From: Gammaproteobacteria bacterium
GTDB lineage: Bacteria; Pseudomonadota; Gammaproteobacteria; Eutrophobiales; Eutrophobiaceae
Assembly: GCA_965221695.1 (NCBI GenBank)
Contig: OZ244905.1
Span: 544,001-608,000 of the forward strand
Length of the DNA stretch: 64,000 bases
Direction of reading: 5' to 3'
Part shown: positions 1 to 64,000 of the stretch, piece by piece
Layout: each line of letters begins with the position of its first letter
How positions within the stretch are numbered: the first letter of the stretch is position 1
Program-made: the position numbers and the translations under genes
Notes under the pieces: generated by a model
Database searches by the model: none
The model's input: the letters and a program-made list of their open reading frames with translations, nothing else
What the model was told of the DNA's origin: nothing

Positions 1-144
1 TGATGCTTGCGCATATTCGTTTGCAAGTGTCATTGCAGTCGCCCCTTTAGCATAGATTTGGAAAATAATACCTAAAGACGCGGCAGTGATGGTGAAAGCG
101 ACCAGGACTTCAATCAGGGTAAATCCGTAGAGGCGTCGGGACAT
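1..144 (-). CDS. gspI: Type II secretion minor pseudopilin GspI (5' part; runs off window)
   Basis: Manual translation MSRRLYGFTLIEVLVAFTITAASLGIIFQIY: prepilin cleavage/N-methylation motif G|FTLIE; directly follows gspH. Confidence 0.8.
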   Translation of the reverse strand, partial: MSRRLYGFTLIEVLVAFTITAASLGIIFQIYAKGATAMTLANEYAQAS

Positions 145-145
145 A

Positions 146-589
146 TTATTGGTTATTGGCAGTCACCCGGCCGGTTATCCAGTCTACCTGGATATAAGCA
201 ACAAACTCTCCTTGTTGCATACGAATTTGTCCTCCCGTTGAACTGCCGTCGGGGTAGAAGCGGATGGCGCCTTCATGCGACGATAGCTGCTCCTGTTGCG
301 CGGTGACCAAGGCGAGGGTTACATCATCCGGAAGATGCAAATCACGGCGCTTGCCTGTAACAGACATCGAACCCTCCTCCACATTGAGGTCAAGCGTTAC
401 CGATTGTCCCGATCTCATGGCAGAACTCCTGGCCAGGCGTAAGCCGGAAACCAGTTCCCGTTGCGCGCTTTTGATTTGCATATTCTCAATACTTCCGGGC
501 AGCAATGGCAACGTAATGGCTGACAGCAATGCCAAAATACTCAACACAATGAGTAGCTCGAACAAGGTAAAACCGCTTTGTGAAAACAT
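146..589 (-). CDS. gspH: Type II secretion pseudopilin GspH (GspH/FimT family)
   Basis: QSGFTLFELL prepilin motif; C-terminal IRFYPDGSSTGG...VDWITGRV typical of GspH/XpsH. Confidence 0.85.
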   Translation of the reverse strand: MFSQSGFTLFELLIVLSILALLSAITLPLLPGSIENMQIKSAQRELVSGLRLARSSAMRSGQSVTLDLNVEEGSMSVTGKRRDLHLPDDVTLALVTAQQEQLSSHEGAIRFYPDGSSTGGQIRMQQGEFVAYIQVDWITGRVTANNQ

Positions 590-603
590 TTTCTGCAGAC
601 TGG

Positions 604-1830
604 CTAAATCACGAGTTCATTCATGCTGAGAACAGCCTGTAATACCGCGATAATGATGAGCGCGATCAAGCCACCTAAAATCAGGATCAGTATCGGTTCA
701 AGGATGGTTAATAAACGTTTCGTAACAGTACGCGTCTCATTGTCACAGATATCGGCAATCTTTATCAGCATGGTTTCCAATTGGCCACTCTCTTCACCAA
801 TCTCGATCAGTTGCACCGCCAAATCAGGACATACGCCTGAGTCTTTCAAAGGTTTCGTCATAGACTGACCTTGTTCAAGATTAGTCGCCATGGCGCTGAC
901 TATCCGGGCGATGAAACGATTGTTTATCAACTCTTTGACCAGTCCGATACCAGTCAGCAAGGGCACACCATTAGTCACAGCCGTGCCTAGAGTGCGCGCG
1001 AATCTTGCCATCTCCATTTGTTTGATAATAACGCCGATGTAAGGCAGGTTTAGACGCCATCTGTCGAAGCGCAAACGGAAGGCGGCATTTGATAAACATT
1101 TATCTATGCTCCAGAACAAGATTACAAACAAGCACAACAACGCCCACCAATATTGTTGGAACAGCGCAGAGAACGAAAAGACAACCCGTGTTAGCCAGGG
1201 CAAACTGTAGTTCGCATCATCAAACAACAGCACAAATTCCGGCACGACAAATAACATCAGGACAATCAGCGACAAAATCGAAAACCCTACCAGCACAGCC
1301 GGATAGATCAGCGCAGTAATTACAGAAGCGCGCAGTTCTGACATGCGTTCCAGAAAATCAGCCAGGCGTTTGGTCACCACATCCAAGGCGCCACTGGCCT
1401 CCCCGGCTTTGATCATATTGATATATAAATTATCGAATACACCGGACTGCGCCGCCAGCGCTGCCGATAAGCTTGCGCCGCTTTGTATTTCCTGTAACAG
1501 ATTTTGCAATAACCGCTGTGCCGGCGGGGCAAGGTCAAGCTGACTTAAAATACGCAGCGCATTATCCAACGGCAAGCCTGCTTCCAATAATGTTGCCAGT
1601 TCCCGGGTAATCAGATTCAACTCTTTCTGTGTGATTTTGTTTTGTTGCCGCCAAAATGAAGAGCGTATTAAATCAAACCAATTCCCGGACCTGATTTCTT
1701 CGGCGCTTACAGGTAAATAGCCTGCGCTCTGCAATTTGATAATGGCTGACTCTTTGGAAATGGCGTCTATTACGCCCTGAAAAGTCTCACCCTTTTGGAG
1801 AGAGACTGCTTTGTATTTGAACTGAGGCAT
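604..1830 (-). CDS. gspF: Type II secretion inner-membrane platform protein GspF
   Basis: RELATLLEAGLPL, MIKAGEASG, IGEESGQL, LEPILI motifs; 408 aa. Confidence 0.92.
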   Translation of the reverse strand: MPQFKYKAVSLQKGETFQGVIDAISKESAIIKLQSAGYLPVSAEEIRSGNWFDLIRSSFWRQQNKITQKELNLITRELATLLEAGLPLDNALRILSQLDLAPPAQRLLQNLLQEIQSGASLSAALAAQSGVFDNLYINMIKAGEASGALDVVTKRLADFLERMSELRASVITALIYPAVLVGFSILSLIVLMLFVVPEFVLLFDDANYSLPWLTRVVFSFSALFQQYWWALLCLFVILFWSIDKCLSNAAFRLRFDRWRLNLPYIGVIIKQMEMARFARTLGTAVTNGVPLLTGIGLVKELINNRFIARIVSAMATNLEQGQSMTKPLKDSGVCPDLAVQLIEIGEESGQLETMLIKIADICDNETRTVTKRLLTILEPILILILGGLIALIIIAVLQAVLSMNELVI

Positions 1831-1848
1831 TGCGCGCGCTGATTTGCG

Positions 1849-4020
1849 TCAAGAAGCGCTTTTTTGCGGATATTGTTTGGGAGGGGTTAGCCCGCGCAGC
1901 TTGCGCTTGAATTCTTCAGTTACTTCCCTTGCCTCATTACGGTTGCGTATCACTTGCGGCGTAATCATCACCAACAGTTCGGTGCGCCGCAGTTCATCTC
2001 GGCTATTCCCAAACAGCCTGCCCAGAAGAGGAAGCCTGTAAAGGATGGGTATGCCGGACTTGGCATCGGCTGCCGTATCCTGTATCAGCCCTCCCAGTAT
2101 AATTGTTTCCCCTGAATTGATCGCGACGGCGCTTTGAATCTGGCGCTGCTGGATGGTCGGCGCGTTAAGACTGGATGAAGCGGTAGCGACAGCATTGCTG
2201 ACTTCCTGTTCGATTTCCAACGTCACCAGACCGCTGCTGTTGACCCGCGGCGTCACCGTCAATGATACGCCTGTTTGCCTGAATTGGATCTCGTTGACCG
2301 TCGGCGCATCCGGGTTGATATTGCTGATAGATTGACGAGTAGGGACAGGAATTTCATTGCCGACTTTTATAACCGCCGTCTGATTATCCAATACCATCAA
2401 AGATGGTGAAGATAATACGTTGACTTCTGTCTCCTCCTGCAAAGCGTTTAATGCAAATCGAACCCGGTCAGCATTGTCTATCACAGTATAGGAGAACGAG
2501 GGACTCAGCGCAGAGATGCCGGAATTACCCAAATCCAGAATGCCGCGACCTTCGTTTATATTTCCACCTTCAATATTGTTCTTAAAATACCACTCAACAC
2601 CGAAATCGAGTTCATCTTTCAAACTGACTTCAACAATACTCGCTTCAATCAACACCTGTAAAGGCGCTACATCCAGCTTGACGAGGGCCGCCTTAACCAT
2701 CTTGTAATCCTGGGGCGTGGCAAGGATTACCAGAGCATTACGCACATCATCGGCGATGATTTCGACCGATTGCTCAGACGGCAAAGCCATTCCCGCGCCT
2801 GCATGGCCAGGGGCCTGAATTGTATCCAACCGGCTATCAGCCAAACCGCTGCTCACGGATTGGCTGTCATCTGCACTGATCTCCACCGGCCGCAGACCGG
2901 GCGCCAATCCGGCCTGCGGTATAGTTTGCGCGCCTGCAGATGCGGCCGAAAAAATCTGTCCAAGAATCCTGCCCAGGTCTATCGCCTTGGCATTTTGCAC
3001 ATTATAGACATACAAATGTTTACCGATTGCCTCGCCCGGCCGGTCCAGACGGTGTATCCAAATCTCAACCTCTCTCAGCGCGGACTGTGTGGAACTTATC
3101 AACAGTATTGATTGAAGTCGTTTAATCGGCACGGTTCGCACCAACCCGCCAAGCAGCTCATTGCCGGGTTCAATATCGATCGCGCCGATGATACTTTCCA
3201 GTTCATTTCTCATTATCTCAGCATCGACATATTCCAATGGGTACAGACCAACCGACATTCCGCGTAACCAATCGACATCAAAAACTTCCACCGCATCTTG
3301 TAACGCGGTTATTTTTTGCCGTGTGCCGGAAATAATGAGCAGGTTTCTTTTGCGGTCTATACGGAGTTCACCGCCTTCTGTCATAAACGGCTCCAGGATC
3401 TTTTGCATCTCCTGGGCCGCAATAAATTTAAGCGGGATGATTCTGACCGAGTGGCCTGCAACAATCTCTCGTGACAAGAGCGGTGACAGGTTGTTATTCA
3501 GAGAGTGACTCTTTGGCAGCGCCTGGTATAGGTTATCTTTGCGTAGCAGCGTTGCGCCATTCATAGCCAGGATATTTTCCAGCAACTCCGGCAAACCTGA
3601 TTTATCGAACGGCTGCGCGGTGGCTATCGTAACTTTTCCTGTCACACCCTCGTCTATAATATAATTCACTCCCAACAAGTCGCCTAACACTACCTTGATA
3701 AATTCCCTGATATCCGTATCCTCAAAGTTCAGGATAATATTGCCTTCAACATCGACTTCTTTATCTTTTGGCGGCGCGGTGGCAACATATTCACCTGTGC
3801 CAAGTTCCAGAATTTGCTGCCTGCCTTTTCTAAGAGGTCGTTGCAGGTTTGGTGAAATGACAGCTTTTCTATCGTCCTCGAGAGGCAAGGCCTCAACATC
3901 GCCGGTTTCCGTCCTGATCTGTGCTGGCACGGACTTTTCCTGAACAGGCGCCTGACTGCAAGCCGCGACGGCTAACAGCAAGATGAACGAAATTGACAAA
4001 AAATGTGCTCGCATACACAT
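1849..4020 (-). CDS. gspD: Type II secretion secretin GspD (probable lipoprotein)
   Basis: LNFEDTDIREFI N0 domain, QVLIEASIVEV, VLSSPSLMVLDN, GIPILYRLPLLGRLF, RTELLVMITP; lipobox-like AVAAC. Confidence 0.93.
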   Translation of the reverse strand: MCMRAHFLSISFILLLAVAACSQAPVQEKSVPAQIRTETGDVEALPLEDDRKAVISPNLQRPLRKGRQQILELGTGEYVATAPPKDKEVDVEGNIILNFEDTDIREFIKVVLGDLLGVNYIIDEGVTGKVTIATAQPFDKSGLPELLENILAMNGATLLRKDNLYQALPKSHSLNNNLSPLLSREIVAGHSVRIIPLKFIAAQEMQKILEPFMTEGGELRIDRKRNLLIISGTRQKITALQDAVEVFDVDWLRGMSVGLYPLEYVDAEIMRNELESIIGAIDIEPGNELLGGLVRTVPIKRLQSILLISSTQSALREVEIWIHRLDRPGEAIGKHLYVYNVQNAKAIDLGRILGQIFSAASAGAQTIPQAGLAPGLRPVEISADDSQSVSSGLADSRLDTIQAPGHAGAGMALPSEQSVEIIADDVRNALVILATPQDYKMVKAALVKLDVAPLQVLIEASIVEVSLKDELDFGVEWYFKNNIEGGNINEGRGILDLGNSGISALSPSFSYTVIDNADRVRFALNALQEETEVNVLSSPSLMVLDNQTAVIKVGNEIPVPTRQSISNINPDAPTVNEIQFRQTGVSLTVTPRVNSSGLVTLEIEQEVSNAVATASSSLNAPTIQQRQIQSAVAINSGETIILGGLIQDTAADAKSGIPILYRLPLLGRLFGNSRDELRRTELLVMITPQVIRNRNEAREVTEEFKRKLRGLTPPKQYPQKSAS

Positions 4021-4188
4021 AACAGAACTCAGTACAGTACTGGTAAAGATATTTTATAATATTTATATTATATACTCTAAAAAAGTTAAGAATGATATTT
4101 TTGCCAGAGTCGCCTTTCAGACGCCACAGTTTGATGGTATATCAGATACAATCGTTCCCTGCGCCTACAATGGAAAAACACCTGATGA

Positions 4189-4851
4189 ATGAGTCGAATG
4201 ATGCAAAATGAAACTACAAAAAACGACAGCGAGTTGCGTAAATTGCCAATCATTGCGGTACTGCGCGGGATCAATCCAGAGCAAGTCGTAAGTGTGGGAG
4301 AGGCGCTGACCCAGTCCGGTATTATGATCATGGAGGTCACGCTGAATTCGCCGTCGCCTTATACGTCTATTCAAAGACTTTCGCAACGGTTTGCAACGGA
4401 GATACTGGTGGGCGCCGGCACAGTCACCCGTGTGGAACAAGTGCATAAAGTCAAGCAAGCAGGCGGCCGCCTTATCGTAGCGCCGAACATGGATACGGAT
4501 GTGATTCAGAGCGCAAAATCGCAAGGGTTACTCGCCATCCCCGGCTGTTTCACACCAACGGAAGTGTTTACCGCAATCAAGGCGGGCGCCGATGCGATTA
4601 AGCTGTTTCCGGCAGAAATGCTATCCCCCGCAGCCGTCAAGGCAATGCGCGCGGCGCTGCCAGCGGATCTGATGCTGTTTGTGGTGGGAGGGATCAATGC
4701 CGGCAACATGCTGGACTACCTGCGGCAAGGAGCGGATGGCGTCGGAACAGGATCGTCTTTATATAAACCGGGAAAAACCCTGTCAGACATAGCTGCCGAC
4801 GCTACAGCGCTTGTGCAGACTTTCAACGCTGGGAATCCAGTCAAACTATGA
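4189..4851 (+). CDS. dgoA: 2-dehydro-3-deoxy-6-phosphogalactonate aldolase (KDPG/KHG aldolase family)
   Basis: LPIIAVLRG, EVTLNSP, VGAGTV, PGCFTPTE, KLFPAE, GTGSSLYKPG; start could be one of the nearby Met codons. Confidence 0.8.
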   Translation: MSRMMQNETTKNDSELRKLPIIAVLRGINPEQVVSVGEALTQSGIMIMEVTLNSPSPYTSIQRLSQRFATEILVGAGTVTRVEQVHKVKQAGGRLIVAPNMDTDVIQSAKSQGLLAIPGCFTPTEVFTAIKAGADAIKLFPAEMLSPAAVKAMRAALPADLMLFVVGGINAGNMLDYLRQGADGVGTGSSLYKPGKTLSDIAADATALVQTFNAGNPVKL

Positions 4852-4882
4852 CGCTACACCGCCTCTCTTTCTGAATGTTGTC

Positions 4883-4973
4883 TGCGTTAGTCTGCGCATC
4901 TCCTGAAAATATGCGTTAATCTGCCCAATCTCCTGATAATATATTTGCGATAATCTGCGTCATCTGCGGATAA
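4883..4973. repeat. Three degenerate ~30-bp tandem units (TGCGTTAATCTGCGCATCTCCTGA-like)
   Basis: Units start at 4883, 4912 and 4946; related ATCTGCG motifs occur on the opposite strand at ~39870-39911. Confidence 0.55.
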
Positions 4974-4982
4974 GATCGTATT

Positions 4983-6752
4983 ATGTATAAAATTTGCCTT
5001 TTGTTATCTATATCCATCAATATGCTTGCCGCGGCGGTAGCGCAAGAATTTCCGGGGCCAGACTGGCAGGATCAGAGGTCGCCGCTGGCCAGCCCCGACG
5101 CTTACCCTGGCGGCGAGCTCAGTTTCTGGTCAGGCCCCTTCCCCAAGAGTTTCAACTACTACCTGGACACCACCGTTACTTCCAGCTATCTTTTCAACCT
5201 GATGTATGAAAACCTGTTGAGTGTCAACGGGTTGAGCCTTGAATTTGAACCAGCCCTGGCTGCGTCATGGTCTGTTTCCCCGGATCGGCTGACGTTTGAG
5301 TTCAGGTTGGATAAACGGGCCCGTTGGAGCGATGGCGTCCCCATCAGCGCCCAAGACGTAGCATGGACTTATACGGCCGTAATGGACCCAAAAAACCTGA
5401 CGGGTCCACACAAAATAGCCTTCGAGCGATTTCATCCGCCGGAAGTCATCGATGCGCGCACAATTCGTTTCACGGCCCGAGAAGTTCATTGGAAGAACCT
5501 GCTTTCGTTGGGATCGTTCCATGTGCTGCCGGCCCATGCCTTCAAGGATCTGGATTTCAACAAGATTAACTTCGAGTTTCCGGTAGTGGCGGGACCCTAC
5601 GCCGTTGATTCGGTGCGGGAAGGCATTGCCCTGACACTGAAACGCCGCCAGGATTGGTGGCAGCGGAACAGGCCAAGCGCGCGCGGCACAGCCAATTTCG
5701 ATCGATTAAAATTCCGTTTTTTTGCTGAGCGTGAGAACGCGTTTGCTGAATTCAAGACCGGCAAGCTGGACTTCTATCCTGTTTCCACCGCCTCGCGTTG
5801 GGCCACGGAAACCCGCGGCAAGGCCTACGATAACAACTGGATCATCAAGCAGCAAGTATATAACTATCAGCCGATCGGCTTCCAGGGATTCGCCATGAAC
5901 ATGCGTCGGGAAAAGTTTGCCGACCGTCGGGTGCGCCTCGCTCTTGCTCACCTGCTGGACCGGGCCAGAATGAACCGGACAATCATGTATGAATCCTATT
6001 TTCTGCATCAATGCTATTTTGAAGACTTGTACGATGAACAAACGCCTTGTAGGGGGCCGGCAATCGGCTTCGACAAGGATGAGGCCCGGCGTCTGCTGCA
6101 AGTAGCCGGCTGGGAGGTCAACAAACAAACCGGATTGCTGGAAAAAAACGGCCAATCTTTTATCATTCATTTTCTGACACGCAGTCAGAGCTCGGATAAA
6201 TTTTTGGCAATCTACCAGGAAGACCTTAACGATGTCGGCATACAACTGGAAATCGTCAGAAAGGACTGGGCAGCCTGGATAAAGGACATGGATGAATTCA
6301 ACTTTGACATGACCTGGGCGGCCTGGAGCGCGGCCCTGTTCAAGGATCCGGAATCCCTGTGGCATTCAAGAGAAGCAGACCGGTCAGGCGGGCAAAACAT
6401 CACCGGTTATAAAAATTCCGACATCGATGCCATGATCGAGACTCTTAGAACAGAGTTCGATATCAATAAGCGGCATGTGATAATCAGGGAGATGGACGCG
6501 CGCCTTGCCAACGATATCCCTTATATCCTGCTCTGGAACCTGAACTACCGGCGCCTGTTGTACTGGAACAAGTTCGGCGCGCCTGTGACTGTGCTCCCCA
6601 AGTATGCCGGCGCGGCAGGCGCTTATTCATTCTGGTGGCTCGACGAGGATTCCGCAGCCGACCTCGAATATGCCCGAGAGATGGAGCTACCCCTCCCCGG
6701 CCGGAATGAAATCATTCATTTTGACGAGGTCTTTGCGCAGCCATTACAATGA
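4983..6752 (+). CDS. yejA: Peptide ABC transporter substrate-binding protein, YejA-like (family 5)
   Basis: Signal peptide; ARWSDGVPISAQDV, GPYAV, FADRRVRLALAH, WHSREAD motifs; first gene of a yej-like operon. Confidence 0.8.
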   Translation: MYKICLLLSISINMLAAAVAQEFPGPDWQDQRSPLASPDAYPGGELSFWSGPFPKSFNYYLDTTVTSSYLFNLMYENLLSVNGLSLEFEPALAASWSVSPDRLTFEFRLDKRARWSDGVPISAQDVAWTYTAVMDPKNLTGPHKIAFERFHPPEVIDARTIRFTAREVHWKNLLSLGSFHVLPAHAFKDLDFNKINFEFPVVAGPYAVDSVREGIALTLKRRQDWWQRNRPSARGTANFDRLKFRFFAERENAFAEFKTGKLDFYPVSTASRWATETRGKAYDNNWIIKQQVYNYQPIGFQGFAMNMRREKFADRRVRLALAHLLDRARMNRTIMYESYFLHQCYFEDLYDEQTPCRGPAIGFDKDEARRLLQVAGWEVNKQTGLLEKNGQSFIIHFLTRSQSSDKFLAIYQEDLNDVGIQLEIVRKDWAAWIKDMDEFNFDMTWAAWSAALFKDPESLWHSREADRSGGQNITGYKNSDIDAMIETLRTEFDINKRHVIIREMDARLANDIPYILLWNLNYRRLLYWNKFGAPVTVLPKYAGAAGAYSFWWLDEDSAADLEYAREMELPLPGRNEIIHFDEVFAQPLQ

Positions 6753-6814
6753 CAGTCCGGGCCAACCTGCCCAGCAGGTGGCCAGACAGCAACAACCCCT
6801 TTTACAATTCAGCA

Positions 6815-7858
6815 ATGGAACGTACCCACTACATAATCAGGCGCCTGCTGCTGGTGATTCCGACTTTCATCGGTATAACCCTGGCGTGTTTCGCCCTGTG
6901 CCAGTTTGTTCCCGGAGGGCCGGTGGAGCAGGCAATTATGGCGATGCGCGGCATCGGCGATGGCTCCGTCGATGCGGCAGCAAGCGCTGGGCCCAGCGGG
7001 ATTTCCCCTGAACAGCGCATGGCGCTGGAGCAGCATTTCGGATTTGACAAACCTCTACTGGAACGCTACTGGAAATGGCTGGTTGAAGACCGTATCGGCA
7101 TGTCGGTCGATTCCTACAAGTACCCGAACAAAACAGTGCTGCAACTTATTATCGAACGTTTCCCGGTATCGTTGATATTCGGCTTGACCGGTTTCTTCCT
7201 GACCTACCTGATCTGTGTCCCCCTGGGGATAGCCAAAGCCATTCGCCACGGATCCTGGTTTGACGTTTCCAGCAGTGTGCTGGTGTTTATCGGTTATGCC
7301 ATCCCCGCGTTCGCGTTTGGCATGTTATTAAAGATGTTCTTCTCAGGCACGACGGAAGGTCTGTGGGATATCTTCCCCGTTAGCGGTTTTACCTCAGAAA
7401 ACTTTGCTGAACTGTCCGCGCCGGACAAGGCCAAAGACCTGTTTATGCATATGTTCCTGCCGGTCACCTGCTATATGATTGGCAACTTTGCGGTACTCAC
7501 GCTACTCATGAAGAACAGCTTGCTGGAGCAGATCAGCCAGGACTATGTGCGCACCGTGCTGGCTAAGGGCGCTACCTTCAGGCGCGCCGTCTGGGGGCAT
7601 GCTTTTCGCAATTCATTAATTCCAATTGCCACCGGCTTCGGCAGTATTTTTACCTTGATCTTTGCCGGTTCGGTGCTGATTGAAAAGGTATTTGAAATCC
7701 CCGGCATGGGCCTGCTGAGCCTTGATGCCATCGTCAGCCGTGATTACATGGTGTTCATGGGCATTCTGGCGCTGACCTCCATGCTCGCTCTAATCGGCAG
7801 AATCTTCTCGGACATCTGTTACATGCTGATCGATCCACGCATACATTTTGACGCATGA
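6815..7858 (+). CDS. yejB: Peptide ABC transporter permease, YejB-like
   Basis: YIIRRLLLVIPT, QFVPGGPVEQ, GFDKPLLERY, LMKNSLLEQ...YVRTVLAKG EAA loop; start moved from 6749 to the ATG at 6815. Confidence 0.85.
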   Translation: MERTHYIIRRLLLVIPTFIGITLACFALCQFVPGGPVEQAIMAMRGIGDGSVDAAASAGPSGISPEQRMALEQHFGFDKPLLERYWKWLVEDRIGMSVDSYKYPNKTVLQLIIERFPVSLIFGLTGFFLTYLICVPLGIAKAIRHGSWFDVSSSVLVFIGYAIPAFAFGMLLKMFFSGTTEGLWDIFPVSGFTSENFAELSAPDKAKDLFMHMFLPVTCYMIGNFAVLTLLMKNSLLEQISQDYVRTVLAKGATFRRAVWGHAFRNSLIPIATGFGSIFTLIFAGSVLIEKVFEIPGMGLLSLDAIVSRDYMVFMGILALTSMLALIGRIFSDICYMLIDPRIHFDA

Positions 7859-9447
7859 GCGGCTGGTTTGATCCCATTACACGCAAGCGCTTGCAGCGGT
7901 TTCGCGAGTACAAACGGGCTTATTATTCCCTGCTGATCCTCGCGATTTTGTATGCCGCAAGTCTGATGGCGGAACTGTTCTGTAATGATCGTCCGTTGTA
8001 TGTGCATTATGAAGGCAAGTCCTATTTTCCCGTCCTGTTCTTCTACCCGGAGGATACTTTCACCGGCAACGGGCGCATGACTCGTCCGGACTACAAAACG
8101 ATCAACATGTCCTCCGCATTCAATAAAAACGAGGACAACCACATGGTGTTCCCGCTGGCGCCATTCGGTCCCAACGAGATCATCAAGGCTTCCTCCATCC
8201 CAGTTGGAGATGAGGTGGAAATCCGGGTGCGGCAGGCTCCCAGAGTGGCGTCCGTTAACATCGACAGAGATTTCATCATTCATCGGGAGCAGCGCGCAGC
8301 GTGGTTTTTTTCTCCGGATAAGGACAGACGCTCCATAGTCGGTCTTGATTTCAATGCCATCTACCCGCTCCCAGCGCCTTTTGTCGACGCGCTGGAACTG
8401 CGCTTCGCAAACCAGCCCGCTGCCCCCTATTCCATAAGGCGTCGATCCGGATCGGACGCAGCAGAAGTGGAACTAAGCTTGTCGCCCTATAAACCACGCG
8501 CCAGGCCGCCTGACACAGCGCGGGTATTGTTGCGGGAAGCAACGGGAGAAAGTTTGCGGGAAAACTGGCTTTATACGCCTGACGACCAACGAATCAACGC
8601 CGGCAGCGCGTTATGGGAGTCCCTGCCGGCAGAAAGTAAAGAACAACTGCGCGCGCGCGCCGCTGCGCGTATGGATGCCCCCGTCAGCGACCTGCTGCTG
8701 GAACATAATGGAGCGCAATACCGTATAACCTTTTTCAAGGAGGACGTGCGTTTCCCGTTGCGACCGATCGGCCCGCACCTGTTCGGACTGGACGACTCCG
8801 GTCGGGACGTATTTGCGCGTATCTTTTACGGTCTGCGCACATCGCTTAATTTCGGTCTGTTGCTGGTGGTCACATCAATGCTGATAGGTGCCATTATCGG
8901 CGCGCTTCAGGGCTACTACGGCGGCAAGATTGACCTTACAGGCCAGCGCCTGACTGAAATCTGGGAGGCATTGCCGTTCCTGTACGTGCTGATACTACTG
9001 GGATCTGTCTACGGTCGCAGTTTTATCCTGTTACTGCTGGTTTATGGCCTGTTCAATTGGATTGGCATTTCCTATTACATGCGCGCCGAATTCCTACGCT
9101 TGCGCAACCAACAGTTTGTCGAAGCCGCCCAGTGTCTGGGATTGCCGGATCGGAAGATTCTGTTTCGGCACATACTACCCAATGCGCTGACACCGTTGAC
9201 GACGTTTTTCCCGTTCTCGCTGGTCGGCGCCATCGGCACGCTTGCCGCGCTGGACTACCTGGGGTTCGGCTTGCCGCCTCCCACCGCTAGCTGGGGGCAA
9301 CTGCTGGCACAGGCCCAAGGACAAGCGTACTGGTGGCTGATCCTGTACCCGAGCCTGGCGTTGTTCCTGGTCATTCTACTTTGTGTCTTCATCGGCGAGG
9401 GAGTGCGCAATGCCTTCGACCCCAGGAAGTTTACGCGCCTGGAGTAA
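7855..9447 (+). CDS. yejE: Peptide ABC transporter permease, YejE-like, with large extracytoplasmic insertion
   Basis: RLQRFREYKRAYYSL, AELFCNDRPL, GLDDSGRDVFARIFYG, MRAEFLRLR, LDYLGFGLP; 530 aa. Confidence 0.85.
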   Translation: MSGWFDPITRKRLQRFREYKRAYYSLLILAILYAASLMAELFCNDRPLYVHYEGKSYFPVLFFYPEDTFTGNGRMTRPDYKTINMSSAFNKNEDNHMVFPLAPFGPNEIIKASSIPVGDEVEIRVRQAPRVASVNIDRDFIIHREQRAAWFFSPDKDRRSIVGLDFNAIYPLPAPFVDALELRFANQPAAPYSIRRRSGSDAAEVELSLSPYKPRARPPDTARVLLREATGESLRENWLYTPDDQRINAGSALWESLPAESKEQLRARAAARMDAPVSDLLLEHNGAQYRITFFKEDVRFPLRPIGPHLFGLDDSGRDVFARIFYGLRTSLNFGLLLVVTSMLIGAIIGALQGYYGGKIDLTGQRLTEIWEALPFLYVLILLGSVYGRSFILLLLVYGLFNWIGISYYMRAEFLRLRNQQFVEAAQCLGLPDRKILFRHILPNALTPLTTFFPFSLVGAIGTLAALDYLGFGLPPPTASWGQLLAQAQGQAYWWLILYPSLALFLVILLCVFIGEGVRNAFDPRKFTRLE

Positions 9448-9459
9448 ACGAACCAAATC

Positions 9460-11133
9460 ATGGGAACATCTGACAAACTGCTTTCCGTTAACGACCTCAC
9501 CGTGCATTTCGACACCGACGAAGGCATTGTCGAGGCGGTAAACGGGCTCAACTTGGAGCTTCGACCTGGAGAAATAGTCGGATTGGTGGGCGAGTCCGGT
9601 TCCGGTAAGACGGTGACCGCACAGAGTATATTGCGCCTCGTCCCGCGCCCGCCCGCCCGCTTCGTCAGCGGCACGGCCATTTATCGGGACGAAGACCTGC
9701 TGACGCTCCCTATTGAGCGCTTAAGGCGCTTGCGCGGCGCAGAGATCAGCATGATCTTCCAGGAACCGATGACTGCGCTCTCACCCTTGCACCGGATCGG
9801 CCGGCAACTAGGCGAGATGCTGCGTTTCCACACCAACCTTGAAGGTAAACAAGCCTGGAACTTTTGCGTGGAATGGCTGGACAAGGTGGGCATACCTGAC
9901 CCTGAGGAACGGATGACCTTCTTTCCCCATCACCTGTCCGGCGGCATGCGCCAGCGCGTCATGATCGCCATGGCGCTGATGCTGAAACCTCGACTGATCA
10001 TCGCCGACGAACCTTCAACTGCTCTGGACGTGACAGTGCAAGCGCAGATCTTCAGATTGTTAATGCGAATGAAGGAGGAAGACACGTCGATGTTGCTGAT
10101 CACCCACGACTTGGCGGTGGTCTGGGAGATGTGCGATCGCATTTATGTCATGAAGAACTCGCGACTCGTCGAACAGGGCGATATCGAACCTGTTTTCAGG
10201 AAACCTGCTCATGCATACACCCGTTCATTGCTGCAGGCCGTGCCGCGACTCTACGGGCCTGAGGACAAGAGACAGGGACCAGGAGACAGAACAGAGAAAT
10301 GGGCGCGCGGTGAGCAGGATTTAATCCGAGCGAAAAATCTGCGAGTCTGGTTTCCGATAAAAAAAGGCCTGTTGGCGCGCGCGGCCGGCTATGTCAAGGC
10401 CGTTGATGATATCAACCTGACCATCACCAAAAGCTCGACAGTGGGACTGGTGGGCGAATCGGGGTCCGGAAAAACCACCCTGGGACGGGCAATCATCGGC
10501 CTGCAAGCTATCAATAACGGCAGTATTATGTTTGAAAAGACGGAAATAAGCAGGCTGAAGAAAGCGCGCATGAAGCCCTGGCGACGCAACCTGCAGATGA
10601 TCTTCCAAGACCCTTATTCATCGTTGAACCCGCGTATGACGGTTATGGATATTTTAACCGAGGGACTCAAGGAACACGGTCTGCTGGACATGCCAAAGCC
10701 GGATAAGGCCGCGCAACTGCTGGAAGAAGTCGAGCTCCAGGCGGATATGGCAAACCGCTACCCATTCGAATTCTCCGGTGGCGAGCGCCAGCGTATCAGC
10801 ATCGCCCGGGCGCTGTCACTGGAGCCAAAGTTCATCGTCTGCGACGAGGCCGTCAGCGCATTGGACGTCACCATACAAGCGCAGATCATCGATATGCTGC
10901 GCCGCTTACAGGCTCGCCACGGCATCGCCTACCTGTTCATCTCCCATGATCTGAGTGTTGTCAGGCAGCTTGCAGAGCAGATACTGGTAATGCGCCAGGG
11001 GAAGATTGTGGAACGCGGCAGGACAGAAGATGTCATCTTCAACCCGAAACAGAAATACACCCGCGCGCTACTGGATGCGGTACCCGTTCCGGGCGATCAT
11101 GAACGCCGGCGACGGCTACGTGAACGCGCATGA
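9460..11133 (+). CDS. yejF: Peptide ABC transporter ATP-binding protein with two fused NBDs, YejF-like
   Basis: Two GESGSGKT Walker A motifs and two signature motifs (LSGGMRQR, FSGGERQR). Confidence 0.85.
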   Translation: MGTSDKLLSVNDLTVHFDTDEGIVEAVNGLNLELRPGEIVGLVGESGSGKTVTAQSILRLVPRPPARFVSGTAIYRDEDLLTLPIERLRRLRGAEISMIFQEPMTALSPLHRIGRQLGEMLRFHTNLEGKQAWNFCVEWLDKVGIPDPEERMTFFPHHLSGGMRQRVMIAMALMLKPRLIIADEPSTALDVTVQAQIFRLLMRMKEEDTSMLLITHDLAVVWEMCDRIYVMKNSRLVEQGDIEPVFRKPAHAYTRSLLQAVPRLYGPEDKRQGPGDRTEKWARGEQDLIRAKNLRVWFPIKKGLLARAAGYVKAVDDINLTITKSSTVGLVGESGSGKTTLGRAIIGLQAINNGSIMFEKTEISRLKKARMKPWRRNLQMIFQDPYSSLNPRMTVMDILTEGLKEHGLLDMPKPDKAAQLLEEVELQADMANRYPFEFSGGERQRISIARALSLEPKFIVCDEAVSALDVTIQAQIIDMLRRLQARHGIAYLFISHDLSVVRQLAEQILVMRQGKIVERGRTEDVIFNPKQKYTRALLDAVPVPGDHERRRRLRERA

Positions 11134-12767
11134 ACAGGCCGGCGACCAGATTCATTCTCAGAGCGGGCCTTATCGCCTTTTTTCCGCTGATTGCATGCTG
11201 CGGATTCAACCACGAAAACAACGTTGAAAGCGGTACTCGCCAAGGCATACTGCATGTCGGCAACGGCGACGAACCCAGGGAACTCGACCCACATGTCGTC
11301 ACCGGCGCCATTGAACACAACCTTTGTCTGGCGCTGCTGGAAGGACTGTTGGGACGCGACCCGGAAAACCTGAGCATCGTCCCCGGCGTCGCCAACGCCT
11401 GGCAGGTGAGCGAGGACGGCAAGATATACCGTTTTGACCTGCGCGCTGACGCAAAGTGGTCCAATGGCGACCCGGTTACAGCCGCGGATTTCGTTTATTC
11501 ATGGCGCCGGGCGCTGCTCCCCGCCCTGGGCAACAACTACGCCTACATGCTGTTTTATATCAGCAACGCGGAGCGCTTCCACCAGGGAGAAATAACGGAT
11601 TTCTCCAAGGTAGGCGTGCGCGCGCCCGATGACCATACCCTGGTGGTCGAACTCGACAACCCGACGCCATTTTTCCTGCAATTACTCACCCATATGAGCT
11701 ATTTCCCCGTCCATAAGACGACCATCGAGGCATTCGGCGCGGCGGACGAGCGCGGGACTCGCTGGACCCGTCCTGGCAACCACGTTGGCAACGGCCCATT
11801 CAAACTGAAGGAATGGACGCTGAACCGTAACATCGTAGTGGACAAGAACGAATATTACTGGGATGCCGATCAGGTGAAATTGCAGGGTATTGTTTTTTAT
11901 CCGATCCAAAATGTCACCACAGAAGAGCGCATGTTCCGCGCCGGCCAACTGCACCTGACCATTAGCGCGCCGCTCGACAAGGTGGCGTATTACCGCAGCG
12001 AACGACCGGAACTCATCAGGATTTTTCCTTTTTTCTCCACCTACTACTACCAGTTCAATACGCTTGTCCCGCCGCTTAATCAGTTGAAAGTCAGACAAGC
12101 GCTGGCCATGTCCATCGACCGGCGGCTGATAGTGGAAAAAATCACCAAATCGGGAGAAATCCCGGCATTCAGTTATACGCCACCTGACGCCAACGGTTAT
12201 ACGGCGCGCGCGCGCGTGGTCCATGATGTGGAACGAGCCAGGGAATTACTGGCCGAAGCCGGTTATCCCGATGGTCAGGGCTTCCCGGCTCTGGAGTTGG
12301 TGTATAACACTTCCGAGGGACACCGCCGCATAGCTATAGCCATCCAGCAGATGTGGAAGTCCGCTCTGAATATCGACCTTACACTGTCGAACCAGGATTG
12401 GAAGGTTTACTTGGACAAACGCGATAGCGGCGACTACCAGGTCGCTCGCGCCGGCTGGATCGGCGATTATCTGGATCCCAACACTTTTCTCGATATGTAT
12501 ACGACGCACAGCGGCAACAACGATACCGGCTGGTCGAACCCGCGCTATGACGCGCTGATCGCTCAGGCCGGTAAAACCACGGACCGGGAACGCCGCTTTG
12601 CCCTGTTCCAGGAAGCCGAGGCCATCCTCATGGCCGAACTGCCTATCGCTCCCATCTACACGTACATGAGCAAATCGCTGGTCTCACCGGATGTGCGTGG
12701 CTGGTATCCGAATATCCTGGACATTCATCCATACAAGTATATTTCCTTGGCCGCCCACCCGAAATAG
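11130..12767 (+). CDS. oppA: Oligopeptide ABC transporter substrate-binding protein
   Basis: GDEPRELDPH, AKWSNGDPVTAADFVYSW, GNGPFKLKEW, RAGWIGDY. Confidence 0.88.
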   Translation: MNRPATRFILRAGLIAFFPLIACCGFNHENNVESGTRQGILHVGNGDEPRELDPHVVTGAIEHNLCLALLEGLLGRDPENLSIVPGVANAWQVSEDGKIYRFDLRADAKWSNGDPVTAADFVYSWRRALLPALGNNYAYMLFYISNAERFHQGEITDFSKVGVRAPDDHTLVVELDNPTPFFLQLLTHMSYFPVHKTTIEAFGAADERGTRWTRPGNHVGNGPFKLKEWTLNRNIVVDKNEYYWDADQVKLQGIVFYPIQNVTTEERMFRAGQLHLTISAPLDKVAYYRSERPELIRIFPFFSTYYYQFNTLVPPLNQLKVRQALAMSIDRRLIVEKITKSGEIPAFSYTPPDANGYTARARVVHDVERARELLAEAGYPDGQGFPALELVYNTSEGHRRIAIAIQQMWKSALNIDLTLSNQDWKVYLDKRDSGDYQVARAGWIGDYLDPNTFLDMYTTHSGNNDTGWSNPRYDALIAQAGKTTDRERRFALFQEAEAILMAELPIAPIYTYMSKSLVSPDVRGWYPNILDIHPYKYISLAAHPK

Positions 12768-12776
12768 CGTCTGCTC

Positions 12777-13709
12777 ATGTTTAGCTTTATCATCCGACGT
12801 CTATTGCAGGCTATCCCCACGCTGTTTGTGGTGTGTCTGATCACCTTCCTGTTGATCCACGCGGCGCCTGGCGGACCGTTCTCGGAGGAGAAAGCGGCGC
12901 CGCCGGAAGTCATCGAACGGCTGAATGAACGTTACAAGCTGGACCAACCGATTCATATCCAGTTCTATGACTACATCAGCCGCGCCGCGCTAGGAGACTT
13001 GGGCCCCTCGTTCAAATATCCCGGAAGATCGGTAAATGAAATCATCGCCGCCGGTTTCCCCGTGACGCTGGAACTAGGCTGTTACGCCCTGCTGTTCGCA
13101 TTGCTGCTAGGTATAGGCAGCGGTGTCTGCGCATCTCTGCGCCCGAACTCCTGGCAGGACTACTTCCCCATGACGTTTGCAACCCTGGGCATCTGCTTGC
13201 CCGCGTATGTGCTGGGACCGTTTCTTGCGCTGGCTTTCGGCATCTGGTTGGAATGGCTGCCTGTGGCCGGTTGGGGTCTGATACCTGGCGATAAAATCCT
13301 GCCTTCCGTTACCCTGGGCTCCGTTTATGCCGCCTACATCGCACGATTGACCCGAGGCAGTATGCTGGAAACCCTGTCCCGGGATTTTATCCGCGCCGCC
13401 CGCGCCAAGGGCCTGCCTGAGGCGATCATCATCTTCCGCCATGCCCTGCGCGTTGGCTTATTGCCGATTGTATCTTTCCTTGGTCCGGCTCTGGCGGGCC
13501 TGCTCAGCGGTTCCTTTGTGGTTGAAACCATCTTCCAGGCTCCTGGTCTGGGCCGTTACTTTGTACAGGGAGCCTTCAACCGAGATTACACATTGATACT
13601 GGGCACAACCCTGCTGTTTGCATCGCTGATTATTGTGTTCAATCTCATAGCCGACGTAATACTTGCCTGGCTTGACCCCAAGCTGCGCGATGAGATCGTT
13701 CATGGCTGA
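12777..13709 (+). CDS. oppB: Oligopeptide ABC transporter permease
   Basis: RRLLQAIPTLF, APGGPFSEE, GDLGPSFKY, RAARAKGL, NRDYTLILG. Confidence 0.9.
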   Translation: MFSFIIRRLLQAIPTLFVVCLITFLLIHAAPGGPFSEEKAAPPEVIERLNERYKLDQPIHIQFYDYISRAALGDLGPSFKYPGRSVNEIIAAGFPVTLELGCYALLFALLLGIGSGVCASLRPNSWQDYFPMTFATLGICLPAYVLGPFLALAFGIWLEWLPVAGWGLIPGDKILPSVTLGSVYAAYIARLTRGSMLETLSRDFIRAARAKGLPEAIIIFRHALRVGLLPIVSFLGPALAGLLSGSFVVETIFQAPGLGRYFVQGAFNRDYTLILGTTLLFASLIIVFNLIADVILAWLDPKLRDEIVHG

Positions 13710-14559
13710 ACGACCGAACCTCATTGGCGTCTCGCCTCGCCAGGATGCCTGGCGCAGGTTGAAAAAGAACAAGCCAGCCATGTTCGGACTGGTGACACTG
13801 GCTGTCCTGATCATTCTGGCTGTTTTTGCCCCTTGGCTCACGCCCTACTCCTATTCGGCCCAAGACCTGGAACTCGGACCCAGCCCTCCTTCGGCACAGC
13901 ACTGGCTGGGCACTGACCTGTTTGGACGCGACCTCTTGACCAGGATGCTCTATGGCAGCCGCGTATCGTTGATGGTAGGCTTCATCGCTACCGCGGTTGC
14001 GCTGCTAATTGGTGTGACCTGGGGCGCCCTCGCCGGTTACTTTGGAGGTCGCATCGACGCCTCAATGATGCGCATCGTAGATGTACTGTATGCGCTGCCC
14101 TTCACCATTTTCATCATCCTGCTGATGGTCGTGTTCGGCAATAACATCATCCTGCTGTTTCTGGCCATCGGCGCCGTGGAATGGTTGACCATGGCGCGTA
14201 TCGTGCGCGGCCAGACGCTGCACGTTAAACAGCAGGATTTTATCGAGGCAGCCGTCAGCCTCGGGTTGACCCGCGTGCAGATCATCAGCAAACATGTGAT
14301 ACCCAACATTATGGGGCCGGTGATCGTATATGCGACGCTGACCGTTCCCAACGTCATCCTGCTGGAATCATTCCTCAGCTTCCTGGGCCTTGGCATTCAA
14401 CCGCCGCAAAGCTCATGGGGCTTGCTTATTGCATACGGTGTGGAAACCATGGAGGAATATCCCTGGCTACTACTGTTCCCGGCGGCGCTGCTGTCGCTGA
14501 CGCTGTTCTCGCTTAACTTTCTCGGCGACGGTCTACGCGATGCGATTGGCAGCAGGTAA
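13702..14559 (+). CDS. oppC: Oligopeptide ABC transporter permease
   Basis: DAWRRLKKNKPAM, HWLGTDLFGRD, ARIVRGQ, ESFLSFLGLG; ATG at 13702 overlaps the end of oppB. Confidence 0.9.
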   Translation: MAERPNLIGVSPRQDAWRRLKKNKPAMFGLVTLAVLIILAVFAPWLTPYSYSAQDLELGPSPPSAQHWLGTDLFGRDLLTRMLYGSRVSLMVGFIATAVALLIGVTWGALAGYFGGRIDASMMRIVDVLYALPFTIFIILLMVVFGNNIILLFLAIGAVEWLTMARIVRGQTLHVKQQDFIEAAVSLGLTRVQIISKHVIPNIMGPVIVYATLTVPNVILLESFLSFLGLGIQPPQSSWGLLIAYGVETMEEYPWLLLFPAALLSLTLFSLNFLGDGLRDAIGSR

Positions 14560-14564
14560 ATAAA

Positions 14565-14683
14565 GCCACAGACAGCACAGAGTTAAGGAATCTCAATTTT
14601 AGAGAGCGCTTCCCTAAGAATATCCGCCATAATCCGAACTGCCCCACCCCGATCAACTCTATGATCTCTGTGTACTCTGTGGC
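14565..14683. repeat. Imperfect 18-bp inverted repeat enclosing a degenerate GGAA..TTCC mini-element
   Basis: GCCACAGACAGCACAGAG (14565-14582) pairs with CTCTGTGTACTCTGTGGC (14666-14683), 15/18 match. Confidence 0.55.
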
Positions 14684-14763
14684 AATACTTAACTACGAAT
14701 GTACAAATAATTTTTTGCATGGCAAAATGTGTGTATGTGTACCAGGACATTGAGGGGAAAACC

Positions 14764-15549
14764 ATGGGTCTGTTAGCAGGTAAACGCGCGCTCATCGTTG
14801 GGGTTGCAAGCAATCGATCCATCGCGTGGGGGATTGCCGGGGCGATGCACCGGGAAGGGGCAGAACTGGCCTACACCTACCAGAATGAAAAACTGCAGGG
14901 GCGGGTTGAAAAGTTCGCCGAGGAAACGGGTTCAGATATCACACTGCCCTGTGATGTGGCCAGCGATGCGGCAATCAATGAGATGTTCACCAGCCTCGGT
15001 GAGCGCTGGCCGCAACTGGATATCCTGGTCCATTCCGTCGCGTTTGCCGACCGGGAGTTGTTGGAGGGCGATTACCTGGGCAGCATCACCCGGGAAGGTT
15101 TCCTTAATGCCCAGGATATCAGCGCTTACAGTTTTGCCGCGCTGGGCAGGGGCGCCCGCCCGCTGATGCAGGGCCGTAACGGCGCGATGCTGACTCTCAC
15201 CTATATCGGCTCGGTCAGGGCCATGCCCAACTACAACGTGATGGGGATCGCGAAGGCCAGCCTTGAGGCCAACGTGCGTTACATGGCGGCTGATCTGGGC
15301 CCGGAAGGCATACGCGTCAATGCGATCTCGGCGGGTCCGATACGAACGCTGGCCGCATCGGGCATCAAGGGGTTAAGAGGCTTTCTCAACCATGTGGAGA
15401 AGGTCTCTCCACTGCGCAGGAACGTTACCATCGAAGAAGTCGGTAACGTGGCCGCGTTCCTCTGTTCCGATCACGCCTCAGCGGTCACCGGAGAGATCAC
15501 CTATGTCGATTGCGGTTATAACGTGGTCGGCAGCGAGGGGCAGGAATAA
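14764..15549 (+). CDS. fabI: Enoyl-ACP reductase
   Basis: [25 protein letters not shown] (YxxxxxxK), [15 protein letters not shown]; RBS GAGGGG before the ATG at 14764. Confidence 0.96.
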
Positions 15550-15601
15550 CACTGCGCCACCACCCAAACAACCATATCTCAACTAACAGGATTCCCTGAC
15601 C

Positions 15602-16807
15602 ATGCATAACAATAACTGGTTATTATGGGCATTGCTCATCGCTGCCATAGCCGGCATTTTCTGCGGCTGGTTCTTCGGCCACACCATGATCGCTATCGAA
15701 TGGGTTGGTGAACTGTTCCTGGACGCGCTGAAAATGACCATCATTCCCCTCATCGTTGCCGCTGTCATCAGCGGTATTGCCTCCCTGGGTTCAAGTACCG
15801 GCGGTCTTAAACGCCTGGGCGGGATGACTGTGCTCTATTATTTCTGCACCACTGCTATCGCGGTTCTGGTGGGCCTGGTGATCGTCAACATCGTCCAGCC
15901 GGGCGCCGGGGTAACGGAAGTGAGCCAGGCGGTGCCGGAACGGGTCAGCGGCAAGGAAGGCACCGGCTTTGTGGAGATCGTCCGCTCATTGATTGGTTCC
16001 AATATCATCGCCTCCGCCGCTGAAACCAAGCTGCTGGAAGTGATTGTATTCTCGATACTTTTTGCCGTCGCCCTGACAACTATCGGCGACCGAGCCAAAC
16101 CTTTGGTGGCGTTTTTTGACGGATTGAACGAGGTGATGATAAAAATCGTCATCTGGATCATGTATTTTGCGCCAATCGGCATCTTCGCGCTGATTGCGTC
16201 CAAGTTGGGCGACACCGGCGGCGGCGAACAATTCTGGCGCGAAATCTCCGCCGTGGGCAAATACATGATGACCGTCATTCTTGGACTGACCCTGCACTTT
16301 TTCGTGCTGTTGACCATCCTGCTGGTCGTCAGCCGGCGCGGCCGCCAGTTCGTCGTGACCATGTCCAAGGCATTGATAACGGCATTCGGCACCGCGAGTT
16401 CATCGGCGACCCTGCCGTTGACGATGGAGTGCGCGCTGGAAGCCAACGTAGACAAGCGCGCGGTGAAATTCGTCCTGCCCCTTGGTTCCACGGTCAACAT
16501 GGACGGTACCGCACTGTACGAGGCGGTGGCAGTGATGTTTATCGCCCAGGCTTACGGGATTTACATGGCCCCATCGGATCAGGTCGTCATATTCATCACC
16601 GCAACCCTGGCGGCCATCGGCGCCGCGGGCATACCGGAGGCCGGTCTGGTGACCATGGTCATCGTGCTCACGGCCGTGGGACTGCCGATGGAAGGCATTG
16701 GCCTGTTACTCGCCGTAGACTGGTTCCTGGATCGGCTCAGAACCACCGTCAATGTCTGGGGCGACAGCGTGGGTTCCACAGTGATAGAGAGAATCTGCTT
16801 CCGGTAG
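15602..16807 (+). CDS. Dicarboxylate/amino acid:cation symporter (DAACS, GltP-like)
   Basis: AFGTASSSATLP, NMDGTALYE, GAAGIP, DRLRTTVNVWGD motifs. Confidence 0.92.
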   Translation: MHNNNWLLWALLIAAIAGIFCGWFFGHTMIAIEWVGELFLDALKMTIIPLIVAAVISGIASLGSSTGGLKRLGGMTVLYYFCTTAIAVLVGLVIVNIVQPGAGVTEVSQAVPERVSGKEGTGFVEIVRSLIGSNIIASAAETKLLEVIVFSILFAVALTTIGDRAKPLVAFFDGLNEVMIKIVIWIMYFAPIGIFALIASKLGDTGGGEQFWREISAVGKYMMTVILGLTLHFFVLLTILLVVSRRGRQFVVTMSKALITAFGTASSSATLPLTMECALEANVDKRAVKFVLPLGSTVNMDGTALYEAVAVMFIAQAYGIYMAPSDQVVIFITATLAAIGAAGIPEAGLVTMVIVLTAVGLPMEGIGLLLAVDWFLDRLRTTVNVWGDSVGSTVIERICFR

Positions 16808-16820
16808 CAGGCGCAAAACC

Positions 16821-16952
16821 CTGGGAAACCCTGAAAGCGCAGGCGTCTCGCCTGCTTAAGGGCGGCGCGTCCACTCTACCAGGGTGAGTTTTGTCGCCAT
16901 TCTGAGCTCGATCACAGGCATCCTGCCTGCGGGCGGCACGCCCGCACTCCCA
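16821..16952. repeat. Degenerate REP-like palindromes between convergent genes
   Basis: GCAGGCGTCTCGCCTGC and GCGGGCGGCACGCCCGCACTCCCAG hairpins. Confidence 0.45.
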
Positions 16953-16964
16953 GTGAATACGGGT

Positions 16965-18869
16965 TTACAGGGATTCCTCGTAAATCGTGATATCTGCTTC
17001 CGCTTGCAGGCTTTCGTTGAAGCCCGCCCATGCCGAAGCAGCACGAGCCTGCAGCAGTTGCCCGCGCACGATATCAAGTTCCTCAGTTTCTATCTCGTCC
17101 GAGTCTGTCTTGCTCACGGAATGGACGATTATGACAGCATAATCTCCGGTTCCAAGAGAAGTCCCGTCAAAGATCGCCTGGTCATTCTCCGGAACCCCTG
17201 CCCTGAACGCCGACCGCAACACAGCCCGGTTAACACTTTCATCATCCTGGTTGACACCTTGGGCAGTAATCCACTCCAGGGAAAACTCCTGTGCCAGGTC
17301 TTCCTTCGACTTCCCCTGGCGTAACTGCTCCAGGATTGTCTCTCCCTTTTCCCGGGTCCGGTCCCTGGCCTGCTCGAACTTCAGGCGCGTGACGATTTCA
17401 TCGCGCACCTCACCCATGGACGTTTTGAAGGCGGGCAGGTGGTCGAGTACCCGTAACACCATGTAACGGTCATTCTCCAGTTCCAGGAGTTCGCTGTTGT
17501 TCTCTTCCAGCAGTACTTCATCACTGAAGGCCGCAGCCATCACACCCGGTTCGGAGACTATACCGGCGCCGGGGTCTTCCCGGCTCAGGTAATCACTGGA
17601 CTGTAATTTCAGTCCCAGTTCTTCCGCCGCTACTTCCAGCGTATCCGGGTTTTCATAGGTGAGGCCTGCCAACCGGTCCGTAAGCTCATACAACTGTTGC
17701 TCGGCTTTTTCCCTGCGCAGGTCCTGCTCCACCTCTTCGCGCCGGGTATCGAGGGTGGCATCCGTTCCCTCCTGGATTTCATCCACGGACATGATGTGGA
17801 AGCCAAGCCGGGATTGCACCGGTTCGCTGATCTCTCCCTCCTGCATGGAAAAAACGACCTCGTCTACTTCTTCTTCCATTGCGCCTTTTGTGAGAAAGCC
17901 AAATTCGCTGAACTCGATGACGTCTTCATACTGTCCAGAATGATTGACCACCACATCTTCCCAATTCTCGCCTTGCAGGACCAGTTCATACAACTCGGTG
18001 GCCTTCGCCTTCATCTCTTCTACGGTTTCCTCCGCAGGTTCCTCCGGCAGGTTGACCAAAATCTGTTTGACCTTGCGGGTTCCCTCCACCTGATAATTCT
18101 GCCGGTTATCATCGAAATAGGCCTCAAGCTCCCCGTCTTCCAGGTATACCTCTTCCGCAATCTTGGCAAGGGATAACACCAGGTAGCCAATCCTGACCCG
18201 TTCCGGTTCCATGAAACGGCCTTCTTGCTCGTAGTAGGCCTGAATTTCCTCGTCCGTCGGCTCAATGGTTTCCTTCAATTCATCGGAGGACAGCATGGCA
18301 TAGGACAGGTCTCGATCCTGGAACAGAATGCCTGAATAGCCTGAAACCTCCGGTTGCGTGACAAATTCCGTTGTGACCACTGCGCTACGAAGCTGATCGA
18401 TCGCCATATCCTCTTTGATCATGGCCAGGAAGCCGGGAGGCGTTAAGCCGTTTTGACTTGCCGTCACTTCAAACATGGCCATATTGAACCCGTTGTCGTC
18501 ATTAAACGCAGGGATCTGCCGGATAAGCTGCCATGCCTCCTCGTCGCTGACGTACAGACCGGCTTTTTTCCCTGCCTGCCCCAGCAGTTCGTCCTGAATC
18601 AAGTCCTCGGTCACTCGTTGTTTTATCAGGGGTTCGGTTTCCTCCCGGACCGGTGAGCCCGACATGGACTGCCATTGCGCGCGCATGTCCTGGTAGGCGC
18701 GCTGGAAGTCTGCCAGGGTTATTTCCTCACCATTGACCTCAATGGCAATGATTCCGCCGGACTGTTCAAAATAATAGTTGATGCCCCAGAACGCGAAAGG
18801 AATGATCATAATTGTGAAGATGACAACGGCCAGCCAGCCTTTCACCTGATCCCTGATCATCTGTAACAT
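16965..18869 (-). CDS. ppiD: Periplasmic chaperone PpiD (SurA N-terminal and rotamase domains)
   Basis: MLQMIRD..FAFWGINYY N-terminal anchor, ISEPVQSRLGFHI rotamase motif; canonical position after lon. Confidence 0.92.
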   Translation of the reverse strand: MLQMIRDQVKGWLAVVIFTIMIIPFAFWGINYYFEQSGGIIAIEVNGEEITLADFQRAYQDMRAQWQSMSGSPVREETEPLIKQRVTEDLIQDELLGQAGKKAGLYVSDEEAWQLIRQIPAFNDDNGFNMAMFEVTASQNGLTPPGFLAMIKEDMAIDQLRSAVVTTEFVTQPEVSGYSGILFQDRDLSYAMLSSDELKETIEPTDEEIQAYYEQEGRFMEPERVRIGYLVLSLAKIAEEVYLEDGELEAYFDDNRQNYQVEGTRKVKQILVNLPEEPAEETVEEMKAKATELYELVLQGENWEDVVVNHSGQYEDVIEFSEFGFLTKGAMEEEVDEVVFSMQEGEISEPVQSRLGFHIMSVDEIQEGTDATLDTRREEVEQDLRREKAEQQLYELTDRLAGLTYENPDTLEVAAEELGLKLQSSDYLSREDPGAGIVSEPGVMAAAFSDEVLLEENNSELLELENDRYMVLRVLDHLPAFKTSMGEVRDEIVTRLKFEQARDRTREKGETILEQLRQGKSKEDLAQEFSLEWITAQGVNQDDESVNRAVLRSAFRAGVPENDQAIFDGTSLGTGDYAVIIVHSVSKTDSDEIETEELDIVRGQLLQARAASAWAGFNESLQAEADITIYEESL

Positions 18870-19195
18870 AATGCTAAACCTGCCTTATTTATAATGTATT
18901 GCGGGTGCAAAGATTACGGCGAAACCCCGAACCTGTCAATCACTTTTAGCTAGGGTCAGACCATTACAGTCTGACAGAAACCATTGATAATCAAGAGTAT
19001 TTTAACAACACACGTACTGTCACAGGCTTAGACTGCAGTTTCCATATACCAAAACAAACAGGCATGAGGATGTTACAACCACGATTCTGATAGCAATACA
19101 GGGTTTTTAAGAGGAAATAACTGGCGTATATGACGAATTTACTTAACTGAAACAGATAGTTACGGAGGTCCGACCCCCATAAAAGGCCTAAAATA

Positions 19196-19273
19196 TGGCG
19201 GAGTGGACGGGACTCGAACCCGCGACCCCCGGCGTGACAGGCCGGTATTCTAACCAAACTGAACTACCACTCC
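19196..19273 (-). tRNA. tRNA-Asp (GTC)
   Basis: GGAGTGGTAGTTCAG...CTGTCAC...GGTTCGAGTCCCGTCCACTCCGCCA. Confidence 0.97.
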
Positions 19274-19283
19274 ATCTGCCAAA

Positions 19284-19359
19284 TGGTGGGCGCTGAGGGG
19301 CTTGAACCCACGACCTCCGCCTTGTAAGGGCGGCGCTCTCCCAACTGAGCTAAGCGCCC
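19284..19359 (-). tRNA. tRNA-Val (TAC)
   Basis: GGGCGCTTAGCTCAG...CTTACAA...GGTTCAAGCCCCTCAGCGCCCACCA. Confidence 0.97.
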
Positions 19360-19396
19360 AACGGCGGAAGTATAGCACAACTTGCCTGTGCGCCAA
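19360..19396 (-). promoter_or_regulatory. Putative sigma70 promoter of tRNA-Val/Asp
   Basis: TTGGCG-16 nt-TATACT with extended -10 TG and GC-rich discriminator. Confidence 0.5.
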
Positions 19397-19399
19397 TAC

Positions 19400-21814
19400 T
19401 TAATGTGGCCGTATCGTTTCCGAGCCCTCCTCCAAGGCAGCCGTTTCCTTTTTCACGATAGCGGCTTCCTCTTCCCCGGCTTCCGGAGCGGGCATGCGTT
19501 GCAACGCTATTTCCAGCACCTGATCAATCCAGCGCACAGGCTTGATATCAAGGTTCTGCTTGATATTTCTGGGTATCTCAATCAGCTCCCGTTCATTTTC
19601 AGAAGGTATCAGCACCGTCTCGATACCGCCACGCAGCGCTGCCAGTAGTTTTTCCTTCAGGCCGCCGATAGGCAATACCTCGCCGCGCAGAGTGATCTCA
19701 CCGGTCATCGCAACATTCGCTCGCACCGGAATATTGGTCAGCGCTGATACCAGAGCGGTGCACATTGCCACACCGGCGCTGGGCCCGTCCTTAGGTGTAG
19801 CGCCTTCGGGCACGTGAATATGAAAATCCCGCTCTTTGTAAAAATTCAAGTCGATCCCAAGGAATTCACTACGGCTGCGCACCACGGTGCGAGCCGCCTC
19901 GATGGATTCCTTCATGACATCGCCCAGGTGACCGGTGCGAATGGCCTCGCCCTTGCCGGGCACTACCGTGGCTTCGATAGTCAGCAGGTCGCCGCCAATT
20001 TCGGTCCATGCCAACCCGGTTACCTGCCCAACCCGGTCCTGTTCCTCAGCTCGACCATAGCGGTATCGCTTGACGCCAATCAACTTCTCCAGTTTTGCCG
20101 GTGTTATGGACAGCCGTTTCAAATCCGTTTTCTGTAATAACCTGGTGACGACTTTGCGGCAGATATTAGCGATTTCGCGCTCTAAGTTGCGCACTCCGGC
20201 CTCGCGGGTATAGTAGCGGATAATCTCGCGGATGGATGCTTCGCCCAGGTTGATCTCCTTCTGGTCGAGGCCATTGCGTTCCAGTTGCTTGGGGATCAGG
20301 TAATTCCTGGCAATATTAATCTTTTCATCTTCAGTATAACCGGAGATGCGGATAACCTCCATACGATCCAACAGCGGCGCCGGGATATTCAGGCTGTTGG
20401 CCGTGGTTACAAACATGACTTCGGACAGGTCGTAATCAACTTCCAGGTAATGGTCGACAAAACTGTGGTTTTGTTCCGGATCCAGGACTTCCAGCAAAGC
20501 CGAGGCCGGATCGCCGCGAAAATCCATGGCCATCTTATCTACTTCATCCAGCAACATCAAAGGATTCCTGGTCCCGACCTTTGCCATACTTTGCAGTATT
20601 TTGCCTGGCAGGGAACCTATATAAGTGCGCCGGTGGCCTCTTATCTCGGCCTCGTCACGCACCCCGCCCAAGGACATGCGAATGAATTTCCGGTTTGTAG
20701 CCCGGGCAATGGAGCGGCCCAAGGAAGTCTTTCCCACTCCCGGCGGCCCCACCAGGCACAGAATTGGCCCTTTCGGCTTTTTTACCCGCTGTTGGACAGC
20801 CAGATATTCCAGGATCCGTTGTTTAACCTTGTCCAGCCCATAGTGATCCTCTTCCAGTATCTGTTCCGCCTTGTTGATATCCTGTGAGATCCGGCTGCGC
20901 TTCTTCCAGGGAACATTAACCAGCCAGTCGATATAATTCCTTACCACGGTTGCTTCGGCAGACATGGGCGGCATCATTTTCAACTTGTTCAACTCCGCCT
21001 CAGCTTTTTTCCGAGTCTCCCGGGGCATACCCGACTTGGCGATTTTCCTGCTCAACTCCTCCATTTCATTAGGCGCTTCATCTATCTCGCCAAGTTCCTT
21101 TTGGATCGCCTTCATCTGCTCATTCAGATAATACTCGCGCTGGCTCTTTTCCATCTGCGACTTGACCCGCCCGCGGATGCGCTTTTCCACATTCAGGAGG
21201 TCGATTTCCTTCTCCATCAAGTCGATCAGGTATTCCAGGCGCTCCCGCACATTCACCTTTTCCAAGGCCACCTGCTTTTCTTCAATTTTGATTGACATGT
21301 GCGCGGCGATGGTATCTGCCAGACGGGAAGGATCATCAAGGCTGGACAAGGATGACAGAATCTCAGGGGGAACCTTCTTGTTCAGCTTCACATATTGTTC
21401 GAACTGGTTCAATGCCGGACGTAGCAATACCTCGATGGCCCGATCTTCATATTGCTCTTCCAGTAGTTCAGTATTGGCAAAAAACATCGAATCCGTCTCG
21501 ATAAAGTTAGCCACACGCGCTCTCTGGGCTCCTTCCACCAACACCTTGATGGTGCCGTCGGGCAATTTCAGCAATTGCAGGATATTGGACATTGAACCCA
21601 GCTCATAAATCTGATCGATAGCGGGATCATCTTCGCCGGCGCTCTTCTGAGCAACCAGGAGTATCTGTTTGTTGCCATTCATGGCGTTATCCAGCGCCTT
21701 GATGGACTTCTCTCTCCCTACAAACAGAGGTATGACCATATAGGGATAAACCACCACATCGCGTAGTGGCAGAACAGGGAGAACCTGAAGCGGTAGTTGT
21801 GAGGTGGCTGACAT
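19400..21814 (-). CDS. lon: ATP-dependent protease La
   Basis: [26 protein letters not shown] catalytic Ser, IGGLKEK. Confidence 0.98.
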
Positions 21815-21880
21815 AACTGAAGGCTATATTGGATTACCCCTGTTAATTGGGGCAACTACCATAGATTTCAAGGGTTAGTA

Positions 21881-23167
21881 CTAGTCCGCATCGGACGCCG
21901 CCTTCGGCAATTCGCCGCCCTCATAGATCATCAGTGGTTTCGACTCGCCGCCAATTACACCGGCATCGATTACCACCTTGGTCACTCCGTCGGTCGAAGG
22001 CAGATCATACATGGTATCAAGCAATACGTTTTCCATAATCGAACGCAGACCTCTGGCGCCGGTTTTCCTTTCCATGGACTTTCTCGCGACCTTGCGCAAT
22101 GCGTCATCACGAAACTCAATTTCACAGTTTTCCATCTCGAACATGCGTTCGTATTGCCTGGTGAGCGCATTCTTCGGCTCAACCAGTATTTTCACAAGCT
22201 GCTCCTCATCCAGTTCATCCAGTGTCGCTACTACGGGCAGACGACCAACGAATTCGGGAATGAGACCGTACTTGATCAAATCTTCCGGTTCAACAGTCTG
22301 CAGCAAAGCGCTGGCGCTCTTCCTGTCCGACAGACTCTTCACTTCGGCGGAAAACCCAATGCCGGCCTTTTCCGAACGCTCCCGGATGATCTTATCCAAA
22401 CCCGCAAACGCGCCACCACAGATGAACAGGATATCAGCCGTATTGACCTGCAGGAATTCCTGTTGCGGGTGTTTGCGTCCTCCCTGAGGCGGGACAGACG
22501 CCACAGTGCCTTCGACCAGCTTCAGTAAAGCCTGTTGCACCCCTTCACCAGAGACATCGCGGGTGATGGATGGATTGTCGGACTTGCGGGAAATCTTGTC
22601 TATTTCATCAATGTACACAATACCCGTCTGGGCTTTTTCCACATCATAATCGCATTTCTGCAGCAATTTCTGGATGATGTTTTCGACATCCTCGCCCACA
22701 TAACCGGCCTCAGTCAGGGTTGTGGCATCGGCAATAGTAAAGGGCACGTTGAGCAGGCGGGCAAGGGTTTCGGCCAGCAGGGTCTTGCCGCTGCCGGTGG
22801 GGCCGATCAACAATACGTTGCTCTTGGCCAGTTCCACATCGGATTTTTTTACCCCCTGTTCGAGGCGTTTGTAATGGTTGTACACCGCAACCGAAAGGAT
22901 CTTTTTTGCAAGATCCTGACCGATGACATACTCGTTCAGAATTTCATTGATCTCTCGGGGGGTGGGCAGCGCATTAGCGGCTCCGGAAATCGACCGCTCC
23001 TGGATTTCCTCCCAGATGATATCGTTGCACAACTCCACACATTCATCACAGATGAATACTGAAGGGCCGGCAATCAGCTTGCGCACCTCATGTTGGCTCT
23101 TGCCACAGAAAGAGCAATATAACAGCCGGTCGCCCTCGCCTGATTTACCTTGTTTGTTGCCGCTCAT
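21881..23167 (-). CDS. clpX: ATP-dependent Clp protease ATP-binding subunit
   Basis: CSFCGK..CDEC zinc finger, [11 protein letters not shown] loop. Confidence 0.98.
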
Positions 23168-23253
23168 AACTTAACCTAATAACATACTATTTTAAATCTG
23201 TCCCAATCTGTTCCGCAACTATAACCCGGCCTTATGTTCAAAGCCCGCGCAGT

Positions 23254-23859
23254 CTAACGCGCGGCCAGCACTGCGTCTACTAATCCATATTCCTTCGCTT
23301 CCTCCGAACTCATGAATTTATCCCGCTCTGTGTCTCGCTGTATTTTATTAACAGACTGCCCTGTATGGGAAACAAAAATCCGGTTCAGCCTTTCACGCGC
23401 CTTCAAAATCTCTTTGGCATGAATATCTATATCTGTTGCCTGCCCCTGAAAACCTCCCAGTGGCTGATGGATCATAACCCGTGAATGCGGCAGGCAGAAG
23501 CGTTTACCGGCGGCGCCGCCAGCCAGCAGCAAAGCGCCCATACTGGCTGCCTGTCCGACACACATCGTGCTGACATCCGGTTTTATAAATTGCATGGTAT
23601 CATAAACAGCCAAGCCGGCTGAAACCGAGCCCCCCGGAGAATTGATATAGAAATGAATATCCTTATCAGGGTTCTCCGACTCCAGAAACAACAACTGGGC
23701 AACGATCAGGTTGGCTACATGGTCCTCCACTGCCCCAACCAGGAAAACCACCCGTTCCTTCAGCAGGCGCGAATAAATGTCATAGGCTCGCTCGCCGCGG
23801 GAAGTCTGCTCTACAACCATAGGCACCAGGTTGAGACCTTTTATATCTACTTTATCCAT
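23254..23859 (-). CDS. clpP: ATP-dependent Clp protease proteolytic subunit
   Basis: [29 protein letters not shown]; ATG overlaps the tig stop (TAATG). Confidence 0.98.
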
Positions 23860-25178
23860 TAATTATTAGTCTGCCTTTTATTCATCAATTCGTCAAACGC
23901 CAATGATAATTCCTTTACCTTGCCCAGCGATGAAATACATTCGATCACCTCATCTTCGAGCGCAATGGATTCAACCCGAGCCATACTCTCCTTATCTCTG
24001 TAATGCCAGTTGATAAACTCTTCAGAATCGTCATAAGATTGTGCCCATGTCTCTATGATTTCCCTGACTTTTTCTGGTTTAGCCTGTAATTCGCGCGTGC
24101 GGATGAGCTCTGCCGTAAGCAACTGCAACGCGACCTGGCGTCTGGCCGTGTTTTTGAAATCTTCAAGCGCGGCCAGTTGGGAGATATTTTCCTTGGCGAT
24201 GCCGCGCTTTTCCAGATCCAAGGCCAGTAATTGCTGCATGCGTTCTGCCTCGATGTTTACCATAACATCAGGCACATCAATTTCGTTGGCATCATGCAAC
24301 GCGTTCATGATGGAGTCCCGGTAACGTTTCCGCAACTCGACCTGGAGCTCCCGGTTCATATGGTTCCGGATTTCCTGTCTGAATGCCTGTTCTCCTCCAT
24401 CCGATACCCCGAAGTTTTCAAAGAACGCTTCATCCAAATCGGGCCATACGGCTTCCATGACCTTATTGACTTCTATTTGGAACAACGCCGGTTTGCCGGC
24501 TAGTTCTGCGCTGTAAAAATCCTCCGGCAATGTCAGTTTCAACTCCAATGACTGGCCCGAGCTGGCGCCATCCAAGCCCTGGTCCAACCCCGGAAAAAGT
24601 CTGTCCTCGCCGATTTCGATATCCACCTCTTCCGCTTTAAGCGATTCCAGTTCTTCTCCGTCAACCAATCCCTGAAAATTGATATTCACCAAATCACCGT
24701 TGCCTGCCGCTCGTTCCACCACCTGAAATGTCCGATTTTGCCGGCGTAACTTTTCGATCATCCGATCAACATCGACCTCCTCGATCTCACACACCGGTTT
24801 TTCTAACCGCAGTTCCTCGATCGGGTTGAGTTTGATCTCAGGCATGACCTCGAAGGTGGCGGTATAAGAGAGACCGTTGCCGACTTCTTCCTGCAATGGG
24901 TCGATCAAAGGCCTGCCGACGGGTTTTAGGTCTTCCTGTTGTGCCGCCTCATGAAAAGATGAGTTGACCAGCTTATCGACTACTTCCTGGCGCACCTGAG
25001 AACCAAAACGCTGTTTGATCACGCGCAAGGGCGCCTTGCCCGGACGAAAGCCCTGAATCCGGCTCGTTCTGGTCATGGATTTGAGCCGCTCCTCCACCGC
25101 GCTGGCGATGCGCTCCTCCGGCAGCTCGACCGTCATACTTCTGCCGAGAGAGCCTTTCGTTTCAACCGAAACCTGCAT
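23859..25178 (-). CDS. tig: Trigger factor
   Basis: MQVSVE start, GFRPGKAP ribosome-binding motif, FKBP domain. Confidence 0.96.
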
Positions 25179-25212
25179 ATGCCGTTATCTCTATCTGTTT
25201 GAATATTTGGTA

Positions 25213-25297
<85 letters not shown>

Positions 25298-25326
25298 TCA
25301 CTATGCCTGGCGCAGAGCAAAGAGCG

Positions 25327-25355
25327 ATTATACACCAACGGGAAAGCAGTTGTAA
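25327..25355 (-). promoter_or_regulatory. Putative sigma70 promoter of tRNA-Leu-tig
   Basis: TTACAA-17 nt-TATAAT on the minus strand. Confidence 0.5.
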
Positions 25356-25356
25356 T

Positions 25357-25689
25357 TCAGAGACATTCCTCAGCGAAGGACTTGCATGTCCTGACGCACT
25401 TTGTGGCAACAGCCCCACTGCCAGCGCTACGCCTTAGACAGTCTTCGCCCCACCTGGAACACACGGTCATGCAGCGTCTGTCCTCCCGGTATTCCAGGTT
25501 GCCGGCAGGAACCTGTATTCGGAGAGTGGCGGTTTCATGCTCAGGCTGGATATCGCTGTTTTCATATTCAAGGGAAAGAACAAGAGGGTTGGCATCCGCG
25601 GATTCGGCAGGAGCGAAGGATGATTGTTGCGCAGCCGGCGCGGCGCCAAGGACGAAAACGAAAATTAGTACAGCATGTAACAAATGCAT
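25357..25689 (-). CDS. Hypothetical secreted protein with two C-x3-C-x6-C-L motifs
   Basis: Signal peptide MHLLHAVLIFVFVLGAAPAA; C-terminal CMTVCSRWGEDCL and CVRTCKSFAEECL. Confidence 0.7.
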   Translation of the reverse strand: MHLLHAVLIFVFVLGAAPAAQQSSFAPAESADANPLVLSLEYENSDIQPEHETATLRIQVPAGNLEYREDRRCMTVCSRWGEDCLRRSAGSGAVATKCVRTCKSFAEECL

Positions 25690-25840
25690 GCATTCTATCT
25701 TTCTGAGTGTATGACAATTAGACATTATTACGTTTGGACTGGCAACAGGAAATTTAGTTCAGCCTTGATTATGACGTTCAGACGATTATGTTACCAAAAA
25801 AGCAGTTCTATTCTGAAATATAATGAGGATACACAAATAA

Positions 25841-25985
25841 GGAAGGTCTGAACAAGCCCATCCATGACTTGCAAAGCGCGTAAATCAAAAAAGTGATTTG
25901 TACTCACAAAATCAATGGCATAATGCCATTGATTTTAACGGTGCGTGCTTGTACCGTAGGAACCTCTGGCTTAATCAGGAGTTCC
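25841..25985 (-). mobile_element. ~150-bp multi-hairpin MITE-like element (divergent copy)
   Basis: Ends GGAAGGTCTGAA and CAGGAGTTCC; same hairpin order as 31728-31878. Confidence 0.65.
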
Positions 25986-26025
25986 ATGCTCAAATTTATG
26001 CAATCTTCAAGTTTATACATTCATC

Positions 26026-26409
26026 ATGGATAACAGACTTTATTTCATTTTCGGCGATCTTGTTTCAAATATTATCGCCGGCATCTTGATCGCGCTCTGT
26101 GCCGCTCTGCTGGTTGGCGTTGGTTGGAACATGTTCATTGCCATGGCGGTAATGATGGCGCTGGGCATGGCGCTAGGCTTTATTCTCTCCCTGGCCCTGG
26201 GCATACTGTTCGGAGCTATGGAAATCATGGTGCCGGTAATGTTGACCGGCATGTTCAGTGGCATGTTCAGTGGCATGTGGCTGGCCATGGCAGAGACGAC
26301 GCTCACGCGCCTGGTATGGCTGGGGTTAATCACTGGAACGGTCATAACCTGTGTTATCTGGCTGGTCAATACACATCTGCGCGGCATCAGTTCAACGGAG
26401 ATCAACTGA
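26026..26409 (+). CDS. Small Met/Gly-rich membrane protein, unknown function
   Basis: Four hydrophobic segments; MAVMMALGM and GMFSGMFSGMW; 2 nt upstream of the methyltransferase. Confidence 0.75.
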   Translation: MDNRLYFIFGDLVSNIIAGILIALCAALLVGVGWNMFIAMAVMMALGMALGFILSLALGILFGAMEIMVPVMLTGMFSGMFSGMWLAMAETTLTRLVWLGLITGTVITCVIWLVNTHLRGISSTEIN

Positions 26410-26411
26410 CT

Positions 26412-27029
26412 ATGGTCGATTTGGTTACACAAGACAAATGGAATAAGGCGGCCCCCAACTTTGACCTGATGTCCGGCAACGGCGAGTTGAAACGCTGGCT
26501 TCCCTTCAAGACCCGGTTGTTCAACCACATGGAACCGGGTAAAATCCTGTTCGCCTCCCTGGGTACGGGACTTGACATACCGGCGTTTCCACCCAATATG
26601 ACGATCACTGCCATTGATATAAGCCCGGAAATGCTCAAGCGCGCGCAGCCTCGGATCGACGAATACCCCGGGACAATCAATGTCGAGCTCATCGATATCC
26701 ATGAAATGCCATACCCAGACAACCACTTCGACCAGATATTCACATCATGCACGTTTTGCTCTGTGCCGAGGCCGGTGGCGGCGCTGAGCGTGTTGAACCG
26801 CGTGCTGAAACCAGGTGGCCGGCTCTACATGTTCGAACACACGGGGAGCCGTTATTTCCCCTTCAACCGCATGATGGACCTGATGACGATTATTACCCGG
26901 AAAATTGGCCCTGATCTGAACAGAACTACCGTGGCGAACGTCAAGGCGGCCGGATTTGAAATCATGGAAGTGAACAACCTATTCCTGGATATTGTCAAAA
27001 CGATTAAGGCGACAAAGCCACTTCACTGA
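26412..27029 (+). CDS. Class I SAM-dependent methyltransferase
   Basis: SLGTGLD motif I, AIDISPEML, FCSVP..RVLKPGG.LYMFEH; true start is the ATG at 26412. Confidence 0.88.
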   Translation: MVDLVTQDKWNKAAPNFDLMSGNGELKRWLPFKTRLFNHMEPGKILFASLGTGLDIPAFPPNMTITAIDISPEMLKRAQPRIDEYPGTINVELIDIHEMPYPDNHFDQIFTSCTFCSVPRPVAALSVLNRVLKPGGRLYMFEHTGSRYFPFNRMMDLMTIITRKIGPDLNRTTVANVKAAGFEIMEVNNLFLDIVKTIKATKPLH

Positions 27030-27044
27030 GTTTAAATCGAAAAC

Positions 27045-28475
27045 ATGCGCCAGTTGCTTACAATTTTTGTCTTAATGTCGGCAGTTGGGCTGCTTTACGG
27101 TCAGGCGCGCGACAAGGCTATCCTGCTCAGCGTTGATGACGCCATCGGCCCGGCGATCACCGATTACATAGAGCGGGGCCTTGACAAGGCAAACGACGCC
27201 GGAGCGGAAATCGTCATCATCCGGCTCGATACTCCCGGCGGCCTGGACCTGGCGATGCGCAGCATAATCCAGGCCATCATCGCGTCCCCGGTCCCGGTCG
27301 CGATCCATGTTGCGCCTTCCGGCGCACGCGCAGCCAGCGCCGGCACCTACATGCTGTATGCCGCGCATGTCGCGGCGATGGCGCCGGGAACCAACCTCGG
27401 CGCGGCAACGCCGGTACAGATGGGCGGTATGCCCGGCATGGAACCGCCGAAAAAACCCACCCCTCCCGGCGCCCCGGACGCGGCGCCGGAGACCGCACCG
27501 GACACTGATGACAACGCCGGTGAAACGGCTGCGCAAGAGGAACCCGGAACATCCGTACCGGGCAATGCGGACGCGATGAGAAAAAAAATAGTGAACGATG
27601 CCGCCGCCTATATTCGCGGTCTCGCCGAGTTGCGCGGGCGCAATGCGGAATGGGCTGAACAAGCCGTGCGCGAAGGCGCCAGCCTGTCCGCCGAAGAGGC
27701 GCTGGAAGCCGGCGTGATCGACCTGGTTGCCAGGGATATTGCGGAACTGCTGCAACAGGTTGACGGGAAAACGGTAACCGTACAGAACGCGGAACGGACG
27801 CTGAACACCAGCGGCTTGATCGTCGAAGCCATCGAACCGGATTGGCGCAACGAACTGCTGGCGATCATCACCAATCCGAACATCGCCTATATCCTGATGC
27901 TGCTGGGCATCTACGGTCTCTTTTTCGAACTGGCCAACCCCGGTTCGGTGCTGCCCGGCGTGATTGGCGGCATCTCCATATTGCTGGCCCTGTACGCACT
28001 GCAAGTGCTGCCGGTGAACTATGCCGGCCTGGGGCTGATGCTCCTGGGGGTGGCGCTGATGGTCGGCGAACTGTTCATACCCAGCTTCGGCATCCTGGGA
28101 ATCGGTGGTGTTATCTCATTCGTGCTGGGTTCCATCCTGCTGTTCGACCGTGACAGCGGCAATCTTGCCGTATCGATGCCGTTGATTACTGCGGTAGCCG
28201 TGTTGTCTGCGGGGTTTTTCCTTATCGTGATCCGTTCCCTGTATGCCTCCAGACGGCGACCCGTGGTAGCCGGCGCTGAAGAGCTTCTCGGCGCAACAGG
28301 CACGGTTGCAGCCGATTTCAGCGGCGCCGGCATCATCCATATTCATGGCGAACAATGGAATGCGCGTTCGGAGACGCCGATGCGCAGCGGGGACGAAGCC
28401 CGCGTCGTCGGCCGGGACGGCCTCACCCTGCTCATCGAAGCAGTACCAGCACCAAAATCGGAGGAATCTTCATAA
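27045..28475 (+). CDS. nfeD: NfeD-family membrane-bound serine protease (long form)
   Basis: [32 protein letters not shown]-terminal OB fold IHGEQWNA. Confidence 0.92.
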
Positions 28476-29227
28476 TGCTGACTTATCTCTATATTATCAT
28501 CGGCCTCGCGATCCTGATCCCGATGTTCATCAAGATTTTGCGCGAATATGAACGCGCAGTGGTCTTCACTTTCGGCCGTTTCACCGCGGTAAAAGGCCCG
28601 GGGCTGATCATTATCATCCCGTTCGTGCAACAGATTGAGAGAGTGGAACTGCGCACCATCGCGATGGATGTCCCGAGCCAGGACGTGATCTCCAGGGACA
28701 ACGTATCGGTCAAGGTCAACGCAGTGCTCTATTACCGGGTGATCGACCCCGAACGGGCAATTATCCAGGTGGAGGATTTCCATGAAGCCACGAGCCAACT
28801 GGCACAGACCACCTTGCGCGCGGTGCTTGGCAAGCATGAGCTGGACGACATGCTGTCGCAGCGGGAAAAGCTCAACAATGACATACAGTCCGACCTGGAC
28901 AAGCAGACCGACGCCTGGGGCATCAAGGTGGCCAACGTTGAGATCAAACATGTGGACCTGGATGAAAGCATGATCCGCGCCATCGCCAAGCAGGCGGAAG
29001 CTGAACGTGAACGGCGCGCCAAGATCATCCATGCAGAGGGCGAGTTGCAGGCATCCCAGAAACTCCTGGAGGCCGCCACGGTGCTGGGCCAGAACAACAA
29101 CAGCATGCAGTTGCGTTACCTGCAGACCCTGACCGAGATCGCAGGCGAGAAAAGCTCCACCATCGCCTTTCCGATACCCATCGATTTCCTCAAATCGTTC
29201 CAGTTGATGGGCCAGGTGAACACATAG
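28475..29227 (+). CDS. Stomatin-like (slipin/SPFH) protein
   Basis: [46 protein letters not shown]; coupled to nfeD by TAATG. Confidence 0.93.
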
Positions 29228-29238
29228 TACTCAAGCAT

Positions 29239-29352
29239 TGTACCAAAAAAGAGTATGCTGACGAGTTCACCCTGGGAGCGTAGGGGCTTGTCCTGACGTG
29301 AATCGCAACGCTGTACCGGAAAGAGAATGTTGACAATTTCACCCTGGGAACG
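29239..29352. repeat. Imperfect ~41-bp direct repeat, two copies
   Basis: TGTACCAAAAAAGAGTATGCTGACGAGTTCACCCTGGGAGCG at 29239 and TGTACCGGAAAGAGAATGTTGACAATTTCACCCTGGGAACG at 29312. Confidence 0.6.
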
Positions 29353-29391
29353 CCGTGGCTCGCTTGCAGGTCAGAACATAAAACCCAAGAT

Positions 29392-30909
29392 TTATTTGAG
29401 CATGTGGCTTGCGACATGGGATGCCCAGGCCGCAATACTGAGAGAGGGCGGCACCCCCACCGGCTGCGGGAACACTGACGCATCTGCGATGTACAAACCG
29501 GGATGCCCGTGTGCCTGCCCTGCCCCGTCCACCACACCTGCCGCCGTTTCATCACTAATACGGCAGCCGCCCATCGGGTGGGCGGTCATTACACTGCCGG
29601 CGTCAAACTTGAGCGGGCGTCCGGACAGTTCGCCCAGTGTCTCGAAGGCGCGCAGGGTTGCCGCATAGCTGGGCGACCCGTCCATCGAAAATGAAAAGTG
29701 CATGCGTCCCTTGTCCATGCCGATGAAACCATCGGCCGCATCTTGCGACATGGCCACCACATCGTAGGCGCGTCCGGCCTTTGCCCGCGCGCCGGCATAC
29801 AGGAAACCGGGAAGCGGTGGGGTGTTGCCGCCGGCAAGAATGACATAATTGCCTTCCTCATGCCCTTTGATTTTGACGCGTCCATGCGAAGGTGTTCCCA
29901 GCACGGAATCGCGGGAACCATCCTCCGGTACCGGCCAGGAGCCGATCAGGTCGCCATTGGCGCCGAACCCTTTGCCCAGCCCCGGCAATTCGCCCAGGCC
30001 GCCGTTCCGGCATGAATGCAGCAGCAGGTTGTTGGTATTCATCGTACCTGCCGCCAGCACGACCGCATGCGCCCTGAGCGCCTGGTCTTGCCCGTTTTCC
30101 AGGTCACGCACGCTAAGACGGTAACCCTGTTCACCATCACGGGAGACAGCCCGTACCTCGTGCATCGGCTTGATCGTCAGGCCCTTCTGCATAGCCGGCA
30201 ACAGGTAGAGCGCATCCACGGTGGACTTGGAACCGTCCGGGCTGCCGAACATGCTGTGCTCCTGGTGGTAATCTATTGGCCTGCGCACAATACCGTGTTC
30301 GTCCGTAAGCGGCTGCAATGCGTTTTCCTGCTCCGGGTACAGTATGGCCATGGGCGGCTGCTCGCCGGGTTGTAACGGGGTGAAATAATCCTCGCCCACC
30401 CAGGCGTGGTCGGTATGGTTGGGAACGCGGGATGAATCAGGCGGCTGTACGCCCTGCAACTCCTGCAGCGCGCGGTCATAATGACCGGCCATGATCGCGT
30501 CATCCAGCCCGGCGGCGCGCCCGTCCCAGAACCCCGCGGCGGGCCGTTCCAGGATCGCGGCCCAGATATGGCTGCCCCCGCCCACGCCCGAGGTACATAC
30601 GGTCTTGACGCCCCGGCCTATCCATAGTTCCAGAAATCCGGACTTGTTCAGCCTGAGGCCCCGCTTCGGCCCGAACGGCGGATGCAATGAGCGAATTATA
30701 CCCATCATGCCGCCGTTGCAGGGCAACGGCCGGGTGTTCGTGATACCGGCTTCGCGCACCGGCAATGTATCGCGCCAGGGGCCACGTTCCAACAGCAATA
30801 CCGACCTCCCGGCATCAACCAACCGAGAGGCGGCAACAGAACCGCCAAACCCGCTGCCGACTACGATGACATCGGCAGCCTGTTGCTGTTCACTACCATT
30901 GCTCATCAT
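29392..30909 (-). CDS. GMC-family FAD oxidoreductase, cholesterol oxidase-like
   Basis: VGSGFGGSV..LLERG, GVGGGS, LAAGTMNT, TAHPMGGC, PSLSIAA. Confidence 0.85.
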   Translation of the reverse strand: MMSNGSEQQQAADVIVVGSGFGGSVAASRLVDAGRSVLLLERGPWRDTLPVREAGITNTRPLPCNGGMMGIIRSLHPPFGPKRGLRLNKSGFLELWIGRGVKTVCTSGVGGGSHIWAAILERPAAGFWDGRAAGLDDAIMAGHYDRALQELQGVQPPDSSRVPNHTDHAWVGEDYFTPLQPGEQPPMAILYPEQENALQPLTDEHGIVRRPIDYHQEHSMFGSPDGSKSTVDALYLLPAMQKGLTIKPMHEVRAVSRDGEQGYRLSVRDLENGQDQALRAHAVVLAAGTMNTNNLLLHSCRNGGLGELPGLGKGFGANGDLIGSWPVPEDGSRDSVLGTPSHGRVKIKGHEEGNYVILAGGNTPPLPGFLYAGARAKAGRAYDVVAMSQDAADGFIGMDKGRMHFSFSMDGSPSYAATLRAFETLGELSGRPLKFDAGSVMTAHPMGGCRISDETAAGVVDGAGQAHGHPGLYIADASVFPQPVGVPPSLSIAAWASHVASHMLK

Positions 30910-30938
30910 TGCTGTGCCTCAGCCAGCTAAGAAGACTA

Positions 30939-31011
30939 TGGGCCGTCAGGGATTCGAACCCTGGACCTTGGGATTAAGAGTCCCCTGCTCTACCAACTAA
31001 GCTAACGGCCC
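30939..31011 (-). tRNA. tRNA-Lys (CTT), no encoded CCA
   Basis: GGGCCGTTAGCTTAGTTGGTAGAGC...CTCTTAA...GGTTCGAATCCCTGACGGCCCA. Confidence 0.95.
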
Positions 31012-31063
31012 GCGGGAAAGTATATCATGGCAGCCTGCCAATCCGCGCGGGGATCTCTTTGCA

Positions 31064-31291
31064 CCGTCCCATTCTCGCGAAAGCGGGAATCCAGTAAAAC
31101 AAAGGGTCGCCCGTCGGGCGACACAGCATTCGACTGGACTCCCGCTTCCGCGGGAGTGGTACGATGGCAGCGTTCAAGCAAATGCTCCGTCCCATTCCCG
31201 TGAAAACGGGAATCCAGTGAAACAAAGGGTCGCCCATCGGGCGACACAGTATTCGACTGGACTCCTGCTTTCGCAGGAGTGGTATGGTGGC
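31064..31291. repeat. Two tandem ~105-bp palindromic units, period 123 bp
   Basis: ATTCYCGYGAAARCGGGAATCCAG...CTGGACTCCYGCTTYCGCRGGAGT; units start at 31064 and 31187. Confidence 0.85.
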
Positions 31292-31306
31292 GGGGTTCGC
31301 AGAAGC

Positions 31307-31384
31307 TGGGGTGAGTGATGGGGTTCGAACCCACGACCACCGGAACCACAATCCGGCGCTCTACCTGACTGAGCTACACTCACC
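31307..31384 (-). tRNA. tRNA-His (GTG)
   Basis: G-1 GTGAGTGTAGCTCAG...TTGTGGT...GGTTCGAACCCCATCACTCACCCCA. Confidence 0.97.
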
Positions 31385-31395
31385 ATAGATGCCTG

Positions 31396-31414
31396 TGCCG
31401 GGCCTGACCCGGCA
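31396..31414. repeat. REP-like palindrome in tRNA spacer
   Basis: TGCCGGG-CCTGA-CCCGGCA hairpin. Confidence 0.5.
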
Positions 31415-31453
31415 TCCGGTCAATTTACCTGGCGCCGGAGACGACACATTATT

Positions 31454-31530
31454 TGGCACGCCCGAGAGGACTCGAACCTCTAACCCTCGGCTTAGAAGGC
31501 CGATGCTCTATCCGGTTGAGCTACGGGCGC
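31454..31530 (-). tRNA. tRNA-Arg (TCT)
   Basis: GCGCCCGTAGCTCAACCGGATAGAGC...CTTCTAA...GGGCGTGCCA. Confidence 0.97.
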
Positions 31531-31587
31531 AAGTCCTGGGCTTAGCGGGAGCGAACCGGAAATCCGTCCCCGCTTAATACCTTAAAT

Positions 31588-31664
31588 TGGTCGGGGCAGA
31601 GGGATTTGAACCCCCGACCCTCTGCTCCCAAAGCAGATGCGCTACCAGGCTGCGCCATGCCCCG
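31588..31664 (-). tRNA. tRNA-Pro (TGG)
   Basis: CGGGGCATGGCGCAGCCTGGTAGCGC...TTTGGGA...CCCCGACCA. Confidence 0.97.
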
Positions 31665-31727
31665 AGTCATGTCTGACGAGTGCGCAATAATACGCCGTGT
31701 GTATATGCGCGTCAATTGATTTGTTAA

Positions 31728-31878
31728 GGAACCTCTGATTAAGACAGAGGTTCCTACGATACAAGGATGTATCGTCAATATCAATGACTGTAAGGCATTG
31801 ATATTGTGAGGAAAACAAAAATCGCATTTTTGTTTTCCGTACTCTGACAAGTCCAGGATGGACTTGTTCAGAGTTTCC
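31728..31878 (+). mobile_element. 151-bp MITE-like element with IS5-like terminal inverted repeats and TTAA duplication
   Basis: ttaa-GGAACCTCTGA...TCAGAGTTTCC-ttaa; five internal hairpins; homologous copies at 25.8 kb and 39.7 kb. Confidence 0.8.
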
Positions 31879-32016
31879 TTAAGCACAAACCGTACGCATC
31901 TGTAACAAACCTGCCCGCTTTTGCGGTTGACTCTGACACAACGTGGAAGACCCCTGCTTCAACAGAAATACGAGATAGGAACTTCGCTGCGGACACTAAC
32001 CATAAAAAATGACCAT

Positions 32017-32039
32017 ACATCCTGTATATCCTGTACATC
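32017..32039. repeat. 23-bp dispersed repeat downstream of cysS
   Basis: ACATCCTGTATATCCTGTACATC, exact reverse complement of 38929-38951. Confidence 0.8.
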
Positions 32040-32056
32040 CATGTTAATGAAACCTG

Positions 32057-33439
32057 TTACTTCCTGCGCCAGGTCGTGCCCGCGGCGCCGTCCTCCAGGA
32101 TGATCCCCGTTACATCCAACTGCGCGCGTATCCGGTCCGCCTCTGCGTAATTCCTTGCCGCCTTCGCCTGCGCCCGCTCTTCGATTAAGCGGCTAATCTG
32201 GTCCGGGGAGATGTCGTCGTTGCCGGCGGCGGCGTGTAAAAATTCTGCGGGCTCCATTTGCAAGACCCCTAATACATCGCCCAGTCGTATCAAAGTCCTG
32301 GCAAGGCGCGCAGCCTGTTCCGATGTCTTGTCCTGGAGGCGATTGATCTCTCCGGCAATTTCATGGAATAAAGTGATTGCCTCCCGGGTATTGAAATCAT
32401 CGTCCATGACCTGCTCAAAACGCTGCCGATAGCCAGGCTCGAGAGCGCCTTCGCCGGGGTCAATGTCGCGCAAGGATGTGTACAGGCGGGTCAGACTCGT
32501 TTTTGCCTCATCAAGGTGCCCATCGGAGTAGTTCAACTGGCTGCGGTAATGGCTGGAGAGTATGAAGAAACGGATCACCTCCGGCAGGTAGCGCGCCATG
32601 ACTTCCCTGATAGTAAAAAAGTTGCCCAGTGATTTCGACATTTTCTCGTTGTCGACCCGCACGAAGCCATTGTGCATCCACAGGTTCACAAAATGCTTGC
32701 TGCCGGCGCCGCAACTTTGGGCGATTTCATTTTCATGATGGGGAAAGAGCAAGTCCTGACCGCCACCATGGATATCGAAATCGTTGCCCAGGCAGTGAGT
32801 GGACATCGCGGAACATTCGATATGCCAGCCCGGGCGGCCCCTGCCCCAGGGAGAATCCCAGGCCGGTTCACCGGGTTTCTCTGCCTTCCACAACACGAAA
32901 TCGACCGGATCCGCCTTGGCCTCCTGCACATCGACCCGTATCCCGGCACGCAGCTCCTCGACATTCTTACCGGACAGCTTGCCGTAGTCGGCAAACGCAC
33001 TCACGTCATAGAATATGTCACCGTTCTTTGCCCGGTAGGCATAGCCATTCTCCAACAGCAACCCGATCATGGTAATGATCTGTTCCATGTGCTCTGTCGC
33101 CCTTGGTTCGCGCTCGGGGACCAGGACGTTCAGCGCGTTAAAATCCTCGTTCATCGCCTGGATAAAGCGCTCGGTCAATTCGTTAAAAGGCTCGCCGTTT
33201 TCCCGGGAACGGTTGATGATCTTGTCGTCTATGTCGGTTATATTACGAACATAGTTCACCTCGTAACCACGGAAACGAAGGTAACGGACGATCATGTCGA
33301 ACACCAGTATCATGCGCGCATGACCGATATGGCAATAATCATAGACCGTGATGCCGCACACGTACATACGCACTTTACCCGGGTCGATGGGCTGGAATTT
33401 TTGCTTTCGCCGCGTCAGCGAGTTGTATATAGTCAGCAT
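32057..33439 (-). CDS. cysS: Cysteine--tRNA ligase
   Basis: [39 protein letters not shown]. Confidence 0.98.
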
Positions 33440-33492
33440 CTGGGATCGATTGCCATGAAAAACAAAACGGGCATGGTATCAAAAGAACGCGC

Positions 33493-34233
33493 GTGATGGA
33501 CACGTTATTTATCTCTGACCTGCATTTATCGACAGAACGGCCCGACAAGATAGACTTGTTCAGGCGCTTATTTGAGGGGCCGGCGCGCAACGCAGGCGCG
33601 GTGTATATTCTCGGCGACCTGTTCGAGCGCTTCTGGGTCGGAAACGACGAGCGTGCGGCTCCCGCCCCGGAAGTTATAGATATCCTGCGGGACTGCTGCC
33701 GGCACAACAGGGAGATTTACCTGCTGCGGGGCAACCGCGACCTGATGCTGGACCGTGGTTTCGGCGACCTGACAGGGTGCAAGCTGTTGGGTGATACGAG
33801 CGTGATCGATATCGCCGGCAAGCCTGCACTGATCATGCATGGCGACCTGCTCTGTACCCGTGACGTCAAATACCAGTGGTACCGGAAGTTCATTGATACC
33901 AAGACGATACGCAACCTTTTTCTGGGAATGCCGTATCATCTGCGGGCGTTTCTGACCCGTGGCATCAAGCCACTGATGAAAAAATCAGCCGCCGGCAAGG
34001 CGCCGGAGATCATTGATGTTGACCAGGCGACGGTGGAAGCGTACATGTCTGCGCACGGCGTGATGGAACTGATCCATGGCCATACCCACAAACCCGGGAT
34101 TCACCATTTTGAACTGAACGGCAACGCGGCGCAGCGTATCGTGCTGGGGGACTGGTACGAACAGGATTCGGTGCTGGTATGCCGGAACGGCGAACGCAAA
34201 CTCCTGTGCGTCAGTGAATACATTGGGGATTGA
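33493..34233 (+). CDS. lpxH: UDP-2,3-diacylglucosamine diphosphatase
   Basis: FISDLHL, ILGDLFE, GNRD, MHGDLLCTRD, IHGHTH, RIVLGDW. Confidence 0.93.
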   Translation: MMDTLFISDLHLSTERPDKIDLFRRLFEGPARNAGAVYILGDLFERFWVGNDERAAPAPEVIDILRDCCRHNREIYLLRGNRDLMLDRGFGDLTGCKLLGDTSVIDIAGKPALIMHGDLLCTRDVKYQWYRKFIDTKTIRNLFLGMPYHLRAFLTRGIKPLMKKSAAGKAPEIIDVDQATVEAYMSAHGVMELIHGHTHKPGIHHFELNGNAAQRIVLGDWYEQDSVLVCRNGERKLLCVSEYIGD

Positions 34234-34271
34234 CGCTGTGGGGCAAATCCAATAACTCGCAGTCATTGAAT

Positions 34272-34313
34272 TTAGGGAGCCTCTGTGAGACTTAATCGTC
34301 TAAGGTTCCTTAA
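34272..34313. repeat. Short TIR-only palindromic element abutting the ampE stop codon
   Basis: TAGGGAGCCTCTGTGAGACTTAATCGTCTAAGGTTCCTTAA. Confidence 0.6.
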
Positions 34314-35185
34314 CTGATCCAGCCGGCAATCGTCATCAGGCCCAGTACGATCAACCAGACGATCAGGGTGCGGTTGATCAAGGCCATTGTTTCCCTGAGA
34401 CGGCCTGCAAACTCCTCGGTGTCCTGTTCCGTCTTCTTCTCGCCTTCCGGGTGGTAATGCAATGCGCCGAAACCCGAGAGCGTAATCACGTCCTTGCTGA
34501 CGACCAGCGTATGGCCGGATACCGAGCGCCAGCTCTCCAGCGCGCTCACCAGGCTGCCACCTAACGCAAATCCCAACGCGAGCATGCGCGATGACGGCCA
34601 CATCAATATGTTATGCAGGTCGCTCACCGCGCCGGCATACCCTCCCTGAGTGTTTTCATGGCGTTGCGCCAGGTTCCCCACCAGGCAATATAACAGCGCG
34701 CCTACCGCGCCCAGCAACAGGAACCAGAAGATGACCGCGAACAGGTATTCGTGGGCGCGCAGCATGATTGAGCTAATCACTCGATCCTGGTCGATCGCGC
34801 CATCCACAGGGTCTCCGTCTCCGGACAGAAGCCTGTCCAAGGCTTGCCGGCATACAGCCTCGTCACCGCCTGCCAAGGCATCAACGTAGCTGTCCACCAG
34901 TGAACCCAGGGCCGGGCCGAAGCTGTAAACCAGCGCTAGAAATGACAGCAAAAACCCCAGTACTATATTGACCTGACCGGCCAGGTAGACCAGGACACCC
35001 AGCAACGCCAACGGGATGAACAGGGTCAGCAGGACCCCGCCGGGACCTTGCCAGAATGATACACCCGAAAGCCGGGGTTCCAGCCAGTCACAGTAGTGCA
35101 CAAACCACGACTGGTTCCGGTACTTGTCGAAGCCACCGAGCCTGGCCTCCACCCCCAACGCAATCAATACCGTGATCAGGTTCAT
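34310..35185 (-). CDS. ampE: Regulatory signalling modulator AmpE (membrane protein)
   Basis: FAVIFWFLLLG..GALLY and WPSSRMLALGFALGG motifs; downstream of ampD. Confidence 0.82.
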   Translation of the reverse strand: MNLITVLIALGVEARLGGFDKYRNQSWFVHYCDWLEPRLSGVSFWQGPGGVLLTLFIPLALLGVLVYLAGQVNIVLGFLLSFLALVYSFGPALGSLVDSYVDALAGGDEAVCRQALDRLLSGDGDPVDGAIDQDRVISSIMLRAHEYLFAVIFWFLLLGAVGALLYCLVGNLAQRHENTQGGYAGAVSDLHNILMWPSSRMLALGFALGGSLVSALESWRSVSGHTLVVSKDVITLSGFGALHYHPEGEKKTEQDTEEFAGRLRETMALINRTLIVWLIVLGLMTIAGWIS

Positions 35186-35254
35186 GCCGAAATAATAATG
35201 TATTTCCCGGGGAAATGGTATCCGTGCTCCAGGATGGAGTTGTCAGAGCTTCCG

Positions 35255-35815
35255 CTATTTCGAACGCAGTAGCGTGTATAGCCTGTCCCAGTCAAACGCG
35301 GGGCCTGGGTCGGTTTTGCGTCCCGGCGCGATGTGGCAGTGTCCCCGGATATTCTCCTCCTTAAGACTCGGCCATTTCTGTTGCAGCGCTTTTATCACCT
35401 GAACAAGCGCTTCATACTGCGCAGCCTCGTAATCCACATTGTCAGCGCCTTCCAGCTCGATACCGATCGAAAAATCGTTGCAGTTCTCCCGTCCGTTGAA
35501 TTCGGATACGCCGGCATGCCAGGCGCGCTTGTGAAACGGGACAAACTGTACGATCTCTCCTTCCCGGTCGATCAGCAGGTGTGCGGATACCCGTAACCCG
35601 CCGATTTCCTTAAAGTAAGGATGCGCGTCAGGGTCCAGTACATTGCAGAACAACTGTTCGATACAGCGGGCGCCGAATTCGCCCGGAGGCAGGCTGATGC
35701 CGTGGACGACGAGCAGGCTTATCTCAACCTGTTGCGGCCTGTCATCAAAATTTGGCGATGCAACGCGCCGCACGTTCGTCAGCCATTGCGCCTTGTCGTC
35801 TAGTTTTACGCTCAT
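35255..35815 (-). CDS. ampD: 1,6-anhydro-N-acetylmuramyl-L-alanine amidase
   Basis: SPNFDDRP, VHGISLPPGEF, VSAHLLI, RAWHAG, GIELEG, RKTDPGPAFDW; start moved to 35815. Confidence 0.95.
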   Translation of the reverse strand: MSVKLDDKAQWLTNVRRVASPNFDDRPQQVEISLLVVHGISLPPGEFGARCIEQLFCNVLDPDAHPYFKEIGGLRVSAHLLIDREGEIVQFVPFHKRAWHAGVSEFNGRENCNDFSIGIELEGADNVDYEAAQYEALVQVIKALQQKWPSLKEENIRGHCHIAPGRKTDPGPAFDWDRLYTLLRSK

Positions 35816-36060
35816 AATGAATATCCCAAAGTATACCGGAGACAAACTTGTATTTTCGATTTCAGCGTTAACAGGACATCCGTATAATTTTGCTGCTGTT
35901 CCAGTAGTGGTACGATGGAATACCAACAGTTACATGCAATCGGGGGGTGCAGATATCTGATCATGGGGGTTAGTGGGTGTCCTGTAATTCACATGGGTGT
36001 CCTGTTTTACGATATGATGAGCGCCCTTATATTCACCCGCCGGATAAGCTTGATCCAATT

Positions 36061-36906
36061 ATGGCCGATAAACACTTACCTGCCGATATTGCCAGTACCG
36101 TGCGGCGTGCGCTGAATGAAGACCTCGGAACAGGCGACCTGACGGCCAGGCTACTTCCGGAGGATGCCGTATGCAAGGCTGAAGTAACCAGCCGCGACCA
36201 TGCGGTACTGTGCGGCGTTCCCTGGTTCAACGAAGTGTTCAAGCAACTGGATGCGCGCATACACATTGACTGGCAAGTCGCTGACGGCGATGTTATTGAA
36301 CCCGAACAGACAGTTTGTGTCCTCTCCGGTCCGGTCAGGGCGCTGCTCAGCGGCGAACGCACCGCGCTGAACTTCCTGCAACTGCTATCGGGCACGGCGA
36401 CCGTGACGCGGGAGTATGCGACCCTGCTGGCTCACACGGCCACCCGGTTACTGGACACGCGCAAGACCATACCGGGCCTGCGCAGTGCGCAGAAATACGC
36501 GGTATTGTGCGGCGGCGGCGCCAACCACCGCATGGGACTGTATGACGCCATCCTGATCAAGGAAAATCACATCAGGGCCAGCGGGTCGATCGCGGCAGCG
36601 CTTGCTGAGGCGAGTGAAACACATCGGCATATCGAAATAGAGGTGGAAGACGAAACACAACTGGCGGAAGCGCTGGACGCCGGCGCCAATGCTGTTTTAC
36701 TGGATAATTTCACCCCGGATCAGGTAAAGCGGGCCGTTGAGATGAATAAGGGTCGTGCGCGCCTGGAAATCTCCGGCGGTGTGGATAAAAAAAGCATCCG
36801 GGAACTGGCCGGGACCGGCGTGGACTTCATTTCCGTAGGGGCGTTGACCAAGAACGTACACGCCGTGGATTTTTCCATGTTGTTAACCGGACAGGACTAC
36901 AAATAA
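36061..36906 (+). CDS. nadC: Nicotinate-nucleotide pyrophosphorylase (quinolinate phosphoribosyltransferase)
   Basis: ALNEDLGTGDLT, ERTALNFL, DTRKT, NHRMGLYD, LIKENH; divergent from ampD. Confidence 0.96.
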   Translation: MADKHLPADIASTVRRALNEDLGTGDLTARLLPEDAVCKAEVTSRDHAVLCGVPWFNEVFKQLDARIHIDWQVADGDVIEPEQTVCVLSGPVRALLSGERTALNFLQLLSGTATVTREYATLLAHTATRLLDTRKTIPGLRSAQKYAVLCGGGANHRMGLYDAILIKENHIRASGSIAAALAEASETHRHIEIEVEDETQLAEALDAGANAVLLDNFTPDQVKRAVEMNKGRARLEISGGVDKKSIRELAGTGVDFISVGALTKNVHAVDFSMLLTGQDYK

Positions 36907-36908
36907 CC

Positions 36909-38249
36909 ATGAGCCTGCGCTTCCGACTCGCGCTGCTGATTACTTTGTTGTTCATCGCAGTGTTGTGCGCCGGCAGCGCGTACGCCATTTTCAATGCCCG
37001 CAAGACCATTACGGAGGAAATAGAGTCCGCAGTGCTGCTGACGTCCAACATGATCGCCGCATCCGTTTCCGCAATACAAAGTTCGGGCGACATGAACCTG
37101 TTCGACGAGTTGCTGCACGAATTGGCCAGGCTGGAGATGACGCGCCACATGGATACCATCATATCACTGGACTTAGGCGCAGGTTCCGCTCAGCCGCTAC
37201 AACCGGTGCCACCGATTGATGCTGACGCACCGGGCTGGTTCATCAACCTGGTCAAACCCCCGGTAAGGGAATACAAGCGGGTCATCACGAGTATCGGCTC
37301 CGCCGGAACGGAGATTATCATCCGTGCCGACCCGTCGGCTGAGATTTCAGAAACATGGCTTGAAACCCGTTATTTCCTGCTGCTGTTACTGCTGTTCACT
37401 GCCCTGGCAAACTTGCTGATTTATTTCATCCTGGGCAGGGACCTGGCGCCCATCGAAGCGATCCTGTCCGGACTGGAGCGTATTGAAAAAGGCGATTACC
37501 GGTTGCGCCTTCCGAAATTCACTTCCGTTGAGTTCACGCGTATCTCCGAACGTTTCAACCACCTCGCCGGCGTCCTGTTATATAACAGGGAGGAAAACAG
37601 ACGCCTGACCCGGCGTTCCCTGGAGATACAGGAGGAAGAAAGACGGCGTCTTGCACAGGAAGTGCATGACGAACTGGGGCAGTCACTGAGCGCCATCAAA
37701 GCGATCGCCACCTCTATGGAACAGACGCCTGCCGCGGCTGACCAGACCGCGGCCGAAAGCGCGACGCTTATCAAGAACATGGCCGATGATATGTATGGCG
37801 TAGCACGCGGTATCATCAGCCGGCTACGGCCGGCAGTGCTGGATGAACTGGGCCTGGTGCCGGCCATACAACAACTGGTGGATGACTGGAATTCAGCCCA
37901 TGCAGATACTTTCTGCCACCTGGACATCAAGGGCAACTGCGCCACTGCCGCCGACGCAGTGAAGATCAATATCTACCGCATCATCCAGGAAAGCCTGACC
38001 AACGTGGCGCGCCATGCCGCGGCAAAAAATGTCCATATCCTGCTCGAACACCAGCCTGGTAACAGCGATCGGTTGGCGCTTGAAATCAGGGACGACGGCG
38101 CCGGTTTCGACCCTGACAAAACTCGCTCAGGCATGGGCTTGACCGGCATCCGGGAGCGGGTGGACAGTATGGGGGGCGAGTTCGACCTGGCAACGGAGCC
38201 GAACAAAGGTGTGCATTTGGCTATAATGTTACCGCTGGAACCTGCTTAA
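36909..38249 (+). CDS. Membrane sensor histidine kinase (HAMP, HisKA_3), MoxY/MxcQ-like
   Basis: Two TM segments, periplasmic PGWF..LV and ADPSAEISETW motifs, ERRRLAQEVHDELGQ, QESLTNVARHA, DDGAGF. Confidence 0.88.
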   Translation: MSLRFRLALLITLLFIAVLCAGSAYAIFNARKTITEEIESAVLLTSNMIAASVSAIQSSGDMNLFDELLHELARLEMTRHMDTIISLDLGAGSAQPLQPVPPIDADAPGWFINLVKPPVREYKRVITSIGSAGTEIIIRADPSAEISETWLETRYFLLLLLLFTALANLLIYFILGRDLAPIEAILSGLERIEKGDYRLRLPKFTSVEFTRISERFNHLAGVLLYNREENRRLTRRSLEIQEEERRRLAQEVHDELGQSLSAIKAIATSMEQTPAAADQTAAESATLIKNMADDMYGVARGIISRLRPAVLDELGLVPAIQQLVDDWNSAHADTFCHLDIKGNCATAADAVKINIYRIIQESLTNVARHAAAKNVHILLEHQPGNSDRLALEIRDDGAGFDPDKTRSGMGLTGIRERVDSMGGEFDLATEPNKGVHLAIMLPLEPA

Positions 38250-38256
38250 TGCACTT

Positions 38257-38907
38257 ATGAAAAACACAAACAGCAAAATCAGAATCCTCCTCGTCGACGA
38301 CCATGCCGTTGTGCGCGCCGGCTACCAGATGCTGCTCAAGCAGTCTGACAAGATGGAGATCATCGCCGAAGCATCCAACGGCGAGCAAGCTAACAAGCTG
38401 TTTACCGAACTCAAGCCGGATGTCGTGGTTATGGACCTGTCGCTGCCCGGTATCAGTGGCCTGGAGGCGATACGGCGCATCCTTAGCAAAGATCCAAATG
38501 CCAGGATCCTGGTGTTCAGTATGCATGAGGACACGGTATTCGTAGACCAGGCGCTGCGTGCCGGCGCATGCGGCTACCTGACCAAGAACAGCGCGCCAAA
38601 GACCTTGCTCAAGGCCATCGAAGAAATCGCGGAAGGCAGGCATTACATCGACGACCGGGTGGTGCAACACCTCGCATTCCAAAAGGCACGGGACGAGATC
38701 GGGCCGTTTTCCAGCCTGTCGCCCCGGGAGTTCGAGATTTTCTGTCTGCTGGCGGAAGGGCTCAACACCAACGAGATAGCAAGCCGGCTGTCCATCGGCT
38801 ACAAAACTGTCGCCAACTACAGCTCTCAGATAAAAAACAAGTTACAGGCCAACACCACCGCGGAGCTGGCCCGGTTGGCCATCCGGCACAACATCCTGCA
38901 GGCCTGA
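38257..38907 (+). CDS. NarL/LuxR-family response regulator, MxaB/MxcE-like
   Basis: LLVDDHAVVRAG, VMDLSLPG, GYLTK, LSPREFEIF..KTVANY helix-turn-helix. Confidence 0.92.
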   Translation: MKNTNSKIRILLVDDHAVVRAGYQMLLKQSDKMEIIAEASNGEQANKLFTELKPDVVVMDLSLPGISGLEAIRRILSKDPNARILVFSMHEDTVFVDQALRAGACGYLTKNSAPKTLLKAIEEIAEGRHYIDDRVVQHLAFQKARDEIGPFSSLSPREFEIFCLLAEGLNTNEIASRLSIGYKTVANYSSQIKNKLQANTTAELARLAIRHNILQA

Positions 38908-38928
38908 GGCATTAGCAGAAGCTACGTT

Positions 38929-38951
38929 GATGTACAGGATATACAGGATGT
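38929..38951. repeat. 23-bp dispersed repeat downstream of the response regulator
   Basis: GATGTACAGGATATACAGGATGT. Confidence 0.8.
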
Positions 38952-39008
38952 GGGTGTGAAGTGCAGACATGAACCTGGGGCGCTTGTCCGAGGTATATAG
39001 TTGTTTCG

Positions 39009-39036
39009 GGAACCTCTGAGACTTAACAGAGGTTCC
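39009..39036. repeat. Short TIR-only palindromic element abutting the fchA stop codon
   Basis: GGAACCTCTG-AGACTTAA-CAGAGGTTCC perfect 10-bp arms; may act as a bidirectional terminator. Confidence 0.75.
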
Positions 39037-39660
39037 TTACAGTTTACTCTTTACCAGTTCATATACGGTTTCGGTATCGATGTCCGCGCCGGACAGTATT
39101 TGCTCCAGCTTGTCCCGCCGGTCATTCACGAACGCCTCATCCCTGATACCGCCGATGTTGATATAGACGTTCAAAGCGGCGCTGCGCAGCGCCGCGTGGG
39201 CCGCCAGCACCGCGACACCGGCATCGCTGATGACATTGAGGTTGCCTTTCTCCGCAACGGGGCGGCACAACCCAATGACATCGGCACAAAGTTGCGCACA
39301 GGCAAGGGGCACATCGGTCGCCTCTTTCAAGGCCGACTGGATGGCCTTGGACCTTGCCGCCTTCTCCTCTTCGGTCTCTTTGGCCATACCGTAGGCATCC
39401 ATCACGTTGTTGAACACATCAATGTCCGCCTGGATCATGCCGGTCAGCCGGGTGCGCAGGTCCTCTGACTGTTGCAGCAGGGCCTGCATCTCCTGTTCCA
39501 CATGTTCATATTTCTTCTTACCGACAGTGAAGTTTGCGACCATGCTGACCAACGCCGCGCCCATAGCGCCCATGATCGCAGCGGCGCTGCCGCCACCGGG
39601 AGTAGATGCCTTTGAGGCTAACTGGTCAAGAAATGACTGCAATTGCTGTTGCTGGAACAT
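39037..39660 (-). CDS. fchA: Methenyltetrahydrofolate cyclohydrolase
   Basis: FLDQLASKASTPGGGSAAA, GAALVSMV, ATDVPL, GNLNVISDAGV, LNVYIN; adjacent to mtdA. Confidence 0.9.
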   Translation of the reverse strand: MFQQQQLQSFLDQLASKASTPGGGSAAAIMGAMGAALVSMVANFTVGKKKYEHVEQEMQALLQQSEDLRTRLTGMIQADIDVFNNVMDAYGMAKETEEEKAARSKAIQSALKEATDVPLACAQLCADVIGLCRPVAEKGNLNVISDAGVAVLAAHAALRSAALNVYINIGGIRDEAFVNDRRDKLEQILSGADIDTETVYELVKSKL

Positions 39661-39707
39661 GATTTTACCTCTTTACAGATATCAGTAGGGTAATGTATTA
39701 TTATTCA

Positions 39708-39858
39708 AGCTCTGAACCTGTCCATCCAGGACTTGTAAGAGCCGGTAAAACTAAAATGCGATTTTTGTTTTACTCTCAAATTCAATAACTTGAGTCATTG
39801 AATTTGGCGATACATCCCTGTATCGCAGGAACCTCTGAGAGACTTGACCAGAGGCCCC
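39708..39858 (-). mobile_element. ~150-bp multi-hairpin MITE-like element in the fchA-mtdA divergent intergenic region
   Basis: Reverse complement aligns along its length with 31728-31878; termini degenerate. Confidence 0.78.
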
Positions 39859-39967
39859 ATAATTAAATTAGCCGCAGATTATAACGGATTTATTCGCAGA
39901 TGGCGCAGACGCGCACTGATCTTTCCTGCCCGCTACTTCCATAGTTCAAAATCACGAGGATACCTGA

Positions 39968-40825
39968 ATGAAAAAACTTCTGTTTCAATTGGATACCGAC
40001 CCTCATGCCGCCGTGTTCGACACCGTAGTCGGTTTTGATGGCGGCGCTGACCATGTCATCGGGCATGGCGGCTGTACCCCGGACAACGTGCGCGCGCTGG
40101 TAGACGGCGCCATCTTTACCCGCAGCCCCAAGGAAAAGAAAAACACCGCGCTGTTCATCGGCGGCAGTGACATGGTCGCCGGCGAAAAGTTGCTGGATGC
40201 GGTGCAGAAGGTGTTCTTCTCCAATTTTCGTGTCTCTGTGATGCTGGACAGCAACGGCAGCAACACCACTGCGGCGGCAGCGGCCGCCAAGCTCTTGAGC
40301 AGCGGCGGCGTTGCCGGAAAAAAAGTGGTGATACTCGGGGGAACCGGCCCGGTCGGCCAGCGCGCCGCAGTGATGCTGACCCGGGAAGGCGCCGAGGTTG
40401 TATTGTGCTCCCGCGGCCAGGAACGCGCCCAAGCAGCCTGCGATGCCATCAAAGACCGATTCGGCGTGGACATAACACCGTTGGGCACCGCAACCGGCGA
40501 AGACCGGGCACGCGCCGTTGAAGACGCCAGTATAGTGATCGCAACCGGCGCCGCCGGGGTTCAGTTACTGGACCGTGAAGCCTGGGAGAACAACGCATCA
40601 ATCGAGATGCTCGCCGACGCCAACGCCACCCCACCGCTGGGCATAGAAGGCGTGGACATGATGGACCGCGGCGAAGTGCGCAACGGCAAAACCTGCTGGG
40701 GCGCAATCGGTTTCGGCACCCTGAAGCTTGCGCTGCACCGGGCTTGCATCGCAAAGCTGTTCGAAAGCAACGACCAGGTTCTCGACGCCGAGGAGATCTT
40801 CGCACTGGCGAAAACCATGACCTGA
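39968..40825 (+). CDS. mtdA: NADP-dependent methylene-H4MPT/methylene-H4F dehydrogenase
   Basis: MKKLLFQLDTD..VFDTVVGFDGGADH, IFTR, MLDSNGSNTTAAA, GGTGPVG, NATPPLGIEG, LKLALHRACI: matches the MtdA pattern. Confidence 0.93.
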   Translation: MKKLLFQLDTDPHAAVFDTVVGFDGGADHVIGHGGCTPDNVRALVDGAIFTRSPKEKKNTALFIGGSDMVAGEKLLDAVQKVFFSNFRVSVMLDSNGSNTTAAAAAAKLLSSGGVAGKKVVILGGTGPVGQRAAVMLTREGAEVVLCSRGQERAQAACDAIKDRFGVDITPLGTATGEDRARAVEDASIVIATGAAGVQLLDREAWENNASIEMLADANATPPLGIEGVDMMDRGEVRNGKTCWGAIGFGTLKLALHRACIAKLFESNDQVLDAEEIFALAKTMT

Positions 40826-40893
40826 AAAATGTAGCAGTTACGTAAATCACAGGACCTCCATAGCCGACATGTGGGCGTCCTGTGAATGCTGTA

Positions 40894-40908
40894 TAGGAAA
40901 AATTCCTA
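40894..40908. promoter_or_regulatory. Palindromic candidate regulator box
   Basis: TAGGAAAAATTCCTA upstream of the TonB receptor; similar box at 51329-51343. Confidence 0.45.
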
Positions 40909-41024
40909 ACCATTTATTCTTTTTTCCCTGTTTTCACTTAAGCAGTAAACGGCTACATTGCGTCTTTTAGCCGCTTGGCGGCGCAATTGCCTAATTCACT
41001 ACAATAAACCGGGAAACTCTGTCC

Positions 41025-43523
41025 ATGAAGATACCAAATGTTGCATTATTGATATTACTGATCATATTCAACTCAATGCCGGGCATCACCGCGGCGCAGG
41101 AAGATGTGGAAGAAATCGTTGTGATCGGTGTTACGCCTTCTCGGGACGGGGCGGGATTATCTGAAGATAAAATACCTTACCGGGTACAATCAGCGTCGGC
41201 AGAGGATATCGATCGGTCGCAGAGCCTTGATATATCCGATTTTCTCAGGCACAACCTTGCCAGCATCACCCACAATGATGCGCAGAACAACCCCCTGCAG
41301 CCGGATATACAATACCGCGGTTTCACTGCCTCGCCGCTGCTGGGCCTGTCGCAAGGCATGTCGGTGTACCAGAACGGCGTGCGCATCAACGAACCACTGG
41401 GCGATACGGTAAACTGGGACCTGCTGCCTGAATCCGCGATACACAGTATTGACCTGATCGGCGGCGCCAATCCGCTGTTTGGCCTGAATACGGTGGGCGG
41501 AGCGCTGTCGGTGAATATGAAGGACGGCTTCAACAGCGATGGCCACAGTGTGGAAGTGTACGGCGGTTCGTTTGAACGTATTGTTACCTCAGTGGAGAGC
41601 GGCGGCAACAATGGTTCGCTGGGTTATTATGCAAACGTCAGTTATTTCGATGAGGACGGATGGCGCGATGAATCACCATCCGATGCGCTCAACCTGTACG
41701 GCAGCCTGAGCTGGCGCAGCGCGATGTCCCGCTTGAACCTGAACGTCCAACATGGCGACAGCAAACTGATCGGCAATGGCGCGATCCCCGAGGAATTGCT
41801 GGCCGATGACCGGGATGCAGTCTTCACAGCCCCCGATGTCACTGAGAACGACTTGATCATGGTCAGCCTGGATGGCAGCCACAACTTCAATGACAACATG
41901 AAGCTCAATTTCAACATTTTCTATCGTGAAAATGATGGCTCTTCATTCAATGGCGACGGCAGTGAATTTGGCATTGAGTTCGACGATGACGGCATGTGGA
42001 TGCTGGTTGAAGAGGACGATGACGATGATGATGACGATGACGACAACGGCCATGACGACGATGACGATGATAACGGCAATGGCAACGACGATGATGACGA
42101 CGATAACGGCCATGATGACGATGATGATGACAATGGCCATGACGACGATGACGGCGACCACGACGAGGAAGAAGGCGTTGACACATACGGTGACGGCGAT
42201 CTTTCAGATGTGGGCATCGTTGCCATCAACAATACCAGCAGCCGCCGTCAGGAAAGCTACGGCACGGATATCCAGTTGACGTTGATGAACGACCTGATGG
42301 GCATGGAAAACCAGATGATCGTGGGCTTCACCTATTACAAGGGAGAAAGCACATTCCGCTCCGAAACGGAAATCGCCGACCTGGACCCCATAACCCGCAG
42401 CACCGTGGGCCTGGGCGCCGGCGTGTTCGTTGAAGATGCCAGGACCAACCTGGAGACGGAAACGGAAACCACCAGTTTTTACTTCATGAACGCGCTGAGC
42501 CTGTCGGAACAGCTTACCCTGGTCGTGTCCGGACGCCTGAACAACACCTTGATCGACCTTCAGGACCTCTCAGGCGAGCGTCCCGAACTGAACGGCGAAC
42601 ATGACTTCTTCCGCTTCAACCCGGCGGTGGGTCTGACATACCAACCCATGGATAACATCAATATCTACGGCAGTTACAGCGAATCGAACCGCGCCCCGAC
42701 GCCGATCGAACTTGCTTGCAACGACAGCGTCTATACACGTGCGCAATTGTTTGCCGACGACCCGGATGATGTTGATTTTGAATGCCGCCTGCCCAATGCG
42801 TTCCTGGCGGATCCACCCCTGAACGATGTGGTAAGCAAGAGTTTTGAAGCAGGCGTTCGCGGCAACATCGGTCTGGCCGATTACCACTTAGGATTCTTCC
42901 ATACCACCAACCACGATGACATCCTGTTCCAGACCACCGGCAGGGCCACCGGCCTGTTCGCCAACGTGGACAAGACCCGCCACCTGGGTTTTGAGGGACA
43001 GTTGAACGGTTCGACTGATAATATCAACTGGTTCCTGGCCTACACTTACCTGGAAGCAACTTTTGAAGATGATTTCATCGCAGTGGAGAACGAGAACCAT
43101 CCGCTGGGCGATGACATTGAGGTCGAATCAGGTGATCGCATACCGGGACTGCCGAAACATACGTTGAAACTGGGGGCTGATTACCTGCTGTTCGAGCGTC
43201 TGAATGTCGGTTTTGACGTAGCCTACACCTCCAAAAAGGAACTGCGCGGCAACGAGGGCAACGACCGGGATGAAGACGGGTACCTGAACCCCGTAGACGG
43301 CTATGCTGTGGTCAACCTGCGTGCCAGTTACCAGGTCAACGATAACATCCAGATTTTCGGCCGGGTCACCAACTTGTTTGACGAAGACTACGAGAGCTTT
43401 GGCCTGCTTGGCGAAGAACCGGACGAAGTGGCAGTAGAGGAGTTTGAGGACTATGAAAGCCCGCGCTTCGTCGGACCGGGAGCGCCGCGAGCAGGATTTG
43501 TCGGCATAAAGTTGAGTATGTAA
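41025..43523 (+). CDS. TonB-dependent receptor with Asp/His-rich repeat insertion
   Basis: Signal peptide, TonB box EEIVVIG, plug QPDIQYRGF..NGVRINE..FGLNTVGGAL, barrel end RVTNLFDEDY..PRAGFVGIKLSM. Confidence 0.93.
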   Translation: MKIPNVALLILLIIFNSMPGITAAQEDVEEIVVIGVTPSRDGAGLSEDKIPYRVQSASAEDIDRSQSLDISDFLRHNLASITHNDAQNNPLQPDIQYRGFTASPLLGLSQGMSVYQNGVRINEPLGDTVNWDLLPESAIHSIDLIGGANPLFGLNTVGGALSVNMKDGFNSDGHSVEVYGGSFERIVTSVESGGNNGSLGYYANVSYFDEDGWRDESPSDALNLYGSLSWRSAMSRLNLNVQHGDSKLIGNGAIPEELLADDRDAVFTAPDVTENDLIMVSLDGSHNFNDNMKLNFNIFYRENDGSSFNGDGSEFGIEFDDDGMWMLVEEDDDDDDDDDDNGHDDDDDDNGNGNDDDDDDNGHDDDDDDNGHDDDDGDHDEEEGVDTYGDGDLSDVGIVAINNTSSRRQESYGTDIQLTLMNDLMGMENQMIVGFTYYKGESTFRSETEIADLDPITRSTVGLGAGVFVEDARTNLETETETTSFYFMNALSLSEQLTLVVSGRLNNTLIDLQDLSGERPELNGEHDFFRFNPAVGLTYQPMDNINIYGSYSESNRAPTPIELACNDSVYTRAQLFADDPDDVDFECRLPNAFLADPPLNDVVSKSFEAGVRGNIGLADYHLGFFHTTNHDDILFQTTGRATGLFANVDKTRHLGFEGQLNGSTDNINWFLAYTYLEATFEDDFIAVENENHPLGDDIEVESGDRIPGLPKHTLKLGADYLLFERLNVGFDVAYTSKKELRGNEGNDRDEDGYLNPVDGYAVVNLRASYQVNDNIQIFGRVTNLFDEDYESFGLLGEEPDEVAVEEFEDYESPRFVGPGAPRAGFVGIKLSM
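42009..42173 (+). repeat. Coding tandem repeat (D6-NGH)n, ~27-nt unit
   Basis: EE-D10-NGH-D6-NGNGN-D6-NGH-D6-NGH-D4-GDHD-EEE with mixed GAC/GAT codons. Confidence 0.95.
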
Positions 43524-43539
43524 ACCTAGTACTCTGACC

Positions 43540-43574
43540 AAAGGCGCTGGCAAAGGACTTGCAAGCGCCTTTTT
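43540..43574 (+). terminator. Intrinsic terminator after the TonB receptor
   Basis: AAAGGCGCT...AGCGCCTTTTT stem-loop with T run. Confidence 0.65.
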
Positions 43575-43688
43575 CATTACTATGACTTAACCTCAGAGGT
43601 TTCTTAACCCTGATTTTCTGCCAATCCATATAAATTCACCGCCAAAACGGGTACACTTGCGTCCCTTTACTGACATGACGTGATCAAT

Positions 43689-44231
43689 ATGGAACAAGCC
43701 TACGCAGACATTATCAGCGAAATAGAAAACCTGGAGCGGCCAGGATTGGAAAAGACGCCGCGGCGCGCAGCGAAGGCCATGCGTTTTCTTACACGCGGCT
43801 ACAACCAGAGCCTGGATGATATCATTAACGACGCGCGCTTCCCGACAGAAAGCTGCGAAATGGTTCTGGTCCAGGATATTGAGCTCTATTCGCTGTGTGA
43901 ACACCATCTGCTGCCGTTTGTCGGCAAATGCCATGTGGCCTACATCCCGGACAAATTTGTGATAGGTCTGTCCAAGATCGCCCGAATCGTCGATATGTTC
44001 GCGCGCCGGCTACAAAATCAGGAAAACCTGACTATGGATATTGCCAAGGCTATGAATGCCGCAACAGAAGTTGAAGATGTCGCTGTGATTATCGAATCCA
44101 AGCATATGTGCATGATGATGCGCGGGGTGGAAAAACAGAATTCATTAATGAAAACCTCAGCCATGCTGGGTATTTTCAGGTCCAACTCCAGCACTCGGGC
44201 AGAACTGTTTTCGCTCCTGAAATCTACTTGA
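43689..44231 (+). CDS. folE: GTP cyclohydrolase I
   Basis: [43 protein letters not shown]. Confidence 0.96.
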
Positions 44232-44306
44232 GTCGTCTTGCGCCTCGGCACAAGCGCTCCCGTATTTCTCACCGGTAGATGACCACTCAGTGACGATGAG
44301 TCTTAC

Positions 44307-45173
44307 TTATAGAAACCCGTGTAACTCCGCGACGAACCGCTTGAGTTGATCATGATGCGGCCAGTGCCCGGCGTTTTCGTATAGAGAGACCTCAGCGTTA
44401 CGAAAATAACTCAGCCTGCCATCTTCTGCCGGGTTGGATGCCCAACTGTCCTTACCATAAATCAGACGGATAGGACAGGTAATCGCTCCCCAAAGCTGTT
44501 TGATGATCGCCGGCTCCAAGTCAACAGGCGGAAAGATACGCGCGCAATTATCAAACTTCCAACTGTATGTGCCGTCCTCATTCTGGATCACGCCATGGTG
44601 GGTAAGGTGGCGAGCTTGCTCGTCCGTCAGATGACTGTTTACAGTCTTCATACGCTGGTAAGCATCCGCCAAGGATTTATAACGTTTCGGCTGCCTGCCC
44701 GCCATTTGCCGCCTCTCATCTATCCAGTTGCGCACACGCTGCGCCATGGGCACAGCCTCCAACTGCTCGATATGTTCCGGTCCTAATGCCATACCTTCAA
44801 TAACGACCAGCTTGCGCACTGCATCCGGATACAGTCCGGTGTAGCGCAATGAGATGGAACCGCCTAAGGAATGCCCGACAATCGTGACTGGCTGCAATTC
44901 AAGCTGGTGTATCAGTTGCGCCAGATCGTAGACAAAAGTTGACATGCAATAATAACCATCCGGCGACCATTCACTATCTCCATGACCGCGCAGATCGGGC
45001 GCAATCACATGCCAATCCCGCGCCAGAGTACGTGCGATCCAGTCCCAACTCCGGCAATGGTCCCGGTTCCCATGAACCAGCAACAGTGGCGGCGCCGAGG
45101 GGTTGCCCCAGTCAACATAGCGCAGGCGCAAACGCTGGGAGATAAAAATATGAGATGTAGGACCGAGACTCAT
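44307..45173 (-). CDS. Alpha/beta-fold hydrolase
   Basis: LLVHG, APDLRGHGDS, GHSLGG nucleophile elbow, AGHWPHHD. Confidence 0.9.
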   Translation of the reverse strand: MSLGPTSHIFISQRLRLRYVDWGNPSAPPLLLVHGNRDHCRSWDWIARTLARDWHVIAPDLRGHGDSEWSPDGYYCMSTFVYDLAQLIHQLELQPVTIVGHSLGGSISLRYTGLYPDAVRKLVVIEGMALGPEHIEQLEAVPMAQRVRNWIDERRQMAGRQPKRYKSLADAYQRMKTVNSHLTDEQARHLTHHGVIQNEDGTYSWKFDNCARIFPPVDLEPAIIKQLWGAITCPIRLIYGKDSWASNPAEDGRLSYFRNAEVSLYENAGHWPHHDQLKRFVAELHGFL

Positions 45174-45351
45174 TTCAGCAACCAGTATACCACTGGCAGA
45201 ACATTGATATTTGGTCAGAATGACCGGCCTGCTCTATAAAGCAGATAATACTGACAATCGCGATGGAGTTGCGTTAACTCCTTTATTACGCTACATAACT
45301 CGTGCGACCCCTTGATTTTGCTTCTTGGTTTCTGCTGTCTTTACCTGATTA

Positions 45352-45487
45352 TCAAGTTTCCAAAAACAAGCCTACCTCGACCTTTTCCTGCTTGAGAATC
45401 TCTCTCAGAGTCCCTTCGGGCATATCGCCCGGATGATTGGGAATGGTGGTATATCTGCCGGTATTTGAACCCTGACAACCGGCCCAT
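45352..45487 (-). pseudogene. hicA: HicA toxin pseudogene (internal deletion with frameshift)
   Basis: MGRLSGFKYRQI in one frame; RYTTIPNHPGDMPEGTLREILKQ...LET* in another; central GSH segment absent. Confidence 0.8.
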
Positions 45488-45717
45488 CAGGCGCCAAGAA
45501 CCAATGGGTAATCGAACGAATCTTCAGCATGTTTCAATTTAGCTTGTTGGCGGCGTTCTGCTTTTGTTTCCAGCAGCTTCTTTTCTACGTCACGTGTGAT
45601 TTTCAGTGTTTCGGTAATGGTACGTCCCTGGGCAACCAGGCCCGGGATATCCTCACTGGTAGCCAGGTACACCCCATCCGGGAGTTTCTCGATATGAACG
45701 TTGGCAATTTGTTCCAT
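45487..45717 (-). CDS. hicB: HicB-family antitoxin
   Basis: IEKLPDGVYLATSEDIPGLVAQGRTITE; stop overlaps the hicA ATG (TGATG). Confidence 0.82.
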   Translation of the reverse strand: MEQIANVHIEKLPDGVYLATSEDIPGLVAQGRTITETLKITRDVEKKLLETKAERRQQAKLKHAEDSFDYPLVLGA

Positions 45718-45849
45718 TATTATCTCCGGGTTATTGAAGAGCGTTACACAGGAGTACAGAAGGTTGGATTTTATCTTGGTTCCGTTCCATATTCAAAAGG
45801 AAATCAGATTGGATGATACGTCTCGCCTTGGGAGCAACTTTGTGTTCCA

Positions 45850-45875
45850 CTGGATTCCCACCTGCGCGGGATGGC
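45850..45875. repeat. Half copy of the 31.1-kb palindromic repeat family
   Basis: CTGGATTCCCACCTGCGCGGGATGGC. Confidence 0.5.
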
Positions 45876-46132
45876 AAATGTATAGCGATGACCGCGAACC
45901 TGCTCGCTCAGGGTATAATTCTCCTTAAAGCCATGTTTTGGTGTATGAAAAGCGAAGTTTAAGTCTGCTGAAAACAGGCTTATTTCGACAGTTTTCCTTT
46001 AGAATCAGCGGGCTCTGTCAGGCTGAACTGGTCTGTCCCCTCACAACCATACGGGACACTTTATTCCGGAAGATGTACCGGAAATGTTGTTGGAGCGTGT
46101 CTGGGATTTTCTATTAATGAAGGAGGAGTAAA

Positions 46133-47356
46133 ATGTCGTACAGAAAATATGATCGAATGCCTATGAGAATAAATATTAGAGACAGAAGAAATTTAAATCC
46201 CATTTTGGTTTGCGCCCTGTTTTTCATATTTTCATTAGGCAGCGCCGTGGTGAAGCCACACGGCGAAAATGGGATGGTAACGTCCCTTGGGAAGGAAAAA
46301 GCTGTTTTCTATAAAAATTATTATTTTCCGAATACAGAAAAATTGGCAGAAGACGAAATGCGGGTAATTGCTTTGGGAACGGGTAATCCTGATCTCCGCA
46401 AATCACAAGTTGCTCCTTCCTGGTTTGTTGAACTCGGAAACGGAGATAAGTTTTTCTTCGACGTGGGTATTGGTTCACAGGTCAATTTTCCCATGTTGCA
46501 AATATCATTTCGCGAAGCAGATAAAGTATTTTTGACACATCTACATGTTGATCATGTGGGTGACTTGGATGCCTTATGGTTGTCTGGTTGGGTTTCAAAT
46601 CGCTACGACAGACCACTAAGGGTATGGGGCCCCAGTGGTGCGAAAAAGAAGTATGGAACCAGATATTTTATTAATAAGCAAAAGGAAGCATGGGCTTGGG
46701 ATGTCGATAGTCGTCACGGCAAACTTCCAGCTGCAGGCGCCGGAATAGAAGTTAACGAATTCGATTTTTCCAGAACACAAGTCGTCTATAACGAAAACGG
46801 TGTCAGGATTACATCAATCCCCGCGCTGCATATTATGGATGGTCCGGTTAGTTATCGCCTGGACTGGAACGGATTGAGCTTCGCCTATTCAGGTGATACA
46901 ACACCAACCCGTTTTTTTGTTGATGCAACCCAAGGTGTTGATCTGCTGATACATGAGGCTTTTCCTACAGCCAGTCAAATGGAAGAACGTATCGGATGGG
47001 ACAGGGAAACCGCCAAGGTTGTCGGTGAATTTGTGCATACAGCGCCGAGTGATGCAGGTAAGGTTTTTGAAATGACGAAACCACGTCATGCTGTGGCCTA
47101 TCATTTCTGGAATGATTTTGATTTAATTCATGAAGTGTATGATGAAGTAAGGAAGTTCTACAAAGGACCGTTATCATTAGCAGCGGATGGCATGGTATTC
47201 AACATTACCAAAGAGAAGATCATCGTCAGGGAATTGGTTGGACCTACTAATACTTATGAAGAAGCTGTTGATCCTGAAGCTTTTGGTAATGCAAAACGCG
47301 GCAAGAATATTCCCCCTTCTGACTGGTTGCTCAAGGGAAGACTATTTTCAGATTAA
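46133..47356 (+). CDS. Exported MBL-fold metallo-hydrolase (RNase Z/arylsulfatase-like, GntH-like)
   Basis: ALGTG, FFFDVG, THLHVDHVGD, VWGPSG, SGDT, LIHEAF, HT motifs; N-terminal hydrophobic segment; start uncertain; AT-richer than flanks. Confidence 0.85.
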   Translation: MSYRKYDRMPMRINIRDRRNLNPILVCALFFIFSLGSAVVKPHGENGMVTSLGKEKAVFYKNYYFPNTEKLAEDEMRVIALGTGNPDLRKSQVAPSWFVELGNGDKFFFDVGIGSQVNFPMLQISFREADKVFLTHLHVDHVGDLDALWLSGWVSNRYDRPLRVWGPSGAKKKYGTRYFINKQKEAWAWDVDSRHGKLPAAGAGIEVNEFDFSRTQVVYNENGVRITSIPALHIMDGPVSYRLDWNGLSFAYSGDTTPTRFFVDATQGVDLLIHEAFPTASQMEERIGWDRETAKVVGEFVHTAPSDAGKVFEMTKPRHAVAYHFWNDFDLIHEVYDEVRKFYKGPLSLAADGMVFNITKEKIIVRELVGPTNTYEEAVDPEAFGNAKRGKNIPPSDWLLKGRLFSD

Positions 47357-47431
47357 AATAGTGCGAAAGATTGGTGCATTATTATTCCTCTTATTTTTTA
47401 TTCAACAGGTTGAATTGACAATAAAGAGAGC

Positions 47432-47507
<76 letters not shown>

Positions 47508-47639
47508 AATGAGGGCGTATTGTCGAGCAAACCCGGCATAACTTCAAGAACTTTAAAACAGTTGTCCGACGGAATTCAGAGCTTGTATTGCGATTGAATC
47601 TCACGGGCTACAGGTCCGTTCTCATGATATTATGCTGAT

Positions 47640-49229
47640 ATGAGTCATCGTCGCCTGCTGCCTATCGGTATCCAGACCTTCCGCACTATCAGAGAAAGTA
47701 ATTCGTATTACGTAGACAAAACGTCCTGGATTCACCTTCTGGCGAAAACAGGAAGCCGCTACTTCCTCTCCCGGCCCCGCCGTTTCGGTAAAAGCCTGCT
47801 GCTGGACACCATCGCCGAGTTGTTTGCTGGCTCTGAAGAATTATTTCAAGGCTTACACATTCATGACCGCTGGGACTGGTCGGTTTCCCATCCTGTGGTT
47901 CGTATCAGCTTTGGCGGCGGCGACTATCGGGAACTGGAAGGCGTGAACAGCCTCAGGAACGACCTTGACAGCCAGCTCTCCGAGTTGGAAGAACAGTTTG
48001 GCGTTCATGGCATCAGCGAGCCTTACTCGGCACCCCGGCGTTTCTCCAGTTTATTAAGAAAATTGCACGAGACCACTGGTCAGCGCGTCGTAGCGCTGGT
48101 GGATGAGTACGACAAACCCATCCTTGATATGCTGGAAGACTCGGAAGTTGCCAAAGCCAACCGGGATACGCTACGCGCATTCTATGCGGCCATCAAGGAG
48201 GCCGACGCGCATGTCCGATTCGCTTTTCTTACGGGAGTGAGCAGGTTTTCTCGTGTGAGCCTGTTCTCCGGGCTGAATAACCTGGAGGATATCACCCTGC
48301 AACCTGAATATTCTTCCATCTGTGGCTATACGGACAGGGATCTGGAAGAGGTCTTTGCGCCGGAGCTGCCAGAGCTGGACAGAAAGAAAATCAGGGAATG
48401 GTACAACGGTTACAACTGGCTGGGCGAAGACAAGGTCTATAACCCGTTCGATGTGCTGCTTCTGTTCAAAAAACAGAGGTTTGAGGCCCACTGGTTTGAA
48501 ACCGGCACGCCGACATTCCTTGTAGAGCGCCTGTTGCAACATGGCGTGACGTCCATGGATTTGGAGCAAATGGTAGCAACAAAAGACGTGCTCTCCAGCT
48601 TTGACGTGGAAGCAATTGACCCGGTAGCCCTTCTGTTTCAGACCGGCTATCTGACTATCCTGGAAGAATTGGAGGAAGAGTTTGAATACCGCCTGGGTTA
48701 TCCAAACCGAGAGGTGAAAGAGAGCTTGAACCGGTTCTGGCTGAATTATGTGTCCGGGCACAGCCAGGCATGCAGCAATGTTCGCAGCCGATTGCGCCAG
48801 GTTTTACGCACGCAGGACATTGCAGGGTTACGGGAAGCAATTCATGCCCTGTTCTCAGAAATACCCTATCAGTGGCACACCAGGAATCCTATCAGTGACT
48901 ATGAAGGTTACTATGCCAGTGTGTTCTATTCGCATCTGGCTGCCCTGGGCTTCAACCTCGTCGCAGAACAGTCCGTGAGCCAGGGGCGCGTGGACCTTGT
49001 ACTACGGACATCTGACTGTATTTACTTGTTAGAGTTCAAGGTGATCGACGGTGAGAAACCAGTGGGAAAGGCGCTGCGACAGGTGCAGGAAAAAAACTAT
49101 GCGGATCCTTATCGCTCCACTGGGCTGCCTGTCCACCTGGTCGGGGTAGAGTTTAGCCGAGAGAGCCGCAATGTTGTTGGAGTAGAACACCAATCGCTGA
49201 TTATTCCTCCCCACACAGATGAGGCATGA
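47640..49229 (+). CDS. AAA-ATPase-like protein with C-terminal PD-(D/E)XK nuclease domain
   Basis: LPIGIQTF..YYVDKT, RPRRFGKSL, VDEYDKP, YNPFD, GRVDLV..LLEFK. Confidence 0.9.
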   Translation: MSHRRLLPIGIQTFRTIRESNSYYVDKTSWIHLLAKTGSRYFLSRPRRFGKSLLLDTIAELFAGSEELFQGLHIHDRWDWSVSHPVVRISFGGGDYRELEGVNSLRNDLDSQLSELEEQFGVHGISEPYSAPRRFSSLLRKLHETTGQRVVALVDEYDKPILDMLEDSEVAKANRDTLRAFYAAIKEADAHVRFAFLTGVSRFSRVSLFSGLNNLEDITLQPEYSSICGYTDRDLEEVFAPELPELDRKKIREWYNGYNWLGEDKVYNPFDVLLLFKKQRFEAHWFETGTPTFLVERLLQHGVTSMDLEQMVATKDVLSSFDVEAIDPVALLFQTGYLTILEELEEEFEYRLGYPNREVKESLNRFWLNYVSGHSQACSNVRSRLRQVLRTQDIAGLREAIHALFSEIPYQWHTRNPISDYEGYYASVFYSHLAALGFNLVAEQSVSQGRVDLVLRTSDCIYLLEFKVIDGEKPVGKALRQVQEKNYADPYRSTGLPVHLVGVEFSRESRNVVGVEHQSLIIPPHTDEA

Positions 49230-49429
49230 AGCGCCGACCTCTCTTTTGATAGCCGGTTTTGCCATTCACGCGCCCATCCATCTCCCCCCACAGTACTTTG
49301 GATAGGCTGATCAAATCCGCCAGTTCAGGATCTGCATAAAGGCTGTGCGTGCTCTGACAAATTCTGGACGGACTTGCCACGCTTGAATATATAACTTCAA
49401 TGTCAATAAGAGGCGCTGTCAGGATAATG

Positions 49430-50461
49430 TCATGCCTGTGCATAGTAACAGGTCCCGTTATGTAATTTCTTCTCCAGCCTGCCCCGGTTGTGTAGGTACT
49501 CAAGGTGCGCCAGGGTCTCACCGAAGGCCAGGACGCGGTTGAAATCGTCCAGTGGTCTGGGAAACAGTTTCGGGGACAGTTCCCAGGCATGGCCACGGGA
49601 CTCGCATAGCGCGTGAGTCTGCGCCAGTTGCTTGTTATGGGATTGGTGGATGGCGGCGGTGCGCCGGTGCAACCCTTTGAAAACCTTGCCGTGGGAAGGT
49701 AACACCAGTGTAACCTCCGGTAATTCCTCGAAGCGGGCCATGGAGCCCAGGTATTGTGCCAGCGGGTCTTCTTCCTGGTTATTGATGTGGCAGGCAACAT
49801 TGCTGGTGATCGTCGGCAATACCTGGTCGCCGGATATCAACAGCTCCAGTTCCAGACAGAACAGCGCCATGTGCTCTTCCGCGTGGCCGTTTACCACCAA
49901 CGGTTGCCAGGCATGGTCTCCAATGGGGATAGGCCGGTCGTGATCAACAATGGTAACCGTATCCGGCAGGCTGCTCACCGCCGTCCGATAGCGCTGGCCG
50001 GTAATGAACTCCAGGTACTGCTCTTGCGACCCGATGCCGTGTAAAAGACAGAAGGCCATCACGGCCTTGCGCCAGTCATCCTTGACGGTGTCCAGCAGGA
50101 ACCGGGTCCTTTGCGCGGTCATCCGGGTCATGACCAGTTCCGCGCCGAATCGTTCTCCCAGGTAGCCTGCCAGTCCAACGTGATCCGGATGAAAATGGGT
50201 AATAATTATCCGGTTTACGGGCTTGTCCCGCACCAGTTCGGCCACGATCCTGTCCCATGCCTCGTGCGCGGCGTTCCAGTCAAGACCCGTATCCACCAGG
50301 GTCCAGCTATCACCGGCATCCAGTAACCATAGGTTGATATGATCCAGCCCGCTCGGCAGTGGTATGCGCAACCAGAATATGCCGGGCCGTATTTCCATGA
50401 AGCCCCCTGGTTTGGGTGCAGTCTTAAAGGGGTAATGAAGTGAAAAGTCGCTTCCGCTCAT
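49430..50461 (-). CDS. MBL-fold metallo-hydrolase
   Basis: LDHINLWLL, LVDTG, THFHPDHVG, GHAEEH, SGDQVLP, LPSHG. Confidence 0.9.
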   Translation of the reverse strand: MSGSDFSLHYPFKTAPKPGGFMEIRPGIFWLRIPLPSGLDHINLWLLDAGDSWTLVDTGLDWNAAHEAWDRIVAELVRDKPVNRIIITHFHPDHVGLAGYLGERFGAELVMTRMTAQRTRFLLDTVKDDWRKAVMAFCLLHGIGSQEQYLEFITGQRYRTAVSSLPDTVTIVDHDRPIPIGDHAWQPLVVNGHAEEHMALFCLELELLISGDQVLPTITSNVACHINNQEEDPLAQYLGSMARFEELPEVTLVLPSHGKVFKGLHRRTAAIHQSHNKQLAQTHALCESRGHAWELSPKLFPRPLDDFNRVLAFGETLAHLEYLHNRGRLEKKLHNGTCYYAQA

Positions 50462-50536
50462 GGAAAAAATAAGGACAGTATACCACCCACGCTGTTGAGA
50501 AGCCAGCGGAATCCAGTTCCGTGCCCCCGGACTGTG

Positions 50537-51295
50537 TTAGAATTCCATTTCAATCTGCCAGTGGGGAGTATGCGCCGCGCTACCTTCGGTCAGGCCGATT
50601 AACCATATCAGGTTTACTTCAATGGTAACATCTCCGATCTTGACGTCGCGGTAAAATGCCGGTCCAAGTCGGTGGTCCTGCGCCGATAACGCCGGCAGGT
50701 ACTTGATTTCGCCCGGTGCGCCAAAGGCCTCGAAACCGATTGCCGTATCGTCATCAAGGCTGTATTTTGTGCGCCAGATATATTCCAGTTCTGTGCTCTC
50801 GTCCGCAGCGCTACCGAACTGCTGCTCGAAATTCACGTTCAGGATATGTTCAAAAGCGCCGGACACGCGCCGGAACAGGAAACGCCCCTCCAGGTTATGG
50901 GGTTCGTCACCCTCATCGTTCGCCTCGATTTCCACATGAAAACCGAAATCCAGCCAATACCTGCCCTCCTCGGTCAACTGCAAGGTATTCTCCCAGCCCA
51001 GGATGTCGTATTTGACGCCTTTCCCCGCAGGTTCGATTACACTGGCGGTGATGGAGGTGGCCCAATAGTCAGTGACGCCGTATTCAAGTTCGAACTCCTG
51101 GTGCTTGAAGCCTTGGTACTCGTCGTCATCATCGATCACCACGTTGCCGATGATCTCGAATTGCAGGTCTCCCTTCTCCACGATTGGCGAGTAAACCTTC
51201 ATATCCGTCAGGTCGGCCCTGACATCGGCGGCTGTCGTAACAGCAATGATCAAAGCCAGAAAAACGGCAAAATTCCTTGTAATAAATTGCATCAT
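50537..51295 (-). CDS. Hypothetical acidic outer-membrane beta-barrel protein
   Basis: Signal peptide ending VRA-D, alternating aromatic strands, C-terminal WQIEMEF beta-signal. Confidence 0.72.
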   Translation of the reverse strand: MMQFITRNFAVFLALIIAVTTAADVRADLTDMKVYSPIVEKGDLQFEIIGNVVIDDDDEYQGFKHQEFELEYGVTDYWATSITASVIEPAGKGVKYDILGWENTLQLTEEGRYWLDFGFHVEIEANDEGDEPHNLEGRFLFRRVSGAFEHILNVNFEQQFGSAADESTELEYIWRTKYSLDDDTAIGFEAFGAPGEIKYLPALSAQDHRLGPAFYRDVKIGDVTIEVNLIWLIGLTEGSAAHTPHWQIEMEF

Positions 51296-51328
51296 AGTGT
51301 GTCCGGGTGAAAAGTTCACGCATGATAA

Positions 51329-51343
51329 CGGGAAAATTTCCTG
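51329..51343. promoter_or_regulatory. Palindromic candidate regulator box
   Basis: CGGGAAAATTTCCTG upstream of the barrel gene. Confidence 0.4.
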
Positions 51344-51408
51344 AAAGACAGTAAAGAAATGCTATTTTGAGGCAAACAGCAGCTTGGAGCAGCGTGCAGG
51401 TTGGCCGA

Positions 51409-52251
51409 CTAGCCGAACCTTGTCGAAAACCTGAATACCTGCGCGTCGCACACATCAATGCAGCGACCGCAGTTGGTACAATCGCCGTGCAGGACCACCG
51501 AGGTGTCGGTATCCCGGTCGGGTTTCAGGGCCGGGATGATCACGTGAGGCTCCGGGCATACCCGAAAACAGTCACCGCAGTCGGTACAGGCCGCGCGTGC
51601 TGCGGCATTCATGCGCACCATTGAGCGTTTACCGAGCAGACCGTAGAACGCGCCCACCGGACACAGGTGGCTGCACCAGCCCCGGCGCGTAACCACCAGG
51701 TCGAACAGGAATACAGCCAACACAATAAGCCAGGCCAGTCCGATACCGAATACCAGTCCGCGCTGGAGCATGGTGATCGGGTTCAGCGCTTCCCAGGCAA
51801 TGGCGCCGGTGATGGCCGATACCGCCAGCGCCACGACCATGATCCAGAGTCGGGTCGATTTTTTCAGCGCCCAGCTCAGGTTCAGCTTTAACCTGTTGCG
51901 CAGCCAGTTGGCGGCATCGGTGACGATATTGATAGGGCATACCCAGGAGCAATATACCCGTCCGCCGACCAGAAAATAAAAAATAAAGATGATGCCGGCG
52001 CCGGTGATCGCGAGCTGTCCCGGAACATGTCCTGTAGCCAGGGATTGCAGCAGGATGAACGGGTCGGTCAGGCTAACCCTGTCCAGCACGATACTGGAGG
52101 CCAGGTTGCCCTTCAGCCACCAGATGCCGAACCAGGGACCAAGCAGGAACAGCAGCAGGATGGCAAACTGGCTGGTCCGGCGCAGTAACAGCCACTTGTT
52201 CCTTTGCCACAGGCTGCGACCGGTAGCCGGCGACGCCGCGCTAGCCAGCAT
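51409..52251 (-). CDS. napH: Quinol dehydrogenase membrane subunit NapH (NapH/MauN family)
   Basis: RRTSQ, LTDPF, GGRVYCSWVCP, RGWCSHLCPVG, two CxxCxxCxxxC motifs. Confidence 0.88.
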   Translation of the reverse strand: MLASAASPATGRSLWQRNKWLLLRRTSQFAILLLFLLGPWFGIWWLKGNLASSIVLDRVSLTDPFILLQSLATGHVPGQLAITGAGIIFIFYFLVGGRVYCSWVCPINIVTDAANWLRNRLKLNLSWALKKSTRLWIMVVALAVSAITGAIAWEALNPITMLQRGLVFGIGLAWLIVLAVFLFDLVVTRRGWCSHLCPVGAFYGLLGKRSMVRMNAAARAACTDCGDCFRVCPEPHVIIPALKPDRDTDTSVVLHGDCTNCGRCIDVCDAQVFRFSTRFG

Positions 52252-52278
52252 AAACCGTTAAAACAACAGGCAGGCAAT

Positions 52279-52932
52279 TCATGCAATCCTGCCGGCATCA
52301 TGTTTGGCGAGATGTCTGGGCAGCACCTTGATGGAGGCTTCTTCGGTCACGCAGCCCTGCTCGCACTTGCCGCAACCGGTGCAGTGTTCTGCATGCACCG
52401 TAGGCTCGAAATAAATTCGCTTGCCCGCCTGCTTCTGCTCCATGGTAATGGCTTCGTCCCGGATCGGGCAGGCAACGTAACAGGCGCGGCAGTGGGCGAT
52501 GCCGGTGACGCTGTAACAGGTATCCGGACCGGTCAATACCGCGACACCCATATCGGCGTTGCGAATATCGGTAAGTTCCTTGCTTAACGCGTCCGTCGGG
52601 CAGGCTGCAACGCAGGGGATGTCTTCACACATCTCACAGGGGATATCACGGGCGATGAAATAAGGCGTCCCCGTAGCTACCTCGGAGCCAAACTCAGCCA
52701 GCTTCAGGGTGTCGTAGGGGCAATCCCGCACACACAGGCCACAGCGCACGCAGGCGCCGCTGAAGTCCTCCTCCGCTATTGCCCCGGGCGGGCGGATGGC
52801 GCGCGCCGGTGTGGAGGCGGACCGCCGCGCATATGACCCGAGCAACAGTCCGAGGATGCTCATCGAACCCACCGTATGAGCGCATTGGCCGATGAACTGG
52901 CGCCGGTCAAGCCTGTTGTTTTTTCCGCTCAT
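52279..52932 (-). CDS. napG: Ferredoxin-type protein NapG (NapG/MauM family)
   Basis: Tat-like RRQF, IRPPGA, CVRCGLCVRDCP, CEMCEDIPCVAACP, CTGCGKCEQGC. Confidence 0.88.
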   Translation of the reverse strand: MSGKNNRLDRRQFIGQCAHTVGSMSILGLLLGSYARRSASTPARAIRPPGAIAEEDFSGACVRCGLCVRDCPYDTLKLAEFGSEVATGTPYFIARDIPCEMCEDIPCVAACPTDALSKELTDIRNADMGVAVLTGPDTCYSVTGIAHCRACYVACPIRDEAITMEQKQAGKRIYFEPTVHAEHCTGCGKCEQGCVTEEASIKVLPRHLAKHDAGRIA

Positions 52933-52980
52933 AGTATTAATTGCTTGATTGTACTATAATGCCGCCCGTGCAGTATATAT

Positions 52981-53072
52981 GCTTTACCTGAGGAGCGTTG
53001 CGACGGGCTGTGCCTGCCAGGCTTGGGTAGAAGCCCGCAAATGTGGATTTTGCACATACCAACGGCGCTCAC
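52981..53072 (+). ncRNA. SAH riboswitch
   Basis: CCTGAGGAGCGTTGCGAC...GCCAGGCTTGGG...CAACGGCGCTCAC matches the SAH aptamer consensus with pseudoknot GAGCG/CGCTC; upstream of metH. Confidence 0.88.
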
Positions 53073-53153
53073 TTATGTTGAATTACAAGATAAGTGAGGC
53101 AGTCGGGACCCATCTCTTCCCTGCCTTTACACGACGTATAACGACGTATTGCA

Positions 53154-56100
53154 GTGGACAACACCGAACAACAACTACGCAGCCTGTTGCAGGAACGTAT
53201 CCTGCTGCTCGACGGGGCCATGGGCACGATGATCCAGTCCTATGGCCTGCAAGAGGCTGATTACCGTGGCGACCGTTTCGCCGATCATGGTTGCGACCTG
53301 AAAGGCAACAACGACCTGTTGACGCTTACCCAACCCGGAATCATCCGCGACATACACGGTGCGTTCCTTGACGCTGGCGCGGACATTCTTTGCACCAACT
53401 CCTTCAATTCCACGGCCGTCGCGATGGCCGATTACCAACTGCAGGATCATGTCCATGAGCTGAACCGGGCCAGCGCCGTCCTGGCGCGGGAAGTCGCCGA
53501 TGAGAAATCCACGCCGGAGAAACCCCGCTTCGTCGCCGGTGTGCTGGGGCCCACCAATCGCACCGCTTCCATCTCGCCGGACGTCAACCGTCCGGGTTTT
53601 CGGAATATCCATTTTATGGAACTCGCGGATGCTTACGCCACGGCCGCAAGAGGGCTGGTGGAAGGCGGCGCGCAGATACTGCTACTGGAGACCATCTTCG
53701 ACACGCTCAACGCCAAGGCCGCCATCTATGCTATCGAGACCATGTTTGAAAAATACGGCAAGCGGTTGCCGCTGATCATCTCCGGCACGATTACCGACGC
53801 CTCCGGCCGCACCCTCACCGGCCAGACCTGCGCGGCTTTCTGGCACTCCGTGCGCCATGCCAATCCATTTGCGATCGGATTGAATTGTGCTATGGGAGCC
53901 AAAGACTTACGACAATATATTGAAGAGCTTTCTAATATAGCGGACACCTATACCAGCATCCACCCCAACGCCGGACTACCGAATGAGTTCGGCGAATATG
54001 ACGAGACTCCCGAATACATGGCCGGGGTGCTGGAGGAGTTTGCCGTCAGCGGCTTCATCAATATCGTCGGCGGCTGTTGCGGCACTACGCCCGACCATAT
54101 TCGCCGCATCCATGAACTGGTATGCAGCCGGCCGCCCCGTACCGTTCCCGTGATCCCGCCCAAATGCCGCCTCAGTGGCCTTGAAGCGCTCACAGTGACC
54201 CCGGCAGCCAACTTTATCAACATCGGCGAGCGCACCAATGTGGCCGGTTCACCCCGGTTCCTGAAACTTATCAAGGAAGACAAACTTGATGAGGCCCTGG
54301 ACATCGCGCGCCAACAGGTGGAAAACGGGGCCCAGCTTATCGACATCTGCATGGACGAGGGGCTGCTCGATTCCGAACGCCTGATGCAGGAGTTCCTGAT
54401 GCTTGTCGCCGGCGAACCGGACATTTGCCGGGTCCCTATCATGATCGATTCATCACGCTGGTCAGTCATCGAAACCGGCCTGCGTTGCGTGCAAGGCAAG
54501 GGCGTGGTGAATTCGATAAGCCTGAAGGAGGGCGAGGATATTTTCAGGGAGCAGGCGCGTCTGGTCAGGCGCTACGGCGCCGCAGTCGTGGTCATGTGTT
54601 TTGACGAGCAGGGCCAGGCCGATACCACCGAGCGGCGCTTGGAGGTTGCCCGGCGCTCGTACCGCATCCTGACGCAGGAAGTCGGCTTCCCGCCGGAAGA
54701 TATCATTATCGACCCCAATATCCTCACAGTTGCCACCGGCATGGAGGAACACAACAATTACGCGGTGTCTTTTTTTGAATCCGCGCGCTTGATCAAGGAG
54801 AACCTGCCCTATGCGCTTGTCGGTGGCGGCCTGAGTAACGTGTCATTCTCGTTCCGCGGCAACAATGTCGTACGCGAGGCCATGCATAGCGCGTTCCTGT
54901 ACCACGCGGTGCAATCCGGCATGGACATGGCTATCGTCAATGCCGGGCAACTGGGCATATACGATGAGATCGCGCCCGACCTGCTGGAGCGGGTGGAGGA
55001 TGTCTTACTCAATAGGCGTGCGGACGCGACCGACCGCCTGGTGGAGTTCTCCGATAGCGTCAAGGATACGGCCACCGCCAAGACAAAAGAGAATATCCAT
55101 GACTGGCGCCGGGGAACCGTGGATGAGCGTCTAAGTTACGCCCTAGTGAAAGGTATAGACACATGGATCGAGGCCGATACCGAGGAGGCCCGGCAACAAT
55201 ATGAACGCCCGTTGCAGGTCATCGAAGGGCCGCTAATGGACGGCATGAACATCGTCGGCGACCTGTTCGGCGCCGGCAGGATGTTCCTGCCGCAGGTGGT
55301 AAAGAGCGCGCGGGTGATGAAGAAGGCGGTTGCTTACTTAGTGCCGTTCATCGAAGAAGAGAAACAGGGACAGACCGATGCCCGCAGCCGGGGCCGGATC
55401 GTGATGGCGACCGTGAAGGGTGATGTTCACGATATCGGCAAGAACATCGTCGGCGTGGTCCTGCAATGCAATAATTTTGAAGTCATCGACCTCGGTGTGA
55501 TGGTCCCGGCGGAAACCATTCTCAAAACGGCCCGGGAAAACGGCGCGGACCTCATCGGCCTGAGTGGCCTCATCACCCCATCGCTGGATGAAATGGCGCA
55601 TGTGGCAACCGAGATGCAACGGCTCCAATTCAATGTTCCCCTGCTCATTGGCGGCGCCACCACCTCGCGCACCCATACCGCGGTTAAGATCGACCCGCAT
55701 TACGTACCGCCAGTGGTGCATGTCAAAGACGCTTCCCGCGCCGTGGTCGTGGCCCAGGGACTGCTCAGTCCGAACCTGAAGGCAGGTCTGTGCCGGGAAG
55801 TCGAAAAAGAGTATGAGGTATTACGCGAACGGCACAAGGGCCGGCAGGCAGGGATCAACTGGCAGTCACTGGCGGGGGCCAGGGAGAACCGCCATGCGCC
55901 GAACTGGCAAAACTACGAACCGCCGGAACCGGCGCTCGCCGGAGTTCTGACATTCGATGACTACCCCCTGGCCGAATTGCGCCCATACATCGACTGGACC
56001 CCGTTCTTTGTCACCTGGGAACTCGCAGGACGATTCCCGCGTATCCTTGATGACCCGATAGTCGGCGCTGAGGCGCGTAAACTCCATGCCGACGCTTGCG

Positions 56101-56849
56101 CGATGCTGGACGCGATCATAACGGAACACTGGTTCGGCGCCCGCGCCGTGCTCGGCCTGTTCCCGGCCAATTCCATCGGTCACGACGATATCGAGGTTTA
56201 TGCGGACCAGGACCGGAACGGGCTGCTGGCCGTGCTCCACAGCCTGCGGCAACAGACACAGAAACCGCCGGGGCAGCCGAACCTGGCGCTGGCGGATTTC
56301 ATTGCGCCGAAACAGACCGGCATACGGGACTACATCGGCGCCTTCGCAGTCGCCACGGGGTTTGGGATGGAGCAGAAATTGCGCGAGTTTGAACAAGACC
56401 ACGACGATTACCGGGCGATCATGTTGAAAGCGCTGGCCGACCGTCTCGCGGAAGCCCTGGCTGAGCGCCTGCACCAGCGTGTGCGCAAGGAGTTCTGGGG
56501 CTACGCAGCATACGAGGGCCTGGATAATGACGCGCTGATCGCCGAGAAATACCAGGGCATCCGCCCTGCCCCCGGCTACCCGGCCTGTCCTGACCATACG
56601 GAAAAACCGATCATCTGGAAGCTGCTTGATGTCGAAGCAAACACCGGCATCCGCTTGACGGAAAATTATGCGATGCATCCTGCCGCCGCCGTCAGCGGCC
56701 TGTATTTTTCCCATCCCGACGCCCGCTACTTTGGTCTTGGCAAGATCAACCGCGACCAGGTTACTGACTACGCTGTCAGAAAAGGCATGGAACTGCGCCA
56801 GGTGGAACGCTGGCTCAGCCCCAGCCTGGGCTACGACCCGGAAGGTTAA
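53154..56849 (+). CDS. metH: Cobalamin-dependent methionine synthase
   Basis: LDGAMGT, GGCCGT, IGERTN, DVHDIGK B12 motif, [10 protein letters not shown]. Confidence 0.98.
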
Positions 56850-56952
56850 TCCGGAACGCCCTTGCAATATTCAGGGCATCCAAAATTTCATTTCCTTCTC
56901 CATGCTGATATAGTATGCGGTAGAATAATTTCGGCAGGGAGACACACAAACC

Positions 56953-57849
56953 ATGTACCCAGCACCATTCCGTTACCATCGCCCGGCAACACTGGGCAGC
57001 GCGCTGGCGCTGCTCGCGGAACTGGGTGACAGCGCCAGGCCATTGGCCGGAGGCCAATCGCTGATACCCATCCTGAAAATGCGCATGGATGAACCTTCTG
57101 ACCTGGTGGATATCGGGCGCTTGCCGGAGTTGACCCACATCCGCAAGGAAAAAAACCACTATCGCATCGGCGCCTTGGCCACCCATGCCCGCATCGCCGC
57201 GAGCGCCGCCGCCGACAACATCCCCGTTATCCGCGACTGTGCCGGCAATATCGCAGACCCCCAGGTAAGGGCCTTGGGCACCATCGGCGGCTCGGTTTGC
57301 ATCGCCGATCCGAGCAGCGACTGGCCGGCGCTACTGAACCTGTTAGATGCGGAAATCGTCTGCCAGGACCTGGAGGCAAGCCGCAAGATCGGCATCAGGG
57401 ACTTCATTACCGATTCCTATACCAACTGCCTCGCCGACGGCGAACTGGTCACGGAAATTCAGATCCCGATCCCGCCGGCGAACAGCGGCGGCGCCTACCT
57501 CGGTTTCAAGAAGGCAGCGCCGGCCTACCCCGCCGCCTCGGCGGGGATTCAGTTGACCCTGACCGCCGGCAACATCTGTCATGATATCCGCATGGCGCTG
57601 GGTGCGGCAGGACCGGTACCGGTGACTTCTACAGAAATCGAACGATCACTCATCGGCCAACCGTTAACGGACACCAAGCTACAAGAGGCCGCGGCGGCGC
57701 TGGTGGAACTGTCTGAACCACCCAGCGATACCCGCGGTTCCGCTGACTTCAAACGTACAATGCTACGCTCGTTATTTATGCGCGCCGCACAGACTGCGAT
57801 GCAGCGCGCCAAGGGTGAAACCGCCATGGGGAGCCACGACTATGTCTGA
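56953..57849 (+). CDS. Molybdenum hydroxylase FAD-binding (medium) subunit, CoxM/CutM family
   Basis: [30 protein letters not shown]. Confidence 0.9.
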
Positions 57850-58330
57850 ACCAGTACAAACCGTATCCATCAACGTTACCGTGAACGGCAAGGCTTGCCG
57901 GCGGGATGTCGAACCCCGTCAATTACTGGTGGAATTCATCCGCGAAGAACTGCGCCTGACCGGTACGCATATCGGTTGCGACACCAGCTACTGCGGCGCC
58001 TGTACCCTGCTGTTGGACGGCGCCGCCGTCAAGTCCTGCACCTTATTCGCAGTTCAGGCCGACGGCGCGGAGATTACCACCGTAGAGGCCCTGGAAAAAA
58101 ACGGGCAGATACACCCGCTGCAGCAGGCATTCTCCGAACAGCACGGTCTGCAATGCGGCTATTGCACGCCGGGCATGCTTATGTCGTCGCTGGCGCTGCT
58201 GGCTGAGAAGCCTGACCCGGAAACTGCTGACATCCGCAAGGCGCTGGCGGGCAACATCTGCCGCTGCACCGGCTACCAGAACATCATCAAATCCGTCCAG
58301 GCGGCAGCCAGAGTGTTACGGGAGGCATAA
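57842..58330 (+). CDS. Molybdenum hydroxylase 2Fe-2S (small) subunit, CoxS family
   Basis: [31 protein letters not shown]. Confidence 0.93.
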
Positions 58331-58333
58331 ACC

Positions 58334-61300
58334 ATGGAAATGAAATTCTCAGGCAAATTCAGTATTGACCGTTCCAAGCAGGATGTCTTCTCATTGCTGT
58401 CGGACCCAAAACAGTTTGCGCCATTGCTGCCCGGTTTCCACAGCATGGAAATGAAGGATGCCAACACGGCCGAGATTCGGGCAAGAGTGGGGATCGGCAA
58501 GATCGGTGGCATCGCCGCGACCGAACTCAGCCTGGCCGGGTCCGAACCACCGCGCCATGCCCGTTACACGGGCCGGGGCAAGCTGATGCAGGGCGTCTAC
58601 CGCCTGCACACCTCCTTTGACCTTGAAGACAGCGACGCCGGCGGCACCCTGATAAGCTGGCAAGGCAACGCCGAGGTTACCGGCAAGATCCTGTCGCTGG
58701 CGGGCGGCGGCATCCGCAGCTACGCGGAAAAACAGATCAACCAGCTTATTGCCAGCTTGGAGGCGGCGCTCTCTCCGGAAGGCGCGGCAACAGCGCCTGC
58801 AAAACCGGGAGGGTGGTTCAGCCGCGTGCTGCGCGGGCTGTCCGGCGTCAGCGACTCCGAAACAGCAGCCCGGGTTGAAGCCCAGGACGTCACCACATTG
58901 CCGAAAGAGAAGCAGGCAAGCCGTAAACGAGTGAACGCGCTGCTTGACGTGCCTCATGCGGACGCAAAACCTGCCCGGCGCGAAGACGAACGCCTGATAA
59001 AGGGCAAGGGATTGTTTGTCGATGATTTCAGCCCCGCCGGCCTGCTGCACATGAGCGTGGTGCGTTCTCCCTATGCCCATGCCCGCATCGTCAATATCGA
59101 TGTCTCCCGGGCGGAAGCGCTGCCCGGGGTTGCCTGCACCTTTACCGGCAAGGAGGTCATGGAGCTGACCGACCCGTTTATCCAGATCGGCGCCGGTACG
59201 ACCCAGGAAATTACCGACTATGCGCTGGCCACAGACAAGGTGATTTACCAGGGCGACCCGGTTGTCGCGGTGTTCGCCGAATCCGTTGCCATTGCCGAGG
59301 ACGCGGCACAACTGGTGGACGTGGAATACGAACCCTTGGAGGTGGTGCTTGACGCGGAGAATGCGCTGACGGATAAAACCGTTCTCCATGACGAAACCGG
59401 CACCAATACGATATTCTCAGGTGTCTACGAGTACGGTGATTTGGACCAGGCATTTGCCGAGGCAGCCCATGTCGTAAAGATAGACAAGCTGCATTTCCAT
59501 CGCTTCAGCAGCACCGCCCTGGAACCCAGCGCTTGCGTCGCCACCTGGGACCCGCGCGGCGAGATAGACCTGTTCTCGAATACTATCATGACCGTGCCAT
59601 TGGCGTTCCTGGCCCCGGCACTGCGCGTCAGAATGGACCAGATCCGCCTGCGCACCCATGATATCGGCGGCAGCTTCGGCAACAAGATCACCAACTATCC
59701 GTACCTGACGCTGGCCTGCCTGGCCTCCAGGAAGATGAACGGCGTGCCGGTAAAGTGGATAGAAACCCGCGCCGACAACCTGATCGCAGGCAGCGTGGGC
59801 AGCGAACGCACGTACCTGGATACGGAAGTCGCGCTGAACAGTGACGGTGTCATCACCGCACTGCGGTCGAAACATATTGATGATATCGGCGCATATCCCC
59901 GCTATGAGCCCCTGGGTTCCGTGATCTGGTCCCAGGTGCTGCCCGCCGCCTACAAGCTGCGCAACATCAGGATAGATTTCAACCAGGTTGTTACCAACAA
60001 AGGCCCTGCCGCGCCCAATCGCGGCTATTCGCGGCTGCCGCATCTCTGGTTCATGGAACGGGTCGTGGATATCTGCAGCCACGAACTGGGTATCCCTTCC
60101 GATGAGATGCGCCTGATGAACTATATCGAAAAGTTCCCGTACGAAACGCCCAACGGCTGCGTGTACGATTCCGGCGACTTTCCGGCGATGCTGGCGAAAG
60201 CCAAGGAACTGGTCGACTGGGATGGCTGGAAGAAGAAACAGGCGGACGCGCGTAAGGAGGGCAAACTGATCGGCATCGGCATCGGCACCACCCTGGATTC
60301 GGGCACGAACAACTGGGGCCAGGCCAGGTACGTCAATCCGCATGCACCGTTTTCCGGCAACTCCACCGCGGCCAGGGCGAAACTGGACCTGGACGGTACA
60401 GTGGTGGTCAGCCTGGGTACTTTCCCGCAGGGCCAGGGCCACGAGACCACTGCGGCGCAGGTAGTCGGCGATGTGCTGGGCATCCCCCCGGACCTGGTAC
60501 ACGTGAAGACCGGTTTCGATTCACTCTACGACAGTCATACCGGCCAATCGGGCACCTACGCCAGCCAATTCGCAGTGACCGGTTTGTCCGCGGCCCACGG
60601 CGCCGCGCTCAAGCTCAAGGCGGAAATGACAAAACTGGCTTGTTTCGGTCTGGAAGCAAAGGAAGAAGACCTCGAGTTCGGAGTCGGCGACATGGGGCCG
60701 CAGGTCAGCGTCAGGGGCACGGACCGGGCGCTCAACTACTGGATGCTGGCCAACTTCATCAATTCGAACAGCGCCAGTCTGCCAGATGAGTTGCGCGATC
60801 TGTCACTGAATGTCCGGCATGTCTACATGCCGCCGTTCAAGGTCCCGGATGTGGAGAAAAAAATCGGCAATCTTACCCTCACCTACGCGCTGCAACTGCA
60901 TATCTCAGTGGTTGAGGTAGATCCGGATACGTTCCTGACCAGGATACTGGACTACGCCATCGTCGACGACTGCGGCACGGTGATCAACCCGATGATCGTC
61001 GAAGGCCAGGTGCACGGTGGCGCGGCCCATGGCATTGGCGCCGTGTTGCTGGAGGACATTGCCTACGACGCGGAAGGCAATGCGATTGCCGGATCATTCA
61101 CCGATTATGCGCCGATCACCATCAGCAGCATGCCGGAACTCAAGTGCGCAAACCGGCAATCGCCCTCCCCGTTTACGTTCCATGGCGCCAAGGGCATGGG
61201 CGAAGGCGGTGGCGGACCACTGCTCTCCCTGAGCGCGGCGTTGCAGGATGCCCTGCACGGGAACGGCATCATTATCGAAAATTCGCATAACTCGCCCATG

Positions 61301-61360
61301 TCGATGTTCGAGCGCTTTGCCGGCGGCTCACACAAAGGAGTGACTGTCAAGACCGTGTGA
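58334..61360 (+). CDS. Molybdenum hydroxylase large subunit with N-terminal CoxG (SRPBCC) domain
   Basis: First ~150 aa CoxG-like; then RREDERLIKGKG, RSPYAHARI, IGGSFGNK, PNRGYSR, QGQGHETT, GQVHGG, KGMGE. Confidence 0.88.
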   Translation: MEMKFSGKFSIDRSKQDVFSLLSDPKQFAPLLPGFHSMEMKDANTAEIRARVGIGKIGGIAATELSLAGSEPPRHARYTGRGKLMQGVYRLHTSFDLEDSDAGGTLISWQGNAEVTGKILSLAGGGIRSYAEKQINQLIASLEAALSPEGAATAPAKPGGWFSRVLRGLSGVSDSETAARVEAQDVTTLPKEKQASRKRVNALLDVPHADAKPARREDERLIKGKGLFVDDFSPAGLLHMSVVRSPYAHARIVNIDVSRAEALPGVACTFTGKEVMELTDPFIQIGAGTTQEITDYALATDKVIYQGDPVVAVFAESVAIAEDAAQLVDVEYEPLEVVLDAENALTDKTVLHDETGTNTIFSGVYEYGDLDQAFAEAAHVVKIDKLHFHRFSSTALEPSACVATWDPRGEIDLFSNTIMTVPLAFLAPALRVRMDQIRLRTHDIGGSFGNKITNYPYLTLACLASRKMNGVPVKWIETRADNLIAGSVGSERTYLDTEVALNSDGVITALRSKHIDDIGAYPRYEPLGSVIWSQVLPAAYKLRNIRIDFNQVVTNKGPAAPNRGYSRLPHLWFMERVVDICSHELGIPSDEMRLMNYIEKFPYETPNGCVYDSGDFPAMLAKAKELVDWDGWKKKQADARKEGKLIGIGIGTTLDSGTNNWGQARYVNPHAPFSGNSTAARAKLDLDGTVVVSLGTFPQGQGHETTAAQVVGDVLGIPPDLVHVKTGFDSLYDSHTGQSGTYASQFAVTGLSAAHGAALKLKAEMTKLACFGLEAKEEDLEFGVGDMGPQVSVRGTDRALNYWMLANFINSNSASLPDELRDLSLNVRHVYMPPFKVPDVEKKIGNLTLTYALQLHISVVEVDPDTFLTRILDYAIVDDCGTVINPMIVEGQVHGGAAHGIGAVLLEDIAYDAEGNAIAGSFTDYAPITISSMPELKCANRQSPSPFTFHGAKGMGEGGGGPLLSLSAALQDALHGNGIIIENSHNSPMSMFERFAGGSHKGVTVKTV

Positions 61361-61377
61361 ATAATGGAGCGTCTGAT

Positions 61378-61445
61378 CTAAGGAAACTCTGACTTAATCA
61401 GAGGTTCCCTAAGAAAAATCTGACTTAATCTCAGAGCTTTCCTAA
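61378..61445. repeat. Two tandem TIR-only mini-elements with CTAA duplications
   Basis: ctaa-GGAAACTCTGACTTAATCAGAGGTTCC-ctaa-GAAAAATCTGACTTAATCTCAGAGCTTTC-ctaa. Confidence 0.78.
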
Positions 61446-62434
61446 TTAATGTAAGGCATTACCTTTTCTGCCAGGGTATTAACCACCACATCAGGATGCT
61501 TGGTAGCAATCGGCAGAACGAAGTTATTTATACCCAATTGATTTAATTCACGCAGCCGGGGGATAACCTCGTCCGGCGTGCCGGTAACGGCTACCGCGTC
61601 CAATATCCGATCGGTGATCAGCCCGGCTTGCGCGGCATCCATACTGCCATGTTGCTGATAATCGTATTTTTCCTTCATCACCTGCAGGTCTTGGAGCAGT
61701 CCGGCAGGCAGATCATCGTGCGGCACGGCCTTATAAATTGTGCTGGCTGCCACTGAGGCATAGCCACGAGCCTCGGCGCGCGCCTGCTCGCGATCGTCGG
61801 AGACGACAAAGGCCAGACGCTGATACAGTTTGATCTCGGACAACGCGCGCCCTGCAGCGCGCGCGCCGATTTCGATATTCTTTTTGGCATAGCGCGCCAG
61901 TTGCAGGTCGGCGCCGACTTGAAACAGGACTCCATCGGCTATGCGCCCGGCCAGTTGCAGTGACTTCGGGCCGGTACAGGCGATGACTACAGGCGCTTTG
62001 CGCGAGGGCCAGCTTACCTTTATATCTTGTCCGTCATGATTGGCCTCCTCGCCGGCCATCAGACGCCGGACCGTATTGATGACCTCCTCCAAGCGTTTGA
62101 GTCGGACTGGTCGCTCGCCGATGGTATGCGCGGCGCTATCCCCGACACCTACACCTAACACAGCGCGTCCGCCGGAATATTCATCCAAGGTGGCAAAACT
62201 GTGCGCCAGCACCGCAGGGTGGCGGGTAATGACATTGGTGACACCGGTGGCAAGTTCCATGCTCTCTGTGCGGTCCGCGAACAAGGTCAGAGCCATGTAA
62301 GCATCGCGAAACACGGATTGGGAGTCCGCGACCCAGATACCGCGGAAGCCCATTGCCTCGGCGCGCGCGACCCAGCCGACAAAATCTGCCAAGGGGCGAT
62401 TGGGCAGTATGCCAATATGGAATGAAGCGGGCAT
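61442..62434 (-). CDS. LLM-class (luciferase-like) oxidoreductase, Mer-like, possibly F420-dependent
   Basis: AEAMGFRGIWVADS, ATGVTNVITRHP, SGGRAVLGVGVGDS, GPKSLQLAGRIADG. Confidence 0.85.
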   Translation of the reverse strand: MPASFHIGILPNRPLADFVGWVARAEAMGFRGIWVADSQSVFRDAYMALTLFADRTESMELATGVTNVITRHPAVLAHSFATLDEYSGGRAVLGVGVGDSAAHTIGERPVRLKRLEEVINTVRRLMAGEEANHDGQDIKVSWPSRKAPVVIACTGPKSLQLAGRIADGVLFQVGADLQLARYAKKNIEIGARAAGRALSEIKLYQRLAFVVSDDREQARAEARGYASVAASTIYKAVPHDDLPAGLLQDLQVMKEKYDYQQHGSMDAAQAGLITDRILDAVAVTGTPDEVIPRLRELNQLGINNFVLPIATKHPDVVVNTLAEKVMPYIN

Positions 62435-62448
62435 GGATGGGTATTCGG

Positions 62449-64000
62449 TTACCTGGCGCTCACTTCCACCCAGGCGTCGTAGGCAGCCTGGCCAACGCTA
62501 AATGGCAACAGGTTGACGGCGCTGTCGGGCACACAGCGGGCGCCGGAGGTGAGGCTGTTTGCGTCCGGCCAACCATCGTGCATCCATACCGTGCCTGGCA
62601 AGACGTCATCTGTCACTCGGGCAAACGCCTCGCATTCCCCGCGCTCGTTATGCAGCTTGATGGGCATGCCATCGGTGAGACCTCGTTCCGCCGCATCCGC
62701 AGTCGATATCCATAGCATAGGCCCAGGTTCCAACCTGTCGATCGAAGGCAGCGCCCGGCCATGGTCGTAGAAGGCATGAAAATGGGTCAGCGCCCGTCCA
62801 TTGCGTAGTTCCAGCGGATACGCCGACCCCGAGCGCGGCCGGTACTCGGGCAACGCCGGCAAGCCGTGTTGTGCGGCGCGTTCCGAATAGAATTCCAGTT
62901 TGCCGGAAGGAGTTGCGTAACGGTGGTCCGGGTGAGCCACATGGGAGATATTCAATTCTCCTATGCCGCCGTTTGCGCGCAAGGACTCGACCGTGGCATG
63001 ACCGGTTGCGGGATGATCCAGCGTTGCATCGATATGACCATGTTTGCTCTCCCACGGGTAGAAATTCCTGATATTCAGACGTTGTGCCAGGTCCTTAAGA
63101 AAATCCGCCATACTGCGGGTCTCGCCGGGTGCAGGCAATGCCTGGTCCATCAGGTACAGGTGGGTATGGGTACCCTTAACACCGGTGTCTTCCAGCCATG
63201 ATGTGGCAGGTAGAACCACATGCGCGTGCTTCCGGATCATGTCGTTCATAAACAGGTCATAGCTAACGACCAGTTCCATTTTCTCAAGGCCGTATTCCAA
63301 CCGCTTTGCATCTGCAAAAGACGACAGCATGTTGGTCCCCAGCAGCAGAAAAGCGCGAATCCGGCTCTGTTCTATGGCCTCCAGAATAGCGGGCATCTGG
63401 TTGGGTATGTAGTCGCCCGGCGGACGCTCTTCAAAATTGATGATGTGGTTGGTAGCGAAGCCATGAGAAGGAGCTGCATGGCGCGGGCCCAGGCCGCAGC
63501 CGGGCTTGCCGGACTTACCGGTAAGCGCCGGCAGGCAGGAAACCGTTCGCGCGGCCTGCCAGCCATTTTGATCCTTGTACAGGGAACTGCCACCCAGTAG
63601 GATCATGGCCCGTTCGATTCCTGCGTAAGCGCGGGCAAACTCGATGATACGAGCCGGTTCCAGACCGGTGATCGTCCCGGCCCAGGCCGGTGGACATTCC
63701 TGAACATGCTCGCTTAGCTGGGCAAACCCCGTGGTATGTTGTTCAATGAAGTCACGATCATGCAAGTCATCGGTGATGATCTGATACATCATGGCCAACG
63801 CAAGCGCTGCGTCCGTGCCTGGCTTGATCAGAAAATACTCGTCAGCGAGCCTGCAAGACTCGCTCATGCGCACATCAATAGCGATCAACTTGGCTCCGCG
63901 CCGCCGGGCCGCGGCAATGTGGCGTCCGGTATTGGGCTGGCTGGCCAGGTTCGCGCCCCAGAGGATAATCAGATCCGAATTTTTACCCATATCCTCCTTG
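62449..64000 (-). CDS. Molybdopterin (bis-PGD) oxidoreductase, 3' part; 5' end outside window
   Basis: ILWGAN, IKPGTDAALALAM, DLFMND..AHVVLPA, C-terminal molybdopterin dinucleotide-binding domain; frame stays open to the window edge. Confidence 0.88.
   Translation of the reverse strand, partial: KEDMGKNSDLIILWGANLASQPNTGRHIAAARRRGAKLIAIDVRMSESCRLADEYFLIKPGTDAALALAMMYQIITDDLHDRDFIEQHTTGFAQLSEHVQECPPAWAGTITGLEPARIIEFARAYAGIERAMILLGGSSLYKDQNGWQAARTVSCLPALTGKSGKPGCGLGPRHAAPSHGFATNHIINFEERPPGDYIPNQMPAILEAIEQSRIRAFLLLGTNMLSSFADAKRLEYGLEKMELVVSYDLFMNDMIRKHAHVVLPATSWLEDTGVKGTHTHLYLMDQALPAPGETRSMADFLKDLAQRLNIRNFYPWESKHGHIDATLDHPATGHATVESLRANGGIGELNISHVAHPDHRYATPSGKLEFYSERAAQHGLPALPEYRPRSGSAYPLELRNGRALTHFHAFYDHGRALPSIDRLEPGPMLWISTADAAERGLTDGMPIKLHNERGECEAFARVTDDVLPGTVWMHDGWPDANSLTSGARCVPDSAVNLLPFSVGQAAYDAWVEVSAR

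Follow-up and report, generated by a model that had tools for sequence, protein, structure and literature searches.

A genus-specific, length-variable aspartate tract on a LutH-like TonB-dependent receptor of a gammaproteobacterium

Introduction

The LutH receptor of Methylorubrum extorquens (MexAM1_META1p1785; Mext_1853), encoded in the lut cluster, is required for lanthanum uptake, which is lost in lutH mutants (PMC7391723, PMC6850437). LanA of Methylotuvimicrobium buryatense 5GB1C, like the present protein a TonB receptor of a gammaproteobacterium, belongs to the lanthanide switch; the account in PMC12482762 holds it distinct from LutH-like receptors. PqqU (YncD; PDB 9C4O) serves quinoproteins and, as reported in PMC12124388, binds its anion through Arg/Lys residues, with Y99, R304 and R365 as signature residues. 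The Neisseria zinc receptor ZnuD (TdfJ), which belongs to another family, has a built-in extracellular loop from which metal is delivered to a buried site; it is a His-rich loop 3, held by a disulfide, for which zinc binding has been shown (PMC9426574, PMC2895646). Asp-rich calcium-binding repeat peptides are reported to stay disordered until metal is bound, and to bind lanthanides at 5-70 uM, in preference to calcium (PMC12152738). According to PMC12542740, it is an open question how bacteria that have neither known chelators nor lanmodulin acquire lanthanides from seawater, where levels are picomolar.

The receptor analyzed here is encoded in a stretch of 64,000 nucleotides (the window) of contig OZ244905.1 from a gammaproteobacterium. 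LutH-like receptors and the ZnuD-type metal loop are already known; what is new is a genus-specific, length-variable Asp tract on a LutH-like receptor. The reading favoured, tentatively and at slightly less than an even chance, is that this protein is a LutH-type lanthanide importer of an XoxF-only methanol oxidiser and that its poly-Asp loop is an accessory metal loader.

Results

The receptor and its predicted fold

41025..43523, forward strand: LutH-like TonB-dependent receptor, 832 aa, with the plug at about residues 48-160 and a 22-strand barrel at residues 173-831
41958..42218, forward strand: extracellular loop 4, joining strands 7 and 8 (residues 312-398), by strand count on the model
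42009..42173, forward strand: tract of low complexity, made of Asp and Asn-Gly-His (residues 329-383), capping a small hairpin of loop 4
42693..42827, forward strand: loop 7 (residues 557-601), bearing the signature of the family, PTPxELxC...CxLPN...DPPL
43413..43457, forward strand: a further acidic stretch (residues 797-811), within loop 11, from the sequence

The protein matches Pfam PF07715 (Plug) and PF00593 (barrel), both above cut-off, and 22 barrel strands were counted in its AlphaFold2 model (mean pLDDT 79, pTM 0.80); together with the fold matches, these describe a TonB-dependent transporter with an N-terminal plug and a 22-strand barrel. The top fold match was PqqU with PQQ, 9C4O (E 6e-37, only 16% identity), and siderophore receptors scored almost as well. 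Among solved structures no close relative was found, the single sequence match being a weak one to 5FP1 (E 5e-6). ESM Atlas matches carried generic TonB receptor names only, and the NCBIfam matches included no LanA or LutH model. Scans for promoters and terminators gave counts at the shuffle level (5 versus 4.2; 8 versus 4.9).

Loop 4 comprises 87 residues, with 48 Asp/Glu, no Lys/Arg and 4 His. The preliminary description had placed the tract in an extracellular loop between barrel strands, and the model agrees: given the alternation of long loops and short turns in TonB barrels, loop 4 is predicted on the outer side, and a periplasmic location was rejected on this model. The further acidic loops that it had mentioned were found at residues 577-586, within loop 7, and at residues 797-811, loop 11 totalling 13 Asp/Glu and 2 Lys/Arg. 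The loop 7 signature is kept across all four groups of the family (117 classified rows out of 145), and Glu562, Cys565, Cys587 and Asp596 are invariant columns in 83 sequences. Loop 7 is thus a candidate part of a conserved substrate site.

Composition and reality of the aspartate tract

The tract lies in frame with the 832-aa reading frame and contains, as first described, 55 residues with 34 Asp, 5 Glu and 4 His (plus 6 Asn and 6 Gly) and mixed Asp codons (GAC 18, GAT 16). Its densest 40 residues hold 28 Asp, more than any other stretch of that size in the 10,548 open frames of the genome (the runner-up has 22), and the tract is predicted to be disordered (pLDDT < 50 for residues 329-382). 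The formula (D6-NGH)n is only an approximation; D6 and NGH blocks do occur, but the actual order is irregular: E2, D10, NGH, D6, NGNGN, D6, NGH, D6, NGH, D4, GDHD, E3. The strict Dx[DN]xDG motif, to which the loops had been compared, is absent from the tract, where four copies of a variant, DxDxNG, and a single DDNGNG occur. Like the Asp-rich calcium repeats (thrombospondin type 3, Dx[DN]xDG loops, lanmodulin EF-hands), the tract sets carboxylates around an Asx-Gly turn. It differs from them in having Asn for the third Asp, no EF-hand Glu12 and no helices, so that the calcium-loop pattern of strict motif plus downstream Glu is lacking, and no Pfam family was matched in the loop up to E 1. The resemblance would therefore be compositional only.

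An assembly artefact was rejected, since the tract is present in independent assemblies: a 99%-identical one (L009/G308) carries it one residue longer. A parsable tract was found in 67 of the 70 closest proteins. One contig from a public run spans the repeat with 177 versus 171 letters, only 19 letters flanking one side (below the bridging bar).

Relationship to LutH and the lanthanide link

Over its full length the receptor is homologous to a lut-position receptor, of LutH type (29% identity, E 1e-108), with which it shares the plug and loop 7 signatures. The two are mutual best families in the genome, the best match of the lut-position receptors being the present protein (E 3e-52 and 2e-54; next 6e-17 and 4e-16). 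With the gene order of PMC7391723 as reference, homologues of the receptor were found to fill the lutH slot in lut-order clusters, in one of which lanM follows. The order is receptor-regulator-lanM on a plasmid of M. nodulans and kinase-receptor-XoxF in G266, and in G251 a two-PepSY LanP-like gene adjoins the receptor; lut-cluster linkage is kept in the distant relatives L023, L038 and L235. Judged from sequence, the receptor belongs to the rare-earth importer family of methanol-oxidising bacteria, its putative orthology to LutH resting on the gene order of the lut-position receptors. The M. extorquens proteins retrieved came from strains other than AM1 and PA1.

An extra Asp in the motif of the PQQ-dependent dehydrogenase is a mark of lanthanide use. 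The lanthanide-type motif was present in 20 of 22 sampled receptor-positive genomes versus 23 of 279 receptor-negative ones; it lay within 40 kb of the receptor in 12 of those 20, and 23 genomes with the motif gave no receptor match. By taxonomy, it occurs in 20/22 genomes of the genus and 34/36 of the family. The present genome encodes one XoxF-type enzyme (C1:3175654-3177675) with the motif WDYDGVNE, in line with the lanthanide-type enzyme that the first account had called for. MxaI and LanM were not found by tblastn; for MxaI the M. nodulans protein was the query (no match at E 1), and the searches for MxaI and for the copper-receptor family gave no match in any control genome and so carry no weight alone. 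Nor were IucA/IucC or NRPS condensation domains, as signs of NIS/NRPS chelator synthetases, found in the genome. Homology, lut-order clusters and co-occurrence support the lanthanide link better than first supposed: homology and gene context together indicate the class of substrate, although the substrate had been called unreadable from sequence.

39968..40825, forward strand: methylene-H4MPT/H4F dehydrogenase family gene (mtdA/B), Pfam Mpt_N E 7e-32
39037..39660, reverse strand: fchA, methenyl-H4F cyclohydrolase, NF045657 above cut-off
36909..38249, forward strand: sensor kinase with LapD/MoxY periplasmic domain, HAMP and HisKA_3 (MxaY-like architecture), by Pfam
38257..38907, forward strand: LuxR-type response regulator, pairing with the kinase, by Pfam
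43680..44231, forward strand: folE, GTP cyclohydrolase I (pterin precursor), downstream of the receptor, NCBIfam above cut-off

As described before, the receptor gene follows the mtd-family gene (by 199 bp) with a MoxY-like kinase and its regulator upstream. The mtd-family gene adjoins the receptor in 13 of 38 loci and folE lies downstream in 14 of 38; kinase homologues stand immediately upstream in L023, L038 and L235, and the regulator adjoins the receptor in these and in L034, L035 and L046. MxaY, which has a LapD/MoxY domain, controls the lanthanide switch in M. buryatense (PMC6115532). Whereas lutH lies in the lut cluster, the present gene has mtd, fchA, the two-component pair and folE as neighbours, and not the ABC transporter and lanM that define such a cluster; a lutA/lutB-like pair lies 0.65 Mb away (C1:1232469-1234353), and neither a lut permease nor a LanP-like protein was found in this genome.

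The fold match to PqqU raises the alternative that the cargo is PQQ, alone or complexed with a metal, taken up for quinoprotein dehydrogenases, and that the tract is incidental. The family is tied to PQQ-dehydrogenase clusters, and 5 of 22 receptor-positive genomes gave no pqqC match; pqqC is, however, encoded by the other 17 and by this genome. The near-equal fold scores of siderophore receptors speak against this reading, as does the PqqU profile (NF041535), which gives the receptor 84.5 bits against a cut-off of 1200 and another gene of the genome 398.7. Moreover, 12 genomes have pqqC but lack the strict lanthanide motif; the receptor occurs in only one of them, and there the dehydrogenase beside it carries a variant of that motif. 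A 48-acid loop would repel a tricarboxylate, and the loss of lanthanum uptake in lutH mutants also counts against PQQ, which we regard as an improbable substrate.

Variation and constraint of the tract

The tract is specific to the genus (21/21 loci), where it usually replaces a disulfide loop. The tree was a quick version, with outgroups on long branches. Repeat length in homologues, suggested at the outset as a check, proved variable: proteins that are 65-100% identical have tracts of 10 to 86 residues, the tract being nearly lost in P0030 and down to about 10 residues in close relatives. Over all tracts the third codon positions are fully mixed (GAC 303, GAT 251; 255 switches versus 225 +/- 11 when shuffled), the Asp runs are broken by a single other residue 30 times, Asn is followed by Gly in 307 of 348 cases and Lys/Arg number 8 among 3146 residues. 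The sequences thus present a tract that is conserved as Asp and Asn-Gly at the protein level, and a simple microsatellite, already doubted at the outset, was rejected because third positions are mixed while protein-level composition is held. Mutator slippage was likewise rejected: as mutS and mutL are present and such low-complexity windows occur in only 11 of ~2438 ORFs, slippage is not genome-wide.

Of the 82 receptors in the genome only two bear acidic tracts, with 29 and 28 Asp/Glu in 40 residues against 15 in the next: the Asp-rich one studied here and a ZnuD-like, His-rich one with 13 His per 40 residues. The receptors of this genome are acidic overall, their mean net acid fraction being 0.065 versus 0.004-0.02 in Methylobacterium and soil members; part of the acidity may therefore be salt adaptation.

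Over the same loop 4 columns, six lut-position Methylobacterium receptors have 67-69 residues, near neutral and with two Cys, and the present receptor has 98, with 49 acids and no Cys. Because these six carry 6-9 acids and 5 bases in the loop, the family functions without an acidic loop there and the tract does not define the substrate. Nor is this an undescribed system, as had been proposed, since the receptor is LutH-like, its lut-position relatives are without the acidic tract and in close relatives the tract shrinks to about 10 residues.

Discussion

In the proposed mechanism Ln3+, free or chelated, would pass the outer membrane via the TonB-gated barrel and supply periplasmic XoxF, a step shown for LutH in Methylorubrum and suggested here by homology and context. 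Specificity would reside in the conserved core (plug and loop 7), common to tract-less receptors. The poly-Asp part of loop 4 would be a disordered polyanion with Asn-Gly turns flanked by carboxylates, loaded in salt water mainly with Ca2+/Mg2+, binding passing Ln3+ weakly but preferentially and handing it to the pocket, so that capture might rise few-fold at most. The tract would be an accessory of free length and no requirement; it may help to catch metal ions and is probably not needed for the basic job of the family. The gain should be limited, because micromolar affinity and competition by calcium are expected. The seawater values assumed give a Debye length of 0.36 nm and, for a site of micromolar affinity at 30 pM, an occupancy between 4e-7 and 6e-6; the larger target yields just a 1.6- to 3-fold gain; the radius of the tract is estimated at 2-2.6 nm.

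ZnuD serves as the working model for the tract, and a built-in His/Asp metal-binding loop on a TonB receptor is already known from it. The present tract differs in being in loop 4, Asp-rich and without the disulfide, its metal binding being putative; the receptor itself gave no NF038289 match at E 0.001, and its loop 3 is without His. That only two of 82 receptors bear such tracts, one Asp-rich and the other ZnuD-like, His-rich and likewise expanded in this genus, speaks for a loop that loads metal as an accessory, on the pattern of ZnuD.

The close rival, to which we grant a substantial though smaller share of belief, is that the receptor imports lanthanides without any help from the tract, which would be a tolerated hydrated expansion or an entropic shield against phages, bacteriocins, proteases or host proteins; selection would hold it in frame, polar and acidic and leave its length free. 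The extreme length variation, the near loss in P0030, the tract-less lut-position receptors, the general acidity of the receptors and the small physical gain of an antenna agree with it, and TonB receptors such as PqqU serve as phage receptors (PMC12124388). A search for phage DNA matching the loop found none. Yet a shield should profit the other 80 receptors equally, whereas tracts occur only on two predicted metal-ion receptors and differ in make-up, Asp-rich versus His-rich; the want of genome-wide slippage and an Asn-Gly order conserved beyond the needs of charge alone also argue against mere tolerance.

Polyaspartate binds calcium minerals, and the tract could act as a contact-mining surface that grips lanthanide-bearing minerals or particles (phosphates, carbonates, oxides) and loosens ions beside the pore. 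The flexible long reach expected from the tract radius would suit such a role, as would the failure to find chelator synthetases in the genome; with 84 TonB barrel matches, however, the bacterium could exploit chelators made by others, and little probability is assigned to mining. Smaller still is the chance that the receptor is one for transition metals, on which the tract, through its four His, acts as an antenna for zinc, nickel or cobalt. Where a single residue interrupts a run of Asp, it is most often His (18 of 30), and ZnuD employs His/Asp clusters, but the tract-clade members P0027, P0060, P0066 and P0068 have no His in the loop, a separate ZnuD-like receptor is present and the family context is lanthanide/PQQ, not zinc.

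Returning to the accessory metal loader, natural alleles whose tracts run from about 10 to 86 residues while the rest of the protein stays similar, together with the existing lutH mutant host, make a direct test possible. Should the loop bind lanthanides despite calcium, it would also interest those who recover rare earths, as a simple binder made of repeats and displayed on the surface; if it does not, the LutH family is still extended to an XoxF-only gammaproteobacterial family and loop 4 is shown as a free surface.

A wider reading, which we consider unlikely, is that the genus acquires lanthanides without a secreted chelator by means of a poly-Asp loop of tunable length on a LutH-type receptor, which would draw Ln3+ off carbonate complexes or the surfaces of particles and pass it into the pore; as a lanthanide ligand carried by the receptor itself, it would have no precedent in the literature searched. 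Loop composition would then encode the metal, Asp for lanthanides and His for zinc, because the same genus expanded, in parallel, the His-rich tract of its ZnuD-like receptor.

Architecture of the receptor and its surroundings

The receptor contains both the plug and the TonB barrel domains, and its AlphaFold2 model, built from an 83-row alignment, has 22 barrel strands with a mean pLDDT of 79 (below 50 at residues 329-382). The preliminary description had reported a 55-residue tract with mixed GAC/GAT codons in an intact frame, and a recount returned the same figures.

42009-42173 (+): Asp-rich tract, residues 329-383 of the 832-residue ORF at 41025-43523 (+)

The tract comprises 34 Asp (18 GAC, 16 GAT), 6 Asn, 6 Gly, 5 Glu and 4 His, and reaches the highest Asp density of any 40-residue window in the 10,548 open frames of the source genome (28 Asp; the runner-up has 22). 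Strands 7 and 8 of the model flank it and, since turns of 2-7 residues alternate with long loops, it would lie in extracellular loop 4, in agreement with the placement between barrel strands proposed earlier. Within the bounds given by the model this loop has 87 residues, 48 acidic and none Lys or Arg. Across the receptor family, the conserved acids occupy positions in the plug and barrel and in loops 7 and 10, none of them in loop 4.

The mtd gene and MoxY-like two-component system noticed before are both upstream of the receptor, as an mtd-family gene and a LapD/MoxY kinase paired with a LuxR-type regulator, together with fchA (above cut-off); folE is the gene after it. Elsewhere in the window, 46133-47356 (+) encodes a metallo-beta-lactamase-fold protein matching NCBIfam NF041257 (guanitoxin biosynthesis hydrolase GntH; 439.7 bits against a cut-off of 333), a label that may be too broad for this product. 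The exported 260-residue protein of 50537-51319 (-) resembles a small outer-membrane barrel in its aromatic/acidic composition and has no Pfam or NCBIfam match, and 51409-52932 (-) holds two ferredoxin-type genes, presumably resembling napH and napG, for which Pfam shows 4Fe-4S domains only.

Identity of the receptor

In the NCBIfam scan no named family reached its cut-off, so the identity of the receptor was sought from gene context. Using a Methylorubrum homologue as query, 29 loci, picked mainly for long flanks, were compared; six present a beta-propeller, a small protein, an ABC ATPase, a permease and an exported protein, then the receptor, and in five of these a binding protein precedes the run. 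The arrangement is that of lut clusters, with lutH as the receptor gene and lanM after it (accessible parts of PMC7391723 and PMC6850437), so that the homologues occupy the lutH place. One compared genome (G212) has the complete run, lanM included, and in another (G266) the receptor shares one region with lut-type ABC genes, the MoxY kinase pair and XoxF; a partner gene is absent from two of the six regions examined in this set. Six plasmid homologues were examined among 32 records. The order in Methylobacterium nodulans is receptor homologue, regulator and EF-hand protein, the last a lanmodulin match (E 5e-38); the Sphingobium homologue sits in a ped-type cluster whose dehydrogenase carries WDFDGVN; and annotation gives no lanthanide gene near the remaining four. 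In G251, of the same family as the source genome, a two-PepSY gene adjoins the receptor.

L169:8474-9001 (-): lanpepsy-like exported protein, 175 residues, two-PepSY, Glu-rich, divergent from the receptor (G251)

Its domain architecture is as in lanpepsy, which is described with two PepSY domains (PMC9988556, in part); no homologue was found in the source genome. There, the receptor is the best match of the lut-position receptors, with a margin of over 30 orders of magnitude and 29% identity across the full length. Assigned through these lut-position homologues, the receptor is LutH-like and probably an importer of lanthanides.

Co-occurrence with lanthanide-type dehydrogenases

Across 301 genomes of the phylum, the receptor family was matched in 22 (E 1e-60; with up to three candidates scored in each genome, some members may have been missed). 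The dehydrogenase pattern WD[YF]DG[VI]NE, the second Asp of which is presumably the mark of lanthanide enzymes, was present in 43: 20 of the 22 receptor-positive genomes versus 23 of the 279 receptor-negative ones, an association whose Fisher value is overstated because the genomes are akin. Receptor and motif are at most 40 kb apart in 12 of the 20 co-positive genomes. The link runs one way, as 23 motif-positive genomes have no receptor match. The two motif-negative receptor genomes carry PQQ dehydrogenases that exceed the TIGR03075 cut-off and likewise have Asp at this position (WDYDGVNT, WDFDSTQ), the second possibly a lanthanide-binding variant.

G218 C14:158314-159909 (L162): quinohemoprotein-type dehydrogenase, WDFDSTQ, with Asp at the second position past the catalytic Asp

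Import of PQQ itself is a minor alternative: pqqC occurs in 17 of the 22 receptor-positive genomes, the receptor occurs in just one of 12 genomes that are pqqC-positive and motif-negative, and the source genome has a separate PqqU-like receptor (398.7 bits).

That genome, a single contig 96.85% complete, encodes pqqC, lutA- and lutB-like genes at 1.23 Mb and one XoxF-type enzyme, so that the lack of lanthanide-dependent enzymes contemplated in the preliminary description does not apply.

C1:3175654-3177675: XoxF-type enzyme, one copy
C1:1214000-1234400 (L166, L167): cluster with pqqC, pqqE-like, pterin/H4MPT-type genes, aldehyde ferredoxin oxidoreductase module, lutA/lutB-like

At two other loci (L023, L038) the same module comes directly after the kinase pair and the receptor, which suggests that the receptor gene moved away from the pqq/lut-like module in the source genus. 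MxaI, LanM, a LanP-like protein, the lut permease and the chelator synthetase domains IucA/IucC and NRPS condensation were not found in the source genome; methylolanthanin is described as made by NIS synthetases and having its own receptor gene, mluA (PMC11317620, in part). Among 22 genomes of the genus, the receptor was found in 20 (the two misses are only 83% and 77% complete) and the dehydrogenase motif likewise in 20; for the family, the counts among 36 genomes are 33 and 34. A divergent PQQ dehydrogenase of 613 residues is also encoded at C1:3160237-3162075 (-), with WGYDVAS at the metal-binding motif and a score below the TIGR03075 cut-off.

Evolution of loop 4 and selection on the tract

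Loop 4 was compared across identical alignment columns. It has 67-69 residues with 6-9 acids, 5 bases and 2 Cys in six lut-position Methylobacterium receptors, and 80-99 residues with 17-34 acids, 0-3 bases, 2 Cys and no Asp run longer than 4 in 41 further homologues (ranks 72-120, 55-65% identity, 8 more not parsable; a few named Woeseia or Microbulbifer). In the source genus it has 64-128 residues with Asp runs of 5-12 in all 21 loci read, both Cys being gone in 20; in seven loci of other genera of the family (2 read in part; 1 more without anchor) the Cys are kept and Asp runs are short. A quick receptor tree of 57 rows, with loop 4 left out, joins 17 tract-labelled rows and one hybrid in a single branch (SH-aLRT 99) nested within acidic-loop forms. 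Loop forms and nesting together indicate that loop 4 turned acidic first and then grew in a single genus. As to repeat length, which had been proposed for comparison, the low-complexity part spans 10-86 residues in the 67 proteins, of 70, that could be parsed. At a metagenome locus (L128), loop 4 of an unrelated family member carries a separate Asn-Gly/Asp insertion, with 105 residues against about 50 in its neighbours, possibly an independent expansion at the same site. The proteins P0250 and P0251 are two pieces of the receptor on one 7.4-kb contig, broken just past the tract by an error or a real frameshift.

Asp, Gly, Asn, His and Glu make up 3099 of the 3146 residues of 67 tracts, with 8 Lys/Arg. 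Asn is followed by Gly in 307 of 348 cases, and 161 of 241 gaps between Asn-Gly pairs measure 9, 7 or 10, counts that are not independent as the genomes are akin. The same kinship applies to the codons of 100 Asp runs from 20 genus loci, where the third base is C in 303 codons and T in 251, the two alternating above the shuffle (255 of 454 pairs versus 225 +/- 11). Slippage would have given uniform codons, and the earlier statement that the tract is not a simple microsatellite holds. Neutral drift would change first and second positions too, and single non-Asp interruptions number just 30. The source genome encodes mutS and mutL. Composition and frame are maintained; length is not.

Possible function of the tract

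Asp-rich repeat peptides are reported to bind lanthanides at 5-70 uM, favouring them over calcium (PMC12152738, in part), and lanthanides in seawater are given as picomolar (PMC12542740, in part). Assuming 30 pM lanthanide, an ionic strength of 0.7 M and a cell radius of 0.5 um, site occupancy is estimated at 4e-7 to 6e-6 and electrostatic screening occurs within 0.4 nm; growth of the target from 1 to 2.5-3.5 nm would raise capture 1.6- to 3-fold. Storage of lanthanides from seawater by loop 4 would thus be impossible, and at most it would speed encounter or ligand exchange. The receptors of the source genome are acidic overall, which is consistent with salt water. A lanthanide receptor whose tract helps capture is, as the whole explanation, a tentative reading slightly short of an even chance; a tract that is a shield or a tolerated loop, of maintained composition and free length, is a close rival, somewhat less probable, and contact with minerals is a minor alternative. 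The terms 'poly-aspartate' and 'polyaspartate' were absent among the matches listed in a novelty search whose reach excludes most subscription journals, as was 'extracellular loop' among those listed for the lanthanide literature, the original LanA paper being beyond reach.

Acidic tracts occur in only two of the 82 TonB receptors of the source genome, peaking per 40 residues at 29 Asp/Glu with 4 His in the LutH-like receptor and at 28 with 13 His in the second; the third-ranked has 15 Asp/Glu.

C1:3351504-3354350 (L168:7514-10354) (+): ZnuD-like TonB receptor, 946 residues, very long His/Asp/Glu tract

Its ZnuD-like score is 427.8 bits, under the cut-off of 950. ORFs of this receptor, present twice in several genomes of the genus, have 717-982 residues in the genus versus 662-700 in six other family genera, and the tract loop has 31-253 residues in six parsed genus loci and 24 in one outside. 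ZnuD binds zinc, and the His/Asp/Glu clusters of its loop 3 are described as handing zinc to a buried site (PMC2895646, PMC9426574, both in part). That only two receptors, both predicted to handle metal ions, grew loops, with matching chemistry, is the strongest reason to think that the tract acts on metals, and it stands on two genes; transition metals as the target of the LutH-like receptor or its tract are a minor alternative. Other long repeats in this genome are a perfect Gly-Asp dipeptide repeat, whose protein also has RTX-like repeats (C1:2055711-2057396, -), and a Pro-Glu repeat in another ORF (C1:1292379-1293776, +).
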